64,000 nucleotides of DNA, taken from Kiritimatiellia bacterium. GTDB lineage: Bacteria > Verrucomicrobiota > Kiritimatiellia > RFP12 > UBA1067. Positions 1 through 64,000 of this stretch are shown here, in pieces. The DNA is taken from NCBI GenBank assembly GCA_050949565.1, contig JBMNFY010000017.1, positions 960,001 to 1,024,000 on the forward strand. Direction: 5' to 3'. The notes under the pieces are model-generated. The model saw nothing but the letters and a program-made list of their open reading frames with translations. It searched no databases and was not told where the DNA came from. Position numbers and translations under genes: made by a program. Position 1 is the stretch's first letter. Each line of letters opens with the position of its first letter.

Positions 1-2
1 CC

Positions 3-107
3 GCCGCAGACCTAGAGCGTCTGGTAAACGAAATGAGCGCGAACCCTTCCGTCCTGCTATTCGGCCAGCCGCCACTGCCATTGCCGGAGACACAGCCAGA
101 TGAGTAA
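3..107 (+). CDS. 3' end of MlaD/MCE (PqiB-like) ABC transporter substrate-binding protein (partial)
   Basis: Frame 3 reads ADLERLVNEMSANPSVLLFGQPPLPLPETQPDE*, typical of the MlaD C-terminal 'NPSxLLFG' tail; lies upstream of a PqiC-like lipoprotein. Confidence 0.6.
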   Translation, partial: AADLERLVNEMSANPSVLLFGQPPLPLPETQPDE

Positions 108-123
108 AAGTCGAACGTTGAAA

Positions 124-174
124 GTGGCATGGGCGTCCCGCCCATGAGACACACGGGCAAGATGCCCGTGCCAC
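124..174. repeat. REP doublet, GTGG family (GTGGCATGGGCGTCCCGCCCATG...CACGGGCAAGATGCCCGTGCCAC)
   Basis: Two inverted palindromes with GTGG ends; same family at ~3262-3295, 25114-25162, 34315-34398, 39808-39856, 59279-59327. Confidence 0.85.
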
Positions 175-213
175 ACTTGCCAAAGAAAGTTGAAAGTTGA
201 GAGTTACCAGAAG

Positions 214-539
214 GAGTTTTGACATGATTAACATGATTTGGAGGGCGAGTGTCCCCACGAGCCGCCGGAACGAGCAATGGAGGGCGAGTGTCCTCACGAG
301 CCGCCTTCCGCCATGCGGAAGGATAGTCTCAGGTTCCATTGCGGAGCGCCGGGAGGGGCAAGCGTCTGCTTGCCCGGCGGCGGTCACGCCGCCACACCAA
401 AAATCTCTGCGTCTCCGCGTCTCTGTGTTAAAAAAACGCTCAACGCTCAACGTTCTGCGGGCGGGGACGCCCGCGCTCCCGACTGCGCACACACAAAACA
501 CGCGCCCGACTCGCATAACCCTTGTCACTAATCGGTTAC
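214..539. mobile_element. Composite MITE/REP element (one TIR retained) inserted in the 5' end of the PqiC-like gene
   Basis: Near reverse-complement copy of 32289-32612; ends in TIR TGTCACTAATCGGTTAC. Confidence 0.75.
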
Positions 540-1168
540 GTGTTTCCTTGGTATTGCTTGCGTCGAGCCTGCTGCTAGCGGGGTGCCTGAGCGGCAGTCG
601 CCAGGCACAACGCGAGGCGCTGACGCAAAAGCGTACCTTTGTGCCGCTGGCAGGCCCCGCCAAGCCGCTCTCGTCCGCGTCGCGCGCGGCCGCCGTCAAG
701 GTACGCGCCTTCCGCGCCCAGCCGCCGTTCGATGCACGACACTTCATCGTGCGGCGTCCCGGCGGTGAATTCGCCGCCGATTACTACAACGGCTGGCTGG
801 CCGCGCCGCACGAACTGATCCGCGTGCAGGCCACGCGTTACATCGAAGCTTCCGGGGTGTTCGAGGCTGTCTATGACAGCGCCAGCGGCACGGTCGCGCC
901 GTTGGGGTTGGAGGGACTGGTCACCGAACTCTATCTCGACCACACCGGCGACACGCCCACCGCAGTCGTGGCCTTGCGCCTGCTAGTGCTCGATGAGCGC
1001 GCCCCTTCCTTCACGGTATTGGCGACGCACGAGGCGCAGGCACGCGTCGCCTACACCCCCGGCACACCATCCGCCGCTTCCGAGGCCTTCGGCCAAGCCC
1101 TGACCCAAGTGCTTGAGGAGTTGACTACAGCCCTGTCGACCAGCAAGTTAAGCGTCGCTGAGCGTTGA
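224..1168 (+). CDS. PqiC-like ABC transport auxiliary lipoprotein with repeat-derived N-terminal extension
   Basis: Lipobox LLLAGC; 'DYYNGWLAAP' motif of ABC_trans_aux family; start uncertain (AAGGAG + ATG 224 lies inside the repeat; ancestral start probably ATG 100). Confidence 0.7.
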   Translation: MINMIWRASVPTSRRNEQWRASVLTSRLPPCGRIVSGSIAERREGQASACPAAVTPPHQKSLRLRVSVLKKRSTLNVLRAGTPALPTAHTQNTRPTRITLVTNRLRVSLVLLASSLLLAGCLSGSRQAQREALTQKRTFVPLAGPAKPLSSASRAAAVKVRAFRAQPPFDARHFIVRRPGGEFAADYYNGWLAAPHELIRVQATRYIEASGVFEAVYDSASGTVAPLGLEGLVTELYLDHTGDTPTAVVALRLLVLDERAPSFTVLATHEAQARVAYTPGTPSAASEAFGQALTQVLEELTTALSTSKLSVAER

Positions 1169-1493
1169 CCACCGCAAGGATGGCGGCGCGGCTAGAAACA
1201 CGAAATGTCTAATGTCAAACTACGACCCCAAGAACCCCTAGTGCTCGATGAGCGCGCCCCTTCCTTCACGGTATTGGCGACGCACGAGGCGCAGGCACGC
1301 GTCGCCTACACCCCCGGCACACCATCCGCCGCTTCCGAGGCCTTCGGCCAAGCCCTGACCCAAGTGCTTGAGGAGTTGACTACAGCCCTGTCGACCAGCA
1401 AGTTAAGCGTCGCTGAGCGTTGACCACCGCAAGGATGGCGGCGCGGCTAGAAACACGAAATGTCTAATGTCAAACTACGAGCCCCAAGAACCC
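983..1493 (+). repeat. Direct tandem duplication of ~255 bp (983-1237 / 1238-1493)
   Basis: Copies identical except one extra G at 1481. Confidence 0.9.
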
Positions 1494-3070
1494 GACCAGT
1501 TCGCCGTCGTGTCGTCCGAAAAGATGAAGGGCATCAGCAGATATTCGGGAATCCATACGACGTTGCCCTTGCGCGCCGCCACAGCGAACCGCGTGCGCCC
1601 GTTGTCGAGTTCCGCGAGCGGCACGACGTCCGCGCCCGGTTTGAACGCATACGACGCATACGGCTTGCAGAAGCCGTCGATATTCGGATTGCGCCGCAGC
1701 GGAGTCCGCACGCCGTCCACGACCGCGACCATGTTCGACCAGACATCCTGGTTCTGGATGCCCCACTTCCGCGAAACAGGCACTTCGTCGTCCGCCCGCA
1801 TTTCCAGAAGATTCTTCATGCCGGAAATATCCGATGGATCCGAGCCGCCCACCACAAGAAGCCGTCCGCCCGCATCGCGGTAGCGTTTGAGCGCGTCGGC
1901 GCCGTCAGGAGCCAGGTGTCCGCTCTGCCCGAGGGAGATCATCACCGCCCCCATCTCCGTCGGCGGCGGCAGTCCCTTCGCAAGGTCGCGTGTCGCGATT
2001 CCCTTCACGGCGTAACCGTGGTCACGCAAGGTCCGTCCTGCGGACGCTGTGATCATGCGCCCCACATAGGAAAGCCCCGGACGCGCGAACATGCCGTAGG
2101 GTTCGCACACGAGCCCGACCACGCCCTTGGGCTGCGCGGGATTGAGCGTTTCATCGAAGATACCGTCAAAGACAGCCTGTTTCGCGGGATCAAGCTCGGA
2201 GAAGAGACGATCCATCTCTTTGCGGCAAGCCGCGTCAAACCCCGCATCCGGCAGGGGCGCGTCAACGGACTTGTGAGCCCAGCAGGTGGCCGTCATGTCC
2301 ACAAGGATGCGTACCTGCATCGCCACGAGTTCTGCCAGGGCATCTTCGGCCTCCGGACGCGGTGAAAAGGCGATCTTGCCCTCTTTTTCGGCCGCGTAGC
2401 CGGCCTGTCGCACAGCGTCCGTCACAAAGCCGAACACGGCTGCCTCAAATGATCCCTGCGGGACATGCGGCACATAGTTGCGCAATTTTTCGCGTACGCG
2501 CCGCACCACGGGGCCGTCCGACCGGAATCCGAACACATTCTTCGATCCCGGCTCCACCTTCTGCAACGCGTAGTCCACGCCGGGGAAACGCGAATACTGT
2601 ACAAACTGCAGAAGCGGCGGATGGTTGAGAGCGCTTTCATCCGAAACGGAATGTGACAGGACGGAAATATAGAACGCGGCCCGCGTATGCTCGCCCTTTG
2701 CGAACGCCCGCGCGAGGAGCCCCATCATCGTTGCACGCGCGCGCTCCCGATGCAGCCAACCCGAGTTCTTATATCCCTGCTGCGCCAGAATCGCCGCATC
2801 TTCTACGCCGACCCGCTCCTTGATCTCTTCCAGTGAATGATAGCCCCTTTTGCCATTCTCCCTCGGCCACTCCGTCATGTCCGGATAGTGGCAGAACGCA
2901 ATCAGCACGCCAAAATCGGAAAAGGTGAAGAATGATTGTATCTCGGCGGGCAAGGTCTCGCCCACAAGCATCGCCACCTCGTCATGCTCCACGTCCCAGC
3001 CCCACACAGGCAACAACGCTCCAGCCAAGACACATGTCAACGTCAACCGAAACCAAAACTGTCGTCTCAT
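1475..3070 (-). CDS. Secreted protein: N-terminal zinc-dependent phospholipase C/S1-P1-like domain + C-terminal class I GATase-like domain
   Basis: Signal peptide, mature N-terminus WDVEH, PD and HSVSD..H Zn-type motifs; C-terminal 'ALKRYRDAGGRLLVVGG'. Confidence 0.55.
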   Translation of the reverse strand: MRRQFWFRLTLTCVLAGALLPVWGWDVEHDEVAMLVGETLPAEIQSFFTFSDFGVLIAFCHYPDMTEWPRENGKRGYHSLEEIKERVGVEDAAILAQQGYKNSGWLHRERARATMMGLLARAFAKGEHTRAAFYISVLSHSVSDESALNHPPLLQFVQYSRFPGVDYALQKVEPGSKNVFGFRSDGPVVRRVREKLRNYVPHVPQGSFEAAVFGFVTDAVRQAGYAAEKEGKIAFSPRPEAEDALAELVAMQVRILVDMTATCWAHKSVDAPLPDAGFDAACRKEMDRLFSELDPAKQAVFDGIFDETLNPAQPKGVVGLVCEPYGMFARPGLSYVGRMITASAGRTLRDHGYAVKGIATRDLAKGLPPPTEMGAVMISLGQSGHLAPDGADALKRYRDAGGRLLVVGGSDPSDISGMKNLLEMRADDEVPVSRKWGIQNQDVWSNMVAVVDGVRTPLRRNPNIDGFCKPYASYAFKPGADVVPLAELDNGRTRFAVAARKGNVVWIPEYLLMPFIFSDDTTANWSGSWGS

Positions 3071-3127
3071 TCTCTTTCTCCCTCAGTTGACACCCATTAT
3101 GCGGGGAGGGGTAAAAGAGTCAACCCC

Positions 3128-3837
3128 GTAATTGGTTAGTGACAGGGGGTGCGAAGATCATGCGTTTCTGGGGGAACGGGGTCGTAGTTTGACATTAAAC
3201 AGCAGAAAGACGAAGGACAAGGAACAGCGAAATGATCGTTTCAAATTACCTGTCCCTTAGTTGCCCGTGTTTCATGGGCGGGACGCCCATGCCACGAGGG
3301 GTTTTGCAAGAACCTCAGACGAAAAAATTTGGAGTGCGGCGGCAAGCGGTATTCCGCGCGACGCCGCTTTTTGAGCAGTGTGTCTCCGCGCACAGCGCGG
3401 AGAGAAAGCGGTGCCGCGACCCGCGCACAGCGCGGCTCTTGTCATCGCAGATTTCGCCGCTGCAGGCGGCGTGACCGCCGCCGGTCAAGCAGACGCTTGC
3501 CCCTCCCAGTGCTCCGCGATGGAACCAAAGATCATCCTTCCGCACAGCGGAAGGCGGCTCGTGGAGACACTCGCCCTCCAACCTTCGCGTCTTCGCGTGA
3601 AATCACTGAGCGGTGCTCCCCAAAAACCTCTGTGTTCTCTGTGCTCTCTGTGGTTCCAAAAACCCGGGCAGTGCTTTTACTCTCGTCATTGCGAGCCACT
3701 GCGTGGTCGCAATAAGAGAGGTTGACTCGCGACTCGCGACTTGCGGTCGGCCCTGCCACCCCTAAAAACCTCTGTGCCCGACTGCGCACACACAAACCAC
3801 GCACTAAACTCGCAAGCCCCTGTCACTAACCGATTAC
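3128..3837. mobile_element. MITE (TIR GTAATYGGTTAGTGACAGGGG) swollen by nested REP/tandem modules
   Basis: Both TIRs present; arms match 58818-59074 in reverse orientation. Confidence 0.75.
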
Positions 3838-3955
3838 CACAAACCACACGAACGCGCTTGACGCCGTCATATAGCCGATTTAAACTATATCTTGCTTAAA
3901 TCATTTGGCAGAGCTGTGCCGTACCTTTACAAGGTTATACACGGAGGGCGATGCG

Positions 3956-6900
3956 ATGAAGCGAACTGTCTCGTCTGTTTCGATGGCTCTTTTTGCGGCG
4001 CTCGTCACGGTGCCGCTGTCGGCCCGATCTGAGATTTACGACCCGGCCGAAACATTCTCGATCCAAAACGGCAATCCCAACGGCGTGTGGGCCTATGGCT
4101 GGATGGATACCGCCTTCGCGACATTCACGCTGTATGTGAACGCCGGCTTTTCCAGCGGCGTCAATCCGCACTGGTACGGGTGGGGCAGCAACTGGACGCC
4201 ATCGATCTGGCGGAATGACGCCAATCTGACCGGGATTTGCCAGCCCGGCTGGCTGCACCTGCATCCGGGAAACGGCAACCAGGGCAGCGTGCTGCGCTGG
4301 ACGGCTCCAAGGGCAGGGCATTGCCGGGCTGAGGGGCGGTTCCTTCCCAGAGATTACGGTACGATGCAGGTCGGCGTACGGCACAACACCGACTGGTTGT
4401 GGCAGGCGACGAATGCCGGTGCCTTCACCTGCGAGGTCGATGTCGTCAAGGGTGACGTTCTGGCTTTCACGGTTTACGGTGGATATAGCAGCGGAACAAC
4501 GCCGCTGAGTGTCCTGATCGACGGCCCGTCGGCACCGGCGACGCGGTATGTGAACGCGGCATCGGCCACGCCCGTATCGCCCTATCTGACGCCGGCGACA
4601 CCGGCCCCCGGATGCAGCACGGCTTCTCGGTCGCGCGCCTCGGCACCAACACGGTCGCGCTGCGTGTCACGGATCACGTCATGCAGACGCACGTCGATTC
4701 CTGCCGGGTGGTGCTGACCATGGGGCAGCCGCCGGTCGCCGAGATCGGTCCCGACCGTACGGTCGAGACCGGCTGGCCGTTGGATTTTGACGGGACGGGT
4801 TCTTCGGACGACGTCCGCGTGTCGCGCTATGTCTGGAATTTCGGCGACGGCACGACCGGTACCGGGCCGCGGCCGCGCCACATCTACCGCTCGGCGTCGC
4901 CGACAAACTACACCGCCGTGCTCACAGTGTATGACGCGGTCGAACAGGCCAGCGCACCCCGCACCGCCCAAGTCAGCGTGGTGACCGGCACGCTGCCGAG
5001 AGCGGAGACCGGCGGCCCGTACACGGCGGGCGCCGGCGGACCGCCCGCCTACTTCGATGGCAGCGCGTCGTCCGACGACCTTGATCCGGCGGTTGTGCAG
5101 GGCGTGGCGAAGTATGTCTGGGACATCGACACGACCGTGGACAGCGACGGTGACGGCATTCCGGACAACGATGTCGATCTCATCGGGCGGCGGGCGTTCC
5201 ACACCTACGCCGATCCCGGCACGTATCTCTGCAAGCTGACCGTGACCGACGCAGCCGGGCAATCGCACAGCGATACGACGACCGTGCAGGTCATGACCAA
5301 TCTGGCCCCGCATGTCATCTGCGTGCCGTTGCACGGCAACCCCGACGTACCGCATCTCGTGTACGCGGGCAAGGCCGTCACGCTCAAGGGCATCGCGCGC
5401 GATGCTGGTGCGCTCACGTATCAATGGGACTTCGGCGACGGCACGACTTCGGCGGTGGCGGCGGTGACGGATCAATATGTCATTCAGGCGACGCACACCT
5501 ACATCGGACCGCCGAACCGGTCTTTCACCGCACGTTTGACCGTGTGGGACGCGCAAGGGCTTTCCGGCAGCGACGAGTACCGGCTGGTGATGCGGCCCGA
5601 CACGGCGAGCACCCGCGCCGAAGTCGCAGTGGACGAGGCGCTCTGGTGGCTGCACAAGAATCAAAACCGCGAGGCCGGATATTGGAACAATCCGACCGAC
5701 AACAGGTCGGACTACCGTCCGGCCGCGGCGGCGGGCGCGGTGCAGGCGCTGCTGACGAACGGGCACCGTCCCGAAGGCGACCCGACGGAAGACCCCTATG
5801 TCGAAACGGTCAACCGCGGGTTCGACTACCTCTTCTCGACGCTCCAGACGCGCGCGATGACGTCTCAGCCCTACGGCGATCCGGACACCAACGGAAACGG
5901 CATCGGTCTGGAAGTTTACGCAAACCGGGGCTATCAACAGGGCATGGTCATCGATGCCATCGCCTCCACGCAGCACATGCTCGGCATGGCGCGCACCGGA
6001 GGATTGCCGGAGTTAAAGGTGCCTTCTACTTCGACATCGTGACCGACATGGTCGACGCGCTGATTTTCGGACAGAACGACAGCGCCGACCGCGGCGGCTG
6101 GCGGTATGACTGGAACTACGGCAGCTCCGACAACTCGGTCTCCCAATGGGGTGCGATCTCGCTACTGGCCGCGGACAATCACTTCTGCATCAAGACGCCG
6201 GCGTGGGTCATGGAAGAAAACAAGCGCTGGCTCGCCGCCAGCTTCATTGACGGCTACTACTGCTATAGGCCCACCGAACGGTACCCGTGGAGCGAAACCG
6301 TCTGGCACTCCACCCAGCCCTCGGCACTCATCCAGATGGCCGTCAATAACATCTACGTGACGAACGCCGTGTGGCACACGGCCGAAATGGCCATCGCCGA
6401 CAATTGGGACAGTGTCTACGGCAATGCCGCCAACCGCAATTATTACGCGCTTTACGCGGTGACCAAAGCCATGCGGCTGGCGCGCCCCCGCCCCGTGACC
6501 TACCTGGAGAAGACATTCATCGACTGGTACAACGACGATACCCGCGGCGTGCGGCAAAAGCTCCTGTCGCATCAGGCGGCGGACGGTTCATGGTCGGCCT
6601 GGTACAATGATCGTGGCTCGGCGCTCAACACTGACCTGTCGACCGCGTGGGCCGTTATGATGCTCACGCCGACGCTCTTCAGCCAGGCACCCGTACCGGT
6701 GATTACCGCGCCCTCGGTCTGGGGCTACGGCGAGCCCTTGACCGCGAGCGCCCAAAATTCGTTCCACATTGATTCTTCCCGACACCTTGTCTCCTACGAA
6801 TGGGATTTCGATGGCGACGGCACCTATGACTATCAGACCGCCGATCCCCTCGATCCGGCCGCGCAGTGGACTTACCCGGATCCGCATCCCGACGTTGACG

Positions 6901-7400
6901 GCGATCCGCCCACCACATTCACCATCCGCCTGCGGGTGACAGACGACAGCCTGCCACCCCAGACAGCGGTGAGCACGTTCACGCTGACGGTAGCGGAGCT
7001 GCAGTACGATGCGGACGGCGATGGCATCGCCGACGCATGGGAACGCACGTACTGGGGCGACCTGACCACGGCGACGGCATCCTCGGATTTCGACGGCGAC
7101 GGCTTCTCGGATCTCTCGGAGTTCCTGGCCGGCACGGACCCGACGGACGCGACCTCGCTGCTGATCATCGAGAATCTCGTTCCGTTCGCGGTCCAGGGAC
7201 AAGGCGCATTGATCACCTGGCGCAGCGTGCCGAACCGTTTCTACCGCCTGGATCGCTCAACCAATCTGTTGCTGGAGGGCGGCGGATTCATGCCGGTCAC
7301 CAGCGGCGTGCCCGGGCGGGCCGGCGCCAGCACTACGACGCTGACCGATCCCACGCCGCCGCCTCCGCCGGTCTTCTATCGCATCCACGCCGAACAATGA
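3956..7400 (+). pseudogene. Large secreted PKD-repeat / prenyltransferase-squalene-cyclase-like alpha-barrel / Ca-binding DxDGDG protein, disrupted
   Basis: PKD motifs WNFGDG/WDFGDG, 'GGWRY...SDNSVSQW', 'Q..DGSW', DADGDGIADAWE; frame breaks at ~4600 and ~6001. Confidence 0.7.
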
Positions 7401-7414
7401 AACCCGAAAACGCC

Positions 7415-7585
7415 TTATCAACTGAGGTTATCAACAGGTGATAATAACCCTGTTGATAATTCATAAGCTGTTGTTATGTAATAGGTTATAGGTGATAATA
7501 AGTTGTTGATATTTTCGCCCTTGTGGACAACCCCAGTTTTGCGGCATACTAAGGGGCGGTTGCTACAAACAGGATCTGTTCAACA
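7415..7585. promoter_or_regulatory. AT-rich cluster of DnaA-box-like 9-mers with IHF-like site (oriC/datA-like candidate)
   Basis: TTATCAACT 7415, TTATCAACA 7428, TGTTGATAA 7451, TGTTGATAT 7504, TGTGGACAA 7522; TATCAACAACTTA (minus, 7499-7511) fits WATCAANNNNTTR. Confidence 0.5.
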
Positions 7586-7590
7586 CCACA

Positions 7591-8145
7591 ATGGCCAATA
7601 TCTCCATAGCTTATTGCCGACAACTTGCGCAGGCACGGCGCGCCAAGGGTCTCACCCAGAGCGCGGTGGCTGAGGCGGTGGGCTGTAAGCAGTCGGCCCT
7701 CAGCATGCTTGAGGCGGGGCAGGCTTCCAAGCTCTCGCAGGAGACGGTTGAGAAAATCGCCGCGCTTCTTGAAGTCCCGCTGGAAACGGCGGCCACCGCA
7801 GCGCCGGCGTCGCCCGCCGCCGCTCCGGCAGCCGTGAACACCCGCGCTTACTGCCCGCATGCCGACTGCTTTTCCAACGTGCCGTATGTGGTGAACGGCG
7901 AACTGCTCTTCTGGCCGAAGCCTCAGGCGGACGGCCGGACGGGCGCCACGCACTGCGCGGTCTGCGGCGAACTGCTGGAGCGCCGCTGTCCGCACTGCGG
8001 AGCGGCGGTCACAACCGAAGGCGCCTGCTGCCCGACATGCGGCGGCGCGCGGGTTCTCAACACGCTGCCGCCCGAGACCGATTGCGAGGCCTGGGCGGCC
8101 CAACGCCGACGCGAGATCGCGGAGTGGCGTTCGTTGATCCTCTAA
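7591..8145 (+). CDS. XRE-family HTH regulator with double zinc-ribbon domain
   Basis: GLTQSAVAEAVGCKQSALSMLEAG HTH; CxxC motifs CAVCG, CPHCG, CPTCG. Confidence 0.8.
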   Translation: MANISIAYCRQLAQARRAKGLTQSAVAEAVGCKQSALSMLEAGQASKLSQETVEKIAALLEVPLETAATAAPASPAAAPAAVNTRAYCPHADCFSNVPYVVNGELLFWPKPQADGRTGATHCAVCGELLERRCPHCGAAVTTEGACCPTCGGARVLNTLPPETDCEAWAAQRRREIAEWRSLIL

Positions 8146-8157
8146 CCGGATGGCATC

Positions 8158-9099
8158 ATGGCAAAAAAACTGCTGATTGTTACAGATGGTAAGGCCGGAC
8201 ACGAAAACCAGTCCAAGGCCTTTTGCTCGGCGCTGGGATATGAATACGACTGCGTGCGCGCGGGCTACCCCACCCGCATCCACAAGGCGCTCTCTTATCT
8301 GGTCGACCGGATGGGCCTGATTCTCGACTTCCCCTTCACCATTGAAAAAACCGACGGCTACTATGCCGCCGTGGTCTGCACCGGATCGACCGCCTTCTAC
8401 CCCGGCAAGATCGCCGCGCGCCGCCGCGGCATCCCGGTCGCGGCGATCCTGTTTCCAAGCGGTTACAAAAAGCTGAACTTCGACTGCATCCTCGCGCCGG
8501 TCTTCGACCGCCCCCCCGCGTTTCCGAACATCATTCCGATCCCGGTCAACCTGACCTCCACCAACGACGCCTTTTACGAAACCGCCACCGCCGCGTTCCG
8601 CGAGCGCCACACGCCCGCCCGCCCGGCGGTCGGTGTGATCATCGGCGGTCCCAACGCCGCCGCCACGCTCACCCCCGACGCGCTCAAGCGCGACCTCGAC
8701 CGCCTCTTCGCGCTGACCGAAGGCCGCGAGCGCTGGGTGACCACCTCGCGCCGCACGCCGCCGGAAGTCGAAGCCCTGATCGCGGACTATCCCTTCGACT
8801 ACACCCTGCTTTTCAGTCGCGACACCTTCAACCCGATCCCCGCTTTCGTCACGCTCTGCGAACGGCTCTTCGTCACGGCCGACTCGACCGGTATGATCAG
8901 CGAGGCCGTCACGCACGGCACGGCATCCGTCGAGGTGCTGATGACCCTCAAGAACACCGCCTCCAAGTTCGGCCGCTTTCTCCACAATCTCGAAAAAGAG
9001 GGGGCGGTCCACTTCTTTGACGGCACGCTCGGAGACGCCGCCCGCAAGGTTGATCTGACACCGGCCTTCGAGCGCGCCCGCACGATGCTCAAATTGTGA
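8158..9099 (+). CDS. ELM1/GtrOC1-family putative glycosyltransferase
   Basis: DGKAGHENQS, TTSRRTP and VTADSxxMISEA motifs. Confidence 0.85.
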   Translation: MAKKLLIVTDGKAGHENQSKAFCSALGYEYDCVRAGYPTRIHKALSYLVDRMGLILDFPFTIEKTDGYYAAVVCTGSTAFYPGKIAARRRGIPVAAILFPSGYKKLNFDCILAPVFDRPPAFPNIIPIPVNLTSTNDAFYETATAAFRERHTPARPAVGVIIGGPNAAATLTPDALKRDLDRLFALTEGRERWVTTSRRTPPEVEALIADYPFDYTLLFSRDTFNPIPAFVTLCERLFVTADSTGMISEAVTHGTASVEVLMTLKNTASKFGRFLHNLEKEGAVHFFDGTLGDAARKVDLTPAFERARTMLKL

Positions 9100-9106
9100 C
9101 GCTGCC

Positions 9107-10582
9107 ATGCGCCAGATGTCCCTCCCAGATGTCCTGCGCGAGAAACTCGCCGCCCTCCCCGACAAACCGGGATGCTATCTGATGCGCGACCGCAGGGGCA
9201 CGATCATCTACGTCGGCAAGGCCATCTCGTTGCGCAAGCGCGTGCAGAGTTATTTCCGTCCCTCGACACTGCGTAACGCCCCGCCCAAACTGCGCAGCAT
9301 GGTCCACAGCGTGGCCGACCTCGAAACCATCACCGTGCGCAACGAGGCCGAAGCGCTGCTGATGGAAAGCAACCTGATCAAACAGTACCGTCCGCGCTTC
9401 AACATTGTCTTGCGTGACGACAAACGCTACCTCGCCCTGCGCGCCGATCCGCGCGACCCCGTGCCGCGCCTGACCACCTGCCGCATCCTGCGGGATGACG
9501 GCGCGCTCTATTTCGGGCCTTTTCCCTCTGCTGCAGTCGTCCGCACGGTTCTCGACTTCACCGAGAAGCGCTACGGCCTGCGCAAGTGTACGCCGATCCA
9601 ACCGGACGCCGAGACCTACCACCACTGCATCAACGACATCATCCGCTTCTGCTCCGCGCCCTGCATCGGCCGCATCTCCCCTGCCGAATACCGCAGCCGC
9701 TTCGACGAAGCGTGCGCCTTCCTGCGCGGCGAACGGCTCGACGTGATTGAAGAGGTTAAAGCGCGCATGCAGGAGGCGGCCGACGAACACGAATTTGAAA
9801 AAGCCGCCGCCCTGCGCGACACTTGGATCGCCCTGCGCGAGATGGTCAAGCAGCGCGTGCGTGTTGTCGCCACCCCCGAGATGCACGCGGCGGACGCACG
9901 CGCCGGTATCTGCGGCCTGCAAAAGCTGATCGGTCTCCCTGCGCTGCCCACCCTGATCGAGGGCTTCGACATCTCCAACCTTTTCGGCACCCAATCGGTG
10001 GCCAGCATGGTTGCCGCGGTCGACGGTCTGCCCGACCGCCGCCTCTACCGCCGCTTCCGCATCCGCACCGTCGAAGGCGCCGACGACCCGCGTTCCATCG
10101 CCGAGGTCATCGACCGCCGCTACACCCGTGTGCGCGACGAAGGCAAGCCGCTGCCCGGCTTGATCCTGATCGACGGCGGCATCACCCAACTCCGCGCCGC
10201 GCGCGAGGCACTCGCCCGCCTCGGCCTCAGCCAAGTGCCCGCCGTCGGCCTCGCCGAAGAGATGGAAGAGATCGTGCTTGATGACGGTCGCCCGCCGCTC
10301 CTGCTCCCCCGCGACTCAGACGCACTGCGCGTCCTCACCCGCCTGCGCGACGAAGCCCACCGCTTCGCGCTCAGCTACCACCGCCGTCTGCGCAACCGCC
10401 TCATCCGCGAATCCGTGCTCGACGATATCCCCGGCATCGGCCCCGCCAAAAAGGCGCTACTGCTCAAGCGCTTCGGCTCCGTCTACCGCCTTGCCCGCGC
10501 CACCGCCGAAGAGATCCAGACCGTCCCCGGTATCGACCGCGTCATGGCCGAAGCCGTCCTCAGAGCAGTGAAGCCAGGCTGA
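9107..10582 (+). CDS. uvrC: Excinuclease ABC subunit C
   Basis: GIY-YIG (PGCYLM..IIYVGKA), EGFDISN, IDGG, RDEAHRFA, HhH GIG. Confidence 0.95.
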   Translation: MRQMSLPDVLREKLAALPDKPGCYLMRDRRGTIIYVGKAISLRKRVQSYFRPSTLRNAPPKLRSMVHSVADLETITVRNEAEALLMESNLIKQYRPRFNIVLRDDKRYLALRADPRDPVPRLTTCRILRDDGALYFGPFPSAAVVRTVLDFTEKRYGLRKCTPIQPDAETYHHCINDIIRFCSAPCIGRISPAEYRSRFDEACAFLRGERLDVIEEVKARMQEAADEHEFEKAAALRDTWIALREMVKQRVRVVATPEMHAADARAGICGLQKLIGLPALPTLIEGFDISNLFGTQSVASMVAAVDGLPDRRLYRRFRIRTVEGADDPRSIAEVIDRRYTRVRDEGKPLPGLILIDGGITQLRAAREALARLGLSQVPAVGLAEEMEEIVLDDGRPPLLLPRDSDALRVLTRLRDEAHRFALSYHRRLRNRLIRESVLDDIPGIGPAKKALLLKRFGSVYRLARATAEEIQTVPGIDRVMAEAVLRAVKPG

Positions 10583-10894
10583 GCGTTCTTGGTTTCAGGC
10601 TGCATGCAGTGCTCGGGATTTTTAACGCAGAGGCGCAGAGACGCAGAGATTTTTTTGGGGGAGCCGGCCTTGCGGGTACTGCGGGTGTGAGCGGCGTGGG
10701 ACGCCGCCGGGTGGAAGGCCGGTGCGGAGTGGCACCCGTAGTACCCGCAGAACCGGCAGGATCGGCAGTGCCGGGAAGCCTTTCTCCTAAAAACGGCAGT
10801 TGGGCGTACGGATTTTGAGCAAAGCCGCGTAAACATTGGCTTTCATCGCGATCCTCGCCGCACCTATTTGGTGCAGAACGCAATTTCTGATTGG

Positions 10895-11085
10895 AACCAC
10901 GGAACACACTAAACACACGGAAACAGAGCCATGCCTTTCCGTGTGTTCGGTGTGTTCCGTGGTTAAACAATCGATCCCGATAGCGATCCCGATCCCGATT
11001 TGGATGAAACCTTGAAACCATGAAACCTTGAAACCTTGAAACCAGAAACCAAAGAGAGTTGACGGTTCAACTGCTCTTTTTAGGT
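10895..11085 (+). repeat. ~190-bp composite repeat (long hairpin + ATCCCG hexamers + GAAACCWT octamers + terminator-like hairpin), copy A
   Basis: Near-identical copies at 18376-18541 (+) and 44378-44564 (-). Confidence 0.9.
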
Positions 11086-11119
11086 TTCTATGTCACGCCC
11101 TTTCAGAAATACCTGTCCC

Positions 11120-13594
11120 TTAGTTGTCTCTCTCTTTCGCCAGCGCGTGCAGCGTGGCGCGATCCACGGCGTCGGCGGCTTCGCGCTTGGCCATAGCGCG
11201 GCGGTGCTTCTCCCACTCCTCTGGAGACCAGGCGGCGGCTTCGGTATAGTCCGCGCAGAAGGGCACGCCGAGATCGACCCAGAGCGCGAGGCGCGCGAGA
11301 TCGTCCGGCTTCAAGGTCTTGCAGTGTCCTTTGTCCAGCCTCTCGTTGAAGAGCTTGCTGGTGGCCGAGCCTGCCGAGCGCGGCGGCTGGATGGGCGGCG
11401 CCGATGCAGCCGAGACCCAGTTGAGTATCGCATGATCGGGGACGCCGCGCCAACGCGCGGGCGGCTCCTTCTGATCGGGCCGGGCGTGCGTCAGCGTGAG
11501 GTAGGCGCGCGTCCAATGACGCTTGGCAGCGGGATCGGTAACGACCGTCGCGGTCAAGTCAGGTCGATCGGGCCGACCGTCGTGACAGCCGGCACAATGG
11601 GTGTTGAGGATCGGCTGAATCTCTTTCAGGAAACTGAAACCGCGGCGCGGTCCAAAGATCGGCGCCAACTGACGGGGACCAGCGGCGAGCGCGCGTGTCG
11701 GACGCGCTGAGGCAAGCGGCACGCTGTTTTTGGATTCGTGACAGCCCACGCACGAGGCGTTCTCGCCCGGTTGCAACGAGGTCCAACTTCGCATCGTCTG
11801 CACCATGCGCCCTTTGTCGTCGAGCAGCATAAAGTAGAGCGGGGTACGCGCTTCAGTCGTGAAGAAAACCGAGCCGTCCGCATACACCGGAGCATCACCG
11901 ATCAAAATTTTGGGGTCCCAGGCGCCGTTGCCCACGGAGGGCGGTGTCGAGATCAACGCCCCGCCCCCCGGTCCGCCGTTGCCGTTGCTACCGATGCCCG
12001 CGGCACGGTAGTCGAGGCCGATGACACGCAATGTCCTGACCGTGCCGCGCGCCACGCCCTCCATGGCCGGGCCTGCATAAACATCCTGTACGTAGAAAGT
12101 GCCGGTCGGCCGGGCATAATCCACGAAGCTCGGGCGCGCTGGCGGGCGCGGACGTGGACGCAACGGTACCGAACGACCGCAGGCCAGTCCGCGACGCGAA
12201 ACCAGCAGCTCGCGCTGACCATCGATGTCCATCCAGTATATACCGAAGCCGGTCATGCGGTTCTCATGGCGCTTGCCATCGACCCGCGTCCAGCCGTCGG
12301 GATTGTAGGTCACCAGCAACGTACGTTCGTCGATCGGATAGGGATAGGCGAAGAGATCGGCCTCCTGTCCGTAAGCATCGATGACCACCGACTTCGTGGG
12401 GCGCACCGGCGCGACGCGCGTGACGCCCTCCGCCTCTTGACGCCCGCGCGTCGGGTCGATCAGGATCAACTCTCCAGGCTGGCGCGAGTGGTGGCCGGTG
12501 GCAATCGCAAAAATCTTGCTGCTGCCCGGAACACCGCGCGCATGGATAATGGTGGTCGGGAACCAAGAGTTTTCACCGTAGACCGCGCTCTGTTGCGTGC
12601 CGTCGAGCTGCATCTGAAAGAGTGGTTGGGGATACATCTGCGAGCGGTCGTTGTACTCCCAGCGCGTGTAGAGCACGCGGCCGTCCGAGGTGACCGAGGG
12701 ATAGTTCAGGTGGACTTGGTCAAAGGTCAGCCGCAGGATATTCTGGCCGTCGCGATCGCAACGGTAGAGGTTGCTGACCTCGGTCCACCAGCAGTCGACG
12801 ATCTGCATGCAGCGCGTGGAGTTGAAGAGAATGCGGCCGTCCGGCAGATAGCATCCTTCGTAATCGGCGATTCCGAGTCCTTCAGTCAGCGGACGGATCT
12901 CGCGCGTGGCGGCGTCCATCTCGTACAGGTGGTAATCATCGCCGCGGTCAGAGCGTTTGAGAGAAAAGAGAATGGCGCGACCGTCATAATCCACATCCGC
13001 ATCACGGATCACCCCCTCCTTCGTCTCGGTGAGCACCGTCTCATGCCAAAGGCCATCACGCCATTCTGCGAGGCAGAGCTGGCCGCCTGCCCGGAAATTG
13101 CGCTCCGCCTGAGCGTCGGAGAGCGCCTCGGTATAGGCATAGTGCGAACCGCCCATCACAAAATGGCGCGCATAGACCAGACGCGGGAACTCAGCCTTGA
13201 CGCGGGCCAAGCGACGGGCGCGGCGCTGCTTGCAAGCGGAGCGGTAGGCAGCGAGTGCAGCTCCGTAATCGGCCGACCCAACTTCCTCGGACGGCTTACC
13301 GGTGGCAGCAGCGACGGCCAACAAAAAACGTGTGCGCCCATCGACACTCTCCAAGAGTTTCGGCCCCGTGATCGTAAGGTCTTGACACAGCCAGTCGGCC
13401 AGCACCTCGTCGTGCGCTTCGACGGCGCGCCAGAGTGCCTGCGGGGTTTGGCGTTCAGCCTCCGTCGCGTCGCGGCCCATCAGGACTGCAGCCAGAGCCA
13501 GACCGTCCGGTGTAATCCCCGACTCACCCCACGCGAACAGCGCGGCCAATCCCCAAATGACAACGCATACGACTCCCCCGATGCGATACTGCAT
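11120..13594 (-). CDS. HzsA-like (hydrazine synthase alpha middle domain) beta-propeller protein with two heme c motifs
   Basis: YTRWEYND, TolB-like repeats, LQPGENASCVGCHE and CAGCH; RBS GGGGAGG before ATG 13594. Confidence 0.8.
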   Translation of the reverse strand: MQYRIGGVVCVVIWGLAALFAWGESGITPDGLALAAVLMGRDATEAERQTPQALWRAVEAHDEVLADWLCQDLTITGPKLLESVDGRTRFLLAVAAATGKPSEEVGSADYGAALAAYRSACKQRRARRLARVKAEFPRLVYARHFVMGGSHYAYTEALSDAQAERNFRAGGQLCLAEWRDGLWHETVLTETKEGVIRDADVDYDGRAILFSLKRSDRGDDYHLYEMDAATREIRPLTEGLGIADYEGCYLPDGRILFNSTRCMQIVDCWWTEVSNLYRCDRDGQNILRLTFDQVHLNYPSVTSDGRVLYTRWEYNDRSQMYPQPLFQMQLDGTQQSAVYGENSWFPTTIIHARGVPGSSKIFAIATGHHSRQPGELILIDPTRGRQEAEGVTRVAPVRPTKSVVIDAYGQEADLFAYPYPIDERTLLVTYNPDGWTRVDGKRHENRMTGFGIYWMDIDGQRELLVSRRGLACGRSVPLRPRPRPPARPSFVDYARPTGTFYVQDVYAGPAMEGVARGTVRTLRVIGLDYRAAGIGSNGNGGPGGGALISTPPSVGNGAWDPKILIGDAPVYADGSVFFTTEARTPLYFMLLDDKGRMVQTMRSWTSLQPGENASCVGCHESKNSVPLASARPTRALAAGPRQLAPIFGPRRGFSFLKEIQPILNTHCAGCHDGRPDRPDLTATVVTDPAAKRHWTRAYLTLTHARPDQKEPPARWRGVPDHAILNWVSAASAPPIQPPRSAGSATSKLFNERLDKGHCKTLKPDDLARLALWVDLGVPFCADYTEAAAWSPEEWEKHRRAMAKREAADAVDRATLHALAKERDN

Positions 13595-13717
13595 GGCACT
13601 TCCTCCCCGTAGTGTGACCCACACCACCTCCACACCATAGCGAATAGCGGGCCGCGCCGCAAGTCGGGTTTCAATTTCCATTTGCGCATGGCACATGGGT
13701 TTCAGTATCATCCCTCC

Positions 13718-14029
13718 ATGAAAAACATCTTTATCTTGCTGGTGATGTTGTTCGGGCTCGCGGCGGGTTGCCGTGTGTCGGACGTTCGTGAGATGGAGGT
13801 CCGGGTACCGGCAATGGCTAGCGACGCGGATGTGCAAAAGATCCGCTCGGCCTTGTCGCATCTCGGCGGCATCAACATGGAGAAACTGGAGTTCGATACG
13901 GCCGGACGCACGATCAAGGTACGATATGAGTCCATGGTGGTTGCTCACAAAAATATCGAAATCGCGATCGCTGAAGCCGGGTACGACGCGAACGACATCA
14001 AAGCCATTCCGCCCGCGCCCGCACGGTAA
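13718..14029 (+). CDS. HMA-fold (heavy-metal-associated-like) lipoprotein
   Basis: Lipobox LAAGC; VRVPAM...IAEAGY HMA pattern but no CxxC. Confidence 0.7.
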   Translation: MKNIFILLVMLFGLAAGCRVSDVREMEVRVPAMASDADVQKIRSALSHLGGINMEKLEFDTAGRTIKVRYESMVVAHKNIEIAIAEAGYDANDIKAIPPAPAR

Positions 14030-14040
14030 CGTGACACGGC

Positions 14041-14934
14041 ATGCGCGCGCAGGTCGAACAATTTCTGGATCACATCGCGTATGAGCGCGGACTCTCCGAA
14101 AACACGCGCGCGGCGTATGCCACGGACTTAGCATCCTTCATCGCGTTTCTGGAAAAGGGCGGAAAGGCAACCACATTCGCGGCGGTCACGCGCAGTCATG
14201 TGGCCGCTTTTCTAGACCAGCAACGGAAGCAAGGGTTTCGCGCGTCGACGCGCGCACGGCGTCTGGTCGCCATCAAAGTGCTGTTTGCCTTTCTTGCCGA
14301 TGAAGGTGTCATTCCAGCGGACATCGCGGCCTTGATGAACGCGCCACCGAAAGGACGTACGCTCCCGCGCACTCTGAGCGAAGAGGAAGTCGCGAGCCTG
14401 CTGGCCGCGATCGACGGCGACGCGCCGCTGACCGTGCGCGACCGTAGCATGCTCGAACTTTTTTATGCGTGCGGGTTGCGTGTGTCCGAAGTGGCGTCGC
14501 TGCGGCTCAGCGATGTGCGGCTCGATGATGCCGTGATCGCGTGTGTCGGTAAAGGCAACAAGCAGCGTTTGGTTCCTTTGGGCGCGGTGGCCGAAGCATG
14601 GCTGCGCCGTTATCTGGCCGAATCCCGCCCGCGATTGGCGCGGGGCAACACGACGCAAAGCACGTTGTATCTGACGGTGCGCGGTGCGCCATTCACGCGC
14701 CAGGGCATCTTCGCGATGCTACGTAAACGCGCGGGAGAAGCGGCGCTTGCGCGTTCCGTCTCGCCCCATGTTTTGCGCCACTGCTTTGCCAGTCATCTGC
14801 TTGCACACGGTGCGCAAATCCGCGCGATACAAGAGATGCTCGGCCATGCCGACATCGCCACCACGCAGGTCTACACGCATGTCGACGACGGTCAAGCACG
14901 TGCGACACACGCCCGATTCCACCCGCGCGCATAA
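14041..14934 (+). CDS. xerD: Site-specific tyrosine recombinase XerD
   Basis: ERGLSENT, GLRVSE, GKGNKQR, SPHVLRHCFASHLL, LGHADIATTQVYTHV. Confidence 0.9.
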   Translation: MRAQVEQFLDHIAYERGLSENTRAAYATDLASFIAFLEKGGKATTFAAVTRSHVAAFLDQQRKQGFRASTRARRLVAIKVLFAFLADEGVIPADIAALMNAPPKGRTLPRTLSEEEVASLLAAIDGDAPLTVRDRSMLELFYACGLRVSEVASLRLSDVRLDDAVIACVGKGNKQRLVPLGAVAEAWLRRYLAESRPRLARGNTTQSTLYLTVRGAPFTRQGIFAMLRKRAGEAALARSVSPHVLRHCFASHLLAHGAQIRAIQEMLGHADIATTQVYTHVDDGQARATHARFHPRA

Positions 14935-15096
14935 CTGGCAAGTAGGAGTTAAGATTTAGGATTTAGGAGTTCCGCTTATTACTTTTTACCCATTACTTAT
15001 TACTTTCTTTGTTTTTGGGATTGATTATTCAGAAAAAAAGACTATGGTTTGTTGCGTTGTGGGGTTGGTTCCCCTGCGAAAACAAGGAGTAAACTT

Positions 15097-15396
15097 ATGG
15101 CTAAGAAGGCAACGCCGAGAACAAAAAGCGAAATCATGACCGCCCTCGCTGAGGCTGGTGAGATCACCAAGAAGCAGGCTAGCGCGATCTATGACACGCT
15201 GCTCTCAATCGCCTACGCTGGCGCGAAGGATCCGAAGGGCATCATGCTCCCGGGCCTGGGCAAGTTGATCAAGGTCAAGCGCCCCGCGCGCAAAGGCCGC
15301 AACCCCGCCACAGGGGAAGCGATTAAGATCCCGGCAAAGACGGTCGTCAAGTTCCGTCTGGCGAAAGCCGCCAAAGATGCTGTGCTCACCAAATAA
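15097..15396 (+). CDS. hup: HU family DNA-binding protein
   Basis: RPARKGRNPATGEAIKIPAK; RBS AAGGAG. Confidence 0.95.
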   Translation: MAKKATPRTKSEIMTALAEAGEITKKQASAIYDTLLSIAYAGAKDPKGIMLPGLGKLIKVKRPARKGRNPATGEAIKIPAKTVVKFRLAKAAKDAVLTK

Positions 15397-15420
15397 GTGA
15401 CGGATCAGCACTCTCATTTT

Positions 15421-15454
15421 AAAGGTGCCGTGCGCAAGCGCGGCACCTTTTTTT
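15421..15454 (+). terminator. Rho-independent terminator after HU gene
   Basis: AAAGGTGCCG-TGC-GCAA-GCG-CGGCACCTTT followed by a T-run. Confidence 0.85.
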
Positions 15455-15581
15455 GTTTTTGCTTTGCGGCTTTATCCCGCGTCTCTAGGATGATATTATG
15501 GGAAGCGTTTTGAAGGGTGTCTTCGCCCCGCGTGTCGTTGGGGCGTAGTCTGGCACGATGCTATGATGCGGGGGATAAGTA

Positions 15582-16478
15582 ATGATGAAGCGACTTGAGG
15601 AACGAGCGGGTTCTGAATATTTGGTGGCGGACGGCGGGATGGGCACGGAGTTGCAGAGACGCGGACTGGCTCCCGGCGAATGTCCGGAACTCTGGTGTGT
15701 GGAACGGCCAGATCAGGTGCGCGCGGTGTATGCCGCGTACCGCGAGGCGGGCAGCCAGATCGTGGAGACCAACACATTCGGCGGCAGCCGCTATAAACTG
15801 TCGCACTACGGGCTGGCTGATCGGGCGGCAGAGATCAATCGCGCCGGTGTGGCACTGGCCCGCGAAGTGGCCGGCGACAGCCAGTACGTGATGGCGAGCA
15901 TGGGGCCGACTGGCCTTTTCATGGAGCCCTATGGCGACGAGACTGAAGAGAGTTTTTACGCGGCCTTTGCCGAGCAGGCGCGCGCCTTCGAAGAGGGCGG
16001 CGCAGACGCTGTGATCGTCGAGACCATGATGGCGATTGAGGAGTGTTGCGTCGCCGTGCGCGCCGTGCGCGAGACCACCGCGCTGACTTGTCTGGCCAGT
16101 TTTACCTTCGAGCCGCTGCCGGATGGTAGCTTCGCATCGATGATGGGCGTGACACCGGAACAATTCGCCGAGCAGGCGCTAGCCGCAGGTGCGCATATCA
16201 TCGGCGCCAACTGCGGTACCGGACCGGATGCGATGATATCGATCATCCAGCGGCTGCGCAGCGTCACGAGCGCGCCCCTGATCGCAATGCCGAATGCCGG
16301 CATGCCGACGCTCGTGAATGGCGAGACGGTCTTTCTCGAATCACCGGAAGAAATGGCATCGAAGGTCGGGGCACTGATCAAAGCCGGTGCGACAATCATC
16401 GGCGGCTGTTGCGGTACGACGCCTGCCCATATCGCGGCCATGGCGAGCGCGGTTCAAACCTTGCGCCAAGCGGAATAA
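15582..16478 (+). CDS. Homocysteine S-methyltransferase family protein (stand-alone MetH Hcy-binding domain)
   Basis: DGGMGTEL, ETNTFG, GANCG, PNAG, IGGCCGTTP. Confidence 0.9.
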   Translation: MMKRLEERAGSEYLVADGGMGTELQRRGLAPGECPELWCVERPDQVRAVYAAYREAGSQIVETNTFGGSRYKLSHYGLADRAAEINRAGVALAREVAGDSQYVMASMGPTGLFMEPYGDETEESFYAAFAEQARAFEEGGADAVIVETMMAIEECCVAVRAVRETTALTCLASFTFEPLPDGSFASMMGVTPEQFAEQALAAGAHIIGANCGTGPDAMISIIQRLRSVTSAPLIAMPNAGMPTLVNGETVFLESPEEMASKVGALIKAGATIIGGCCGTTPAHIAAMASAVQTLRQAE

Positions 16479-16488
16479 GGAGCGGACG

Positions 16489-17610
16489 ATGTTGTACTGG
16501 ATCGCACCCTATTTGACGAAAGTGTGGGGACCTTTCCGCCTGCTCTCATCGCATCTGATGTTGCTGGCGGCTGGCACCTTGATAGGCGGCCTCGTGGTCT
16601 GGAGTTTCCTGCCGCGGCTGTGGTACCTTTTGCCCACCGACCGTTGCAAGACTTTGGCCGGAGACGGCGGCAAGGCCTCGGCCGGCAAACCGACCGGAGC
16701 CGGCATGTTGATGTCACTGCTGCTGATACCGATCATCATACTTTTCGTGCCCTTCGGCCCTTGGGAGTTCGGCACCGTATTGTGTCTCTATCTCAGCATG
16801 TTGTTCGGTTACCTGGACGACCGCAGTGTCTTACCGTGGGGAGAGCTGAAAAAAGGCCTTCTCGACTTGGTGGTGGCGCTGGGCGCGGCCTACTGCCTCT
16901 ACATGGGGCATGGCTCTTACGTGTGGCTGCCCTTCGTCACACACGCAATTGACATACCGCTGCACTACTACGTGCCGGGCGCGGCGATTCTGCTTTGGCT
17001 TACGATGAACGCCACCAACTGCTCTGACGGCGTGGACGGGCTCGCGGGATCGCTAACGCTGCTCTCACTGTTCTCACTGGCAGGCCTGTTGTACGGCGTG
17101 GTCGGTTATCGGCCGATCGCCGACTACCTCCTGATTCCGCACAATCCGGATGGCGCGCGCTGGGCGATTCTGGTGGCGACGATGGCCGGCTCGCTCGCCG
17201 GTTATCTGTGGCACAATGCCGAGCCGAGCCGCGTGCTGATGGGCGATGCCGGCTCACGTCTGCTGGGCATGCTGGTCGGCGTGGCCGTTCTGGCGGCCGG
17301 TAACCCGTTCTTGATTGTGGTCGTCTCGCCCGTCGTTCTCGTGAATGGCGGCACCGGTCTCGTCAAGCTCGTCCTGCTGCGCATCTTCCGCCGTATCGGC
17401 TTCGACGTGCGTCCGCCGCACACCCTGCCACCCGAAGAAGCATCGCGCCAGAACAGGATGATCAAGGCGTTGCACAGCGTACGCTTCCCGTTGCACGACC
17501 ACTGCCGCAAGAACATGCACTGGAGCAACGCCCAAGTCCTGATGCGGTTCGTCTTGATTCAATCCTTCCTGACGCCGCTCCTCTTCGTCATTCTCATCAA
17601 GATCCGTTAA
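16489..17610 (+). CDS. mraY: Phospho-N-acetylmuramoyl-pentapeptide transferase (MraY-like, GT4)
   Basis: KPTGAG, GYLDD, NATNCSDGVDGL, MGDAGS; multiple TM helices. Confidence 0.75.
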   Translation: MLYWIAPYLTKVWGPFRLLSSHLMLLAAGTLIGGLVVWSFLPRLWYLLPTDRCKTLAGDGGKASAGKPTGAGMLMSLLLIPIIILFVPFGPWEFGTVLCLYLSMLFGYLDDRSVLPWGELKKGLLDLVVALGAAYCLYMGHGSYVWLPFVTHAIDIPLHYYVPGAAILLWLTMNATNCSDGVDGLAGSLTLLSLFSLAGLLYGVVGYRPIADYLLIPHNPDGARWAILVATMAGSLAGYLWHNAEPSRVLMGDAGSRLLGMLVGVAVLAAGNPFLIVVVSPVVLVNGGTGLVKLVLLRIFRRIGFDVRPPHTLPPEEASRQNRMIKALHSVRFPLHDHCRKNMHWSNAQVLMRFVLIQSFLTPLLFVILIKIR

Positions 17611-17645
17611 CCTCAGGCCGCCGGGCGCGGTTGGGAGGGAATTGT

Positions 17646-18350
17646 ATGCCAAGAGCCATTCTCGTCACACTGGGTGCGCGTGACCGCCTGCTGGCGGATG
17701 GTGTCGCCATGCTGGCAGCGCACTGCAACGTGTCCGCCGATGCGGTCATGCGCCTTGACAATCTGGCAGAACACGCGCTGCATCCTGATGATGGCGTGAT
17801 TGCCGCATGTTTTGCGAATGAGACCTCATTTGTGGTAGCCGCATCACGGCCGCGCACGGTACGGGCGCTGCTGACCTTCGTCGGCGTGGCCTGTGATGAT
17901 CTGGACATCGAGTGGCTCGCCCTGCCGTTTGATCGGGAAGCGCTCAAACGTGAGTATGGGGTACCGTGGTATCCGGTCATCGACCGTACCCGGTGCAGCG
18001 GCTGCGGCACCTGCCACGACTACTGCCTCTTCTCAGTCTATGCGCGGGAGCCTCGCGCAACCGCAGCGGAACGCGTGCGCGTTGCGGCACCGCTCAACTG
18101 CAAGACGGGCTGCCCGGCCTGTGCCCGGATCTGTCCGGAAGCCGCATTGATCTTCCCATTCTGCGCCGAAGCAGAATTGAACGGCGAGATCGAAGCCCCG
18201 CAGCGGCGATCGTCTGACGCCCTAGCGGACGTACTGGGCGATGATCCCATGCGTGTGCTGGCAGAGCGCCGCGCTAAAAGAAAACTGATCGACCAAGAAA
18301 AATTCGCCCAAGCCGAAGAAGATCGTATCCGCTACTCAGGTATCCTGTGA
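17646..18350 (+). CDS. 4Fe-4S dicluster ferredoxin-family protein
   Basis: CSGCGTCHDYC and CKTGCPACARICP. Confidence 0.85.
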   Translation: MPRAILVTLGARDRLLADGVAMLAAHCNVSADAVMRLDNLAEHALHPDDGVIAACFANETSFVVAASRPRTVRALLTFVGVACDDLDIEWLALPFDREALKREYGVPWYPVIDRTRCSGCGTCHDYCLFSVYAREPRATAAERVRVAAPLNCKTGCPACARICPEAALIFPFCAEAELNGEIEAPQRRSSDALADVLGDDPMRVLAERRAKRKLIDQEKFAQAEEDRIRYSGIL

Positions 18351-18375
18351 ACAACGCTTTTTGAATCCACAGATT

Positions 18376-18541
18376 ACACACTAAACACACGGAAACAGAG
18401 CCATGCCTTTCCGTGTGTTCGGTGTGTTCCGTGGTTAAACAATCGATCCCGATAGCGATCCCGATCCCGATTTGGATGAAACCATGAAACCTTGAAACCA
18501 GAAACCAAAGAGAGTTGAAGGTTCAACTGCTCTTTTTAGGT
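18376..18541 (+). repeat. ~190-bp composite repeat, copy B
   Basis: Matches 10895-11085 with fewer octamer units. Confidence 0.9.
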
Positions 18542-18637
18542 TTAACCTCGTCTTTTGTGCGCCGCCCTGCCGCCGTACTCCTGCTCAAAAAGCGGCGTCG
18601 CGCGGAATACCGCTTGCCGCCGCATTCCAAATTTTTC

Positions 18638-19893
18638 GCCAGACTTGCGAAGCGCCGGGAGGGGCAAGCGTCTGCTTGACCGGCGGCGGCCGCGCCGCCG
18701 CTTCTGAACGCAGAACGTCGAACGCAGAACGCCCAACGCAGAAGTTAAAAACTCCTAAATCCTCACTCCTAAACGTCAACTCCGCGCACGGTGCGGAATA
18801 CCGCATCCAAGTTTTTTCGCCAGACTTGCGAAGCGCCGGGAGGGGCAAGCGTCTGCTTGACCGGCGGCGGCCGCGCCGCCGCTTCTGAACGCAGAACGTC
18901 GAACGCAGAACGCCCAACGCAGAAGTTAAAAACTCCTAAATCCTCACTCCTAAATATCAACTCCGCGCATAGCGCGGAATACCGCATCCAAGTTTTTTCG
19001 CCAGACTTGCGAAGCGCCGGGAGGGGCAAGCGTCTGCTTGACCGGCGGCGGCCGCGCCGCCGCTTCTGAACGCAGAACGTCGAACGCAGAACGCCCAACG
19101 CAGAAGTGAAAAACTCCTAAATCCTCACTCCTAAACGTCAACTCCGCGCACGGTGCGGAATACCGCATCCAAATTCATTCGCCAGACTTGCGAAGCACCG
19201 GGAGGGGCAAGCGTCTGCTTGACCGGCGGCGGCCGCGCCGCCGCTTCTGAACGCAGAACGTCGAACGCAGAACGCCCAACGCAGAAGTGAAAAACTCCTA
19301 AATCCTCACTCCTAAATATCAACTCCGCGCACGGTGCGGAATACCGCATCCAAGTTTTTTCGCCAGACTTGCGAAGCACCGGGAGGGGCAAGCGTCTGCT
19401 TGACCGGCGGCGGCCGCGCCGCCGCTTCTGAACGCAGAACGTCGAACGCAGAACGCCCAACGCAGAAGTTAAAAACTCCTAAATCCTCACTCCTAAATAT
19501 CAACTCCGCGCATAGCGCGGAATACCGCTTGCCGCCGCATTCCAAATTCATTCGCCAGACTTGCGAAGCACCGGGAGGGGCAAGCGTCTGCTTGACCGGC
19601 GGCGGCCGCGCCGCCGCTTCTGAACGCAGAACGTCGAACGCAGAACGCCCAACGCAGAAGTTAAAAACTCCTAAATCCTCACTCCTAAACGTCAACTCCG
19701 CGCACGGTGCGGAATACCGCATCCAAGTTTTTTCGCCAGACTTGCGAAGCGCCGGGAGGGGCAAGCGTCTGCTTGACCGGCGGCGGCCGCGCCGCCGCTT
19801 CTGAACGCAGAACGTCGAACGCAGAACGCCCAACGCAGAAGTGAAAAACTCCTAAATCCTCACTCCTAAATGTCAACTCCGCGCGTAGCGCGG
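18638..19893. repeat. Tandem array of 7 units of ~181 bp built from REP palindromes and short tandem modules
   Basis: Unit starts (GCCAGACTTGCGAAGC) at 18638, 18819, 19000, 19181, 19362, 19554, 19735. Confidence 0.95.
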
Positions 19894-20868
19894 TTAGAAC
19901 AGTTCGCGGTAGAAGGGAGCCCAGTAGGAGAGCAGGAGATCGGCACCGGCGCGTTCAATCGCGGCCAGTGATTCGCGGGCCATGTCGTGAAGATCGCCCC
20001 AACCGCGCGCGGCTGTCGCGTGGATCATGCTGTACTCGCCGCTGACGTTGTACGCGGCGACCGGCAGGTCCGTACGGCGGCGCACCTCGGCCAGTACATC
20101 CAGATAGAAAAGCGCAGGCTTGACCATCAGGATGTCGGCCCCCTCCTCTTCGTCGAACTCCGATTCGCGCAAGGCGGCGCGCGGGTTGCCCCAAGAAGCT
20201 TGATAACCCTTACGGTCGCCAGCCGACGGCGCTGAGTTTTCTGCGTCGCGGAATGGGCCGTAAAGCGACGAGGCGAACTTGGTGGAGTAGGCCATCAACA
20301 ACGTTTGTTCGAGGCCGTTCTCCGTCAACGCCTCGCGGATGCACCGCACTTGCCCATCCATCATGGCGCTCGGCGCCACCACATCCGCTCCGGCGACAGC
20401 GTGCGACACCGCCACGCGGGCGAGCAGTCCGTTGGCCGCATCGTTGTCCACCTGGCCATGCCGATCAAGCGGACCGCAATGGCCATGCTCGGTATAGGCG
20501 CACAGGCAGACGTCGGTCATCACCACCAGTTCGGGGAAGGCGCGTTTGATCGCCGGCACGGCACGCTGCACGACACCGCGATCATCAAAGGCGCCGCTGC
20601 CGCCCGCATCCTTGGCGCCTTCCGTCTGGCCAAACAGCAACACCCCGCCAATCCCCTGCTCGGCAACCGGTTCCAGTTCGCGCAACAGGACATCCACGCT
20701 CATCCGGTTTTGTCCCGGCATGGAATCGATTGGCTCGCAACGCCGTTCGCCCTCGACCACAAAGAGCGGCCAGACAAACTTGGCGGGCGATGGAGGCGGA
20801 GCGTCAAACAGACGCCGGATTGCAGGTGAGCGGCGCAGACGGCGCAGACGGACATCGGGGAAACGCAT
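19894..20868 (-). CDS. hemB: Porphobilinogen synthase
   Basis: DVCLCAYTEHGHCG, APSAMMDG, YGPFRDA, MVKPA, AYNVSGEY. Confidence 0.97.
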   Translation of the reverse strand: MRFPDVRLRRLRRSPAIRRLFDAPPPSPAKFVWPLFVVEGERRCEPIDSMPGQNRMSVDVLLRELEPVAEQGIGGVLLFGQTEGAKDAGGSGAFDDRGVVQRAVPAIKRAFPELVVMTDVCLCAYTEHGHCGPLDRHGQVDNDAANGLLARVAVSHAVAGADVVAPSAMMDGQVRCIREALTENGLEQTLLMAYSTKFASSLYGPFRDAENSAPSAGDRKGYQASWGNPRAALRESEFDEEEGADILMVKPALFYLDVLAEVRRRTDLPVAAYNVSGEYSMIHATAARGWGDLHDMARESLAAIERAGADLLLSYWAPFYRELF

Positions 20869-20879
20869 GAACAAACTCC

Positions 20880-21500
20880 TCAATCCGGGATGAACAGCAC
20901 CTGCCCGACACGGATGTGCGAGGGATTACTGATTTTATTGGCCTTCATGATCGAGTCGATGCTCTTGCCATACCCGCGGGCAATCTCGGACAAGGTCTGT
21001 CCGCGCGTGACCGTATGCTCATAGCCCGAGCCGGAGCGGGCGGGTGTCGCCGCCGCCCCGCCGGACGGCGCTGCGGCGGCGCGCGCGGCGTTGATCTCGG
21101 CCTGCTGGCGGGCGGCGATGGACTCAATGCGCGTCGCCAAGTCACTCGTAATTTCATTGCGTAGCGAATCGCGTTCGGTACGCAGGGCCTGCATGTCACG
21201 CCGCAAGGCTGCGATCTCATCGGACGGCTGGGATGCAGCCGCACTCTGCGCCTCCAAGCGCGCCAGACGCGCCTCCAGCAACTCTTGGTTGCGGTTCAGC
21301 ACCATAAGCTGCTCCGAGAGTTGCCGGAACTCCATGCTCATCTGCTGGGTATCAACGGCGATACGCGCCACTTCCGGATCACGCCGCAGTTGCTGCTGGG
21401 GCGGAAAGATTCTTCCGTCCACCATCGGCCCGGTACATCCGGCCACCAAGAAGAGTACACCGCATCCGACAGCGCACGCCACCCATTGCCTCAATCTCAT
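20880..21500 (-). CDS. Coiled-coil LysM lipoprotein
   Basis: Lipobox LVAGC; HTVTRGQTLSEIA...IRVGQVLFIP. Confidence 0.85.
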   Translation of the reverse strand: MRLRQWVACAVGCGVLFLVAGCTGPMVDGRIFPPQQQLRRDPEVARIAVDTQQMSMEFRQLSEQLMVLNRNQELLEARLARLEAQSAAASQPSDEIAALRRDMQALRTERDSLRNEITSDLATRIESIAARQQAEINAARAAAAPSGGAAATPARSGSGYEHTVTRGQTLSEIARGYGKSIDSIMKANKISNPSHIRVGQVLFIPD

Positions 21501-21511
21501 CTCGCTCCTCC

Positions 21512-21844
21512 TCACGCGCTGGGTATCACGTAAAAAATCAGCCACACCAGCGCCATTACTCCGAGAAACATCAAAAACGAACGTTGCCGACGCTCCGCGA
21601 TATCGTCCGCCGTAGTACGCCGCAACTGCTTCAAACCGCCCGCTGAAATGTAGTGGAAGAGCTTCTTCCGACCGCCCACCTCACCGGAGCCGCCTCGTTT
21701 ACGGAACGTCTGCGCCCGGTCATCGTCCTCTACCTCGCGGACATCCAAACGCCAGCCGATCGCCGAGCGTTCCGCCCGGTGATCACTCACGAAGACATTG
21801 GAGGTTCCTGGCTTCAGGAGCGGCTTGCCCGATTTTACTGCCAT
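21512..21844 (-). CDS. Hypothetical protein with C-terminal TM helix
   Basis: In operon between two LysM genes; hydrophobic C-terminus. Confidence 0.6.
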   Translation of the reverse strand: MAVKSGKPLLKPGTSNVFVSDHRAERSAIGWRLDVREVEDDDRAQTFRKRGGSGEVGGRKKLFHYISAGGLKQLRRTTADDIAERRQRSFLMFLGVMALVWLIFYVIPSA

Positions 21845-21858
21845 GGGTCACTCCATCC

Positions 21859-23049
21859 TTACGGCACCACAATGATCTGTCCTGCGCGGATGCGTCCGTC
21901 CGGATCAATGCGGGTACGGTTCGCCTCACGGATCTTCTTCCACTGGGTCGCGTCCCCGTAAAACCTTTCGGCGACACGGAACAGGGAGTCTCCCGGCTGC
22001 ACCACATAGGTCCGCGGACTCTTCTCCGCACTGGCGGTCTTATTTTTCTTCTGGTCGCGTCCGAAGAGCGACAAGGCAGACGAAAGATCGGGAGTGTCTT
22101 CCTCTTCCTTAGCGACCCCGCCGCCCGCCTGTGCGGGCTTTACAGTCTGTGCGGGCTTCGTAGTCTTCGCGGGAGCACGTGCTTCGCGAGCCGCATCCCG
22201 CGCGCTGATGCGCGGCTCCTCGCGCGTCTGATTCCGGGCACCGGTGATCTGAGCCTCGACTTTTTTGAGCACCGACTCGGTCGACGGCATATCCGTCGGC
22301 GGCGGTCTGCGCACCGGTGGCGGCGGCTGACCGCCCTCGCGCGCCAGCGTTTCCGCCTCTTCGCGCAGTGTGCGCAACTGTTTGGCATCGCTGGAAGGGA
22401 CAGAGGTGCCGCTCTCTTGACGTGCGGTTGCCGCGACTTCGCGTGCGGACGGCGTCGCGGTCGTCCCGTCTGCTTCACTCACGCGCATCTTACGGAGCAG
22501 GTCGCGCAGCCGTTCGTTGTCAGCGCGCAGGTCGGTCAACTCTTTGTCGGACTTAGCCTTCTCTTCCAGCAGCACCGACTTCTCGCCCTGCAACGAGGTG
22601 ATGGCCAGATTCAGCCGCTCATTCTCCTTGAGCAGATGAGCCTGCGTCAAGCCTTGCACGGAGTCCCCCACCTTCTTCAGGATCTGCGGGGCGAGCCGCT
22701 GCTCGGCGATTCGGATGCGATCCTGCGCCAGTGTGCTTTTTTCCGACTCCGGGCGCAACGCCAAATACTGCTTGTAGTGGTAGATCGCGCCGAAATAATC
22801 CTCCACGTGATCCTGCAACAGTGTCGCAAGTTGAAAGTGCGCAGAGAAGGAGCGCGGTTCCTCGATCAATACTTTATTAAAAAGCCGTACGGCTTCATCA
22901 ATGTCGCCTGACTGTTCTGCTGCGATCGCCTTGCGGTAGAGCGCCGATCCGCGTTCATCCCGCTCAGTATCAGCGATTCCCGGGCCGCCGCAGCCAATCA
23001 GCAAGGCGCCAAAAACCATCATCAACATCGTGTGCCACATTCGACGCAT
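21859..23049 (-). CDS. TPR + coiled-coil + LysM lipoprotein
   Basis: Lipobox LLIGC, TPR-like helices, YVVQPGDSL...GQIIVVP. Confidence 0.85.
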   Translation of the reverse strand: MRRMWHTMLMMVFGALLIGCGGPGIADTERDERGSALYRKAIAAEQSGDIDEAVRLFNKVLIEEPRSFSAHFQLATLLQDHVEDYFGAIYHYKQYLALRPESEKSTLAQDRIRIAEQRLAPQILKKVGDSVQGLTQAHLLKENERLNLAITSLQGEKSVLLEEKAKSDKELTDLRADNERLRDLLRKMRVSEADGTTATPSAREVAATARQESGTSVPSSDAKQLRTLREEAETLAREGGQPPPPVRRPPPTDMPSTESVLKKVEAQITGARNQTREEPRISARDAAREARAPAKTTKPAQTVKPAQAGGGVAKEEEDTPDLSSALSLFGRDQKKNKTASAEKSPRTYVVQPGDSLFRVAERFYGDATQWKKIREANRTRIDPDGRIRAGQIIVVP

Positions 23050-23214
23050 CGGCCCTGCTCCATGAAAGATAGAAAATGGTTACCTCATTTTTCGTTTGGT
23101 TTACACGCCCGGCTCGCCTATCATGTGGCCTGTTCTGGAAACGAGGCCGGCTTCAGCCAAGCTGAAAAACAATCGAAAAAAAGTGAACTCCTTATTGTAC
23201 CTAACTCGCCGAGA

Positions 23215-25026
23215 ATGACCACCCAAAACACGAAAAATCTTTGGTCTGCCGCACAAGCCTGTCTGGGCGCCACCGGCTCGCTGAGCGTGATCATGCCCGC
23301 CTACGGGCTGGAGACGGTCATCGAACGCAATATCGAAACCGTCTGCCGCCTTCTTGAGGGGAACATACCCTTCGAGGTGCTGCCCGTTGATGACGGTAGC
23401 CGCGATGGCACCGCAGCGGCTATACGCCGCGCCGCAGCCCGCGACCCAGACCACGTCCATCCGGTCTTCGTGCAGGTCAACGCCGGCAAGGGCAACGCGC
23501 TGAAATGTGGTTTCGCGGCGGCACGCGGTTCGCACATCCTGCTGCTGGACGCTGATCTTGACCTTGATCCGGTTCGCATCACCACTTTCTTCGACATCAT
23601 GGCTGAAAAGCAGGCCGCCATCGTCATCGGTTCGAAACGCCACCCGGATTCGGTGATCGACTACCCCTGGCACCGCCGCCTCTCTAGTGTGATCTACTAC
23701 ACAATCGTGCGCCTGTTGATCGGTCTGCCGATCTCCGATACCCAGACCGGCATGAAACTCTTCACGCGCGAAGCGCTCGCCTGGTCCTTCGAACGCATGC
23801 TCGTCAAAACGTTCGCCTTCGACCTCGAGGTGCTCTCCATCGCCCACGCCCAAGGATACACCGTAGCCGAGGCTCCCATCGAGATGCATTTCGGCGAAAA
23901 AATCGGGTGCCTCTCCTGGACCAACGTCAAGCAGGTCATGATCGACACGCTCGCCATCTTCTACCGCCTACGTATCCTGCGCTACTACGACAGCGTCGAG
24001 ATCGCGCCCCCGCCCGAAAAGCCCCTGTTCGTCTCGGTCGTGATCGCCTGTCCCGGCCCCAGCCCCTACCTCACCGAGTGCCTCGATGCCCTCGCGCTCC
24101 AGACCTATCCCCATTTTGAAGTCCTCGTTCTGCCTGACGCCCCTTGCGACCTCGGCCCAGTGCCTTTCACGTTGCACGTCATCCCCACCGGCAAAATCCG
24201 GCCAGCCGAAAAGCGTAACATCGGCATCCAGCAAGCGCGCGGCGAGGTGGTCGCCTTCCTCGATGACGACGCCTATCCGGTTCCGGCTTGGATCGAGCAG
24301 GCGATCAAGTACTTCACGATGCCGGATGTCGGCGGCGTCGGCGGCCCAGGCGTCACGCCGCCCGGCGACCCCTTCCTCGGCCAAGCCAGCGGACGCGTCT
24401 ACGCCAACCCGCTGGTCTCCGGCAACTACCGCTATCGCTATCTCGGCGACCGCGTACGCGCCAGCATCGACGACTTCCCGAGCTGCAACCTGTTTGTGCG
24501 CACCGATGTGCTGCGCGCCATCGGCGGATACCGCACCGATTTCTGGCCGGGCGAGGACACCATCCTTTGCGCCGACATCGCGATCGGGCAGAAACGGCGC
24601 ATCATCTACGATCCCTGGGTGCAGGTCTTCCACCACCGCCGACCGCTCTTCGGCCCGCATCTGCGCCAGATCGGCCGCTACGCCCTGCACCGGGGCTACT
24701 TCGCCAAGCGCTTTCCGGCCACCTCGCTGCGCATCAGCTACCTGATCCCCACCTTCTTCGTGTTGGGTCTCGTGGTCGGTGCCGTGCTGGCCTGCCTCCA
24801 TCCCTGGTTGCGCATCGCCTACTTTGCCGTGCTGGCTTTCTATCTATTGATCACCTTTATCTCCTCGGTTTCTCTTTCGCCCGCACTCTGGTTGGTGACT
24901 TGGCTCGGCGTCATAGCCACACACGTGGTTTACGGTGTACGCTTCGCCCAAGGGCTGCTCGCACGCCGTATGCCCTGCGAAGTCGCTGCCTTCGACCACC
25001 CCTCCGAAACCACGGCAAACGATTAG
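23215..25026 (+). CDS. Tandem GT2 glycosyltransferase with C-terminal TM helices
   Basis: SVIMPAY, VDDGSRDGT, LLDADL; second domain FLDDDA, PGED. Confidence 0.85.
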   Translation: MTTQNTKNLWSAAQACLGATGSLSVIMPAYGLETVIERNIETVCRLLEGNIPFEVLPVDDGSRDGTAAAIRRAAARDPDHVHPVFVQVNAGKGNALKCGFAAARGSHILLLDADLDLDPVRITTFFDIMAEKQAAIVIGSKRHPDSVIDYPWHRRLSSVIYYTIVRLLIGLPISDTQTGMKLFTREALAWSFERMLVKTFAFDLEVLSIAHAQGYTVAEAPIEMHFGEKIGCLSWTNVKQVMIDTLAIFYRLRILRYYDSVEIAPPPEKPLFVSVVIACPGPSPYLTECLDALALQTYPHFEVLVLPDAPCDLGPVPFTLHVIPTGKIRPAEKRNIGIQQARGEVVAFLDDDAYPVPAWIEQAIKYFTMPDVGGVGGPGVTPPGDPFLGQASGRVYANPLVSGNYRYRYLGDRVRASIDDFPSCNLFVRTDVLRAIGGYRTDFWPGEDTILCADIAIGQKRRIIYDPWVQVFHHRRPLFGPHLRQIGRYALHRGYFAKRFPATSLRISYLIPTFFVLGLVVGAVLACLHPWLRIAYFAVLAFYLLITFISSVSLSPALWLVTWLGVIATHVVYGVRFAQGLLARRMPCEVAAFDHPSETTAND

Positions 25027-25079
25027 TCATGCGGATTACCCATTCGGCGTCCAACGCCGATTTATCACAAGGAGCCATC

Positions 25080-27041
25080 ATGATTGTTATCAGACACGCT
25101 TGCAAAACCCCTCGTGACATGGGCGTCCCGCCCGTGAAACACGGGCGAGATGCCCGTGCCACACCCGCGAGCAGGTGGTTTGGCAAGAGCCGCATCAGTC
25201 TCATCCTCCTCATCACCTGCGCCGTCAGCCCGCTGTTCGCACAACGCGCGACCGAACCGACACTTGATGCCGTCGCCGCTGCGCTGCGTCAAGCACCGCC
25301 CGCCCATCCGCGCCTGTTCGCGGATGCCGCCGGTTTCGCCGCGCTGAAAGAAAACGCTGCCGCCGATCCCCTCACGCGTGCCGCACTCGATCGCCTGTTG
25401 CACGACGCCGACCTGATGCTCAAGCAACCGCCCAACACGCGCGAGATGGAAGGGCGTCGTCTGCTCGGTGTTTCGCGCAGTGTCCTCTACCGCGTCTCCA
25501 CCCTCGCCATGGCCTACCGTCTCAAAGGCACCCCCGCATACCGCGACCGCTGCGCTGCCGAACTGCTGGCCGCAGCCGCCTTCACCGACTGGAATCCCTC
25601 GCACTTCCTCGACGTGGCCGAAATGTCCCTCGCGCTGGCCGTCGGCTACGATTGGCTGTATCACGATCTCGACCCCGCGACACGCGACACGCTGGCCGCC
25701 GCTCTCATGGAAAAGGGATTACGCACCTCGCTCAAACACACCGGCTGGGTCAGAGCCAGCAACAACTGGGGACAAGTTTGCCACGCCGGCATGCTCGCCG
25801 CCGCGCTGGCCCTGCAAGAGCGCGATGCCGCGCTCGCCGCCGAAATCACACACCGCGCCATCGTGAACCTGCCGCGCTCCATGCGCGCCTTCGCACCCAA
25901 AGGCTGCTATCCCGAAGGCCCGGGATACTGGTCGTACGGCACCGACTTCAACGTGCTGGCCATCGCGCTGCTCGAAGGTGTGCTCGGCTCCGATTTCGGT
26001 CTGACCGCCCTCCCCGGCTTCACCGCCACCGCCGACTATCTCGACCTCGTGACCGGTCCCTCCGACATGACCTTCAACTACGCAGATGGCGGCATGCGGC
26101 GCAGTACCGACTGCGCCACCTGGTGGTTCGCCAAGCGGTTCGACCGCCCCGACCTGCTCGCCTACTTTGAAAAGGAAGCCTTCCTGCGCTACTGCGCGGC
26201 ACGTCCCACCACGTCGGGCCGAAGCGCCGACCGCCTCTTCGCCTTCTCGCTGTTCTGGCTGCGCCCCGTTCCGGAAGGCATCACACCGCGCGCGCCGCTC
26301 ACCTGGCACTCGGAAGGCCCCGTCCCGATCACCATCCAGCGTACCACCTGGGACAACCGGACCGCGCTGTTCGTCGGACTGAAGGCCGGTTCGCCCTCCG
26401 GGCCCCACGGCCACATGGACGCCGGTTCGTTTGTGCTCGACGCCGAAGGGGTCCGCTGGGCCTACGATCTCGGTGCCGAAGGTTACCACGGCATCGAGTC
26501 ACGCGGCATGAAGCTCTGGAGCAGCGCACAGGATGCCGACCGCTGGCGCATCTTCCGTCTGAACAACCTCAGCCACAACACGCTGGTGATCGACGGCCAA
26601 CTCCAACTCGCCAAAGGTAAGGCGCTGGTCCGCTCATTCCGAGAAGGGCCTGAATCCGAAGCCGTGCTCGACCTCACACCGGTCTACACGAACGCATCAA
26701 AAGTGATACGTACCGGCACGCTGCTTGCGAACGGCACATACCGGCTGACCGATACAATCGAAGGACTGCGGCCCGGCGTAACCGTACGCTGGGGCATGGT
26801 GACCCGCGCCACGCCCGGTCCCGAACGCACCGGCACGCTGACACTTAGCGAAAGCAAAAAGCGTCTCCGTCTCAGCGCACTGCACGATCCCGCAACCGTC
26901 TGGAAAACCTACGAGACCGCCCGTCCGCCCAACGAATGGGATTCGCCCAACCGCGGCACCGTGATGGTCGGCTTCGAGGCGGTTGCTCCCGCCTCCGGCG
27001 CGCTCTCCTTCGCGGTTCTCTTCACGCCCGGCTCCCGTTGA
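25080..27041 (+). CDS. Heparinase II/III-family lyase (secreted), MITE inserted in signal peptide
   Basis: HPRL, WNPSHFLD, NNWGQVC, EGPGYWSYG, HGHMDAGSF, SHNTLVIDG; RBS AAGGAG before ATG 25080. Confidence 0.85.
   Translation: MIVIRHACKTPRDMGVPPVKHGRDARATPASRWFGKSRISLILLITCAVSPLFAQRATEPTLDAVAAALRQAPPAHPRLFADAAGFAALKENAAADPLTRAALDRLLHDADLMLKQPPNTREMEGRRLLGVSRSVLYRVSTLAMAYRLKGTPAYRDRCAAELLAAAAFTDWNPSHFLDVAEMSLALAVGYDWLYHDLDPATRDTLAAALMEKGLRTSLKHTGWVRASNNWGQVCHAGMLAAALALQERDAALAAEITHRAIVNLPRSMRAFAPKGCYPEGPGYWSYGTDFNVLAIALLEGVLGSDFGLTALPGFTATADYLDLVTGPSDMTFNYADGGMRRSTDCATWWFAKRFDRPDLLAYFEKEAFLRYCAARPTTSGRSADRLFAFSLFWLRPVPEGITPRAPLTWHSEGPVPITIQRTTWDNRTALFVGLKAGSPSGPHGHMDAGSFVLDAEGVRWAYDLGAEGYHGIESRGMKLWSSAQDADRWRIFRLNNLSHNTLVIDGQLQLAKGKALVRSFREGPESEAVLDLTPVYTNASKVIRTGTLLANGTYRLTDTIEGLRPGVTVRWGMVTRATPGPERTGTLTLSESKKRLRLSALHDPATVWKTYETARPPNEWDSPNRGTVMVGFEAVAPASGALSFAVLFTPGSR
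25093..25193. mobile_element. Small MITE (TIR ~GAGGCGCTTGCAAAACC) carrying a REP doublet, 4-bp TSD ATCA
   Basis: Degenerate TIRs related to 34287-34419; ATCA on both sides. Confidence 0.65.
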
Positions 27042-27117
27042 CTTCCGCGCCCGCGCTGCGCGCGGATTTAGAAGTTAAGATTTAGGATTTAGGATTTAGG
27101 ATTCGTGGTAGAATCAA

Positions 27118-30100
27118 TCACTCGATGGTAAAGACGCGTGTCGCGTGCTCAGCGAAGTCTGTCTCGAACTCCGCTACGTCTTGTGCCACGTATTCGCCGC
27201 TGTAAAGATCGCGCACACATCCGGCGCGCGGTAGGCGCACTTTCCTACGACCGCCTTCCTTGACGCTCACCGCAACCATCTGCCGGTTGGCCCATACCAC
27301 ATCATCGGTTTCGATGTAGGTGTGTACGCCAGCCCCCTCGACGATGGCGCGCATCAGACGCGCCGGCAACAGCGGCGCGGTGGAGAAGACCGAGGTCCAC
27401 CCCTCGCCAGCTTTGACGACCAACCCCGGACGCCCGTCTGACAACGTGCCCAACACCTGCGCACCGGCATCGTCTGCGTAGCAGATCGGCGCATTGGACA
27501 CGCCGGAGCCGTATGTGGTTCCGGCCAGATCTTTCGTCCACCGGTGGCCGCCCGTCACGTTCACGGTGTACGGTGCCGCCGCGCGATCCAGCCGCAACCG
27601 GATGCCAGTCAACGCCTCCATGCCCGACTCATCAAGCCGTCCCTCGCGGTAGAGGCCCGGTACCGCCACGAAAACCAACACGCGGCCATCCCGCTTCAAC
27701 GCATCGATCGCGCGCCGGTCCTGCTCGGTCGGTGCGAAACTGGTCATGATGAAAAGCACCTTGTGGTCGCGCAGTCGCGGCAAATCGGACGCGAGGTAAT
27801 GCCCGACCGGCGCACCGATCCGCGACAGCGCAGGAAGCTGGCCGACCAATAACGGCGCACCCAGCGCTTTGTCGCCGACACGCATCCAACAGAGACTGCG
27901 CTCGTCCACAATCATCGCCACCTCATCCGCCGGTGTACGGTCGAGCGCCTGAATCTCCGAGGCGTTGCGCACCAGTCGCGCGATACGGTCCATCAGCATC
28001 GGATCACCGTACACGTTACTGCCGACATCGAACCACCATTGCGCCGTGCCGTTGACCATCACGTTCGCCAGCTCTTTCTCCTGCTGCACGATGTCGCCCG
28101 CCACGTCAGCCGCCTTGCCCCACGTTCCCGGTGCACCGGGTGCCAGCGAGGTACGGATGTCATTTTCGTCGAACCAGAGTTTGCCGCTCAATGTGACACT
28201 ACCGAGCAACGACATGAAATGGCTGGTCCCCTCACCGCCAAACTGTCGGAAAGCGTAACTGGTTGGACTGGTCAGGAAATCAATGTCGCGAGACGCCAGC
28301 ACTTTCGCCAGCGCCAAGTGTCCGGCATTCTGCTGCCGCTGCTCGCCGCAGAGTTGCAAGAGATACCCGTAGAAAGCCCCGACAACTTTCTTGCGGTGGG
28401 TGAAGCCTTTCACCGCACGCGCAAAGGTGCAGATGGTGTCCGCCACAAGATCGGAGTTGTACAGATAGAAGTCGATCACCGCCTGCTCTTTGGCCGGATC
28501 TCTGAACGAACCGATTTCAGCGTGCTCCCGTTGTGCGCGGGGCGGGATGACAGCGGTGTCGAACGAGACCGCAGGGTCTTGCCACGCTTCGCGTAAGGCG
28601 GTGTCCTTCCGATACTTCGCGCGCAGCCAGTCGCGGAAACGACGGGTATTCACCGGCGAGAAATCCACCCAGTGTCTTTCGTTGCTGCCCCACATCATCC
28701 ACTCTTCGGTCGTGCCCGATGCGAGATGATATCCGATCACGCGGTCGGCATACGGCGAGGCTTCGACATGTTTGATCAGACGACGCAGACCCTCGATGGT
28801 GTCGCGACGCCACTGTTCAGAGGCCCAGCTTGGTGCGAACTTGCCGCCCGAATGGATGAACGGCACGTAGCGTCCGTCGCCGGGATCCATCAGCACGATG
28901 TCGTCAGGATGTCGTTCGCTCCACCACCGCGGCGCGTGCAGGTAGAGACGCGGAAAGAAATAGGCATCGGGGTTTTCGGCCAGCAACATCATGGCGCGCT
29001 CATCAAGTTGTGAGAAGTCATAGGTGTCGGGCGCAGTCCACGCGGTACGCGCAAGCCCGTAGCCGGACTCAGTCGGCGTGGCCGAGAAGGTGTAGAGCGT
29101 GATGCCCGCGCGGGTGAAATCGCGGAACACAGCCGAGGACGGATGATAAGTCGCCCACGCCATACCGTTGTGCGGTTTGCCGTTGATGAAGAGCGTGGGC
29201 ACGCCGTTGTGCGGCTTAACCCGCGCGTTACAGCGTCCCGGTCGACGCGGCACCACCGTTACGGCGGCGACCGCATCATCGGCCGCGCTCCCATCCAAAC
29301 AAATCCGGGCATCGCCCAGGTGCAGCGCCACGACCTGCTCACCGCCCACCGCGTATAGCGGCGTGCTGACCGTCGTCGCCACCCGCACCGCTTCGCCGAC
29401 ACCGACCTGCTTGAGCGTGCGCGGCAACGCAAGCGGTGCGCGGCCCACCTCTTGCCTGCCGCGACGGAAGACCAGGCACGCCTCTTCTTCGGACACCGGT
29501 CGATCAAGCGTAAAGGCAAACGCCACATCGAACGGCTCTCCAGCCTTGATCTTTGCCGGCACCTGAAAATCGGACACACGGGCAGTCGGACGATTGGCGC
29601 TGACCGTTTCAATCGCCGCGACCCGCAGCGCGTAGGTCTGCCCCGTCTTGACATTAAAGGCAATCAGCGCCAGCGAGGTGATTGGAAGATCAAACACCCC
29701 GTCAGCGTCTTTCGACCACGGCGCGACCCGCCATTCGGGCCAAGGGAACTCGACCCATTGCCACTCGCCCGCCGCCGCGAGAGGCACCCGCTGCGCGGTC
29801 CATTCGGAGTTGCGGGCGTCGCGCGCTTTCATAGCCAGTTCGAAGGATGCCCCTTCGTTCTTGACGTACACACGCAGCGCATCGAAGCGCCGAGCGATTC
29901 TGCACGTCAGAAAAATATCATTGAACGCCGTCCCAGGGTTCGGCTCGAACCGCCAGCGCAAGGCCGTGGGCGTGTCCGTCTGCGTCAACTCGCTGACAGC
30001 GAACTCCCGAGTCAGCCGCGCCGCGTCACGCGCAGTCGACCAGACATTTGTCGGCCCACCATCAAAAAGCAGCTCGGACTCCAGCGCTATCGCCGCACCT

Positions 30101-30171
30101 GCCGTCGCAACCACCAGCACCGCGACCGCGCACCGCATGATGACGCGCATTGCTCCCTTACTTTTTTTCAT
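27118..30171 (-). CDS. Secreted GH42-like beta-galactosidase family protein
   Basis: YDFSQLD, GYHLASGTTEEW, FLTSPTSY, WFDENDIRT; C-terminal trimerisation-like domain. Confidence 0.7.
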   Translation of the reverse strand: MKKSKGAMRVIMRCAVAVLVVATAGAAIALESELLFDGGPTNVWSTARDAARLTREFAVSELTQTDTPTALRWRFEPNPGTAFNDIFLTCRIARRFDALRVYVKNEGASFELAMKARDARNSEWTAQRVPLAAAGEWQWVEFPWPEWRVAPWSKDADGVFDLPITSLALIAFNVKTGQTYALRVAAIETVSANRPTARVSDFQVPAKIKAGEPFDVAFAFTLDRPVSEEEACLVFRRGRQEVGRAPLALPRTLKQVGVGEAVRVATTVSTPLYAVGGEQVVALHLGDARICLDGSAADDAVAAVTVVPRRPGRCNARVKPHNGVPTLFINGKPHNGMAWATYHPSSAVFRDFTRAGITLYTFSATPTESGYGLARTAWTAPDTYDFSQLDERAMMLLAENPDAYFFPRLYLHAPRWWSERHPDDIVLMDPGDGRYVPFIHSGGKFAPSWASEQWRRDTIEGLRRLIKHVEASPYADRVIGYHLASGTTEEWMMWGSNERHWVDFSPVNTRRFRDWLRAKYRKDTALREAWQDPAVSFDTAVIPPRAQREHAEIGSFRDPAKEQAVIDFYLYNSDLVADTICTFARAVKGFTHRKKVVGAFYGYLLQLCGEQRQQNAGHLALAKVLASRDIDFLTSPTSYAFRQFGGEGTSHFMSLLGSVTLSGKLWFDENDIRTSLAPGAPGTWGKAADVAGDIVQQEKELANVMVNGTAQWWFDVGSNVYGDPMLMDRIARLVRNASEIQALDRTPADEVAMIVDERSLCWMRVGDKALGAPLLVGQLPALSRIGAPVGHYLASDLPRLRDHKVLFIMTSFAPTEQDRRAIDALKRDGRVLVFVAVPGLYREGRLDESGMEALTGIRLRLDRAAAPYTVNVTGGHRWTKDLAGTTYGSGVSNAPICYADDAGAQVLGTLSDGRPGLVVKAGEGWTSVFSTAPLLPARLMRAIVEGAGVHTYIETDDVVWANRQMVAVSVKEGGRRKVRLPRAGCVRDLYSGEYVAQDVAEFETDFAEHATRVFTIE

Positions 30172-30180
30172 GTCCGCCCC

Positions 30181-31344
30181 CTATTGTACACTACCGTAAA
30201 ACGCAGCTTTTTGAAAATCACCGCGCAGATCCGAATTGTCCGAGTTCGGGAAGTTGACCCGCTGCACCATGAGAATGTACGCCACGCCTTTGACCGGGTC
30301 GATCCACCCCTGCGTGCCGTAGGCACCGCCGTGACCGAACGATCCCGGCGACAGCACGGCGGTCACGCCCTGCGGTTCACGCACCATGCCGCACCCCAAT
30401 CCCCAAGCGCAACCGGGCGTGAAGCCGGTCTTCAGGTCGCCGCTCTGAATCGTGGACATCGCCGTAACAGAGGTCGCCGACAGGATGCGGCGACCGCGGA
30501 AGATGCCGCGATTGAGTAACATCTGGCAGAAGCGCGCGTAATCCGGCGCGGTCGAGTAGAGCCCGCCGTTCGGTGCCGGGAACCGCGCATCGCCGCGCGC
30601 ACAGTCGTAGACCGGCGGCAGTGCAGCACGCTCCAGCCTGTCACCGTTCCGCTTGTACGAAACGGCGAGTCGTGCACGCTGGTTTGCGTCCGGATAAAAC
30701 GTTGTGTCCTGCATGCCGAGCGGCTTGAACAGGCGTTCTGCCAGAAAGCGTTCGAACGGCATACCCGAGAGCACCTCCACCACGCGACCCAAGGCATTCA
30801 TGCCGGACTGACTATACTGCCAACGGGTGCCAGGCGTGAACAACGCCGGTTTGGCGGCAATATGCGGCATCAGTTCTGCCAGCGTCCGCGACGCGAGTTG
30901 CTCCGCCTGCGTCGCCTCCGCCATGCCTGAGGTGTGCGTGAGCATCTGGCGCAACGTCGGAACCGCCGACCGGCCATCGGCGGTCTTCAGTCCAGAGAAC
31001 TCTGGGAGATATGTGGAGACCGGCGCATCCAGTTCAAGCTTGCCCTCATCCAGCAGCATCATCACGGCGCATGCCGTGACAGGCTTGGTCATTGAGGCGA
31101 TCCAGAACAGCGTGTCTGTACGCATCGGACGTTCGGCTTCGCGGTCCGCGAAACCGAAGGCCACCGTTTGACGCACACGCTCGCCGTCCACCACGCAAGC
31201 CACCGCGCCGGCGACCTCGTCCGCATCGATATACGGCTGAATCGCCTGCTTCAGGGTCGCCTTGGAGGGCGTACGTCCGATCATGCATCCCGCCAACATA
31301 CAGCATCCCGCCACACTGCCCCATACTTGTACTCTACTCATCAT
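30181..31344 (-). CDS. Serine hydrolase (beta-lactamase/esterase class C-like) lipoprotein
   Basis: FWIASMTK (SxxK), LTHTSG, PGTRWQYS, FGHGGAYGT. Confidence 0.9.
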   Translation of the reverse strand: MMSRVQVWGSVAGCCMLAGCMIGRTPSKATLKQAIQPYIDADEVAGAVACVVDGERVRQTVAFGFADREAERPMRTDTLFWIASMTKPVTACAVMMLLDEGKLELDAPVSTYLPEFSGLKTADGRSAVPTLRQMLTHTSGMAEATQAEQLASRTLAELMPHIAAKPALFTPGTRWQYSQSGMNALGRVVEVLSGMPFERFLAERLFKPLGMQDTTFYPDANQRARLAVSYKRNGDRLERAALPPVYDCARGDARFPAPNGGLYSTAPDYARFCQMLLNRGIFRGRRILSATSVTAMSTIQSGDLKTGFTPGCAWGLGCGMVREPQGVTAVLSPGSFGHGGAYGTQGWIDPVKGVAYILMVQRVNFPNSDNSDLRGDFQKAAFYGSVQ

Positions 31345-31383
31345 CTCACACCTCCCGATTGATTGCATTCTCAACCTGACTCC

Positions 31384-32790
31384 CTACACGACTTCTGTCC
31401 GCAAGGCCGGATCGAGGAGATCGCGCAGTTCGTCCGCCACATGGTTAAAAGCGAGAACCAACGCGAAGATCGCCAGCGTGACAAAGGTCATCTCCCACCA
31501 CACGCCCTGCCAGAGCCGCAGACGCGCGTTGTTGATCATGATGCCCCACGACGGTTCGCCCTGCACACCGATACCCAGAAAGCTGATAAAGACCTCTGTC
31601 GCCACCGACGCAGGGAACCGCACCGAGAATGCGATCAGGATGATGTGCGTCACATTCGGCAGGATGTGGCGGAACATGATACGCGCATGACCGTACCCCA
31701 ACACTTCGGCGGCCTGCACGTAAGCGCGGTGGCGGTGCTTGATGACCTCGCCGCGTACATTGCGGCAGACGCTCACCCAAGTTGTCAGGCCGATCCCGAG
31801 ATAGACGCCGGCCAACCCCTGCCCCACCACCATCGCAATCGCGAGAATAAAGAGTAAGCCCGGCATCGAAGCGACCGTTGCGCACAGCCAGACCACGATG
31901 CTGTCCACGCGCCCGCCGAAGTAGCCGCCCAAGCAACCTAGCAGCACACCCAAGGGAATCGCGATCAACGAAGTGATGATGCCGACGTGAAACGCGATGC
32001 GCGTCCCCTGCACCAGACGTTGCAGCACGTCGCGCCCGAGATTGTCGCTGCCCAGCAGATAGAGCGGCTCGCCCGCCGGACGGGAGCGAACCGCCGCGAG
32101 CCGTACAAAGGCCGGCGGCACATAGCGCGACTGCTCGCGCACGGTGTTGTAGGTCGGCGTACGGTCGTTCAGGCGCGCCGCCCGGTAGACCACCTCGCCG
32201 TACAGCGCGGCCGCGGCATACACCAAGATCACGATCAGACACAAGCGCGTGTCCCACCGCTTCCATAAGCGGCGCATGATGCTCGGCCGCAATCGGTTGG
32301 TGACAGGGGGCATGCGAGTCGGGCGCGTGTTTGGTGTGTGCGCAGTCGGGAGCGCGGGCGTCCCCGCCCGCAGAAAGTTGAAAGTTGAAAGTTTTTTAAC
32401 GCAGAGACGCAGAGACGCAGAGATTTTACGGGATGGCGGCGTGATCGCCGCCGAGGGGAGGGACGAGCGTCTGCTCGTCCGCGGGCAAGCAGACGCTTGC
32501 CCCTCCCAGCGCTCCGCAGTGAACCCTGAAACCATCATCCTTCCGCACAGCGGAAGGCGGCTCGTGGGGACACTCGCCCTCCAAATCATGTTAATCATGT
32601 CAATCATGTCAAAAATAAACCTGAAACCGAGCCAAGTGTGCGCATCAGACTTTTGCAAGACACGCTGTTGCGGGCGAGGACGCCCGCGCTCCCGGCTCTC
32701 TGCTCTCCCTTTCGCCAGAAACGCATGACCCTCGCGCACCTCTGTCGTCAACCGATTACCCTCCGGCCTGTTGTTCGCGTTTGTCGTCAT
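31384..32790 (-). CDS. Peptide ABC transporter permease (OppC/DppC-like) with in-frame MITE near the N-terminus
   Basis: LGSDNLGRDV, EAA-loop YVQAAEVLG, SFLGIG..PSWG; ATG 32790 overlaps the upstream stop (ATGA); alternative start 32277. Confidence 0.85.
   Translation of the reverse strand: MTTNANNRPEGNRLTTEVREGHAFLAKGRAESRERGRPRPQQRVLQKSDAHTWLGFRFIFDMIDMINMIWRASVPTSRLPLCGRMMVSGFTAERWEGQASACPRTSRRSSLPSAAITPPSRKISASLRLCVKKLSTFNFLRAGTPALPTAHTPNTRPTRMPPVTNRLRPSIMRRLWKRWDTRLCLIVILVYAAAALYGEVVYRAARLNDRTPTYNTVREQSRYVPPAFVRLAAVRSRPAGEPLYLLGSDNLGRDVLQRLVQGTRIAFHVGIITSLIAIPLGVLLGCLGGYFGGRVDSIVVWLCATVASMPGLLFILAIAMVVGQGLAGVYLGIGLTTWVSVCRNVRGEVIKHRHRAYVQAAEVLGYGHARIMFRHILPNVTHIILIAFSVRFPASVATEVFISFLGIGVQGEPSWGIMINNARLRLWQGVWWEMTFVTLAIFALVLAFNHVADELRDLLDPALRTEVV
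32289..32759. mobile_element. 471-bp composite MITE
   Basis: TIRs GCAATCGGTTGGTGACAG / CTGTCGTCAACCGATTAC; arms homologous to 58818-59074. Confidence 0.8.
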
Positions 32791-34019
32791 GCCAACCTCA
32801 CACGCGGATCCAGCCATGCGTAACAGACGTCCGTCGCCATATTCACGATCTGGTAGAGCAACGCCCCGAGGATCACGACCGCGCGCACCACCGCCATGTC
32901 AGACGAGTGAATCGCGTTCAGGCTCACACTGCCCAACCCCGGAATGCCGAAAAAGCTTTCGAGCATCAGACTGCCGGTGAACAAAAACGGCACCGACAGG
33001 CTGACGTACGTCACGATCGGAATCAGGCTATTGCGCAACACATGACGGAACATAATCCGATGTCCGCTCAAGCCCTTGGCCTGCGCCGTGCGCACATACG
33101 GCTTGAAGATCTCGTCAAGAATCGCCGCCCGGTAAAAGCGCACATCGCGACCCAGCCCGCTGACGATGCCGATCAAAACGGGCAACACCAGATACGCCGC
33201 CGACTCGAAGCCCCAGATCGGAAAGAGCCGCATCTTGAAGGCCAGCAGAAATTGGCCGGCCAACACCCAGACCACATAGTTGACGCTCATCAACACCGTC
33301 GAGAGGATCAACACCGCGCGGTCCGTCACGCTGCCGCGCCACGCCGCGCAGAGCAGCGCCAACATCACGGCGATGACCGTGCCGCCGATCAGGATCGGGA
33401 TCGTCAACGCCAGCGAAGGCCCCACGCCCTCGCGCAACACCTGCGCCACCGGCAAGCGGTACTCGATCGACTGCCCGAGGTCGCCGCGCGCCAGGGAGGT
33501 CAGATAGTGGATGAACTGGGAATCGAACAGGCCGCGATTCCCCTTTTCAAGACGCACGCGCGATGCAGTCACGCCCTCGACGTCAAGCGTCACCGCCGTC
33601 CACCCCTCGCGCACGGCGAACGTCAGCGGCGCGGGGCCATCGACCAGCGCTTCATCGGTGGTGCCGGTCGCGCTCTCGCGCAGACCGATCAGCACACGAC
33701 CGGCGTTCACCCGGTAGAGTCCCGCCGGCAGCGCGTAGGTCAGCGGCAACCGCAAGAGGCCGGATTCAGGGTGGCGCGTAAGTGTCTCACGCGGCGTATC
33801 GCCCAGCGCCCGGATCCGCGACCAGCGGCCCATCAGCAGCGGGCGGTCATAGCCGTGATGCGCGTCAAACGCGGCCAGCGACTCGGATGACGCATTCTTG
33901 CCGAGCACCACTTCCGCAGGCGAGCCGCCCACGACATGAAAAAGCACAAAGGTCAGGACCAGCACGCCGAACGTGGTCGGGATCATCTCCAGTAATCGTT
34001 TGACAATGTATCGCTTCAA
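32787..34019 (-). CDS. Peptide ABC transporter permease (OppB/DppB-like)
   Basis: MKRYIVKRLL..., GDLGQS, YVRTAQAKGLS, RHVLRNSL, ESFFGIPGLG, LDPRVR. Confidence 0.9.
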   Translation of the reverse strand: MKRYIVKRLLEMIPTTFGVLVLTFVLFHVVGGSPAEVVLGKNASSESLAAFDAHHGYDRPLLMGRWSRIRALGDTPRETLTRHPESGLLRLPLTYALPAGLYRVNAGRVLIGLRESATGTTDEALVDGPAPLTFAVREGWTAVTLDVEGVTASRVRLEKGNRGLFDSQFIHYLTSLARGDLGQSIEYRLPVAQVLREGVGPSLALTIPILIGGTVIAVMLALLCAAWRGSVTDRAVLILSTVLMSVNYVVWVLAGQFLLAFKMRLFPIWGFESAAYLVLPVLIGIVSGLGRDVRFYRAAILDEIFKPYVRTAQAKGLSGHRIMFRHVLRNSLIPIVTYVSLSVPFLFTGSLMLESFFGIPGLGSVSLNAIHSSDMAVVRAVVILGALLYQIVNMATDVCYAWLDPRVRLA

Positions 34020-34273
34020 CGACGATTCCGTTTCCGCGCAGCCTTTTGCGCTTTTTTCGCAGCGACGCGCTTTTGTTGTTGTTTCCGTTCACGGGCGGCT
34101 CGGTTCACCGCGTGCGAAACACGACCGCGGTCGATGCCCTCACGAAATAAATGTCCTATGAACGCATACTCCCCGGCGGGCAGACCGTATTCTGCCTGAA
34201 GCAGCGTGATGCTGCGCGTCTCATTAACGGCGAGATCCGGATACAGGTTATAAAAACGTTGAAAAGCCATCAT
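34016..34273 (-). CDS. Short, probably internally deleted hypothetical protein
   Basis: FYNLYPDLAVNETRSITL...LPAGEYAF N-terminus joined to a basic KKAQKAARKRNRR tail; overlaps both neighbours. Confidence 0.45.
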   Translation of the reverse strand: MMAFQRFYNLYPDLAVNETRSITLLQAEYGLPAGEYAFIGHLFREGIDRGRVSHAVNRAARERKQQQKRVAAKKAQKAARKRNRR

Positions 34274-37200
34274 TGTTCGCCTGTTTGAGGCGCTTGCAAA
34301 ACCTTGCTACTCTTTCATGGGCGGGACGCCCATGCCACGAGGTGTGTGGCACGGGCATCCTGCCCGTGTCTGCCCCATGGGCGGGACGCCCATGCCACGA
34401 AGGGTTTTGCAAGGCCCTCGTTTCGTTCTTAACCGGTCGAACGCACTCAGCTACCAATGTGCGCACAGAGGGATGGGTCATGCGGCGGTTGCATTCAAGC
34501 AGAGCCGGGTACAGGTGCGGATCGGCACCGCCGCTGTTCCGCTGAACCGTGCGCATGATCGTCACTTCCAGACGTCCGTCATCACGTATTCCGGTCTGTA
34601 CCGCGTAGTCCAGCGTGCCGAGCCCGTTGGGCAGTGCCCAGTGCATCGATGCCGGCACGACCGGCAACTGCGTGAACCCCTCCGGCAACACAATCCGGCA
34701 GAATAATTCAGTCGTGCCGTTCATCCCGATGAAGAGCGGCTGGTCGCGGGTGTCGGCGCGTAGCGGGAAGAGCACCCCCGCCACTTCCGGAATCAACAGC
34801 GTCAACACGCCCTTCTCAACCGCTGCGTAGTCACGCGCCGTCGCCGTAAAGGTCAAGTAGCCGGGATAGGCCGCCGTCTCAACGATCAGGTCGGACGCCG
34901 GTTCCGCCGATTTGGCCAGCGCACCGACACGCTCCAGATGATGACGCCGGAAATCTTCAGGCAGCATCTCACGGTAACGCTTGCGGAACGGTCCCACCTG
35001 CGTGCCGTAAAACCAGTTCGTGACCGTGATCCGCGCACAGCCTTGCGCGTCCAACTCAATCGTCCACGCATCGCGGCGGCGGTTTTTCAGATCGGGTTCG
35101 AGGTCAATCGTCTGCATGCGTCCTTTGAGCGTCAGAGCCGGCGCGCCGTCCAGTCCCGACGCGCCCAGCTCGTCGTACTGGTCGCCCTCGTTGAGAATGA
35201 AGTGCTGTCCTTCGCAAGTCACGGCCACCACAAGATGGTGATAGTAGCCGCGTTGCGGCACATCGCGCGACGGTGCCGCGTACGGCGCATGGCGCGTGGT
35301 GTCCTGACTGGCCAGCAGGAACTCGGGATCGAATCCGGCGGCATCCAGCATGGCGGCCAACAGCAGCGCACGGTCGGCGGGATGGCCATACTGATCGGCC
35401 AGCGTGCGATCGGGCGCGGAGAGCGCTTCCAGCGGCAGATCGAGAAACGAGGGACCCGCCGGACGGATGGTGCGCAGCACGTCATCGCGAATCGCCAGCA
35501 GGCGGGCGCGCGGTTCGCGGAGCCCTTTGACAAGCGCCTTGGCATGTTGACGCGCGGCGCGGTCTTCTTCGCCCGCGCGATCCAGCGCACGCCGTAACCG
35601 ACGCGCGTACTCTTGCCAATCACCGAACGAGACGTACACCGAGGGCTTAAAAAAGTGCCAAGGCGGCAACAGTTCTTCCGCACGCATCGCGGACTGCGCC
35701 GGTGCTTGCCAGGAGAGGACGACATGTGTCTCGTTGGTTTCCGCCTGGAACGCTAGCGTCTCCGTGTGGAACGTCTGCATGGCGGGCCGCAGCGTTTTCG
35801 GGAAGCGCAGGCGGTACGTCTCGCTCTGCACCGGCTCGACGCCGCCGAAGGCATGCGTGTGGCTGTAGAAACAGGCGTTGGTCTGGGACAAGCGCGTGGT
35901 CACGGTGATCACGCTGCCGGTCTCAACCCCCGGCAGATTCACGACCAGCGTTTTGCCTGCGGGATAGCGCGGTGCCGACCCGACCCACGCCGCGTCCATG
36001 ACGTTGATCTCGTGCGGGCTGACGCTGTGTACACTGCCGTTCAGGTTCGAGACCGTCGCATCGACCACATCCACCGTCTGCCAGACCGGGTTGAAAGCGA
36101 TCTTCAATTCGGCACCTTTTTTCTTACCGGCGTAGGTCAGGATTCTTTTCGACCATGTGCGCGTGGTGGTCCAAGCGTGGGGCGTCTCGATCATCGTGTC
36201 CGTCAGGTCGCTCAGAATCTCCATATCCGGCACCGTTGACGAAAACGCCGTGAAGAGCGGCCGTGCGCGGCTGGCAGCTTCGATCTCCTGCAGGACCTCT
36301 TTCAGTTCCAGATAGGCGGCGGGCGAGAACTCGGGGGTTTTCAGCAGATAGCGCAGCGTGCCGGTAAGGGTGCCGTCGCTGACTGTCTGCGACAACTCAA
36401 AGGCCACGCCGGCGCGGTCGATGCGCACCGGTTGCGGCAGGGCATGCACCGCGCCCAAGCCGTCGGCAATGTTCAGGGTCATGTGCTCTTCGACGCCGCA
36501 GGTGATCCCGGTTTCCAGCGGATAGCGCCGCTCTTTCAGGCCGGTCTGTCCGATCACGAAGTTGGCATACCCCAGCGCCGTGCCCAGCCACGGCACCGTG
36601 ATGAGATCCAGTCCACTGCCGCGCACCGGGAAATCGGGCACACGGCTGATCAAAGTGACGGTCAGCGGCTGCTCGGTATCCTGAAGGTCTTCAGGGCTGA
36701 TGACGCACGAGAGGACTTCGGCTCCGGCCAAGCGGCTTTTGAGCACGCCCTCGAAAAACTTGCGGCGCTGATCCGGTTTCTGCCGCACGAAAAGGCTGCG
36801 GTAGGCGTTATCGTTGATCCCTTCCAGCACCAGGCGCGAAGTCAGCAGCAGCGATCCCGAAGCGTCCAGCGTGCCGTCGGTCTCAATGCGCGCCAGATTG
36901 TTTTCAGCCGGATAAACGTCCGACACGAGCAGGGTTTCACCTTCGGGTCGAGCCACCAGATAGCTGCGATTGCACAGATAGGCGGGGAAAAGATCGCGCG
37001 TGTTTTCATCGGTCGGATCCATCAACAGGTAGCCGCCGCCCGGCCGGTCAACCGCCGTGACAGCGTGATTGAAATAGGGGATCGGCACATCCGGGTCCAT
37101 CCGCGCGCCGGCATGGATAAGCACCGGATAGGCCGGAATATCGGCCATGCGCAACAGTGCGACCAGCAGCGCGGCCTTGTCGCGGCAGACACCATAGCGG

Positions 37201-38243
37201 TTGTTGAAGGTCACGGACACTTCGTGCGGCTCATAGCCGGGCGCGGTCTCTTCGGTGGTAAGCCCCATGTAGCGGATATGCTGCGAAACGAATTTGAAGA
37301 TGCGGCGGATTTTCTCGTCGCGCGTCGTAGCATCCGCGATCAGGCGGTTGACGGTCTCCTGCATCTCAGGTGTAGTTTTAGCCAGTGCCGGTTCGCAGAG
37401 CTTCCAGTACCAGCGCGAGACCGTGCGCCAGTCGTCGATAGAGCTGAGGATCAGGCGTTGCACCTGCGTGTACAGCGGCGGCATGTCGGGCTCTGGAAAC
37501 ATCTGCGGCACGTTGCGCACAGTCCAGGTGTGCAGCGTGCGGCCGTCCGGCTGGCGGCTCTCGGCATAGGCCACCGTGTTCGAGATCGGAGCGCGCAACA
37601 CGCGGCTGCGGATCGGAAGTTCCGGCGGCATGGAGACGGCGTACAGCAGATTGACGATCGGCGAGTCGTATTCGAAAACCGTATAGTCGGCCCATGTGTC
37701 GGGCATGCGCGTCTTGGAGGTGATGCGGCAGGTCACCAAGTGGCAGAGGTCGCCGACCTCGACCCCCGGCATGGAAAAACTCAGGATCTTGTTGTTCGGG
37801 TCGTAAATGTTGGAGCCCATCTGACCGGGCTCGGTCATCACGCGCGAATAGGCCTCCGGATCGATCGCGACCACGCGTCCATCCGGCTTGATGATTTCAG
37901 CGCGGTAGACAAACGTCGTGCCGTAGTGGAGGTTGAACATCATCTGGTGCGAAGAGGCGTCGCGCCGCCCCTTCTCGGTCAGCACCTTCGCATACTCGTC
38001 ATCCCACACCACCGACGTCCCGTCCTTTGCGACAATCTCGAGGACGTGGTCATCGACCAGCACCTGATCGGCATCGGGGAAGCGCTCGGCGGTGACCGTG
38101 CGCGCATCAGCCGCGACCTTGTCGCGTTCTAAGAGAAAACCGTCCGGCGGCGTTACCGCGCCGTACACACCCCAGACCATCCCCAGAAATCCTGCGGCCA
38201 CCGCCAGAACCCGGTGCCCCATCCTCATCGCCCTGCATTTCAT
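34248..38243 (-). CDS. DUF3857 + transglutaminase-like protein (two modules)
   Basis: GVEVG, IRYMG, YGVCRDKA (catalytic Cys), FNHAV, DPT; second module lacks the Cys (YGHPADRA). Confidence 0.85.
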   Translation of the reverse strand: MKCRAMRMGHRVLAVAAGFLGMVWGVYGAVTPPDGFLLERDKVAADARTVTAERFPDADQVLVDDHVLEIVAKDGTSVVWDDEYAKVLTEKGRRDASSHQMMFNLHYGTTFVYRAEIIKPDGRVVAIDPEAYSRVMTEPGQMGSNIYDPNNKILSFSMPGVEVGDLCHLVTCRITSKTRMPDTWADYTVFEYDSPIVNLLYAVSMPPELPIRSRVLRAPISNTVAYAESRQPDGRTLHTWTVRNVPQMFPEPDMPPLYTQVQRLILSSIDDWRTVSRWYWKLCEPALAKTTPEMQETVNRLIADATTRDEKIRRIFKFVSQHIRYMGLTTEETAPGYEPHEVSVTFNNRYGVCRDKAALLVALLRMADIPAYPVLIHAGARMDPDVPIPYFNHAVTAVDRPGGGYLLMDPTDENTRDLFPAYLCNRSYLVARPEGETLLVSDVYPAENNLARIETDGTLDASGSLLLTSRLVLEGINDNAYRSLFVRQKPDQRRKFFEGVLKSRLAGAEVLSCVISPEDLQDTEQPLTVTLISRVPDFPVRGSGLDLITVPWLGTALGYANFVIGQTGLKERRYPLETGITCGVEEHMTLNIADGLGAVHALPQPVRIDRAGVAFELSQTVSDGTLTGTLRYLLKTPEFSPAAYLELKEVLQEIEAASRARPLFTAFSSTVPDMEILSDLTDTMIETPHAWTTTRTWSKRILTYAGKKKGAELKIAFNPVWQTVDVVDATVSNLNGSVHSVSPHEINVMDAAWVGSAPRYPAGKTLVVNLPGVETGSVITVTTRLSQTNACFYSHTHAFGGVEPVQSETYRLRFPKTLRPAMQTFHTETLAFQAETNETHVVLSWQAPAQSAMRAEELLPPWHFFKPSVYVSFGDWQEYARRLRRALDRAGEEDRAARQHAKALVKGLREPRARLLAIRDDVLRTIRPAGPSFLDLPLEALSAPDRTLADQYGHPADRALLLAAMLDAAGFDPEFLLASQDTTRHAPYAAPSRDVPQRGYYHHLVVAVTCEGQHFILNEGDQYDELGASGLDGAPALTLKGRMQTIDLEPDLKNRRRDAWTIELDAQGCARITVTNWFYGTQVGPFRKRYREMLPEDFRRHHLERVGALAKSAEPASDLIVETAAYPGYLTFTATARDYAAVEKGVLTLLIPEVAGVLFPLRADTRDQPLFIGMNGTTELFCRIVLPEGFTQLPVVPASMHWALPNGLGTLDYAVQTGIRDDGRLEVTIMRTVQRNSGGADPHLYPALLECNRRMTHPSVRTLVAECVRPVKNETRALQNPSWHGRPAHGADTGRMPVPHTSWHGRPAHERVARFCKRLKQANNDGFSTFL
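34287..34419. mobile_element. 133-bp MITE carrying three REP palindromes, 4-bp TSD GTTT
   Basis: TIRs GAGGCGCTTGCAAAACCTT / AGGGTTTTGCAAGGCCCTC; removal restores a stop codon. Confidence 0.8.
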
Positions 38244-38446
38244 GACACCGTATTTAACCAAAAACCCACCGTAGACTCCAGCGAGCATAACGCGCGCGCA
38301 CCAGAATCAGACCGATCAGTCGGATCAGTCGGATTGCCCAAAAACCAAAAGGGCAAATCCGCTGGACGACCTGTCGCCGGACGGTGTAAGCTGTGGCCGT
38401 TGGTTTTTCATGCGTCTGCGGAGTGCTAGTAATTAGGAGGGAAGCC

Positions 38447-39775
38447 ATGCGATTTGTTCTGAGATGCCTCTTTTGTTTCACCCTGTCTGCGGCTGTGGCC
38501 CAGACCGCGCCGGAACGCGCGGATACCCTGCCAACGGATGTCGCGCGCCTCAATGCGGCTTACCAGAAAGGCTTGACGACCATCGCTCAGGATTACAACG
38601 CCTCGCTTCAGCCGCTCGCGGAAAATTATGTGTTGGAGTTGCGACGGCTCTCGACACGCCTGAAGGAGGTCAAGGACACAGCCGGCATGGAGGCCGTGCG
38701 CAAGGAGGCCAACCGTTTCATGCAGGCGCTTAAGGCCGCGCCGGATGCCTTTGAGACCGTACCGGAACTCACCGACGAAGACGTGGTGGAGACCCCCGAG
38801 GCGTTGCGCGTGATCCAAGAGGCCTATGCGGCGCGCCGCACTGCGAACGATCTGGCACGTAACGAGAAGGTGGACACCCTCAGCGAAAAATATCTCGGCG
38901 GGCTGGACATGCTCCAGACGCGTTACACCTCCGACGGTCAGGCCGCCGAAGCTGCGGCTGCCAAAAAAGAAGCAACACGGCTGCGCGTGGCGAAGCAGCG
39001 TAAGGACTTCCCCACGCGCGCGTTGCAGGAGGTCGGGCTTGAGATCCGCCTCATGCCGCCCGTCCCGGACCTCTCCGCCGTCAAGGAGCGGCTCGACACC
39101 GCACCGGCCAGCGGCCCGCGCAATCTGACCGCGCGCGCCCTGAATGAACTCCCCCCCGCCATCCAAGCCTTTCTGATGAAGCCGCTGGAGTATGACAAGG
39201 AGTGGCCGCCGGAGATCACCAAGTGGAGCTATGAGGACACCGGCAACTACGCCCACGATTTCTCGCTCTACAAGATGCCCGGACAGCCTGACGAATTGGG
39301 CATCTTCGCCTATCCCAAGACGTTGCGCGCTTATGTGCGGGGTACCATCAAGTACAGTACCGTGAACTTCGACAACAAGGCACTGAGCTGGATGGGCAAG
39401 GCCATGTCGTTCCGACTCAATGACAGCCGCGACTTGGCCTGCAAGGTCATCTTCCGCACCCAACGGCCTGCGCTCAGCGAGGCAACCGGTCCCGCCGCCT
39501 GTGTCGCGGTTTACAGCATCAACGAGAACAACCGCCTGATCGCCTCCATGTCCGTGCCGATGCTGAGCGAAGAGACCGCCCTCCGCATGGCCAAGCACTA
39601 CTCCTACAACCGCATGAATATCGCTTGGGACGGCACCAAGCGTAAACGCGGCTTCACCATCCCCGACCACATGCCGATGCGGGTCTTGGTCGGCATCGTC
39701 GGCTTCGGGCCGGGCGAGCAGGTAGACGCCACCATCGAGATCCTGCCCTGTGGCCCGCTCGGCGACCTGTGGTGA
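38447..39775 (+). CDS. Exported hypothetical protein (coiled-coil N-terminus)
   Basis: RBS AGGAGG, signal peptide, coherent codon usage. Confidence 0.75.
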   Translation: MRFVLRCLFCFTLSAAVAQTAPERADTLPTDVARLNAAYQKGLTTIAQDYNASLQPLAENYVLELRRLSTRLKEVKDTAGMEAVRKEANRFMQALKAAPDAFETVPELTDEDVVETPEALRVIQEAYAARRTANDLARNEKVDTLSEKYLGGLDMLQTRYTSDGQAAEAAAAKKEATRLRVAKQRKDFPTRALQEVGLEIRLMPPVPDLSAVKERLDTAPASGPRNLTARALNELPPAIQAFLMKPLEYDKEWPPEITKWSYEDTGNYAHDFSLYKMPGQPDELGIFAYPKTLRAYVRGTIKYSTVNFDNKALSWMGKAMSFRLNDSRDLACKVIFRTQRPALSEATGPAACVAVYSINENNRLIASMSVPMLSEETALRMAKHYSYNRMNIAWDGTKRKRGFTIPDHMPMRVLVGIVGFGPGEQVDATIEILPCGPLGDLW

Positions 39776-39807
39776 CACGCGAAGCTCTTGTCCCCTCGCG
39801 TACAGGT

Positions 39808-39856
39808 GTGGCACGGGCATCTTGCCCGTGTTTCATGGGCGGGACGCCCATGCCAC
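39808..39856. repeat. REP doublet (GTGG family)
   Basis: GTGGCACGGGCATCTTGCCCGTG TTT CATGGGCGGGACGCCCATGCCAC. Confidence 0.85.
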
Positions 39857-39949
39857 GGGAAGCAAGAGACACGCGAAACATTACACGCCTGTAATTTTAT
39901 CTGATTTCCCTTTCCTTACTCCGCCCCGGATGCTACTATTCCGAATGCA

Positions 39950-40987
39950 ATGGCGAGCAAGAAAGTCAGGATCATTTACAGGAAAGTGCGGTGGCCGATC
40001 GAGTGGTTCCTCATCGGGTTGGCGCAGCTCATCATTCCACCTCTTTCCCTCGGAGCGTTGTTGCGCCTCGCGCACTGGATCGCCGACACCGCCTATCTGT
40101 TTGACCGCCGTGGTAAAGCCATTGCCGCAGCCAACCTGCACGTGATGTTCGGAGCGCGCATGACGCCCACCCGCGAACGGGCGTTGATACGGCGTTCCTA
40201 CCGCAACATGGCGCGTGTCATGGTCAACGTTTTCTGGATGTCACGCGACACCCTCAACCGCATCCGCGACCAAGTGTCTTTTGATCCCAGCGTGCTCGAA
40301 GCGCTGCACACCCACCGGCCGGCCATCACGGTCAGTGCCCACCTCGGCAACTGGGAGATTCTCTCGCAGGCGGTAGTCGCCAGCGGCATTCCGATCATGT
40401 CCGTCGCTAAACTGATCGGCTCGCCCGAAATGACCGCCCGACTGACCGCCATGCGCTCGACCATCGGCCAGCAGATCGTGCCGGCCGACGGTGCCCTGCG
40501 CCGCCTGATGTACACGCTCAAGCACGACACCTGCATCGGACTGCTGGTCGACCAGCACACGCACACCTGGGATGGCGGCACATGGGTCAAGATGTTCGGC
40601 CTGTCGGTCGGCATCTCGCTGGCTCCCGCCGCTCTCTCGCGCAAACTGCGCGTACCGATCCTCTTCGCCTGGTCGCGCCCGCTTAAGGACGGCCGCTATC
40701 GCATCGAGCCGGGCGAGATATTCCTGCCCGACCCCGCAGTGGATGACCAGACCCGCACCCAGCAGCTTATCGCAGCCTTCGAGCGCGTCATCCGCCGCCA
40801 CCCCTCGCTCTGGTGCCTTAACTATCGGCGCTGGAGACATATCCTGCCCGACGACGACCCTGCGCTTTACCCCTTCTACGCACGCCCACTACGGCGCACG
40901 AAAGCGGAAGAGGAAGCGGAAGAAAAGGCGGAGGAGGAGGCGGAAGGCGATCACCTCTTTTCGCCGAACGCGAAATCATCCAAGTAG
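39950..40987 (+). CDS. Lipid A biosynthesis late acyltransferase (LpxL/HtrB family)
   Basis: AHLGNWE, LLVDQ, E..IRRHP..W...YRRW. Confidence 0.85.
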   Translation: MASKKVRIIYRKVRWPIEWFLIGLAQLIIPPLSLGALLRLAHWIADTAYLFDRRGKAIAAANLHVMFGARMTPTRERALIRRSYRNMARVMVNVFWMSRDTLNRIRDQVSFDPSVLEALHTHRPAITVSAHLGNWEILSQAVVASGIPIMSVAKLIGSPEMTARLTAMRSTIGQQIVPADGALRRLMYTLKHDTCIGLLVDQHTHTWDGGTWVKMFGLSVGISLAPAALSRKLRVPILFAWSRPLKDGRYRIEPGEIFLPDPAVDDQTRTQQLIAAFERVIRRHPSLWCLNYRRWRHILPDDDPALYPFYARPLRRTKAEEEAEEKAEEEAEGDHLFSPNAKSSK

Positions 40988-43713
40988 TACACTGTCGCGC
41001 GCGTGGCGGTCGAGCAGACCCCCAGCCACTCCATCGCCTCGAATTTCGCATGCAACATGCGCAGTTCCGCCACCGTAGCCGGCGGCTGTCCAGCGCGGGC
41101 GACCGTCACCGACCACCGTCCCGCATCGCCGCTGCCGAGCGTGGCCGTCACCGTGACCTGCGCCCACGTGTCCACCGGCAACTCGGCGACCACGCGCTCG
41201 GCCACGCCGAGTACGCCGTCCGCGCGCGCAGTGCGCGTACGCGCGATGATCTTGCCGTCCCTGAAGACCAGGCAGGGACCGACGCGATAATCGTTGCCGC
41301 CCGCATCCGGGTAGTCGCGCCACTCAGTGTAAAACTCCGCCCCGGCGCCCATGCGAACCGCAAAACGGTTTTCGACCACCGTGTTGCTGAAGGCGCAGCC
41401 AAAGGTGAAATGCGGATTGTACGCATGCGTCAGCCCCGGAGCATCCTGAATCTTGAGCGACTGCTTGCCGGAGAACGCCACCTCGTCGGTCACAGCAATG
41501 CTGTCTCCCTTTTTCTCCACATACGTCGTGACATTCGGGAACGACACCTTCGGTGGCAGACCGTCGAAGTTTTCATCCAGCCTGCGAATCACAAAGCGCG
41601 GCGGCTCGGGTGCGAACCGCAGCGGCACCGGACGCAAGCGCGCGGCCAACTGACGCCAAGCGCGCGATCCGTAAACGCCTGCGCGTTCGGCATCAAAGGG
41701 CTGGAACCCGGCCTCAACTGCCGGCGACCGCCCACGAAAACGGAAGTCCCCGTTCGCGGGATCCTTGAAGCGCGGATCGGCGATCTGCGACTGCGTATCC
41801 TGTCCTGCCGCGCGCCACGCTTCCCATGTGCCGCCGTTGAAGGCATTGCTCGCGATACCGTTCGGATTCCAGTAGGTGTTGGCGTTGACCACCACATCGG
41901 TCACGGTGCTCCCATCGCTGGCGTAGCCCCGCCAAAACGCCGCCGACGCATTGTCCCAGTAGATGATGTTGTTGGTGATGATGACCGTCGTGTGCGGCTC
42001 GATGCGCGACCGCTGGATCTGTCCGTTCATGCTGAAGGCCAGGATGTTGTTGCGGAACACGTTCTCCTTGCCGTAGTGCTGATGAATGCAGCCGGTTTTG
42101 ACATGGTGTACGAGATTGTTTTCATAGACCATGCCAGCGCTGCCTTCGTCCGTGTAGAGGCCCCAGCCGCCCCGTCCGGTGTAGTCATACGAGTAGACAT
42201 CATGAATGTGGTTGTTCGAGATGGCGCTGCCCTCGGAAAGGCCCAGCGTGTAGGTGCCGCCCATGTCGCTCAACACACCCTGCCCGATGTGGTGGATGTG
42301 GTTGAAGGCAATCGTATTGCGGTGGGTTGCGGTCTCGCGATAGCCCCACGTCCAGCCCATCGAGACCCCGGTGTAGAAAAAGTCGCCGATGTCGTTGTGC
42401 GTCACCTGGACGTCACTGGCGTGCCCGATCCAGACGCCGGTCGCGCCGGGGAAGACACGCCCGCCGACTTGCAAAATGTTATTGTCGATGACGATCCGGC
42501 CGGTGAGCAGATCCGGCAACTCCTCTTTGCTCCACTTCGAGTCGCCCACCCGCACCGCGCCGCCGCCGATGTCGGTGACATAGCAGCGCGTCAGTTCGCT
42601 CTCGCGGCATCCTTTGCGGAACCAGACCCCGTGCGTGCCGATGTGCGAAAAGGTGCAATCACGAAACGCAACCCGCCGCACGCCATCCAACTCGACCGCC
42701 GCCGACTGCCTAACCGCCGCTTGGGCGTCGCCCTGGCCGTTCGCCGGCAACGCATACGCCGTGTATGAAAAAGCGAGCCCCTCGAAGGCAAGGTCAGTGA
42801 CCCAGCGCCCCGCCGACGCATCGCCCCGCACGTGCAGAAAGGCAGACGCCACCGGCGCGACCGCCTCGACGCGATCAACCCGCTCGCCCGGCAACGGCAG
42901 GTAGCTCAGCACGCCGTCGCCATCGAGGTACCACTCGCCTGCCTCGTCCAGCGCCTCGGCAAAATTCTCAAGCTGATAGCGCGGCAGATAGCTCTTCCAG
43001 TAGAAGTAGGGCCACGGCGTGCTGGCTGTCGCCACCACGCGCCCGTTGGCGTCCACCGCCTGCACGCGCGCCTGGCTCACCTCCCAGGCGTGAAACACGC
43101 GTACCACGACATTCGAAAGTTCCGCGCGGCTCTTGCCGACAAGCGGCGCGATGTCCGCGCTGTCCGCCATGAATGCCCGCCGCGAGAGATCCGCGACACC
43201 GCCGGTCAACGGATCAACCCCGTACGCCACCGGCGCCTGCATATAGTAGTAGAACGCATTGGGTGAACGCGCACGCACGGCGCGCCGGCCATTGATGAAA
43301 AGCTGCTCGAAGCGGAGCGACGGATCAATCCGCGCGCGCCACACCCCGTCCGCGCCAGCCTGAAAGCGCGGCAGACGCCGCCCGCCGAAAAAGAGCGGAC
43401 GCGCCCCACGTTCCGCCGCGTAACGGATCGGCGCACTGGCCGCGCCCGAATCCTCGGGGGTGAATTCAACCGGCGCGTCCAACGCATATTCGCCGTCCGC
43501 AAACAGAACCTCGTACGCCTCCTCACGCGCGCCCTGCGCACGACACTGACGAATGCGGTCACGCGCCCCTTGCAACGTCGCAAGCGGACGTGCGCGGCTG
43601 CCCTCCCATCCGTCATCACCCTTGGGCGACACATAGAGCGTCGTCGCCGATGCAAACGCCGCCGCAAACATCAGACCCGCACACACCGCAACTCTCGCGT
43701 CAACTCCCGCCAT
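40951..43713 (-). CDS. Secreted right-handed parallel beta-helix protein
   Basis: LYVSPKGDD..G...PLATL, SMGWTWGY, LSDMGGTYTLG, GLYTDEGS. Confidence 0.85.
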   Translation of the reverse strand: MAGVDARVAVCAGLMFAAAFASATTLYVSPKGDDGWEGSRARPLATLQGARDRIRQCRAQGAREEAYEVLFADGEYALDAPVEFTPEDSGAASAPIRYAAERGARPLFFGGRRLPRFQAGADGVWRARIDPSLRFEQLFINGRRAVRARSPNAFYYYMQAPVAYGVDPLTGGVADLSRRAFMADSADIAPLVGKSRAELSNVVVRVFHAWEVSQARVQAVDANGRVVATASTPWPYFYWKSYLPRYQLENFAEALDEAGEWYLDGDGVLSYLPLPGERVDRVEAVAPVASAFLHVRGDASAGRWVTDLAFEGLAFSYTAYALPANGQGDAQAAVRQSAAVELDGVRRVAFRDCTFSHIGTHGVWFRKGCRESELTRCYVTDIGGGAVRVGDSKWSKEELPDLLTGRIVIDNNILQVGGRVFPGATGVWIGHASDVQVTHNDIGDFFYTGVSMGWTWGYRETATHRNTIAFNHIHHIGQGVLSDMGGTYTLGLSEGSAISNNHIHDVYSYDYTGRGGWGLYTDEGSAGMVYENNLVHHVKTGCIHQHYGKENVFRNNILAFSMNGQIQRSRIEPHTTVIITNNIIYWDNASAAFWRGYASDGSTVTDVVVNANTYWNPNGIASNAFNGGTWEAWRAAGQDTQSQIADPRFKDPANGDFRFRGRSPAVEAGFQPFDAERAGVYGSRAWRQLAARLRPVPLRFAPEPPRFVIRRLDENFDGLPPKVSFPNVTTYVEKKGDSIAVTDEVAFSGKQSLKIQDAPGLTHAYNPHFTFGCAFSNTVVENRFAVRMGAGAEFYTEWRDYPDAGGNDYRVGPCLVFRDGKIIARTRTARADGVLGVAERVVAELPVDTWAQVTVTATLGSGDAGRWSVTVARAGQPPATVAELRMLHAKFEAMEWLGVCSTATRATVYYLDDFAFGEKR

Positions 43714-43715
43714 GA

Positions 43716-44195
43716 TTATACCTCCCGCTGATTCACCGCATCCAGCAGCAACGCCAGCGCATGTTCCGTCGCTTGGAGACGCACCGCATCGCGATCCCCC
43801 GCAAAGATTTTGTGCCCCGTACGCACGCCATCCGCCGCCGCCAAACCGAAGCAGACCAGGCCGACCGGCTTCTCCGGCGTGCCGCCCGTCGGCCCGGCGA
43901 TGCCGGTCACCGAGACCGCCAGATCCGTCCCCAGCCGACGGCGCACGCCATCCGCCATCGCGGCGGCGCACCTCTCGCTCACCGCGCCCGCCTGTTCCAG
44001 CACCGGCTCCGGCACACCGAGCAACGTCATCTTCGCCGCATTGGCATAACTGACGATACCCCCCAGAAAAACCGCCGAAGCGCCGGACACCGCCGTGATC
44101 CGCGCCGCGACCATCCCGCCGGTACACGACTCCGCCGTCGCCAGCGTCACGCCGCACGCAACACACCTCTCAACCAACCGACTCGCAAGTTCCAT
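43716..44195 (-). CDS. pncC: CinA C-terminal domain / NMN deamidase
   Basis: ATAESCTGG, GAS, YANAAK, GAVS, TGIAGP. Confidence 0.9.
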   Translation of the reverse strand: MELASRLVERCVACGVTLATAESCTGGMVAARITAVSGASAVFLGGIVSYANAAKMTLLGVPEPVLEQAGAVSERCAAAMADGVRRRLGTDLAVSVTGIAGPTGGTPEKPVGLVCFGLAAADGVRTGHKIFAGDRDAVRLQATEHALALLLDAVNQREV

Positions 44196-44249
44196 CTCTG
44201 CCCCCCTTAAAAAGCCAGATTATCATAGATCGCAACGCGAATGTCTACC

Positions 44250-44275
44250 CCCCAGACACGGAGGTCTGGGGCCAC
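44250..44275 (-). repeat. REP of the island family (GTGG-CCCCAGAC-CTCCGT-GTCTGGGG)
   Basis: GTRG tetranucleotide + 8-bp stem; homologous to 45923-45949, 47250-47276, 47614-47685. Confidence 0.85.
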
Positions 44276-44377
44276 GAGATGGAGGGCCGGGGCAACGAGA
44301 TGGAGGGCCGTGCGAGCCGAGCGCGTGTTGTATGTGTGCGCCGTCGGGCGCGGGCGTCCCCGCCGCTGAAAATTGAG

Positions 44378-44564
44378 CCTAAAAAGAGCAGTTGAACCTT
44401 CAACTCTCTTTGGTTTCTGGTTTCATGGTTTCAAGGTTTCATGGTTTCAAGGTTTCATCCAAATCGGGATCGGGATCGCTATCGGGATCGATTGTTTAAC
44501 CACGGAACACACCGAACACACGGAAAGGCATGGTTCTGTTTCCGTGTGTTTAGTGTGTTCCGTG
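44378..44564 (-). repeat. ~190-bp composite repeat, copy C
   Basis: Reverse complement of 10895-11085. Confidence 0.9.
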
Positions 44565-44695
44565 TGTTAAGTCACGGCTCCAGGTTAACACTTGGTTCTT
44601 GATGGTTGGTTGAACATTGATGACATAGGTCGCGGAGCCCAAGCCACCAATCACAAAGGCGACTGTGACGGGTCGCGCAACACCGTGCGCGCCCC

Positions 44696-44800
44696 GTCAC
44701 AGTCGCCTTTCGGCTGAATCGCTGTTTTGGACTGTAGCACTTTTTTAGGTGGTTTTACAAGGATTTTTTGATGATTTTCGGCGGTTTTCGGAGGCAGACG
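44696..44800 (-). CRISPR. Solitary CRISPR-like repeat (GTCCAAAACAGCGATTCAGCCGAAAGGCGACTGTGAC, 44732-44696) with AT-rich leader-like upstream sequence
   Basis: 37 nt, GTC start, GCC-GAAA-GGC hairpin, GTGAC end, A-tract leader, directly downstream of two CARF genes; no second direct repeat. Confidence 0.45.
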
Positions 44801-44829
44801 CCCCCCCAAAAAACCTCTGCGTCTCTGCG

Positions 44830-45909
44830 TTAAATAGACTCCGGTAGCGGCGTAGGCGGGATGCCGACCAGATCGACCGCCAGGCTAAAAAAGGTGCGTG
44901 CTTCTCTGGTGTTCGCCGGACGTATCGCGTGTGTCGCTTCGTTGCGGATGTCGCAGTACTTTTTGAGCTTGCCGCTGAAATTCGTGCCGAAGGGATGCCC
45001 TAAATCGTTGAGTATTTTGACGATGTTCTGGAGACCAAGCGTCATATCGCGGCCTTTGCCTTCGGAGACAAATGACGTGCGCAACCCATCGATCTGCGCT
45101 CTTTCGTAACGGCCATCCCCGTCGGGCTTGATTCCGGTCTTTTCTTCAAGAAAAAGGCGGGCGGCGTGTTCGAGTGCCTTGTAGGTCAGGCAGAACGAAC
45201 CGTCTGGATCGTCGTGGCGCAGGGCGTGATCCGACCATGCAAGAATATCGGCCACGATATCGCGCGGCGCACGATTCTCAAGGCGTTTGTCATAAGCCTT
45301 GGCGCGGTCATAATCGAAGCGTCGCCAATGGTGACAGGTGTAGGCGGTCGCCCACTCTTTGGCATGCGTCTGGTTGTGCGGCCTGAGAATGCGTTCGGCG
45401 GCGTAGAAGTCGCCCGCGTCAAAAAAGTCACGCGCAAGCACCAAATCCCGCTCGCGGAAATAACCGGCTGGGTTGAAGGCGGTGATGCGCTCGGTGCCGG
45501 TCTTGACGACGCCGTCGGCTCGATCGCCGGTGGTGAACACGATGTCGCCGATCTGTTCGTCGAGCGCGGCCAACGTGGCGGCGGCGGTCATCTGCTTGGT
45601 GCCGGATGTCGGGTTGACGAGCAGGCGCTCGCCCTCCTTCACCTGGCCGCGCACCCGGCGTATCACCGAGCGGATATGCTGCCGGGAGGATTCCAGGTCG
45701 TCCGGATGTTCCAGCGGGAAGCGCCCGCCGTACGAAGCGTGGCCTTCGGCGATCAGGTCGGCGATGGCCAGCGAGTCCGGCGCGGTCGAAGGGACGAGCC
45801 AGAACTTGCGGGGGTTGAGCAGCTCGAGCGTGCGGCGCAAGCCGGAGGCGAGGTCAGAGTGTCTGCCGGCTGTGCCGGTGCCGACGGTGAGGATGAGTAG
45901 GTTTGTCAT
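44830..45909 (-). CDS. CARF-HEPN CRISPR ancillary protein (TIGR02710/Csm6-like)
   Basis: LILTVGTG strand 1, VNPTSGTKQM CARF motif, C-terminal RNEATH (RxxxxH). Confidence 0.75.
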   Translation of the reverse strand: MTNLLILTVGTGTAGRHSDLASGLRRTLELLNPRKFWLVPSTAPDSLAIADLIAEGHASYGGRFPLEHPDDLESSRQHIRSVIRRVRGQVKEGERLLVNPTSGTKQMTAAATLAALDEQIGDIVFTTGDRADGVVKTGTERITAFNPAGYFRERDLVLARDFFDAGDFYAAERILRPHNQTHAKEWATAYTCHHWRRFDYDRAKAYDKRLENRAPRDIVADILAWSDHALRHDDPDGSFCLTYKALEHAARLFLEEKTGIKPDGDGRYERAQIDGLRTSFVSEGKGRDMTLGLQNIVKILNDLGHPFGTNFSGKLKKYCDIRNEATHAIRPANTREARTFFSLAVDLVGIPPTPLPESI

Positions 45910-45922
45910 GGGTGTTCCTTTC

Positions 45923-45949
45923 CCCCCGGACACGGAGGTCCGGGGGCAC
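45923..45949 (-). repeat. REP of the island family
   Basis: GTGC-CCCCGGAC-CTCCGT-GTCCGGGG just upstream of the RBS of the 45909 gene. Confidence 0.85.
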
Positions 45950-45970
45950 GAGAACGGGGTGACGAGATGG

Positions 45971-47232
45971 TTAGCAAAGCAGAGCCTCAAACTTCGTGAT
46001 GGCGTCGCCGAGATCCTTTTTCAGCTTTTCTGCCTTCCTGGCATTGTGGCTGTGGCCGCCGTGATTGATGTCGTTTCGCCCTTGCGTCAAAGTATCATAG
46101 TGCTTCTCCACCTCCGGATCGATTTTGTCCTTTAGTTTCTCGGCCAGTCCGCTATCCTCTTTCTTCCAAGAGCCGGTTCTCCAAGCGAGCAGCGCTGAAG
46201 TATATTCACGGCGCTTCACTTCATCTTCGCGTTTGGGGTAGAGCCTTTTCAGGTCAGCGACGAACTCCTGCGCGTAGTACGAGACGATCGTCTCCTGCAA
46301 AAGCGTGTAGCCTTGCGGGATCAAATCGTGCTCATACGCCCAGCGCGCCGCGCGTATGCCGTTTTTCAAATCTTTGTCCTGATACGCCGCGAAAACGTCG
46401 CCCAACCCTGCCAACACCGGCTTCAACTGCGGTAGCTCGCTACATTGCGTTGCCGGTCCCAACTGATTCAAAATGTTCGACTCGAAATTGAAATCCTGAA
46501 TATCTTTGCAACGGCTGGAATGAACCATCTGTGTGAACTTGTTAAGAGCGCCGGTTAAACTACGCAGCGCGAGTAATTCATCGGTGCGCGTCTCCTCTTT
46601 CGCGGCCAATGGTTTAGTGTCTTGCCAGGCGAGTCTGTTCAGATCGCCGGCATCGCCGAAGCGCTTGAAATCGCGGATCGCCTTCACCCAGTCATTAAGT
46701 TGAAAGAACGGGGTCAGGTCGAAGATCGGAGCGCGGCGATCAGCGGGATCGGGATACTCTTTCTCCACATCAGCCGCCCTGCCCAGCACTTCGAAGGCGC
46801 CGTAGTAGCACCCGACCAGCTTCGTGCCCTTTACGACTTCGAGGTAGTTGAGCAGCACGGACATTATCAGCGGCAGGGAGCGGAAGGAGTGGGTGACATC
46901 AAAAACGATCTCTGCCTCTTCGGGAATGTGTTCGTTGACCGTTTCAAAAATCTCCCAAAACTCTTCGACGCTGGAGCCGCCCGGTATGCCGACCTTCTCT
47001 GGCTCGGGCAATCCGTGCGTGTCAAATTCCGCGCATAGCTTCTGCCAATGCGTTTCCGCAGCATCCCGCGTACAGAAAATGAGCGTTTTTCTGCGCCGCA
47101 GGCTACAAGCTTGCGCATGGCGGTCTGCACATAGGTGACCACTCCCGAATCGCTGGCGGGGGCATCGGGCTTGAGATAGACACAGGGCTTATAGGTGCCG
47201 GTGCCGAGGAACGATACGTAGGTTTTTTTCAT
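45971..47232 (-). CDS. csx1: Csx1-type CARF-HEPN ribonuclease (TIGR02221-like), one-base frameshift at 47086-47090
   Basis: VSFLGTGTY, FDVTHSFRSLP, YYGAFE, PIFDLTPF, RNDINH; adding one A to the A5 run joins the two ORFs (AEKTLIFCT...). Confidence 0.8.
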
Positions 47233-47249
47233 GGTTGTTTCTCCTCTCC

Positions 47250-47276
47250 GCCCCGGACACGAAGGACCGGGGCTAC
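47250..47276 (-). repeat. REP of the island family
   Basis: GTAG-CCCCGGTC-CTTCGT-GTCCGGGG between RAYT stop and csx1 RBS. Confidence 0.85.
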
Positions 47277-47289
47277 GATAATGGGGTGG

Positions 47290-48228
47290 CTAGGGTGGGG
47301 TGTGGGTTTTTAGCAGGGTTTCGAGTGTGCCGCCGGGGCGGATGTAGCCGTGCGTGATACGCGCGGCGCGATCCAGCACATAGCGGTTGCACCAGATGGC
47401 GCGTTGTTTGTTGATACCGGTGCCGGGTGCCGAGGGCGAGAGCACCAGCGCCCAGCCCTCCGCACAGGCACGCGCGACAGCAGGCGGCAACCGCTTCGGT
47501 ATGCCGCCGGGCATGACGTGTATAAAGGGGCGCCGCACAGCCAGGCAACGCGCCAGCACACCGCGCTCCTGCGGGCTGGTAAAGGTAGAAATAACAGGTG
47601 CTGGACACGGAGGGGCTGGACACGGAGGTCCAGCCTTACGATATCGAGTGTCCGTATCGTGGGGCCGGACCTCCGCGTCCGGCCCCTCTGAGGCCACATA
47701 CGCCACCAGCGCCTCATGCAGCAACTCGAGATTGCCGCAGTGGTAGGTAGTCACGGGGCCGAAACGGTCGTTATCCCAGCGGGCGGGATTGTCACGCACA
47801 TAGGCGCGGATGTTCTCAAGCTCGCGGCGCGAGGTGATCAGGTTGTCATAGTAGCTGGACATCCAGAGACTGGTGCCGATGTCCGGGCACTGTCCGGCCC
47901 GGACGGCGGCGTGGTACAGATGCGTCGTGAAGCTTTTGAACCCCTGTATCAGGTAAGAGAGGTGGTTGGGTTTGTTTGTCGGGCGGCGGTGAATGCGGAT
48001 CACGGCGTGAAAGTGATTGGGCATCACGACGGATGCGTCGCGGTATGCCTCCGGATGACGCGCAAACATGCCCTCCCAACTGCTTCCGACCTTCTCTCCC
48101 AGAGCGTTCAACTCGCACTTGTCATCCGCAATGACACCGAACATCGTCTTGTTCTGCGCGACCTGCATCGTGACAAAGAACCAGCCGTCGGAGTAGTTGA
48201 TGTTCGAATTGCGGAGCGGGTTGGACAT
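47290..48228 (-). CDS. REP-associated tyrosine transposase (RAYT, HUH Y1) fused to a DprA/SMF-like SLOG domain
   Basis: YSDGWFFVT, VVMPNHFHAVI, GFKS, W..SYYD.LI...EL..IRAYV..NP..W; C-terminal GNLELL...VISTFTSPQE...G.ALVLSP...A..CNRYV...PGGTL. Confidence 0.85.
   Translation of the reverse strand: MSNPLRNSNINYSDGWFFVTMQVAQNKTMFGVIADDKCELNALGEKVGSSWEGMFARHPEAYRDASVVMPNHFHAVIRIHRRPTNKPNHLSYLIQGFKSFTTHLYHAAVRAGQCPDIGTSLWMSSYYDNLITSRRELENIRAYVRDNPARWDNDRFGPVTTYHCGNLELLHEALVAYVASEGPDAEVRPHDTDTRYRKAGPPCPAPPCPAPVISTFTSPQERGVLARCLAVRRPFIHVMPGGIPKRLPPAVARACAEGWALVLSPSAPGTGINKQRAIWCNRYVLDRAARITHGYIRPGGTLETLLKTHTPP
47614..47685. repeat. Inverted REP doublet inside the RAYT ORF
   Basis: GGCTGGACACGGAGGTCCAGCCTTAC and GTGGGGCCGGACCTCCGCGTCCGGCCC; a partial third copy at ~47600. 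Confidence 0.8.
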
Positions 48229-48248
48229 GGGGCCTTACCTGTGGTCGC

Positions 48249-48278
48249 ATGGTAAACCAGCAAGACGGATAAAGTCAA
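48249..48278 (-). promoter_or_regulatory. Putative sigma70 promoter of the RAYT-CARF operon
   Basis: TTGACT-18 nt-TACCAT, 20 nt upstream of ATG 48228. Confidence 0.55.
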
Positions 48279-48514
48279 ACCCACATTCGGAAAGGGGAAA
48301 AGCGAGCAGTTAAAGCCAATCCGGACCGGGTCTAATTTGGTGAATCTGGCCGTTTCGTCGAAGCGGCCAGATTCACTTGAACCCACAAATTGCCGATTTT
48401 GGTCACTTTTCCCCTGTTTCTGCTTGACCCAACGGGGTTTATCATAGAAACTACCGAATTACCGCGCCCTTGTGGCGTGATGGAGAACGTTTGTTCCACG
48501 GGAAAGAACGCGCG

Positions 48515-49537
48515 ATGTTCAATAAGCTTTTGGCCTTTTTATCCAGCGATATCGGGATTGATCTCGGAACCGCGAATACCTTGGTGTTTGTCAAGGATCG
48601 CGGGGTCGTGATACGGGAGCCGTCTGTCGTTGCCATTCAAGAGGGCACCAAACGGATTTTGGCGGTCGGCGAAGAGGCCAGACGCATGTTGGGCCGTACG
48701 CCGGCGCATATTGTGGCGATGCGGCCCATGGAGTCGGGCGTGATCGCAGACTTTGATATCACGGAGGCGATGATCCGCTACTTCATTCGCAAGGTCCATT
48801 CGACCAAGCTGGTGAAGCCGCGCGTGATTGTGGCAGTGCCGAGCAATATCACGGAAGTGGAGAAACGCGCCGTGCAGGAATCGGCGCGCCACGCGGGTGC
48901 CCGCGAGGTCTTCCTGATTGAAGAACCGATGGCGGCTGCTATCGGTGTCGGGTTGCCCGTGTCTGAGCCGGCCGGTAACATGATCGTCGATATCGGCGGT
49001 GGAACCTGCGAGGTCGCGTTGATCTCGCTGGCCGGCATCGTGTACTCGCGAAGCGTCCGCATCGGCGGCGACGCGATGGACAAATGTATCGTCCAGTACA
49101 TGCGAAGAGTTTACAATCTGTTGATTGGAGAGCGAACCGCGGAAGAAATTAAAATCACCATCGGTTCGGCTTATTCTTTGGGTGAGGAGTGTACGCTGGA
49201 AGTCAAGGGCCGCGACCTGGTGGCCGGGCTTCCCAAAACCCTGACTGTCACTTCGGAAGAAATTCGTGACGCTTTGCAGGAGCCGGTCTCCGCAATCGTT
49301 GAAGCCGTGCGGATCACGCTGGAGAGGTGTCCGCCGGAACTGTCGGCCGACCTTGTTGACCGGGGCCTTATCCTGGCGGGCGGCGGTTCCATGCTGCGTG
49401 GCTTGGACAAGTTGATCGCGTCACAGACAGGACTGCCCGTCACGCTGGCCGACGACCCGTTGAGCGCGGTCGTGGAGGGGACGGGAGTGGTGTTGAATGA
49501 GCTGAATTTCCTGGCCAAGTCGAAAATGGGCCGGTGA
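48515..49537 (+). CDS. mreB: Rod shape-determining protein MreB
   Basis: GIDLGTANT, EEPMAAAIG, VDIGGGT, IGERTAE. Confidence 0.97.
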   Translation: MFNKLLAFLSSDIGIDLGTANTLVFVKDRGVVIREPSVVAIQEGTKRILAVGEEARRMLGRTPAHIVAMRPMESGVIADFDITEAMIRYFIRKVHSTKLVKPRVIVAVPSNITEVEKRAVQESARHAGAREVFLIEEPMAAAIGVGLPVSEPAGNMIVDIGGGTCEVALISLAGIVYSRSVRIGGDAMDKCIVQYMRRVYNLLIGERTAEEIKITIGSAYSLGEECTLEVKGRDLVAGLPKTLTVTSEEIRDALQEPVSAIVEAVRITLERCPPELSADLVDRGLILAGGGSMLRGLDKLIASQTGLPVTLADDPLSAVVEGTGVVLNELNFLAKSKMGR

Positions 49538-49594
49538 TTTTCTGCGGTTGCTTTCTGGTCTCTGCCAGCCCGGTAAAACGGGGGAGCGACCAGG

Positions 49595-50449
49595 GTGAAG
49601 CAAACGAAATGGTGGATATGGCTGTTGGCCGCGTCGCTCGGCGTGCTGGTGTTCTGGCATGCCGGGGCGAATGTATTATCGCGCGAAGCGCTCTATCCTT
49701 ACGAAAATGCCAAGGTGTGGTTTGACCGGACCGTGTGGGTCCGCGTGCGAGCCGTCATCACGCGCGCCCGCACGGCAACGCGCGCGGCCATGCTTGAGCG
49801 CGATGTGGCGCGCCTGCGCATGGCGGTCAGTGAGGTCGAGGAGCTAGAAGCCGAAGTTGCCCGTCTGCGCGAACTGCTGGACTTTTCCCCGCCCATCGCC
49901 TGCCGCTGGCAGGCCGCCCCGGTGTTGTCGCGTGGCGGCACCTCCGCCGTCTGGCAAAGTGTGCGGCTCGGCAAGGGTTCGCGGCACGGGGTCCGTAAAG
50001 GCGATCCCGTCGTGGTTCCGGATGGCATCGTCGGGCGTGTCGCGGAGGTCTCCCCCCACACCTGCGATGTGATGCTCATCACCGATCCCAACAGCCGCGT
50101 CGCCTGCGAATTGGAGACGCCCGGCGAGGGTGTGGGCGTCGTGCGCGGTATCCTGTACGGCGGCGGCTCGCGTCCGGCGGCGGCCCCCGCCCTGACCCTG
50201 CTCTATGTGGTCGAGCCGTTGCGGCTGCGCTATCTGTCCCGGGACTTTGAACCGCCGCCGCGTACGCGCGTCGTGACCTCGGGGCTGGGGACGACCTACC
50301 CCAAGGGTCTGACCGTCGGCTATCTGCTGGAAAGCAAGCTGAATCCAGACGGCCTCGCACGCGAAGCTTCCGTGATACCGGCTGTCGATATGGCGGCGCT
50401 TGACGAGGTCTTCATCCTGACACGGCAAGGAGGCCGCCATGCGCGTTGA
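49595..50449 (+). CDS. mreC: Rod shape-determining protein MreC
   Basis: RLRELL, GKGSRHGV, GIVGRV, VVTSGLG..YPKG; synteny. Confidence 0.9.
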   Translation: MKQTKWWIWLLAASLGVLVFWHAGANVLSREALYPYENAKVWFDRTVWVRVRAVITRARTATRAAMLERDVARLRMAVSEVEELEAEVARLRELLDFSPPIACRWQAAPVLSRGGTSAVWQSVRLGKGSRHGVRKGDPVVVPDGIVGRVAEVSPHTCDVMLITDPNSRVACELETPGEGVGVVRGILYGGGSRPAAAPALTLLYVVEPLRLRYLSRDFEPPPRTRVVTSGLGTTYPKGLTVGYLLESKLNPDGLAREASVIPAVDMAALDEVFILTRQGGRHAR

Positions 50450-50978
50450 CATGCACCTGCCGGTTTTGGTCTTCACCCTGTTCATAGCCGCGCTGATGCA
50501 GGACCTTTTCCCTGTCACGGCCGCTCTCCCGGTCAAACCCGTTTTCCTGACAGCCGTGGCGCTTTACGCCGCGCTGACCCGTCCGGTGTGGATCGCCCTG
50601 ACGGCGATGGTTTGGGCCGGTGGGCTCACCGATGCGCTCGGAGGGTTGCCGCCGCTCTGCACGCCGATTTTCCTAATGCTGCTCTACGCAGCGACCCGTC
50701 TGCTGCAACGCGTCTTTCTCGAAGCCGGCCTGTTGCAAGGCGTGTTGGTAACGGCTGCGGTCGCCGCCGCACAGTGGCTCTGGACCCAGCTTTGGCTGCA
50801 CGGCGGTGCCGCGCTTTTCACCTTGGAAAACCTGAAGTTACTCGTCTACACGATACCGGCTGGCATGCTGGCCGGTTTCATTGGTTTTATTTTTTGCGGT
50901 CTGACTGACCGCCTCTCCGGCCTTGTCAAGCCGGTGGAAGAGGGACATGGAATCTTATGGGCAGAAACTGACCGATAG
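50439..50978 (+). CDS. mreD: Rod shape-determining protein MreD
   Basis: Hydrophobic, G..TDALGG motif; lies between mreC and mrdA. Confidence 0.75.
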   Translation: MRVDMHLPVLVFTLFIAALMQDLFPVTAALPVKPVFLTAVALYAALTRPVWIALTAMVWAGGLTDALGGLPPLCTPIFLMLLYAATRLLQRVFLEAGLLQGVLVTAAVAAAQWLWTQLWLHGGAALFTLENLKLLVYTIPAGMLAGFIGFIFCGLTDRLSGLVKPVEEGHGILWAETDR

Positions 50979-52770
50979 CTGGCGGATCGCGCTTTTGGCG
51001 CTGTTGTATGCGACAGGAATCGTGTTTTTGGCGGTGTCGTTGCACCGCGTGCAAGTCAAGCGCTTCTCTGTGCTTTCCCGCGATCAGTTACGGCAGAGTG
51101 TGCGGCGGGTCCAAGTGCCGGGTCCGCGCGGCCGGATTTTTGACCGCAACGGCGTCTGCCTGGCCGACAACCGGGCGAGCTACTGCATTGCCTACTATGT
51201 CGAGGAATTGCGCAAACGCGGGCGCTGGATCAACACGATCAAGGCGGTAGATGCCGATGTCGACCGTCTGGCCTCCGAACTGGGCATCCCGCGCCAGCTC
51301 TCGTTCACCGCAATCTCCAACCATGTGCTCCAAAGCTTGCCGATGCCGCTGCTGGCCTGGCGCGATGTGGACCAGGAAACCCTCGCACGTTGGGCCGAAA
51401 CCGTGGAGCCCTTCCCCGGCGTGGATATCTATGTGCAGCCCGAGCGGATCTACCCGCAAGGTACGCTCGCCGCGCATGTGCTGGGCTATGTCGGACGCGA
51501 CCGTCCCCAGCCGCTGCCCGGCCATAAAATCCACTTCTACCTGCCTGAAATGATCGGCAAACAGGGCATTGAGCGGCAGTACAATCAGACCCTCACCGGC
51601 ACCTCGGGCGGACGTCTGATCCGCGTCGACGCGCGCGGTTACAAGCATGCGGTCTGGGAAGGCGAGGCCTCGGTCGCCGGCGACGACGTACACCTCACGC
51701 TTGATGTCAACGTGCAGCGCGCACTGGAGAAAGCGTTGCACGGCTGGCGCGGTGCGGGGGTGGTGATTGATCCTCGCAACGGCGAGGTGCTGGCACTGGC
51801 CAGCGCCCCCTCTTTCGATCCCAATGATTTCGTCCCGATTATGACCTCGGGCGTCTGGAAACGCCTGAACGAGGATCCCGCGCTGCCCCTCTTCAATCGT
51901 GCGGTACTGGGCCGCTATGCGCCGGGCAGCACTTTCAAGCCGGTCACCGCGATCGCTGCATTGCGCCAAGGCATTCCCGCAGGAATGACCTACACCTGCG
52001 ATGGTGTTTTCCGGCTTGGCAATATGCGGCTGCGCTGTTGGAACACCTACGGCCACGGCGAAATCGCGTTGCGCAAGGCCATCGAGCAATCATGCAACGC
52101 CTTCTTCTGCCACCTCGCCCATTCCATCGGCTACGACCCGATCTATGAGGAGGCGCGCCAACTCGGACTCGGCAGACCCACCGGGATCGACCTGCCCAGT
52201 GAGGCCGGCGGTCTGCTGCCCACCGACGCATGGAAAAAAGAAAACATGCGCGACGCCTGGCGTCCCGGCGACACCTGCCAGGTTTCGATCGGCCAGGGGC
52301 TGCTGCTCACCACGCCGCTGCAGATGGCGCTACTGACCTCGGTTTTTGCAAACGGCGGCACCCTCTACCGCCCCCACTTAATGCGGCGCGACGGTCTGCC
52401 CGAAGAACTCAACACAATGGAATGGCCGCCCGCAGCCATCGCACTGGTGCGCGGCGGCATGCACGACGTGGCGGAACTGGGTACCGGCCGCCGCGTGCGC
52501 GTGCGCGGCACGGCGGTCGCCGCCAAAACCGGAACGGCCGAAGTCGATGTGGGCGGCGTGCGCCGCAAGAACACGTGGGTCACCGCCTTCGCGCCCTTTA
52601 CTCAGCCCACGGTGGCCGTCGCGATCATCGTCGAGAACGGCGAATCGGGCGGGCTCACCGTCGCCCCGATGGTGCATGACGTGCTGGCTTCGATTTTCGG
52701 CGAGACCCCGCTCGAAAGTGATCCGGCAGCAGGTACGGCATCCCCGGAACCAGAAGTGAGGGGGGACTGA
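50947..52770 (+). CDS. mrdA: Penicillin-binding protein 2
   Basis: RGRIFDRNG, PGSTFK, SCN, KTGTA. Confidence 0.93.
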   Translation: MESYGQKLTDSWRIALLALLYATGIVFLAVSLHRVQVKRFSVLSRDQLRQSVRRVQVPGPRGRIFDRNGVCLADNRASYCIAYYVEELRKRGRWINTIKAVDADVDRLASELGIPRQLSFTAISNHVLQSLPMPLLAWRDVDQETLARWAETVEPFPGVDIYVQPERIYPQGTLAAHVLGYVGRDRPQPLPGHKIHFYLPEMIGKQGIERQYNQTLTGTSGGRLIRVDARGYKHAVWEGEASVAGDDVHLTLDVNVQRALEKALHGWRGAGVVIDPRNGEVLALASAPSFDPNDFVPIMTSGVWKRLNEDPALPLFNRAVLGRYAPGSTFKPVTAIAALRQGIPAGMTYTCDGVFRLGNMRLRCWNTYGHGEIALRKAIEQSCNAFFCHLAHSIGYDPIYEEARQLGLGRPTGIDLPSEAGGLLPTDAWKKENMRDAWRPGDTCQVSIGQGLLLTTPLQMALLTSVFANGGTLYRPHLMRRDGLPEELNTMEWPPAAIALVRGGMHDVAELGTGRRVRVRGTAVAAKTGTAEVDVGGVRRKNTWVTAFAPFTQPTVAVAIIVENGESGGLTVAPMVHDVLASIFGETPLESDPAAGTASPEPEVRGD

Positions 52771-52771
52771 T

Positions 52772-53947
52772 ATGCTAAAAACCATCCTTAGCCGTCTCCA
52801 ACGCCTCAATCCGTTGCTCTTCGCCTGCATGGCGGGGCTGATCGTGATCGGCGTGACCTTTGTTTACAGCGCCTGCTCGGTGCGCGGCGACCCCGAGTTG
52901 CGCATGCTCTATATGCGTCATGCGGAGGTCGGCGTGGCCGGTCTGGTAATCTACCTGGCGCTGGCATTGACCAACTACCGCATCGTGATCCGCCGCTGGA
53001 GTGGGCTGGTCTATCTGGTCTGTCTGGTGTTGCTGGTGCTCGTACCACTGATCGGCGAGGTTCGCATGGGGGCTCAGCGCTGGCTTTTCGGCATCCAGCC
53101 CTCGGAGCCGGCCAAGCTGGCGATCATCATGATGCTCGCATGGCTCTATAGCCGGCGCGAGACCAAGCGGGGCGTGCTGACGTTTCTGCTGACCCTCGTC
53201 GTGGTCGGCGTGCCGGCCGCGCTAATTCTGATGCAGCCCGATCTCGGCACAGCGATGGTACTGATACCCACCGTCTTCGCCATGCTCTTCGTAGCGCGCG
53301 TTGCACCGCGCATCGTCTGGACCTGCGTATTGGTTGGCGCAACCGTTGTGACGCTGGTTCTGGGCCTGATCTATACGGCCGAGAAGACCGACCTACCGCA
53401 AGAGCGACGCGAGCAGTTGATCGAGATGACCCAACTCAAGCCGCATCAGGTGCGGCGTCTGCAAGTATTTCTCTTCCCGGACAAAGACCTGCATGGCAGC
53501 GGCTACAACCGCCGCCAGTCTGAGATCGCGGTCGGCTCCGGTGGTGTTTGGGGCAAAGGTTACCTCAAGGGCGAACAGTACATGCTCGGGTATCTGCCGC
53601 CCTCGGTCTCATCCAACGACTTCATTTTCGCGGTGCTGGCTGAAGAGGCCGGCTTCGCGGGTTCCCTGACGGTGCTGCTGCTGTTCCTGGGCCTGCTGAG
53701 CTCGGGACTGTGGATAGCGTTTCATTGCCAAGACGATACGGGGCGACTGTTCTGTGTCGGCGTCCTCACCCTGACCTTTAGCCACATGTTCATCAACATT
53801 GCGATGACGATCGGGATGATGCCGATAACCGGACTGCCGCTGCCGTTCATCAGTTACGGACGTACCTTTATGCTGACCATGATGGCGGCATTTGGGATGG
53901 TCCAGAGTGTGTCCATCTATGGACGTGAATCGGAGATAAGGTTTTGA
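52772..53947 (+). CDS. rodA: SEDS peptidoglycan polymerase RodA
   Basis: GAQRW, QPSE, QPDLGT, GSGG..GKG, DFIF, PITGLPLPFISYG. Confidence 0.93.
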   Translation: MLKTILSRLQRLNPLLFACMAGLIVIGVTFVYSACSVRGDPELRMLYMRHAEVGVAGLVIYLALALTNYRIVIRRWSGLVYLVCLVLLVLVPLIGEVRMGAQRWLFGIQPSEPAKLAIIMMLAWLYSRRETKRGVLTFLLTLVVVGVPAALILMQPDLGTAMVLIPTVFAMLFVARVAPRIVWTCVLVGATVVTLVLGLIYTAEKTDLPQERREQLIEMTQLKPHQVRRLQVFLFPDKDLHGSGYNRRQSEIAVGSGGVWGKGYLKGEQYMLGYLPPSVSSNDFIFAVLAEEAGFAGSLTVLLLFLGLLSSGLWIAFHCQDDTGRLFCVGVLTLTFSHMFINIAMTIGMMPITGLPLPFISYGRTFMLTMMAAFGMVQSVSIYGRESEIRF

Positions 53948-53994
53948 GAGGGCGTCGAAAGCGCCCCTCGCGGGGCCAACAAGGAGAAACAAGC

Positions 53995-55584
53995 ATGGCA
54001 TTGTTCGGATGGCTTAAAAAGGGCGCTCCCAAGCGCGAAATCGTAGTCAATGTCGAAAAGCTCGAGACGCGCGTAGCGGTGGTCGAGAATGGACGGGTTG
54101 AAGAGTTTCAGGTCGAACACCCCACCGAAGAGCGGCTCGTGGGCAGTATCTTCAAAGGACGCATCCAGAATCTGGAGCACGACCTGCAGGCCGCCTTCGT
54201 GGATATCGGACTGAAGAAAAACGCCTTCCTTCACTACTGGGACATGCTGCCCGACGATGACAGCAGGCTGGACGAGGATGACGACAACACGCGCCCTTCA
54301 CGGCGGCGGCGGGTCTCAAACGACATGATCGCCAAGCGCTTCCCTCCGGGCTCCGAAATCGTGGTGCAGGTCACCAAAGGTCCGATCAGCACCAAAGGCC
54401 CGCGCGTCACCGCCAACCTCAGCCTGCCCGGCCGCTATCTGGTCATGATGCCCGGCACGCGTCTGCGCGGCGTCTCGCGCAAGATCGGTGATGCCAAGGA
54501 GCGCCAGCGCCTGAAGAAGATTCTCGATCGCTTGCCGCTGCCGGATGACGCCGGCCTGATCGTCCGCACCGTTGGTTCGGGTGCCAACAAACGCGCCTTC
54601 GTGCGCGACCTGCGGAACCTGTGGGAGTCCTGGAACGAACTGCAGGGCAACATCAAAAACCTCAAGCCGCCGGCCTGTGTCTATCAAGAGCCCGACTTGG
54701 TCGAACGCGTCGTGCGTGACTGGCTGACCGAGGAAATCGACCGCGTGACGATCGACGACGCTGAAGCCTACAACCGCATCCGCAGCGTGGCCGGAAGAAT
54801 CTCGCGCCGTGCAAAAAACATCATCCACCGCTACGAGGGACAGCTCTCGATCTTCGAGCATCACGGCGTGGAGCGCCAACTCGAAGACGCGTTCCGGCGC
54901 AAGGTCAACCTCAAGTCCGGCGGTTATCTGATCTTCGATGAGACCGAAGCGCTGATCGCCATTGACGTCAACACCGGACGCCACCGCGGCAAAGGCTCGC
55001 AGGAAGAGGCGATCCTCGAGGTAAATCTCGAAGCTGTCGAAGAAGTCGCGCGCCAGCTCCGCCTGCGCAACATCGGCGGACTGGTGGTGGTCGACCTGAT
55101 CGACATGAAATCGCGCAAACATCAGAACACGGTTCACAAGGCCATGAAGCAGGCACTCAAGCGCGACCGCTCCCGCACCAACGTATTGCCCATCTCTGAG
55201 CTAGGGCTGATGGAAATGACCCGCCAGCGCCAAGAAGAGAGCCTGCTCTCGCAGATGTATGCGGATTGCCCTTACTGTCGCGGCCACGGTCTAATCAAAT
55301 CGCCTCTGGCGCTGAGCGTAGACATCCAGCGCCAGCTCGCGGCCATCATGCGTAAAGTACGTCAGGAAGGGAGCGACATGGTTGAATTGCAGATCATCGT
55401 CGCGCCCTGCGTGCTTGATCGCTTGCGTACCGAAGATGAGGCTTTCTTGGTCGAATTGCAACGGCGCTATACGGGGCGCTTGACCTTCAAATCGGAACTC
55501 CACCGCCATCCCGAATCCTTCTGCATTGCAGACGGACAGAGCGGCAAGATCCTCTACTCAGTCGGCGACCAAGCCGCGCACTAG
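53995..55584 (+). CDS. rng: Ribonuclease E/G family
   Basis: [37 protein letters not shown]. Confidence 0.92.
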
Positions 55585-56100
55585 CCGAAAGGATGGGTTC
55601 AAGGGTTTCAGGGGTTCAAGGGTTTCAGGGTTTCAGGGTTTCAGGGTTCATACAGTGCTCGGGATCTTTTAACGCAGAGACGCGGAGACGCAGGGTTTTT
55701 TGGGGGATGGCTCGGGTTTTTTGGAACCGCCAAGGCGCCAAGAACGCCAAGGTTTTTGGAAGGGCAGTGCTCGGGTTTGTTTAACCACGAAATACACGGA
55801 ATACACGAACCACACGAAAAGCGGTGCCGCGCTTTTTCAGCATTTGCGGCATTCGCATCATTCGTGGTTAAAACAAACCCCACCCCGCAGGCGGCGTACA
55901 CGCCGCCGGGCGAACAGACGCTTGCCCCTCTCGGCGCTTCGTAAGCCCAGACCACAGAACGGGAGGGCGAGTGTCCCCACGAGCCGCCGCAACCCGCGCA
56001 CAGCGCGGCTCTTGTCACCGCACTCCAAATCCAAAAACACGACTTCCCGATATTACAGGGCAACTTGCAATGCAGAAGGAGACAGCGGTACAATACGGCT

Positions 56101-56232
56101 ATGAACCAGTTCGACGACGATGATGATGACGATGATTGCACTGGCAGATGCAATATCCACACCGTGATCTTCTGGGTGTGGGTGGTTGTCAGTGTCTTGT
56201 CTTTAATCAGCGGAATCGTGTTTGGGGATTGA
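56101..56232 (+). CDS. Unannotated 43-aa small membrane protein (poly-Asp + single TM helix)
   Basis: MNQFDDDDDDDDCTGRCNIHTVIFWVWVVVSVLSLISGIVFGD*; TTGCAA-18-TACAAT promoter ends 6 nt before the ATG. Confidence 0.6.
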   Translation: MNQFDDDDDDDDCTGRCNIHTVIFWVWVVVSVLSLISGIVFGD

Positions 56233-56524
56233 CGTTCTCCTCTAAGAGTTGAGAGTTGAACGTTGAAAGTTGAGCGTTGAGAGTTATCGCGTTTGGCGGC
56301 GCACACGCCGCTGGGCAAGCGGACGCCTGCCCCTCCCGGTGTTGCGCGAGACGAATCATGGGCTGGAGGGCGAGTGTCCCCACGAGCCGCACTTCGTCGC
56401 GACACTTCGTCGCTTACACCTAGTCCAAACACTTCGTCGCTGGCGCAATCGACTAAGTGTAGCGACTAAGCGTAACCGACTAAGCGTGTGGAACTAAGTG
56501 TTTCCGTGCGTTGCGCGGAAGGTG

Positions 56525-57611
56525 TTACTTCGCGCCCTTGCGGCGGTTGCATTCCCGGCAAAGCATCTGGCAGTTTTTCGGCTCGGTCTTGCCGCCTTCG
56601 CTCCAGGGAGTGATGTGATCCGCCTCCATCTCCGCCTCCTGGAACGGCTTGCGGCAGACGGTGAACACTTGCCCTTCTGGCGCTCGTATGCGCTGCGTTT
56701 CTGGGCGGGCGTGAAGGCGCGGATGTTCAGATGCCTCTCGTCGCGCGTTAAGCACGTAGGTGTAAACGCCCTTCTTGCTGGTTACGTCGTCGTCCATCAT
56801 CAGCGTCTCGATCTGCCGCTCCAGATCGGCCGTGTCAAGCGTGTCGCCACCGAACTGGTCGTAAAGCCCGCCCCAGTCGATGCCCTTCATCTCCCTGCGG
56901 TATTTCGGGAAGGTCAGCTTCACCCAATCGATGACGCTCTTGAAATAGGTCCACAGCGCATTCGCATTCGGATCGTGCTGGTGCTCGGCCATGTATTTTT
57001 CAATTTCGCCTTTGCTCTTCCATCGGATGGCCGTTTCGAGCAACTCCTGCCGTATCGGTGATCCCGGCACGTAGTCTTTCGCAAGCAGATACGCCGCGCA
57101 GTTGCTCTTGCTGAAAATCGTCTTCGCGTGCGACAGCCACGGACCGGTGTACACGGCGTTGCGCAGCTCCTGATCCGTGAGCTTCATTCCGGCGATGTTG
57201 ATGATCCTGAACCAGTCCAGCTTCTCCCTGTCGTTGCCCTCGCAGAAGTAGATCATCAGCTTGTAGTCGAGAATCTGGTTCCGCTCCGTCTCCGTCAGGT
57301 TGTGGAAAAAGCGGTTGTCGATCGAGAAGTCGCTGTTGACGTACTGGCAGAAGCTGATGGTGCGCTGCTGCCCGTCGAGCACCTCGAACGTGCCGTCCTC
57401 GTTCTTCACCCAGTACATGACGTTCAGCGGAAAGCCCTTGCGGATCGTATCCAACACGGCGTTACGCTTCTCAACGTCGTAGATGAACTCGCGCTGGTAC
57501 TTCGGGACGGATGTTCAGCCGCCCGCCATAACCGACAACGCCCTCCTCGGCGTTGTCCACATAACCCTCGGCAACGTCACGAACCGTGATCTCATGCAAC
57601 TTGATGTTCAT
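56525..57611 (-). pseudogene. DUF262 (ParB-like) + HNH endonuclease, three indels
   Basis: IRP/KYQREF, LDGQQR, F..IN..G..L, EADHITPWSEGG...NCQMLC..CN; frame breaks near 57504, 56748, 56664. Confidence 0.8.
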
Positions 57612-58705
57612 TTCGCACTCCTCTTTTTCCGTCGGATGACAATGCGGTCGTACAGACGTCGGTAGGTGCCGTCCCCCTTCGGAAGGTAGAACCGTATGCC
57701 CCCGGCGACGTACGTTCCCTTGGGCGCTATTTCGGACATCGGGCGCCCGAGGAACCGGCTGCTCCCGATAATTTCAAACTGATCGGGGTTGTACTTGTCC
57801 AGAAACGTGATGGGCACGCCCATCTCGCCGTCATAGTCACAAGGGATTTCTGAAACCTTCGAAACTTCGATAGCATCGTAGTTGGCGTATCGCGGATACT
57901 CCTCCGGCGTGTAGTTGCGGTAAAGGGTCAGAAACTCGTGGCGCTTCGAAACGTCAAGATTGGTAAACCAGCTTACATTTCTGAATTTAACCAAGCCTGT
58001 TGTTTGGTCAAAAACACCTGCCGCCCATTCCCGATCATAAGCATCAGGAACACGGAAAAAGGCATTACCATTGGGAAACCCATGCCCCATCCACAACTTA
58101 TCCTCTTTGATCAAACTGAAAATGTCCAAATAAGTAATAGCATTCTTGCTTCCGATAATAAGGAACTTCTTATCGAGCGCCATCAACTGCGCCATGAATT
58201 CGCGGAACAGCGAGAAGGGCGGATTGGTGACGACGATATCGGTCTGCCTCATCAACTCAACACATTCCGGTGAGCGGAAATCGCCATCGCCCTTGAGGAC
58301 CGTCAGCACATTTTTCTTGTTCCGTAGCAGGTACGCGACATCGACGAGGTCGGCCGTGCCGTCGGCATTCGTGTCAACGACCTCCGTGATTTCAATTTTA
58401 TAGGGGTTTCTGGCCTCGGCGTCGGATTCTGCCACGCCGTACACATCGTAGAGGGGCAATTCCGTCTGCATCACGGACGAACCTGCATAGCAGGTGGCGA
58501 CCAGCTTGCGGAGTTTGAGAAAATTGAAGTTGAGCGCAAAGTACTTGAAAAAATGGCTCTCGTACGGGTCGTCGCAGTTGCACAGGACAGACTTGCCCTC
58601 GAACTGGTCTCGATAATGGCGCACCTCCGCCTCGATGTCGGGCATTTGCGTATAGAACTCATCCGCCTTGTTCTTCTTTGCCTGTGTTAGAGTTGATGTC
58701 GCCAT
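57608..58705 (-). CDS. Adenine-specific DNA methyltransferase, EcoRI family
   Basis: AKKNKADEFYT, CNCDDP, GDGDFRS, VVTNPPFSLFRE, MGVPITF. Confidence 0.92.
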   Translation of the reverse strand: MATSTLTQAKKNKADEFYTQMPDIEAEVRHYRDQFEGKSVLCNCDDPYESHFFKYFALNFNFLKLRKLVATCYAGSSVMQTELPLYDVYGVAESDAEARNPYKIEITEVVDTNADGTADLVDVAYLLRNKKNVLTVLKGDGDFRSPECVELMRQTDIVVTNPPFSLFREFMAQLMALDKKFLIIGSKNAITYLDIFSLIKEDKLWMGHGFPNGNAFFRVPDAYDREWAAGVFDQTTGLVKFRNVSWFTNLDVSKRHEFLTLYRNYTPEEYPRYANYDAIEVSKVSEIPCDYDGEMGVPITFLDKYNPDQFEIIGSSRFLGRPMSEIAPKGTYVAGGIRFYLPKGDGTYRRLYDRIVIRRKKRSAK

Positions 58706-58817
58706 TCGTTTCCCCGTTTTGCGCCCGCGCGGTGCGCACAATCCGCCCCGAAGCACACGTTGCCGCATAGGGTAACACGCCATAGCGAGCTAGGCAAGCG
58801 TCGTCCGCGCGGTGTCC

Positions 58818-59074
58818 GTAATCGGTTAGTGACAGGGGGCACGCGAGTTTAGTGCGTGGTTTGTGTATCCGCAGTCGGGAGCGCGGGCGTCCCTGCCCGC
58901 TCTGTGAAAGGCCGATTGAGACTCCGACGCGCGGCTTGGTTTCAAAATGAAATACGCGCATCAACCTTTTGCAAGGCACGTTGTCGCAGGCAAGAATGCC
59001 CGCGTCACCTTCTCACGACCTCCTTTTCACCAGAAACGCATGATCCTCGCGCCCCCCCGTCACTAACCGATTAC
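58818..59074. mobile_element. 257-bp core MITE with 9-bp TSD
   Basis: TIRs GTAATCGGTTAGTGACAGGGGG / CCCCCCGTCACTAACCGATTAC; flanks GCGGTGTCC / GCGATGTCC. Confidence 0.85.
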
Positions 59075-59278
59075 GCGATGTCCGCGCGGCGCGATTTAGG
59101 AGTTAGCCCGCCGCGCGGTTTCGCCGCGAAAAAACCATGGAGTAACTGCGACAAAATGCCCAAGTTATGGGCAAGGGAAGGAGCACGGACATTCCTGTCC
59201 GTGCCACGGGTTGGAAAACCCGTGTCCCTGTTTTAATGCCAGGTTATAGGCGAGAAGTTGAACGTTGAGCGTTCAGGC

Positions 59279-59327
59279 GTGGCATGGGCATCTTGCCCGC
59301 GTTTCATGGGCGGGACGCCCATGCCAC
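59279..59327. repeat. REP doublet (GTGG family)
   Basis: Same family as 124-174 and 39808-39856. Confidence 0.8.
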
Positions 59328-59366
59328 CTCTCTTCAACTATTCGTTATTAGTTGTTCGTTATTCAC

Positions 59367-61352
59367 TCACTTCACCTGTCCTGCCAGCCAGCCGACCATG
59401 AAGTCGGGGAAGAGCAGCAGCAGGATGAAGACGATCAGGTAGGCGGGCAGAAAGCGCATCGCGCCGCGAAAGACCTGCGCGGCGTTGGCGTCCGGCGACA
59501 TCCCCGCGACAACGAAGCAGGAGACGCCGACCGGCGGCGTGATCGCGCCAAGCGTAGTGACCAGACAGACCACCTGCCCGAACCAGATCAGATCATAGCC
59601 CATGCGCGTTACCAGCGGCTGGAAGAGCGGCAGTGAAATCAGCAGAAACGCCAGCGCGTCCATGATGCAACCGCCGACCAGATAGCAGCCCATCATAAAG
59701 AGCAGGATCAACGTCGGCGCCAGACTCATCTGCGCGACCCAGTCGGTCAACTCGAAGGGCAGGCGCGTCAGCACCAGAAAGCGTCCGAATACCGTGGCAC
59801 CCGCCAAGATCAGAAAGACCATCGCGGTAATGCGCAGGGTCGCCACGACGGCGTTGATGAACTGCCGAAGCGAGAGTCGTCCGCGTACCAGACAGCCAAC
59901 GATTCCAAGCAGCGCGCCAAGTCCGGCCGCTTCGGTGGGCGTCACCAGGCCCGAAAACATCGAGACCATGATCACGGCGAAGAGCACTGCGACTTCAATC
60001 ACCTGCGGCAGCAGCGCAAAGCGCCGGGTGTGCGAACCCCGCGTACCGGTCCGCGCCCAGTCGGGATGCTGCCACAGGATGACCTTCACCGTCAGCACGA
60101 ACAGGATCGTCAGCAGCACGCCGGGCAGGATGCTACCCGCAAAGAGTTTGCCGATACTCTGCCCAGTGTATAAACCGTACACCACCAGCACGATGCTCGG
60201 CGGAATCACCGACCCCAGCGTGGAACCGGCAGCGATGCTGCCGCACTTGAGTTCGGGGTGATAGTTGTTGCGGCTCATGGGCTTGAGCGCGACCGAACTC
60301 ATGGTGGCGGCCGTCGCAGTGTTCGAGCCGCAGATCGCCGAAAATCCCGCGCAAGCCAGAATCGTGGTCACGGCAAGTCCGCCGCGCGTGTGCCCGAACC
60401 ACGCTTGCGCGGCGCGGAACAGGCGGTCGCTGTAGCCTGCGTGATAGATCACCTCGCCCAACAGCACAAAGAGCGGGATCACCGTAAAGCCGTAGTTCGA
60501 AAAGACCGACCAGACCTCCGCGCCGACCGTGCCGTTCAGCAGCGCGGTTGCATTCGCGGGCGGATTGAGCGCCAGCAGTCCGACGAAGCCCGCGAGCAGC
60601 ATCGCCAGACCCGGCGACATGCCGGTGAACAGGATGAGGGTCAGCATGATGCCGATCCCGAGATACCCGATCATGGCAGGAGTGACGGCGACGAGACTGA
60701 AATGGATGACGGCCCAGATCGCCGCGCCCGCCACGACCAGCAACCCCGGCCCGAGCACCAGCCACTTCCGCTTCGAGATTTCGGTCGCCGGCTCTTTGGC
60801 CCGTCCCGTTTCGGTTTCGTCACAGATCGGGTTGGCCGTCTGCGCGCGCTGCTTTTCGTATTCGTCCTTTTCGTGATGGCCGAACGCGAGCACGGCGAAG
60901 TCAGTCAGGAATGATGCCACCAGCAGGAAGAGTCCGCCCGCCACGCCGATCATCAGCCACGGATAGGGCAGCTTCAGGGTCTCGGAGACCTCGCCCGCCC
61001 GCAGCAGCACGCAGGCGCGGTTGACCAGTTGCCCGCCCACGACAGCCATCAGCACAGCCCCCGCAAACACATTGAAGGTGCCGACCCAGCGCCGGGCGCT
61101 GGGCGTGTACACACGCGTGAACAGGTCCAGTTCGACATGCCCGCGCTTGCGTTGCGTATCGGCGAGCGCGAGCGCCACGAGCAGCGCGCCGAAGAACCCG
61201 GACAGCTCATAGCTCGCGCTGATGGGGTGTCCGGCCAGACGGCAGGCCACGTTCGCGCCAGAGAGCAGGGCTAGGGTGACCAAGAGGACACCCGCTACTG
61301 TCATCCCCGCGGCGCAGATCTTTTTTTCGATATTGATCAGTATTGGTAGCAT
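59367..61352 (-). CDS. TRAP transporter fused small+large permease (DctQ-DctM)
   Basis: N-terminal GHVELD DctQ part; IPLFVL, GSNTATA, LG..IPPS, TPTEA, TPPVG. Confidence 0.9.
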   Translation of the reverse strand: MLPILINIEKKICAAGMTVAGVLLVTLALLSGANVACRLAGHPISASYELSGFFGALLVALALADTQRKRGHVELDLFTRVYTPSARRWVGTFNVFAGAVLMAVVGGQLVNRACVLLRAGEVSETLKLPYPWLMIGVAGGLFLLVASFLTDFAVLAFGHHEKDEYEKQRAQTANPICDETETGRAKEPATEISKRKWLVLGPGLLVVAGAAIWAVIHFSLVAVTPAMIGYLGIGIMLTLILFTGMSPGLAMLLAGFVGLLALNPPANATALLNGTVGAEVWSVFSNYGFTVIPLFVLLGEVIYHAGYSDRLFRAAQAWFGHTRGGLAVTTILACAGFSAICGSNTATAATMSSVALKPMSRNNYHPELKCGSIAAGSTLGSVIPPSIVLVVYGLYTGQSIGKLFAGSILPGVLLTILFVLTVKVILWQHPDWARTGTRGSHTRRFALLPQVIEVAVLFAVIMVSMFSGLVTPTEAAGLGALLGIVGCLVRGRLSLRQFINAVVATLRITAMVFLILAGATVFGRFLVLTRLPFELTDWVAQMSLAPTLILLFMMGCYLVGGCIMDALAFLLISLPLFQPLVTRMGYDLIWFGQVVCLVTTLGAITPPVGVSCFVVAGMSPDANAAQVFRGAMRFLPAYLIVFILLLLFPDFMVGWLAGQVK

Positions 61353-61367
61353 AGGAGGATTTCCAGA

Positions 61368-62378
61368 CTAAGGCAATTGACCACGGATATATTCAAGGAT
61401 CGCCTCGGCATCGATGCCCTTGGCGCCGATGCGGGACACGTAATCGGCAAACATCGGCTGCGCGGTGGCGCGCAATGCAGCACGGTCCGCCTCCGTAGGC
61501 TCATGGATCACGAGCGCATGCTGCTCACGCGACCAGTCCAGCGCAGCTTGCACATGCTGATCCACATAGGCCCCCGTCCACTCGGCGTGTTCATGGTAGA
61601 GACCGTCGAGCACCTGTTTGATTGCCTCGGGCAGGGCCTCGTATTTTGCCTTGTTCATGACCACTGCGAAACTGATGACGCAGAGATCGGCTTTATAGAC
61701 AAACGGGCAGTAGGCCGCGTAGTTCATATCCTTCAGCACCTCGCCGGAGGAGACATTGCCTTTCACGACGCCCTTCTGCAGGGCGTCCGGCACATCCGAC
61801 TGCGGCATCGCGACCGGCGCGGCACCCAGGCGTTTCATCACCTCGGCACCGGTGCCGGAGGAGCGCAGCGGCAGATTCTTGAGGTCCTCCAGCGTCTTAA
61901 TCTCCTTGGAACTCATCACCATCGCAGGCGGACAGGTGAAGACGGCCAACACTTTTACTTGCTTGAATTCATCAGGCTTGAAACGCTCGATCAAGCCGGC
62001 CAAGATGCGACTGGCGTTTTTGGCGTCAGGGAAGAAGTGCGGCAAGTCCATGGCCTCAGAGACCGGGAAGCGCCCCGGCTGGTAGCTCATTGCAAAATTG
62101 CCGATGTCGGCTGTACCCGCGATCACGCCGTCAAAAATATCCTTTGCGCCGAGCAGCGTGCCACCAGGGAACGTGTTAATTTTGAGCGCGCCGCCGGTGC
62201 GCGTTTCAACCTCTTGCTTCCAGCGTTCCATCTGTACGCAGGGGAAAGTCGCGGACGGGGGGAAGTTCGCGTAATTGAGCGTGATCGTTCCGTCTGTAGG
62301 CGTTCCGGACGGTTGCCGACCGCAACCGACGATCCCGATTCCAGACCCGATTAACAACACAGGTATGAGCTTTTTCAT
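61368..62378 (-). CDS. dctP: TRAP transporter substrate-binding lipoprotein
   Basis: FPGGTLL, G.ADI, PGRFP, LGAAPVAMP..DV..ALQKGVV. Confidence 0.9.
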   Translation of the reverse strand: MKKLIPVLLIGSGIGIVGCGRQPSGTPTDGTITLNYANFPPSATFPCVQMERWKQEVETRTGGALKINTFPGGTLLGAKDIFDGVIAGTADIGNFAMSYQPGRFPVSEAMDLPHFFPDAKNASRILAGLIERFKPDEFKQVKVLAVFTCPPAMVMSSKEIKTLEDLKNLPLRSSGTGAEVMKRLGAAPVAMPQSDVPDALQKGVVKGNVSSGEVLKDMNYAAYCPFVYKADLCVISFAVVMNKAKYEALPEAIKQVLDGLYHEHAEWTGAYVDQHVQAALDWSREQHALVIHEPTEADRAALRATAQPMFADYVSRIGAKGIDAEAILEYIRGQLP

Positions 62379-62561
62379 CGTTAGACCTTTTAGGTTGTTT
62401 CTTTAAATAGAAACGGATCATACTCTTTCGCCCCTGTCGTTGCAACCGGTTTTTTAAAATTTTTTAGCTCACGGATTTTTTGGTTGACTCGCGACTTGCG
62501 GCCAGCCTAATCCCTCAAAAAACCTCTGCGTGAAAAAAGTGCAACACTATTTGTGGCCGGG

Positions 62562-64000
62562 TTAGTGGTCATCTATTATCCACGCGATAGCGCGCTCTAT
62601 CTCCGGATTTATGGAACGCCCGAGCGGTCGCCCGCTGGCTGTTTTGACATTTCGCACCTGAACGCTTTGGGTTAACGCGTAAGGGAAGGGACGCGCCGTT
62701 TTGGCAGAACCGATCGGATCGCCGAAGACAAAGACGCCCTGATAATCTTTGCTGTGCTTGCTGTCATCAATGGTCAACCCGTCGATCTTGATCGTGCACG
62801 GCATGAAACAGGGATAACCGAAATCGTGCATCCCGTCGTTACTCATGCCGAAAAGAACCGGACGCGCCGGAACGTTCCCGGCACCCGGAACCCAGCGACA
62901 ATTCCGAACCACGACATCGCCATCCCACGTCGATCCGTAGTCCGACCGGAATGAAATCAGACTGCCGCCGTGAAGGGTCGAGTCCTCCACCAGCAGCGTC
63001 CCGCGCCCGATCGCATTGAGCCCCGCGTACCCCAGGGTGCTCTTCCGAATCGTGTATGTACCGCCCACGCCTTGGTGGACATCCATCCTTGAAAGCGAGC
63101 ACGCTTCAAGCAGGATATTTTTCATAAAGTTGCTGCCGACCACGCCCCAACGGCTGCGGTCGTTGATGGCCTCCATGCGACACCCGATCATTTTGAAATT
63201 GACCACATGCGAGGCGCTGTAGCCGTAAGACCCCATCGAAACCGGCTTTCCAACCGCGCCGATCGTCCTGTACGTCTTGCGCGGATCGATCATGCAGTCG
63301 CGCAACGTGATGTCAGCGGCCTCACTGATGCTCAGGAAACCGCCGTACGGATGCCCGAACTCTCCTTCACCAACCACGCGATGCACAAGCCCCCGCACCT
63401 CAGTGTTCGAGCGTGTGATGCGGATGTTCCGCCCCCAGTAGTTGTAGCCCTTCTCTTGGCGCATGCTGTTGCCGGTGTGTGTGAAGATCCCACCGCGCAA
63501 GATCAGCGGTTGCGGATCGATCGGCCGCGCCGTCACGCGGGTAATCGTCTCATAGTCCCACATGATGTCGCCTTCGATGGTGCCATCCTGGCGCAAAATA
63601 AAGGACTCCTGCTGGGCGGTGCCGTTGTTCTGGTTCAAGCCGCGGCGGATGAAGATTTTTTTGTTGTTGTTCTGCACCGTCACGAGGCAATCCGTCGGCG
63701 GCTTGGCATCCAATTGACGCTGATCCCGCGACAGCTTGTCGATCTTGAGCGGCACCGGCTTCAAGAGCGACCGCACCTCAAACAGCGTCTTGCGGTGGTT
63801 TTCAACATCCAGGCTGTCATCGATGATGAAGCGCGAGGTGCCCCAATCGGTGTCGGTCGCGATGATGGCGGTCAAAGCGCGGCGTCCCAGATGATAGGTA
63901 GCACCGGCCTTGGTCTTCACGCGCTTGCCCTGTGCATTCGCCGCTTCGTGCGCCTTGCAGATCGCGGGGAGATCATCCGCCACGCCATCCCCCACTGCGC
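62562..64000 (-). CDS. Pectin-lyase-like beta-helix protein (5' end outside window)
   Basis: GAVGDGVADD motif at window edge; LSRMDVHQG. Confidence 0.7.
   Translation of the reverse strand, partial: AVGDGVADDLPAICKAHEAANAQGKRVKTKAGATYHLGRRALTAIIATDTDWGTSRFIIDDSLDVENHRKTLFEVRSLLKPVPLKIDKLSRDQRQLDAKPPTDCLVTVQNNNKKIFIRRGLNQNNGTAQQESFILRQDGTIEGDIMWDYETITRVTARPIDPQPLILRGGIFTHTGNSMRQEKGYNYWGRNIRITRSNTEVRGLVHRVVGEGEFGHPYGGFLSISEAADITLRDCMIDPRKTYRTIGAVGKPVSMGSYGYSASHVVNFKMIGCRMEAINDRSRWGVVGSNFMKNILLEACSLSRMDVHQGVGGTYTIRKSTLGYAGLNAIGRGTLLVEDSTLHGGSLISFRSDYGSTWDGDVVVRNCRWVPGAGNVPARPVLFGMSNDGMHDFGYPCFMPCTIKIDGLTIDDSKHSKDYQGVFVFGDPIGSAKTARPFPYALTQSVQVRNVKTASGRPLGRSINPEIERAIAWIIDDH

Follow-up and report, generated by a model that had tools for sequence, protein, structure and literature searches.

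The island that separates mreB from cinA, two core genes of a Kiritimatiellia bacterium, and that lies in the 64,000-nucleotide stretch of its genome analysed here (the window) is very probably what natural truncation has left of a type III-B (Cmr) CRISPR-Cas locus, with a RAYT gene as the stable resident of the site. On its minus strand a promoter precedes RAYT, whose product also has a DprA/SLOG-like domain; then come a Csx1-type CARF-HEPN gene (gene 2), a Cas02710-type CARF-HEPN gene (gene 3), an A-rich stretch and one CRISPR repeat, in agreement with a preliminary description made from the sequence alone. That description left two readings, the stump of a deleted type III locus or a module in which RAYT carries, controls or triggers CARF effectors; the former is supported by our analysis, the latter is not.

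The type III-B locus in sister strains and its losses

Complete type III-B loci of relatives comprise cas10-cmr3-4-5-6-1, CARF effectors, cas1-cas2 and an array whose 37-nt repeat ends in ATTGAGAC, with the RAYT-DprA-like gene between cmr1 and the CARF genes. Cas10, Cmr3-6, Cmr1, the CARF proteins, Cas1 and Cas2 were confirmed in three of these relatives (L015, L016 and L017), while a recognisable Cas6 accompanied the full locus in none of five genomes. The gene families, gene order and repeat type of the island match such loci with Csx1/Csm6, and genes 2 and 3 correspond to their CARF accessory effectors; of such a locus it has lost the effector complex, the genes for adaptation and every repeat except one.

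The same site is occupied by a full operon in close relatives. A metagenome contig (L043) with flanks 99.7-99.8% identical to the window on both sides holds cas10-cmr3-cmr4-cmr5-cmr6-cmr1 (6.5 kb) exactly between mreB and RAYT, L047 holds cas10-cmr1 at the same point (insert of 6.4-6.5 kb in the two), and L047, L053 and L045 share the layout of L043. In L047, cas10 is preceded by the same promoter sequence that lies directly 5' of RAYT in the window, a sigma-70-like TTGACT-18-TACCAT (48249-48278, minus strand). Between this promoter and RAYT the window carries a deletion scar, AGGTAAGGCCCC (48229-48241, minus strand), in which cmr1 survives as its final codon and stop codon, followed by the spacer up to the RAYT ATG, and this cmr1 tail is the one found in L043 and L045. 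Comparison of the cinA-mreB interval among relatives, as the preliminary description had proposed, thus bears out the stump, with a full operon at the exact site in L043 and L047 and the cmr promoter and cmr1 tail kept in the window. RAYT is nevertheless no recent unrelated insertion into such an operon, the same slot after cmr1 being occupied in two deep RAYT clades and the RAYT/CARF linkage recurring.

Three states coexist in one species: full locus, no cmr, and RAYT alone. One junction is common to the window, L001 and L046, and a different one, which keeps approximately 60 nt of cmr1, is common to L044, L051 and L052, indicating at least two independent cmr losses. L001 and L046 have in addition lost the CARF module and kept RAYT. 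Their alignments to the window overlap on one REP copy, the signature of a repeat-mediated deletion of 44321-47247; the left partner is the REP copy between RAYT and gene 2 (47251-47293, minus strand) and the right partner a REP copy with two half units 5' of cinA (44250-44321, minus strand). A 50-aa deletion affects the RAYT core in L004, L051 and L052, and the cmr4-cmr1 module has been swapped. L001 and L046 share the scar of the window although they are only 95% identical to it, whereas L043, at 99.8%, does not, which argues that alleles of the site are exchanged by recombination; L043 may therefore have regained the cassette rather than the window having been the last to lose it.

We propose that in the sister strains one promoter drives cas10-cmr3-cmr4-cmr5-cmr6-cmr1, RAYT and then the two CARF-HEPN genes. 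In the strain of the window, a deletion of 6.4-6.5 kb, flanked by short direct repeats (GATCAcCA/GATCAtCA), very probably took out all six effector-complex genes and joined the promoter to RAYT, at a time when the adaptation genes and array had already been reduced to one repeat. Recombination between REP copies removes modules, as seen for the CARF module.

The RAYT-DprA-like protein and its REP hairpins

The RAYT open reading frame (47290-48228, minus strand; 312 aa) matches Y1_Tnp (PF01797) and REP_Tyr_transpos (NF047646) in profile searches, the latter with 45.3 bits and hence under the NCBIfam equivalog cut-off of 80. Its AlphaFold model (pLDDT 91) has two halves, an HUH/Y1 nuclease (approximately residues 1-158) and a DprA/SLOG-like Rossmann domain (approximately residues 160-312), with a hypervariable linker at residues 190-204 (pLDDT <50). 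In Foldseek the N-terminal half resembles IS200/IS608 transposases and the E. coli RAYT (4er8; probability 1.00, TM-score 0.64 on target, rmsd 2.7), and the C-terminal half matches DprA (3uqz, 3maj, 4ljk, 5mll) and ShosA (8zva) with probabilities of 0.99-1.00. The fusion reported in the preliminary description is supported by profile and fold matches for the RAYT half and by fold matches for the DprA-like half. By sequence profile, no DprA family was detected in RAYT, a Pfam search at E up to 0.1 returning PF01797 alone; the term SLOG for this domain is one that we adopt from the literature on the assumption that it applies here.

Residues His72 and His74 of the H72-F-H74 motif and Tyr143, which from motif knowledge we take to be the catalytic positions, are invariant across 109 homologues, and the gene has a dN/dS of 0.21. 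As judged from its sequence, the RAYT-DprA-like protein is a predicted HUH/Tyr single-strand DNA nuclease with its catalytic residues intact. In the literature searched we found no description of a RAYT-DprA-like fusion, nor of cas operons in which RAYT is a constant member.

RAYT has its own REP hairpins, of the form 5'-(T)ATCGT-NN followed by a variable stem of 8-11 bp and the loop CTCCGT. Five copies lie within the island, in and around the RAYT gene and between the cas modules, among them one separating gene 2 from gene 3 (45924-45966, minus strand) and a REPIN-like inverted pair inside the RAYT reading frame (47602-47696) that encodes the linker residues 190-204. Throughout the genome, the TCGT tag is present on 8 of the 11 CTCCGT hairpins, compared to 0-2 for 25 permuted loops, so that RAYT is flanked by cognate REP/REPIN sequences with copies elsewhere. 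In relatives at 53-95% identity, REP hairpins adjoin the RAYT gene or sit inside it, and their stems show compensatory changes. We postulate that RAYT nicks REP DNA and that the DprA-like domain would hold the single-stranded DNA.

These features place the protein close to RAYT/TnpA-REP of E. coli (4er8) and the REPIN-RAYT systems of Pseudomonas, with which it shares the HUH and Tyr core, the RAYT fold, tagged hairpins whose stems vary in a compensatory way and two REP units paired in inverted orientation. The window genome has one copy of the subfamily and three or four distant paralogues. Unlike TnpA-REP, it has a C-terminal DprA-like domain, a low number of REP copies (approximately 10 in this genome), a REPIN within the linker of its own reading frame, a profile score under the NCBIfam cut-off (45 vs 80 bits) and a repeated placement inside cas operons. 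The DprA-like domain itself shares its Rossmann-like fold with DprA/Smf and with ShosA of the Shosta defence system (8zva), but is modelled as a reduced version (approximately 150 aa) that lacks a Pfam DprA match and is fused to a nuclease.

The link between RAYT and CRISPR-Cas loci

The RAYT family recurs within both type III-B and type I-C loci, and we considered whether the protein is a true CRISPR accessory factor, with a role in adaptation, in recombining arrays or cassettes, or as a nicking effector, in which case the island would keep a working part. We regard this as rather unlikely, though several observations favour it beyond the invariant catalytic residues. First, in 7 of 39 genomic loci RAYT follows cmr1 on the same strand after a gap of 6-24 nt, or of 168 nt in L003, and among 80 metagenome loci cmr lies directly upstream in 13 and a type I-C cas1 adjoins in 8, both locus sets leaning to near relatives and including several strains of one species. 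Second, the CARF gene that follows RAYT in L015 and L017 overlaps the RAYT stop codon, and in L016 another RAYT-like gene stands between cas1 and a CARF gene. Lastly, the gene-neighbourhood survey suggested in the preliminary description found that the RAYT/CARF linkage does recur, the cmr-linked RAYTs falling into two deep clades of the RAYT tree.

The wider distribution of the family speaks against such a role. Genes of this Kiritimatiellia RAYT family occur in 89 and Cmr4 in 45 of 401 genomes, but the two are found together in 17 and on the same contig in only one. When one genome per species was sampled, cas genes lay within approximately 8 kb of 2/17 close and 0/43 distant homologues. RAYT alone has been kept under purifying selection in L001, its core is deleted in three strains as described above, and in L131 it is part of a 4.3-kb block that separates cas1 and cas2 in the manner of an insertion. 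Type I-C loci use no cyclic oligoadenylate (cOA), and the presence of RAYT in them argues against cOA sensing. It is improbable, on our estimate, that Kiritimatiellia CRISPR-Cas loci have a built-in device in the RAYT-DprA-like nucleases with their REP hairpins, the enzyme acting on module-boundary hairpins or on repeat DNA and so driving cassette exchange, array turnover or adaptation.

Probably orphaned CARF-HEPN genes and the solitary repeat

Gene 2 (45971-47232, minus strand; motif RNDINH) is a TM1812/DxTHG CARF protein with a TIGR02221 score of 89 bits (cut-off 76), and its intact orthologue matches CARF2-CARF_HEPN in PADLOC (E 1.6e-94). In a correction to the preliminary description, it is split in the window into two parts (46867-47232 and 45971-47011) by a 1-nt deletion in an A5 run (47086-47090), where L004 reads AAAAGACG and has an intact gene of 421 aa; the frameshift is also present in L043. 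Gene 3 (44830-45909, minus strand; 359 aa from ATG; motif RNEATH) is intact, is of Cas02710/TIGR02710 type and matches CARF1-CARF_HEPN in PADLOC (E 2.5e-30), and many of its 371 homologues carry PF09670. The CARF-HEPN assignments made earlier thus hold for both genes, as do their HEPN Rx4-6H motifs, with the frame intact for gene 3 but broken for gene 2.

As the preliminary description stated, the 64 kb contain no cas1, cas2, cas6 or cas10. In the whole genome, Cas1 and Cas2 matches were confined to contig C8, and searches found no Cas10/Cmr2 (TIGR02577 and TIGR02578 profiles, or tblastn with the Cas10 of relatives), no Csm1, Cmr4 or Cas6, no Cmr3-Cmr6 or Cmr1 RAMP subunits and no SMODS cyclase or other cOA synthase, in an assembly that is 92% complete, so that a Cas10 on unassembled DNA is possible. 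Because no Cas10, Cmr4, Cas6 or SMODS cyclase was found in this assembly, the CARF RNases appear to be orphans in this genome: without Cas10 no cOA would be made, and the two RNases, one of them frameshifted, would be left behind.

The solitary 37-nt repeat (44696-44732, minus strand), recognised as CRISPR-like in the preliminary description, is homologous to the type III-B arrays of L014, L015 and L016. It agrees with the 3' half of the L014 repeat at 18/20 positions, a match reached by 0/100 shuffles. An inverted partial copy of its 3' end (44650-44669, plus strand) forms with it a palindrome with 25-bp arms (44655-44710). No copy was found in the rest of the genome, and the island holds this one repeat and its partial copy rather than an array; the two arrays elsewhere in the genome have repeats of types I-C and I-E, and the search for cas10, cas6 and related arrays proposed earlier returned none of these. 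The A-rich, leader-like stretch from gene 3 to the repeat (44733-44829, minus strand) is present as described, its first 30 nt being a module that recurs in a satellite array at another place in the genome, but much of the 'leader' interval up to cinA is dispersed repeat DNA, namely the REP units 5' of cinA and a MITE-like element of 187-192 nt (44373-44564) with 163 BLAST hits genome-wide, approximately 30 of them near full length. We consider this element an insertion outside the system.

Could RAYT and the CARF-HEPN genes form an autonomous, Cas10-independent defence or toxin module? Several strains retain the unit of promoter, RAYT and two CARF genes after cmr was lost twice independently, and contigs from RNA libraries of two studies span RAYT and gene 2 and also portions of gene 3. 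Genes 2 and 3 have a dN/dS of 0.22-0.26 (window vs L004, whose upstream side is unassembled), a sign of purifying selection from which the CARF RNases could still work without cmr. We nonetheless find such a module very improbable, as gene 2 carries a frameshift both in the window and in L043, L001 and L046 have lost the CARF module, L004, L051 and L052 have a deletion in the RAYT core, and no cOA synthase was found in the genome. Where RAYT starts, the RNA contigs continue into dissimilar sequence, as a cmr-bearing allele would give, and the libraries may contain DNA. Control of CARF effectors by RAYT, as first suggested, is likewise unneeded, given RAYT alone in L001 and L046, the missing cOA source and the presence of the family in I-C loci. 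That the absence of cmr reflects an assembly error, with a contig collapsed or wrongly joined, is hardly credible: Logan contigs of DNA runs X1 and X2 do end at 48200-48229, hinting at an assembly-graph branch, but mreB is joined straight to RAYT in independent assemblies (L001, L046 and the window; L044, L051 and L052) and depth is about equal on either side of the junction in both runs.

The island, as a truncated type III-B locus, is a decaying CRISPR locus and in itself ordinary biology. Like orphan or degraded CRISPR-Cas loci of defence-island hotspots, it varies among strains at a fixed core-gene interval, with modules swapped by recombination, although the series of states is unusually complete here (two cmr losses, REP-mediated CARF loss and a cmr4-cmr1 swap). 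This clear series of natural states shows how a type III system is dismantled, the costly effector complex being lost first, and twice, and the signalling RNases later through REP recombination. The part worth pursuing is the RAYT fused to a DprA-like domain. If its CRISPR link were functional, RAYT/REP systems, long unexplained, would be tied to adaptive immunity, and as a built-in device of these loci the RAYT-DprA-like protein would represent a new class of CRISPR-associated protein, an HUH nuclease recruited into III-B and I-C operons.

The mreB-cinA site in the window and in related loci

The island lies between cinA/pncC (43716-44195, minus strand) and mreB (plus strand, starting at 48470 or 48515) in a genome of 4.66 Mb (21 contigs, 92% complete), of which the window is G000:C17:960001-1024000 and whose close protein matches are to MAGs named Kiritimatiellia, Lentisphaerae or Verrucomicrobia. 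Our analysis bears out its preliminary description as a minus-strand unit: a sigma-70-like promoter (48278-48249) is followed by ORF 1, the 312-aa RAYT-DprA-like gene (47290-48228, with Y1_Tnp and REP_Tyr_transpos matches), by two CARF-HEPN genes, gene 2 in a split frame (46867-47232 and 45971-47011) and gene 3 (44830-45909), by an A-rich stretch and by a solitary 37-nt CRISPR repeat (44696-44732).

The metagenome contig L043 is 99.66% identical to the window over 49851-48398 and 99.82% identical over 48241-40000; the 6.5 kb of L043 that separate the two blocks encode Cas10, Cmr3, Cmr4, Cmr5, Cmr6 and Cmr1. The same layout is found in the related loci L045, L047 and L053 (the last two mutually identical), and L047 has the promoter sequence of the window with cas10 following it. 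In L043 and L045 cmr1 ends in ...ATCATCAGGTAA, with the RAYT ATG 6 nt further on, while the window junction, ...GCGACCACAGGTAAGGCCCC-ATG, consists of the promoter region, the final codon and stop of cmr1, and the RAYT; a short direct repeat, GATCA(C/T)CA, is common to both deletion edges. The earlier suggestion that the island is the stump of a deleted type III locus is thus upheld, as the cmr cassette occupies this site in four related loci and the window keeps the tail of cmr1.

The window's scar is shared with L001 and L046, and a different scar, in which about 60 nt of cmr1 are retained, is present in L044, L051 and L052. The two distinct scars show that the cmr genes were lost at least twice among these strains. 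Genes 2 and 3 are missing from L001 and L046, where the two alignments with the window have 29-55 nt of a REP copy in common, an overlap that marks this second deletion as the product of recombination between two direct REP copies, one at 47251-47293 and one at 44250-44321 (minus strand, before cinA). Despite the scar in common with L001 and L046, the window is far nearer to L043, so recombination must be passing alleles of this site from strain to strain; the cassette of L043 may be a regained one. The cmr4-cmr1 module is itself swapped between L043 and L047, with the RAYT start as its right edge. When the two are compared (L043:4635-8000 and L047:4852-8000), cmr4-cmr5-cmr6-cmr1 cannot be aligned though the flanks are about 95% identical, and of the breakpoints one lies just past a REP hairpin in the early part of cmr4, the other precisely where the RAYT begins.

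In at least 14 DNA runs from 12 studies, no less than 92% of the words sampled from the island were present; the runs are labelled as anaerobic digester, biogas, landfill or sludge metagenomes, one simply as 'metagenome'. Sequencing runs were also compared with the island through their contigs only, so that uncovered parts are uninformative. Contigs of two RNA libraries, which come from two studies, span the RAYT and gene 2 and portions of gene 3, which is not proof of transcription. Those at the RAYT start continue into sequence unlike the window, and one contig has an L043-type left junction, which fits the presence of the cmr-bearing allele in these samples.

REP hairpins and other repeats

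The REP hairpins have a 5' tag, (T)(A/C)TCGT, a variable stem of 8-11 bp with compensatory changes and the loop CTCCGT. Five lie in the island: one before gene 2, one before gene 3, one before cinA and an inverted pair (a REPIN) in the RAYT linker. Genome-wide, 11 hairpins have a CTCCGT loop and a stem of at least 7 bp, and the tag is present on 8 of them, against 0-2 tagged hairpins for each of 25 permuted loops. A hairpin of this type inside or adjoining the RAYT gene was seen in L001-L005, L009, L013, L014, L043, L047, L048 and L125, and one between cmr3 and cmr4 in L002, L014, L043, L047 and L048; none was seen in L015-L017, L037, L059, L060, L064, L072 or the I-C-linked loci. As a candidate Rfam RNA, the REPIN hairpin gave only sub-threshold matches to microRNA.

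Other repeats occupy the intergenic DNA. A MITE-like element of 187-192 nt (44373-44564), between the solitary repeat and cinA, gave 163 BLAST matches across the genome; some 30 of these are close to full length, with identities of 82-99%. The adjacent 54-nt segment 44569-44622 occurs at 100% identity in four further places (twice on contig C5, once each on C10 and C18) and probably forms one end of a further repeat family; contigs from several runs diverge at its edge, 44622. The mreB-RAYT spacer contains a hairpin (48340-48376; 18-bp arms, 94% complementary) that is kept in L001 and L046 and replaced in L043. Matches to 44800-44829 with a 120-nt period raised the suspicion of an odd array, which proved to be a plain satellite: at G000:C17:453479-455428, elsewhere on the window's contig, 17 near-identical tandem copies of 120 bp, lacking spacers, have these 30 nt in common with the window. 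Modules of this satellite (CCTCTGCGTCTCTGCG, CATGAAAC) also make up dispersed repeats of the same genome.

The CARF-HEPN genes and the solitary CRISPR repeat

Profile searches and PADLOC assign gene 2 to the TM1812/DxTHG Csx1-type and gene 3 to the Cas02710/TIGR02710-type CARF-HEPN proteins; gene 2 also matches the PDB chains 8y75, 8y7g and 8y6z at about E 2e-8. Gene 2 lacks one base at the A-run 47086-47090, where the related locus L004 reads AAAAGACG and encodes an intact 421-aa protein. A programmed -1 frameshift was considered and rejected; as the A5 run forms no proper slippery heptamer, we treat the site as a mutation, and it is common to the window and L043. Comparison of the window with L004 gives a dN/dS of 0.22 for gene 2; for gene 3 the value is 0.26, calculated from only four amino-acid changes.

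Searches across the 92%-complete genome found no Cas10/Cmr2, Csm1, Cmr4, Cas6 or SMODS cyclase, leaving the CARF-HEPN RNases without their known activator, cyclic oligoadenylate (cOA). Cmr2 likewise had no match in the genomes of L004 and L001, which may be incomplete. We infer that the RNases of the island are inactive.

The solitary repeat aligns along its entire length with the 37-nt repeats of the relatives' type III arrays, which end at the 3' side in GCCGAAAGGC(G/A)ATT(G/A)AGAC; its 20-nt core differs from the relatives' repeat by two mismatches, a match reached by none of 100 shuffles. A genome-wide search found no second copy. An inverted partial copy lies 27 nt off and the pair forms a long palindrome, which accounts for a hairpin at 44655-44710 that had been considered as a terminator or REP. 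The genome's two real arrays have unrelated repeats: one is of I-C type (G000:C8:398318-403593, also delimited as 396853-403593; 80 copies of a 33-nt repeat), and beside it are the only Cas1 and Cas2 genes of the genome; the other is of I-E type (G000:C10:1-4800), lies at the end of a contig and has a 29-nt repeat in 79 copies.

The RAYT-DprA-like protein and its association with CRISPR loci

ORF 1 has 411 homologues, almost all full length, and its REP_Tyr_transpos score is below the equivalog cut-off of that profile. In an alignment of 109 sequences H72, H74 and Y143 are invariant, as are C-terminal residues that include S214, P240, G242, S264, P265, N273, K274, W279, C280, N281, G299 and G300, and the linker is hypervariable. 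The AlphaFold model (pLDDT 91, pTM 0.81) resembles IS200/IS608/ISDra2 TnpA and the E. coli RAYT 4er8 in its N-terminal half, and DprA (3uqz, 3maj, 4ljk, 5mll) and ShosA (8zva) in its C-terminal half, with probabilities of 0.99-1.00. The label 'RAYT-SLOG/DprA' given previously therefore holds for the fold but not for the sequence profile, since a Pfam search returned no DprA match; none of the PADLOC models matches the RAYT. In L004, L051 and L052 the core of the RAYT has lost 150 nt in frame.

The RAYT directly follows cmr1 in 7 of 39 genomic loci, at 6-24 nt (168 nt in L003), and these are complete type III-B loci with several CARF effectors, cas1, cas2 and arrays. The RAYT stop overlaps the following CARF gene in L015 and L017, and in L006 cas1, cas2 and NE0113 lie downstream. 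Among the best 80 of 177 metagenome relatives, 13 have cmr upstream of the RAYT and 8 have type I-C cas1 beside it, the RAYT of I-C-linked loci standing between cas7 and cas1, after cas1 or after cas2. Both sets of loci are biased to near relatives, with many strains of one species. The RAYT tree, built without L037 and L039 because their sequences are too short, places the cmr-linked rows in two separate groups, with the window nested within one.

Individual loci differ in detail. In the complete type III-B locus L016 a CARF-adenosine deaminase fusion directly follows the RAYT (11014-13047), and a second, distant RAYT-like gene (14765-15778, 337 aa) lies between a CARF gene, whose stop it overlaps, and cas1; the window's genome has a 50% identical orthologue of the latter at G000:C17:288919-289884. 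In the type I-C locus L131 a 4.3-kb block (8010-12278), containing a RAYT-DprA-like gene and about 3 kb of other DNA, splits cas1 from cas2.

Across the class (401 genomes, one per species) the RAYT-DprA-like family was found in 89 genomes and Cmr4 in 45; 17 have both, and only one has them on one contig. Within about 8 kb either side of the 60 best places in this species-level sample, cas genes accompanied 2 of 17 closer homologues, one in a III-B locus and the other in the I-C locus L131, and none of 43 distant ones. We conclude that the link between RAYT and CRISPR is real but lineage-limited. Our preferred reading is that a REP/RAYT unit settles in cas loci prone to recombination and is then retained.

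A CRISPR-related function of the protein seems to us unlikely. Its SLOG domain might act as a cOA sensor, but type I-C loci also contain the family and at least 72 of 89 family-bearing genomes have no Cmr4 match, both of which weaken this proposal. That the RAYT substitutes for Cas6 is a proposal on which the absence of Cas6 does not discriminate: Cas6 had no match in the five genomes with RAYT-linked III-B loci, yet it is rare class-wide (TIGR01877 in only 3 of 401 genomes, against 45 with Cmr4) and most Cmr4 genomes are without the RAYT family. Type III-B systems of the class seem to be without a recognisable Cas6.

In the literature, Shah et al. 2018 (PMC6546367) regard transposases in the neighbourhood of type III modules as non-cofunctional, and Quentin et al. 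2018 (PMC6006769) describe TnpA-Y1 subclasses with additional, unnamed domains. Supplements aside, the portions available to us of these papers and of Makarova et al. 2025 (PMC12669027) make no mention of a RAYT-DprA fusion or of a RAYT/HUH accessory of type III loci, though the supplements may list such clusters.

The island represents an ordinary CRISPR locus in decay, and the natural deletion series at the mreB-cinA site is instructive.

Follow-up and report, generated by a model that had tools for sequence, protein, structure and literature searches.

Repeat units of CRISPR arrays are also met outside working arrays. The main text of Shmakov et al. (2023; 10.1101/2023.03.03.530964) finds mini-arrays close to type III loci to have neither conservation nor targets, and judges them to be likely degraded, non-functional repeats. 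Racrs, as the available part of the report by Camara-Wilpert et al. (2023; PMC10651486) presents them, are solitary repeat units of phages, prophages and plasmids that mimic the repeats of the host system they inhibit. CreA/CreR and crlRNA mini-arrays consist of two direct repeat-like units around a spacer that is partly complementary to a promoter, and they depend on an effector (10.1101/2023.03.10.532045; 10.1101/2024.12.27.630466; 10.1101/2023.03.03.530964); the available text of these reports describes them for types I and V-A, not for type III.

The locus considered here lies in a window of 64,000 nt, the whole stretch of DNA that was analysed, from the genome of a Kiritimatiellia bacterium (G000). 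On the minus strand, the stop codon (44830) of a 386-codon ORF is followed by a ACGCAGAG-type element, an A-rich stretch, a solitary 37-mer, 26 nt of other sequence, and an anti-repeat. Our preferred reading, to which we give a probability of about 0.65, is that the site is the vestigial front end (leader and first repeat) of a type III-B array, a relic bearing a palindrome born of a rearrangement. The features of the locus are these:

44265..47246, no strand assigned: island of 2,982 nt, absent from G002:C228 of the same genus
44304-44378: genomic repeat module, about 25 copies
44373-44564: genomic repeat module, about 60 copies
44564..44622, minus strand: right end of an IS3-family insertion sequence, its last 59 nt standing alone
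44623-44797: unique stretch holding the tail, the hairpin, the repeat and the leader
44623..44654, minus strand: unique 32-nt tail with a T-rich start, between the hairpin and the IS remnant
44655..44710, minus strand: 25-bp hairpin, with arms at 44655-44679 and 44686-44710 and a loop at 44680-44685
44732-44696, minus strand: single CRISPR repeat of 37 nt, whose family is associated with type III-B loci
44733..44797, minus strand: CRISPR leader, by alignment with the leaders of G001, G014, G035, L035 and L043
44798..44839, no strand assigned: ACGCAGAG-type element between the stop codon of the CARF-HEPN gene and the leader, with dozens of copies in the genome
44830..45990, minus strand: CARF-HEPN gene of TIGR02710 type, likely starting at the Met at ORF residue 28
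45971..47232, minus strand: TM1812-type CARF gene (TIGR02221, 3.9e-25; DxTHG motif)

Set beside the type III standalone repeats of Shmakov et al. (2023), as their main text describes them, the stub is likewise a unit outside a working array, with type III-associated genes nearby, no detectable target and no wide conservation. Unlike them, it has lost its effector module and kept its leader fully intact, and an exact 15-nt anti-repeat within a 25-bp palindrome is not met with type III standalone repeats in that main text (supplements aside). With Racrs, in so far as the available part of Camara-Wilpert et al. (2023) describes them, it shares a single unit that mimics a CRISPR repeat, an upstream promoter-like element and the lack of a spacer array. 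Unlike them, it is chromosomal, in a host that has no matching system, and a longer hairpin encloses both the stem of its repeat and the cleavage site. Indeed, by its ORFs and by comparison with phage and plasmid collections, in which it has no match, the carrier is a chromosomal island of 3 kb rather than a phage, prophage or plasmid, and the cell shows two unrelated arrays and no type III genes that could be found.

Like the CreA/CreR and crlRNA elements in the available text of the reports cited above, the stub is a degenerate CRISPR unit kept within a cas locus; unlike them, it consists of one repeat and a partial copy of it in inverted orientation, and has neither a target nor an effector. 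No two direct repeat-like units surround a spacer here, and short-word blastn against the genome found no spacer partly complementary to a cas or cargo promoter. Compared with an array proper, the site has a repeat similar to those of bona fide arrays and a homologous leader directly upstream, and lacks both the two or more direct repeats with spacers and, in a 92%-complete genome, the cognate cas10/cmr genes. With the tracrRNA of types II and V, as outlined in the main text of one source (10.1101/2023.03.03.530964), it shares a repeat-complementary sequence able to form a repeat:anti-repeat duplex; unlike tracrRNA, which acts in trans with Cas9 or Cas12, the anti-repeat of the stub lies in cis and covers 15 nt. 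The hairpin can also be likened to an intrinsic terminator, having T-rich sequence behind a G+C-rich stem-loop and a position between the CARF genes and the putative leader promoter, on the upstream side, and the promoter-like site (44247-44219) of the next gene, on the downstream side; unlike a usual terminator, it has a far longer stem of 25 bp, half of which is CRISPR repeat, and an interrupted T-tract. To our knowledge, type III-B systems do not use a tracrRNA.

The 37-mer is counted as a CRISPR repeat because relatives carry long arrays of its family with a homologous leader, and on this comparison of sequences we regard it as a true one. The comparison set comprised 41 related genomes, including the window's own, and matches to 44623-44830 were found in 9 of the 41 (G000 counted), one of which, G004, holds the whole stretch at 97% identity. 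Within the genus, contig C89 of G001 bears an array of more than 50 units, spaced at a period of 71-81 nt, that has a homologous leader in front of it and a repeat 84% identical to the 37-mer; further arrays of the 37-nt family occur in G014:C11 and G035:C70/C73. In a collection of species-representative genomes, the 22-nt 3′ half of the family's repeat was found at 12 loci, all of them in MAGs labelled Kiritimatiellia, Lentisphaerae or ‘Verrucomicrobia’. The core TCAGCCGAAAGGCG is invariant in 7/7 aligned sequences. In the window itself, the 37-mer has a single match at up to 3 mismatches (any match was seen in 0/100 shuffles), and a search of its own genome returned only the self match and the inverted 15-mer, the other hits being at most 17 nt long (E >= 1.4). 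The initial annotation, made from the letters of the window, had described a solitary, 37-nt, CRISPR-like repeat behind an A-tract leader; each part of that description stands, and the contrary outcome that it had allowed for, a 37-mer matching no CRISPR array repeat, is not what the arrays of G001, G014 and G035 show.

By the same kind of comparison, the A-rich stretch before the 37-mer is a real leader. The alignment of leaders reveals elements common to the relatives, namely a CCTCCGAAA motif, a TTG..AAAAC box and a TA..GT box that extends two bases into the repeat. Their counterparts in the window are a -35-like TTGTAA (44760-44755) and a -10-like TACAGT (44736-44731), 18 nt apart, which make up a promoter-like pair with presumed promoter activity; a simple consensus promoter scan did not flag these leader boxes.

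The genes around the related arrays tell which system the family belongs to. Upstream of the array in G035:C70 stand, in order, a Csm6-type ring nuclease, a TIGR02710 CARF protein, cas10/cmr2 (2.3e-68), cmr3, cmr4 (7.7e-46), cmr5, cmr6, cmr1, a four-helix-bundle protein, cas1, cas2 and the leader, and the same core of type III-B genes precedes the array of G014:C11. Since the arrays of G035 and G014 follow cas10/cmr, cas1 and cas2, the repeat family is type III-B-associated. Synteny between the G001 array and the window locus was considered and rejected, as the flank of that array matches contig C11 of the window's own genome and not the window, which places the G001 locus elsewhere in the chromosome. 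A covariation case for an internal stem of the repeat, built on G000 against G001, was likewise dropped, the pairing not being kept in G014 and G035.

The genes upstream of the repeat are recognizable as CARF genes, in keeping with the CARF operon of which the initial annotation had spoken. The nearer one matches TIGR02710 (6.3e-16), the Csm6 HEPN family PF09670 (3.7e-4) and the CARF family PF09651 (7.2e-3), every one of these matches lying below the curated cut-offs, and its protein contains an RNEATH motif. It is about 37% (tblastn) to 41% identical to the CARF gene upstream of cas10 in G035:C70, and by sequence ORF 44830-45990 is judged to encode the same kind of CARF protein as the TIGR02710 gene of G035. 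Compared with G004, its codon differences are 5 synonymous and 4 non-synonymous. The second, TM1812-type gene is frameshifted in G000, with its N-terminus MKKTYVSFLGTG in another frame, and intact in G004; the frameshift could be an assembly error. Contigs from RNA runs X15 and X16 fall on parts of the CARF-HEPN gene and none on 44636-44769, a comparison at the level of contigs that is unable to show absence, starts or ends of transcripts.

The effector genes that should accompany the repeat were not found in the genome that carries the stub, which is 92% complete (G004 is 78% complete). Neither a search with the Cas10 protein of G035 nor profile searches with TIGR02577 and TIGR02580 gave a match in the own genome, and tblastn with 20 proteins from the type III-B loci of G014 and G035 gave no cas10/cmr match; cas10, cmr1, cmr3, cmr4, cmr5 and cmr6 are all among the genes not found at this completeness. 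The tblastn search matched only cas1, cas2, the four-helix-bundle protein and the G035 CARF protein, and the cas1 and cas2 matches occur only beside an unrelated array on contig C8. Across five genomes, the cas10 model matches G001, G014 and G035 and gives nothing in G000 and G004 (3/5), a pattern from which it follows that the genomes with arrays have cas10 and those with the stub do not. It is possible that a type III-B locus sits on an unassembled piece of the 92%-complete genome. The Cas6 models TIGR01877, PF01881 and PF10040 had 0 matches in G000, G001, G004, G014 and G035, a null result that includes relatives with full type III-B loci. The two large arrays that the genome does have, C8:398307-403680 and C10:2-4773, count about 80 units each, with repeats of 33 nt and 29 nt that are unrelated to the 37-mer and that we take to resemble I-C and I-E repeats.

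The hairpin next to the repeat was found where the initial annotation had put it, with arms of 25 nt that are 96% complementary in a repeat search, 24 of 25 positions paired and a 6-nt loop; the 26 nt followed by the exact complement of the last 15 nt of the repeat were also as described. The 5′ arm is made of these last 15 nt of the repeat and the next 10 nt, and the 3′ arm is an inverted copy of both, which places the centre of the palindrome 13 nt beyond the end of the repeat. Folded as RNA, the minus strand from 44740 to 44620 reaches -67 kcal/mol (z = -6.2), a value equalled by 0/200 shuffles. A whole-genome scan for hairpins with at most 1 mismatch and a loop of 3-10 nt found only 21 with a stem of at least 22 in 4.66 Mb, 14 of these having a stem of at least 24 and 8 of those 14 belonging to one repeated family; the 25-bp hairpin is real and, on these few long-stem cases, rare in its own genome. 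One extension of the original description did not hold, namely that the inverted copy would continue in degenerate form through 44637-44654 to cover the whole repeat. As DNA, this part aligns with the repeat at a chance-level local score of 5, which 3564/5000 shuffles and 56% of background windows also attain; paired with the repeat as RNA, it gives -16 kcal/mol, a marginal value reached by 10% of shuffles and 3.7% of background windows.

Beyond the hairpin, the tail counted from the last stem pairs reads TTTGTGATT, with 6 T in 9. The stem amounts to -47 kcal/mol and the T-tract is interrupted; a simple consensus terminator scan flags only an inner version of 5 pairs (44676-44659). At gathering thresholds, Rfam had 0 matches in the whole window, and Pfam recognized no family in ORFs 44572-44700 and 44651-44809 (minus strand) or 44592-44717 (plus strand). 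A coding origin of the 3′ arm of the hairpin was rejected, since the fragment has no Pfam family and the C-terminal part of ORF 44572-44700 is the IS end. Also rejected was a second, degenerate direct repeat after a 41-nt spacer, in which only about 9/37 positions agree by manual count. In short-word blastn of the 66-nt hairpin stretch against the genome, no hit elsewhere exceeded 16 nt exact or 19 nt with one mismatch (E >= 0.049); the same method found no target match of the spacer-like part inside the island, and the 178-nt unique stretch had no match in the phage and plasmid collections.

Are array ends of this family usually closed by such a structure? Six distinct related array ends were compared (G001, G035:C73, G014, L038, L040 and L045), those of L015 and L044 being identical in sequence to G014 and counted with it as one. 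The longest inverted match of the last unit within the next 150 nt was 0-6 nt at these six ends and 15 nt in 5/5 copies of the window locus; an anti-repeat longer than 6 nt was found at 0/6 of the related ends, and none accompanies the 3′ half of the family's repeat that occurs singly in L041. The last repeat of G014 is directly followed by a hairpin of 12 bp, G+C-rich and unrelated to the repeat. Array-end hairpins do occur in this repeat family, but they are not built from the repeat, and the repeat/anti-repeat hairpin is limited to one species-level lineage among the genomes compared, that is, representative genomes and three metagenome contigs.

The surroundings of the stub bear the marks of rearrangement. 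The island comprises both CARF genes, the leader, the repeat, the hairpin, the IS end and two intergenic repeat modules, and similar motifs of about 35 nt lie at both of its junctions; in G002:C228, the RAYT-like gene is joined directly to the promoter region of the GH141-like gene. In the window, the GH141-like gene shows a promoter-like site of its own (44247-44219). The RAYT-like gene beside the island has a 150-nt deletion in G004. The intergenic region 44167-44829 is a mosaic, in which the 59-nt IS end matches, at 98-100% identity, the terminus of the element in its four full genomic copies (C10:228368, C5:9432, C5:10816 and C18:22155); a full copy encodes HTH_Tnp_1 and rve proteins, the layout of the IS3 family. 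Only 32 nt separate this solo IS3 end from the hairpin, in agreement with the rearrangement scar that the initial annotation had named as an outcome contrary to its own proposal.

The single-repeat form with its hairpin is present in 5/5 assemblies (G000, G004/L009, L031, L032 and L033), and 3/3 metagenome contigs with the exact 37-mer have a single repeat. Contigs from DNA runs X10 and X11 bridge 44504-44829 and 44593-44829, respectively, without a different letter, and 14 DNA runs of 13 studies, mostly from digesters, bioreactors and sludge, contain 0.95 or more of the words sampled from the stretch. Run X11 also yielded a contig of 151 nt at depth 2.1, made up of 35 nt of repeat, about 42 nt, a full repeat and the hairpin with G004-type letters; from this single low-depth contig, whose letters are not readable, some strains may hold at least two repeats ahead of the hairpin.

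The five copies form two haplotype groups, separated by a 13-nt indel at the junction of the tail and the IS end (44618-44630), and the hairpin is kept in both. Variable sites among them number 9 in 1,161 nt of the CARF-HEPN gene, about 44 in 750 nt of the TM1812 gene and 1 in 105 nt of leader and repeat, the latter being identical in the five copies except for leader site 44763. Given this near-identity, decay is not visible in leader and repeat, at an overall divergence of the copies (about 1-2.5%) that leaves little power to show it. L031 and L033 differ over 2.2 kb at 44692, 44691 and 44680 only, three sites of the 5′ arm and loop that together span 13 nt, and the 3′ arm is constant. The G000-type hairpin has one G-A mismatch and 24/25 pairs (-47.2 kcal/mol), and the G004-type, in which one of the 25/25 pairs is G-U, reaches -50.2 kcal/mol; folded as DNA, they hardly differ (-33.6 for G000 vs -32.1 for G004). 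This cluster of three sites could stem from one multi-base event at the hairpin, from conversion by another allele or from selection on the RNA stem.

From these elements, a history can be proposed for the relic. The ancestor would have been a type III-B locus of the G035 kind, from which cas10/cmr2, cmr3, cmr4, cmr5, cmr6, cmr1, cas1-cas2 and all spacers were presumably lost. Loss of the genes from cas10 to cas2 would have left the CARF gene joined to the leader at an element repeated genome-wide; the array would have been reduced to its first repeat, and an IS3 element may have inserted nearby, most of it being lost later. We infer that the palindrome arose by inverted duplication of the last 15 nt of the repeat with the 10 following nt, most likely during the rearrangement that removed the array; a copy of 15 + 10 nt is the product one might expect of fold-back or template-switch copying. 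If the leader promoter fires, as its boxes suggest it may, transcription would begin within the repeat and yield an RNA of some 80-90 nt that adopts the hairpin and probably ends in the U-rich sequence behind the stem; the hairpin would be, at most, a terminator or an insulator placed ahead of the GH141-like gene. The weak U-tract after the stem (TTTGTGATT) speaks to some extent against the terminator part of this history.

Several other explanations have to be weighed against the relic. An assembly artefact, that is, a collapsed or misjoined array, is scarcely credible: 37-nt repeats can collapse in short-read graphs, but the single-repeat structure recurs in five separate assemblies with three hairpin haplotypes, the X10 and X11 contigs, from different habitats, bridge leader and IS end with 0 differences, and the same assembly resolved two arrays of about 80 units each. 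A collapsed array, another contrary outcome raised with the original description, is accordingly very unlikely as the source of the single-repeat form. It is unlikely, too, that the site is the normal distal end of a small, still variable array, in which the hairpin would be the lineage's array terminator, blocking the processing of the last repeat, and the single-repeat form an array collapsed by repeat-repeat recombination. The X11 contig, with two repeats about 42 nt apart ahead of the hairpin, points that way, since the hairpin would then be an array-end feature and not a deletion scar, and the 12-bp hairpin after the last repeat in G014 attests that terminator-like array-end hairpins exist in the family. 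However, that two-repeat form is one 151-nt contig of depth 2.1 with letters that are not readable, 5/5 assembled copies show one repeat, as do the principal X10 and X11 contigs, searches of the genome found neither effector nor adaptation genes of the repeat's system, and the anti-repeat is present at 0/6 related array ends.

It is more doubtful still that the stub yields a functional small RNA, a leader-driven solitary repeat that would have its processing site and 8-nt tag sequestered by the hairpin and would serve as a type III-B decoy or a CARF-linked regulator. Working like a Racr or a crRNA-like RNA, it would decoy type III-B complexes, own or incoming. The promoter-like boxes are intact and conserved with relatives, the helix is very stable and rare in its own genome, the hairpin is present in both haplotype groups with clustered changes that improve RNA pairing, the carrier is common in digesters and sludge (14 DNA runs, 13 studies), a two-repeat allele may exist (X11 contig), and solitary repeat units are known as RNA anti-CRISPRs, at least from the available part of PMC10651486. 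All of this is set against a genome with no detected cognate effector, Cas6 or cas10, a spacer-like part with no target match in that genome, phage and plasmid collections holding nothing similar, an arrangement found in a single species-level lineage, and an IS scar adjoining the hairpin; Racrs, moreover, ride mobile elements that attack a host with a matching system, which is not so here. The self-masking crRNA mimic or regulator of the CARF operon that the initial annotation had proposed is disfavoured because the partners that it needs were not found in the own genome, and it finds no support in an effector, a Cas6 model match, a target or wider conservation. Equally doubtful is the idea that the anti-repeat is a selected cap in cis, locking the last or only type III-B repeat in a 25-bp helix and making the leader transcript self-terminating and processing-proof, and kept after the loss of the effector as an insulator or as a stable RNA that soaks up type III-B complexes from mobile elements. 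The three-base pairing change and the two-repeat contig would, on that idea, be signs of ongoing selection and use; the pairing-raising changes would also fit selection on the RNA stem in general, which is a point against the relic. The relic is nonetheless preferred because of the repeat family and its type III-B association, the loss of the effector, the scar context, the independence of the structure from assembly and the lineage-specific anti-repeat, and it gains support from the judgement in the main text of Shmakov et al. (2023) that mini-arrays near type III loci are degraded. The stub is most likely a relic rather than a new regulatory RNA.

Should the hairpin prove functional, a type III repeat would for the first time be described with an anti-repeat in cis, a claim of which the evidence presented here falls short. 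If the stub is a relic, it offers a clean, datable example of the decay of a type III-B locus, in a widespread Kiritimatiellia lineage of anaerobic digesters, in which the effector and adaptation genes and the spacers would go first, and the CARF effectors, the leader and one repeat persist. Such a reading would bear on what makes orphan CARF genes common and on how lone repeats are to be annotated.

The CRISPR stub (i.e., a leader, one 37-nt repeat and an anti-repeat hairpin) belongs to an island that is absent from contig C228 of the same-genus genome G002 when this is compared with the window.

44265-47246: island of 2,982 nt with two CARF genes, the CRISPR stub, a solo IS3-family terminus and repeat modules
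45971-47232, minus strand: TM1812-type CARF gene of the island; a frameshift divides it in the present assembly

Similar motifs of ~35 nt, composed of a 21-nt period, are found at both junctions of the island. Together with its absence from G002, these sequence motifs point either to a deletion in G002 or to an insertion in the genome studied here. Within the island, the TM1812-type gene is unbroken in G004, a genome in which the stub locus is 97% identical. Between the two haplotype groups of assembled stub loci, this gene varies at ~44 of 750 nt, as compared with only 9 of 1,161 nt in the adjoining CARF-HEPN gene, an excess of divergence that suggests recombination.

The window's own genome (G000) carries two CRISPR arrays, the first of which is adjoined by cas1 and cas2.

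G000:C8:398307-403680: array of ~80 units, 33-nt repeat
G000:C10:2-4773: array of ~80 units, 29-nt repeat

The family to which the 37-nt repeat belongs is tied to type III-B loci in the relatives G001, G014 and G035, where these loci (L021, L022) are complete and the arrays long. Despite this completeness, three Cas6 models (TIGR01877, PF01881 and PF10040) matched nothing genome-wide in the three relatives, whose loci would rely either on a divergent Cas6 or on Cas6-independent crRNA processing. A single intergenic copy of the 22-nt 3′ half of the repeat, on a 542-kb contig of a Lentisphaeria MAG (L041:401-422), is a further solitary unit of the family, with no array within 400 nt on each side and no anti-repeat.

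Intergenic modules and tandem arrays recur in the window, and hairpin-bearing modules are abundant throughout its genome.

44373-44564, with further sites at 10937-11050 and 18409-18507: composite module of ~190 nt
44798-44839: ACGCAGAG-type element, with many further sites in the genome
18620-19884: tandem array, 181 nt x 6.9, 94% matches
983-1493: tandem array, 255 nt x 2.0, 99% matches
47290-48228, minus strand: Y1 transposase-like ORF of 312 aa (REP-associated tyrosine transposase model, 7.9e-12, under the cut-off)

The composite module, which combines short tandem units (TGAAACCT, CGATCC and TTCCGTGTG) with a hairpin of 26-nt arms, is present in ~60 genomic copies of 82-99% identity. Dozens of copies of the ACGCAGAG-type element also occur, some arranged as long tandem arrays with periods of 120, 128, 300 and 623 nt (e.g., C17:453479-455428, 120-nt spacing; C17:127-1689, 128-nt spacing). 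The Y1 transposase-like ORF, which adjoins the island and bears a 150-nt internal deletion in its G004 copy, might be the mobiliser of the hairpin-bearing intergenic modules of this genome.
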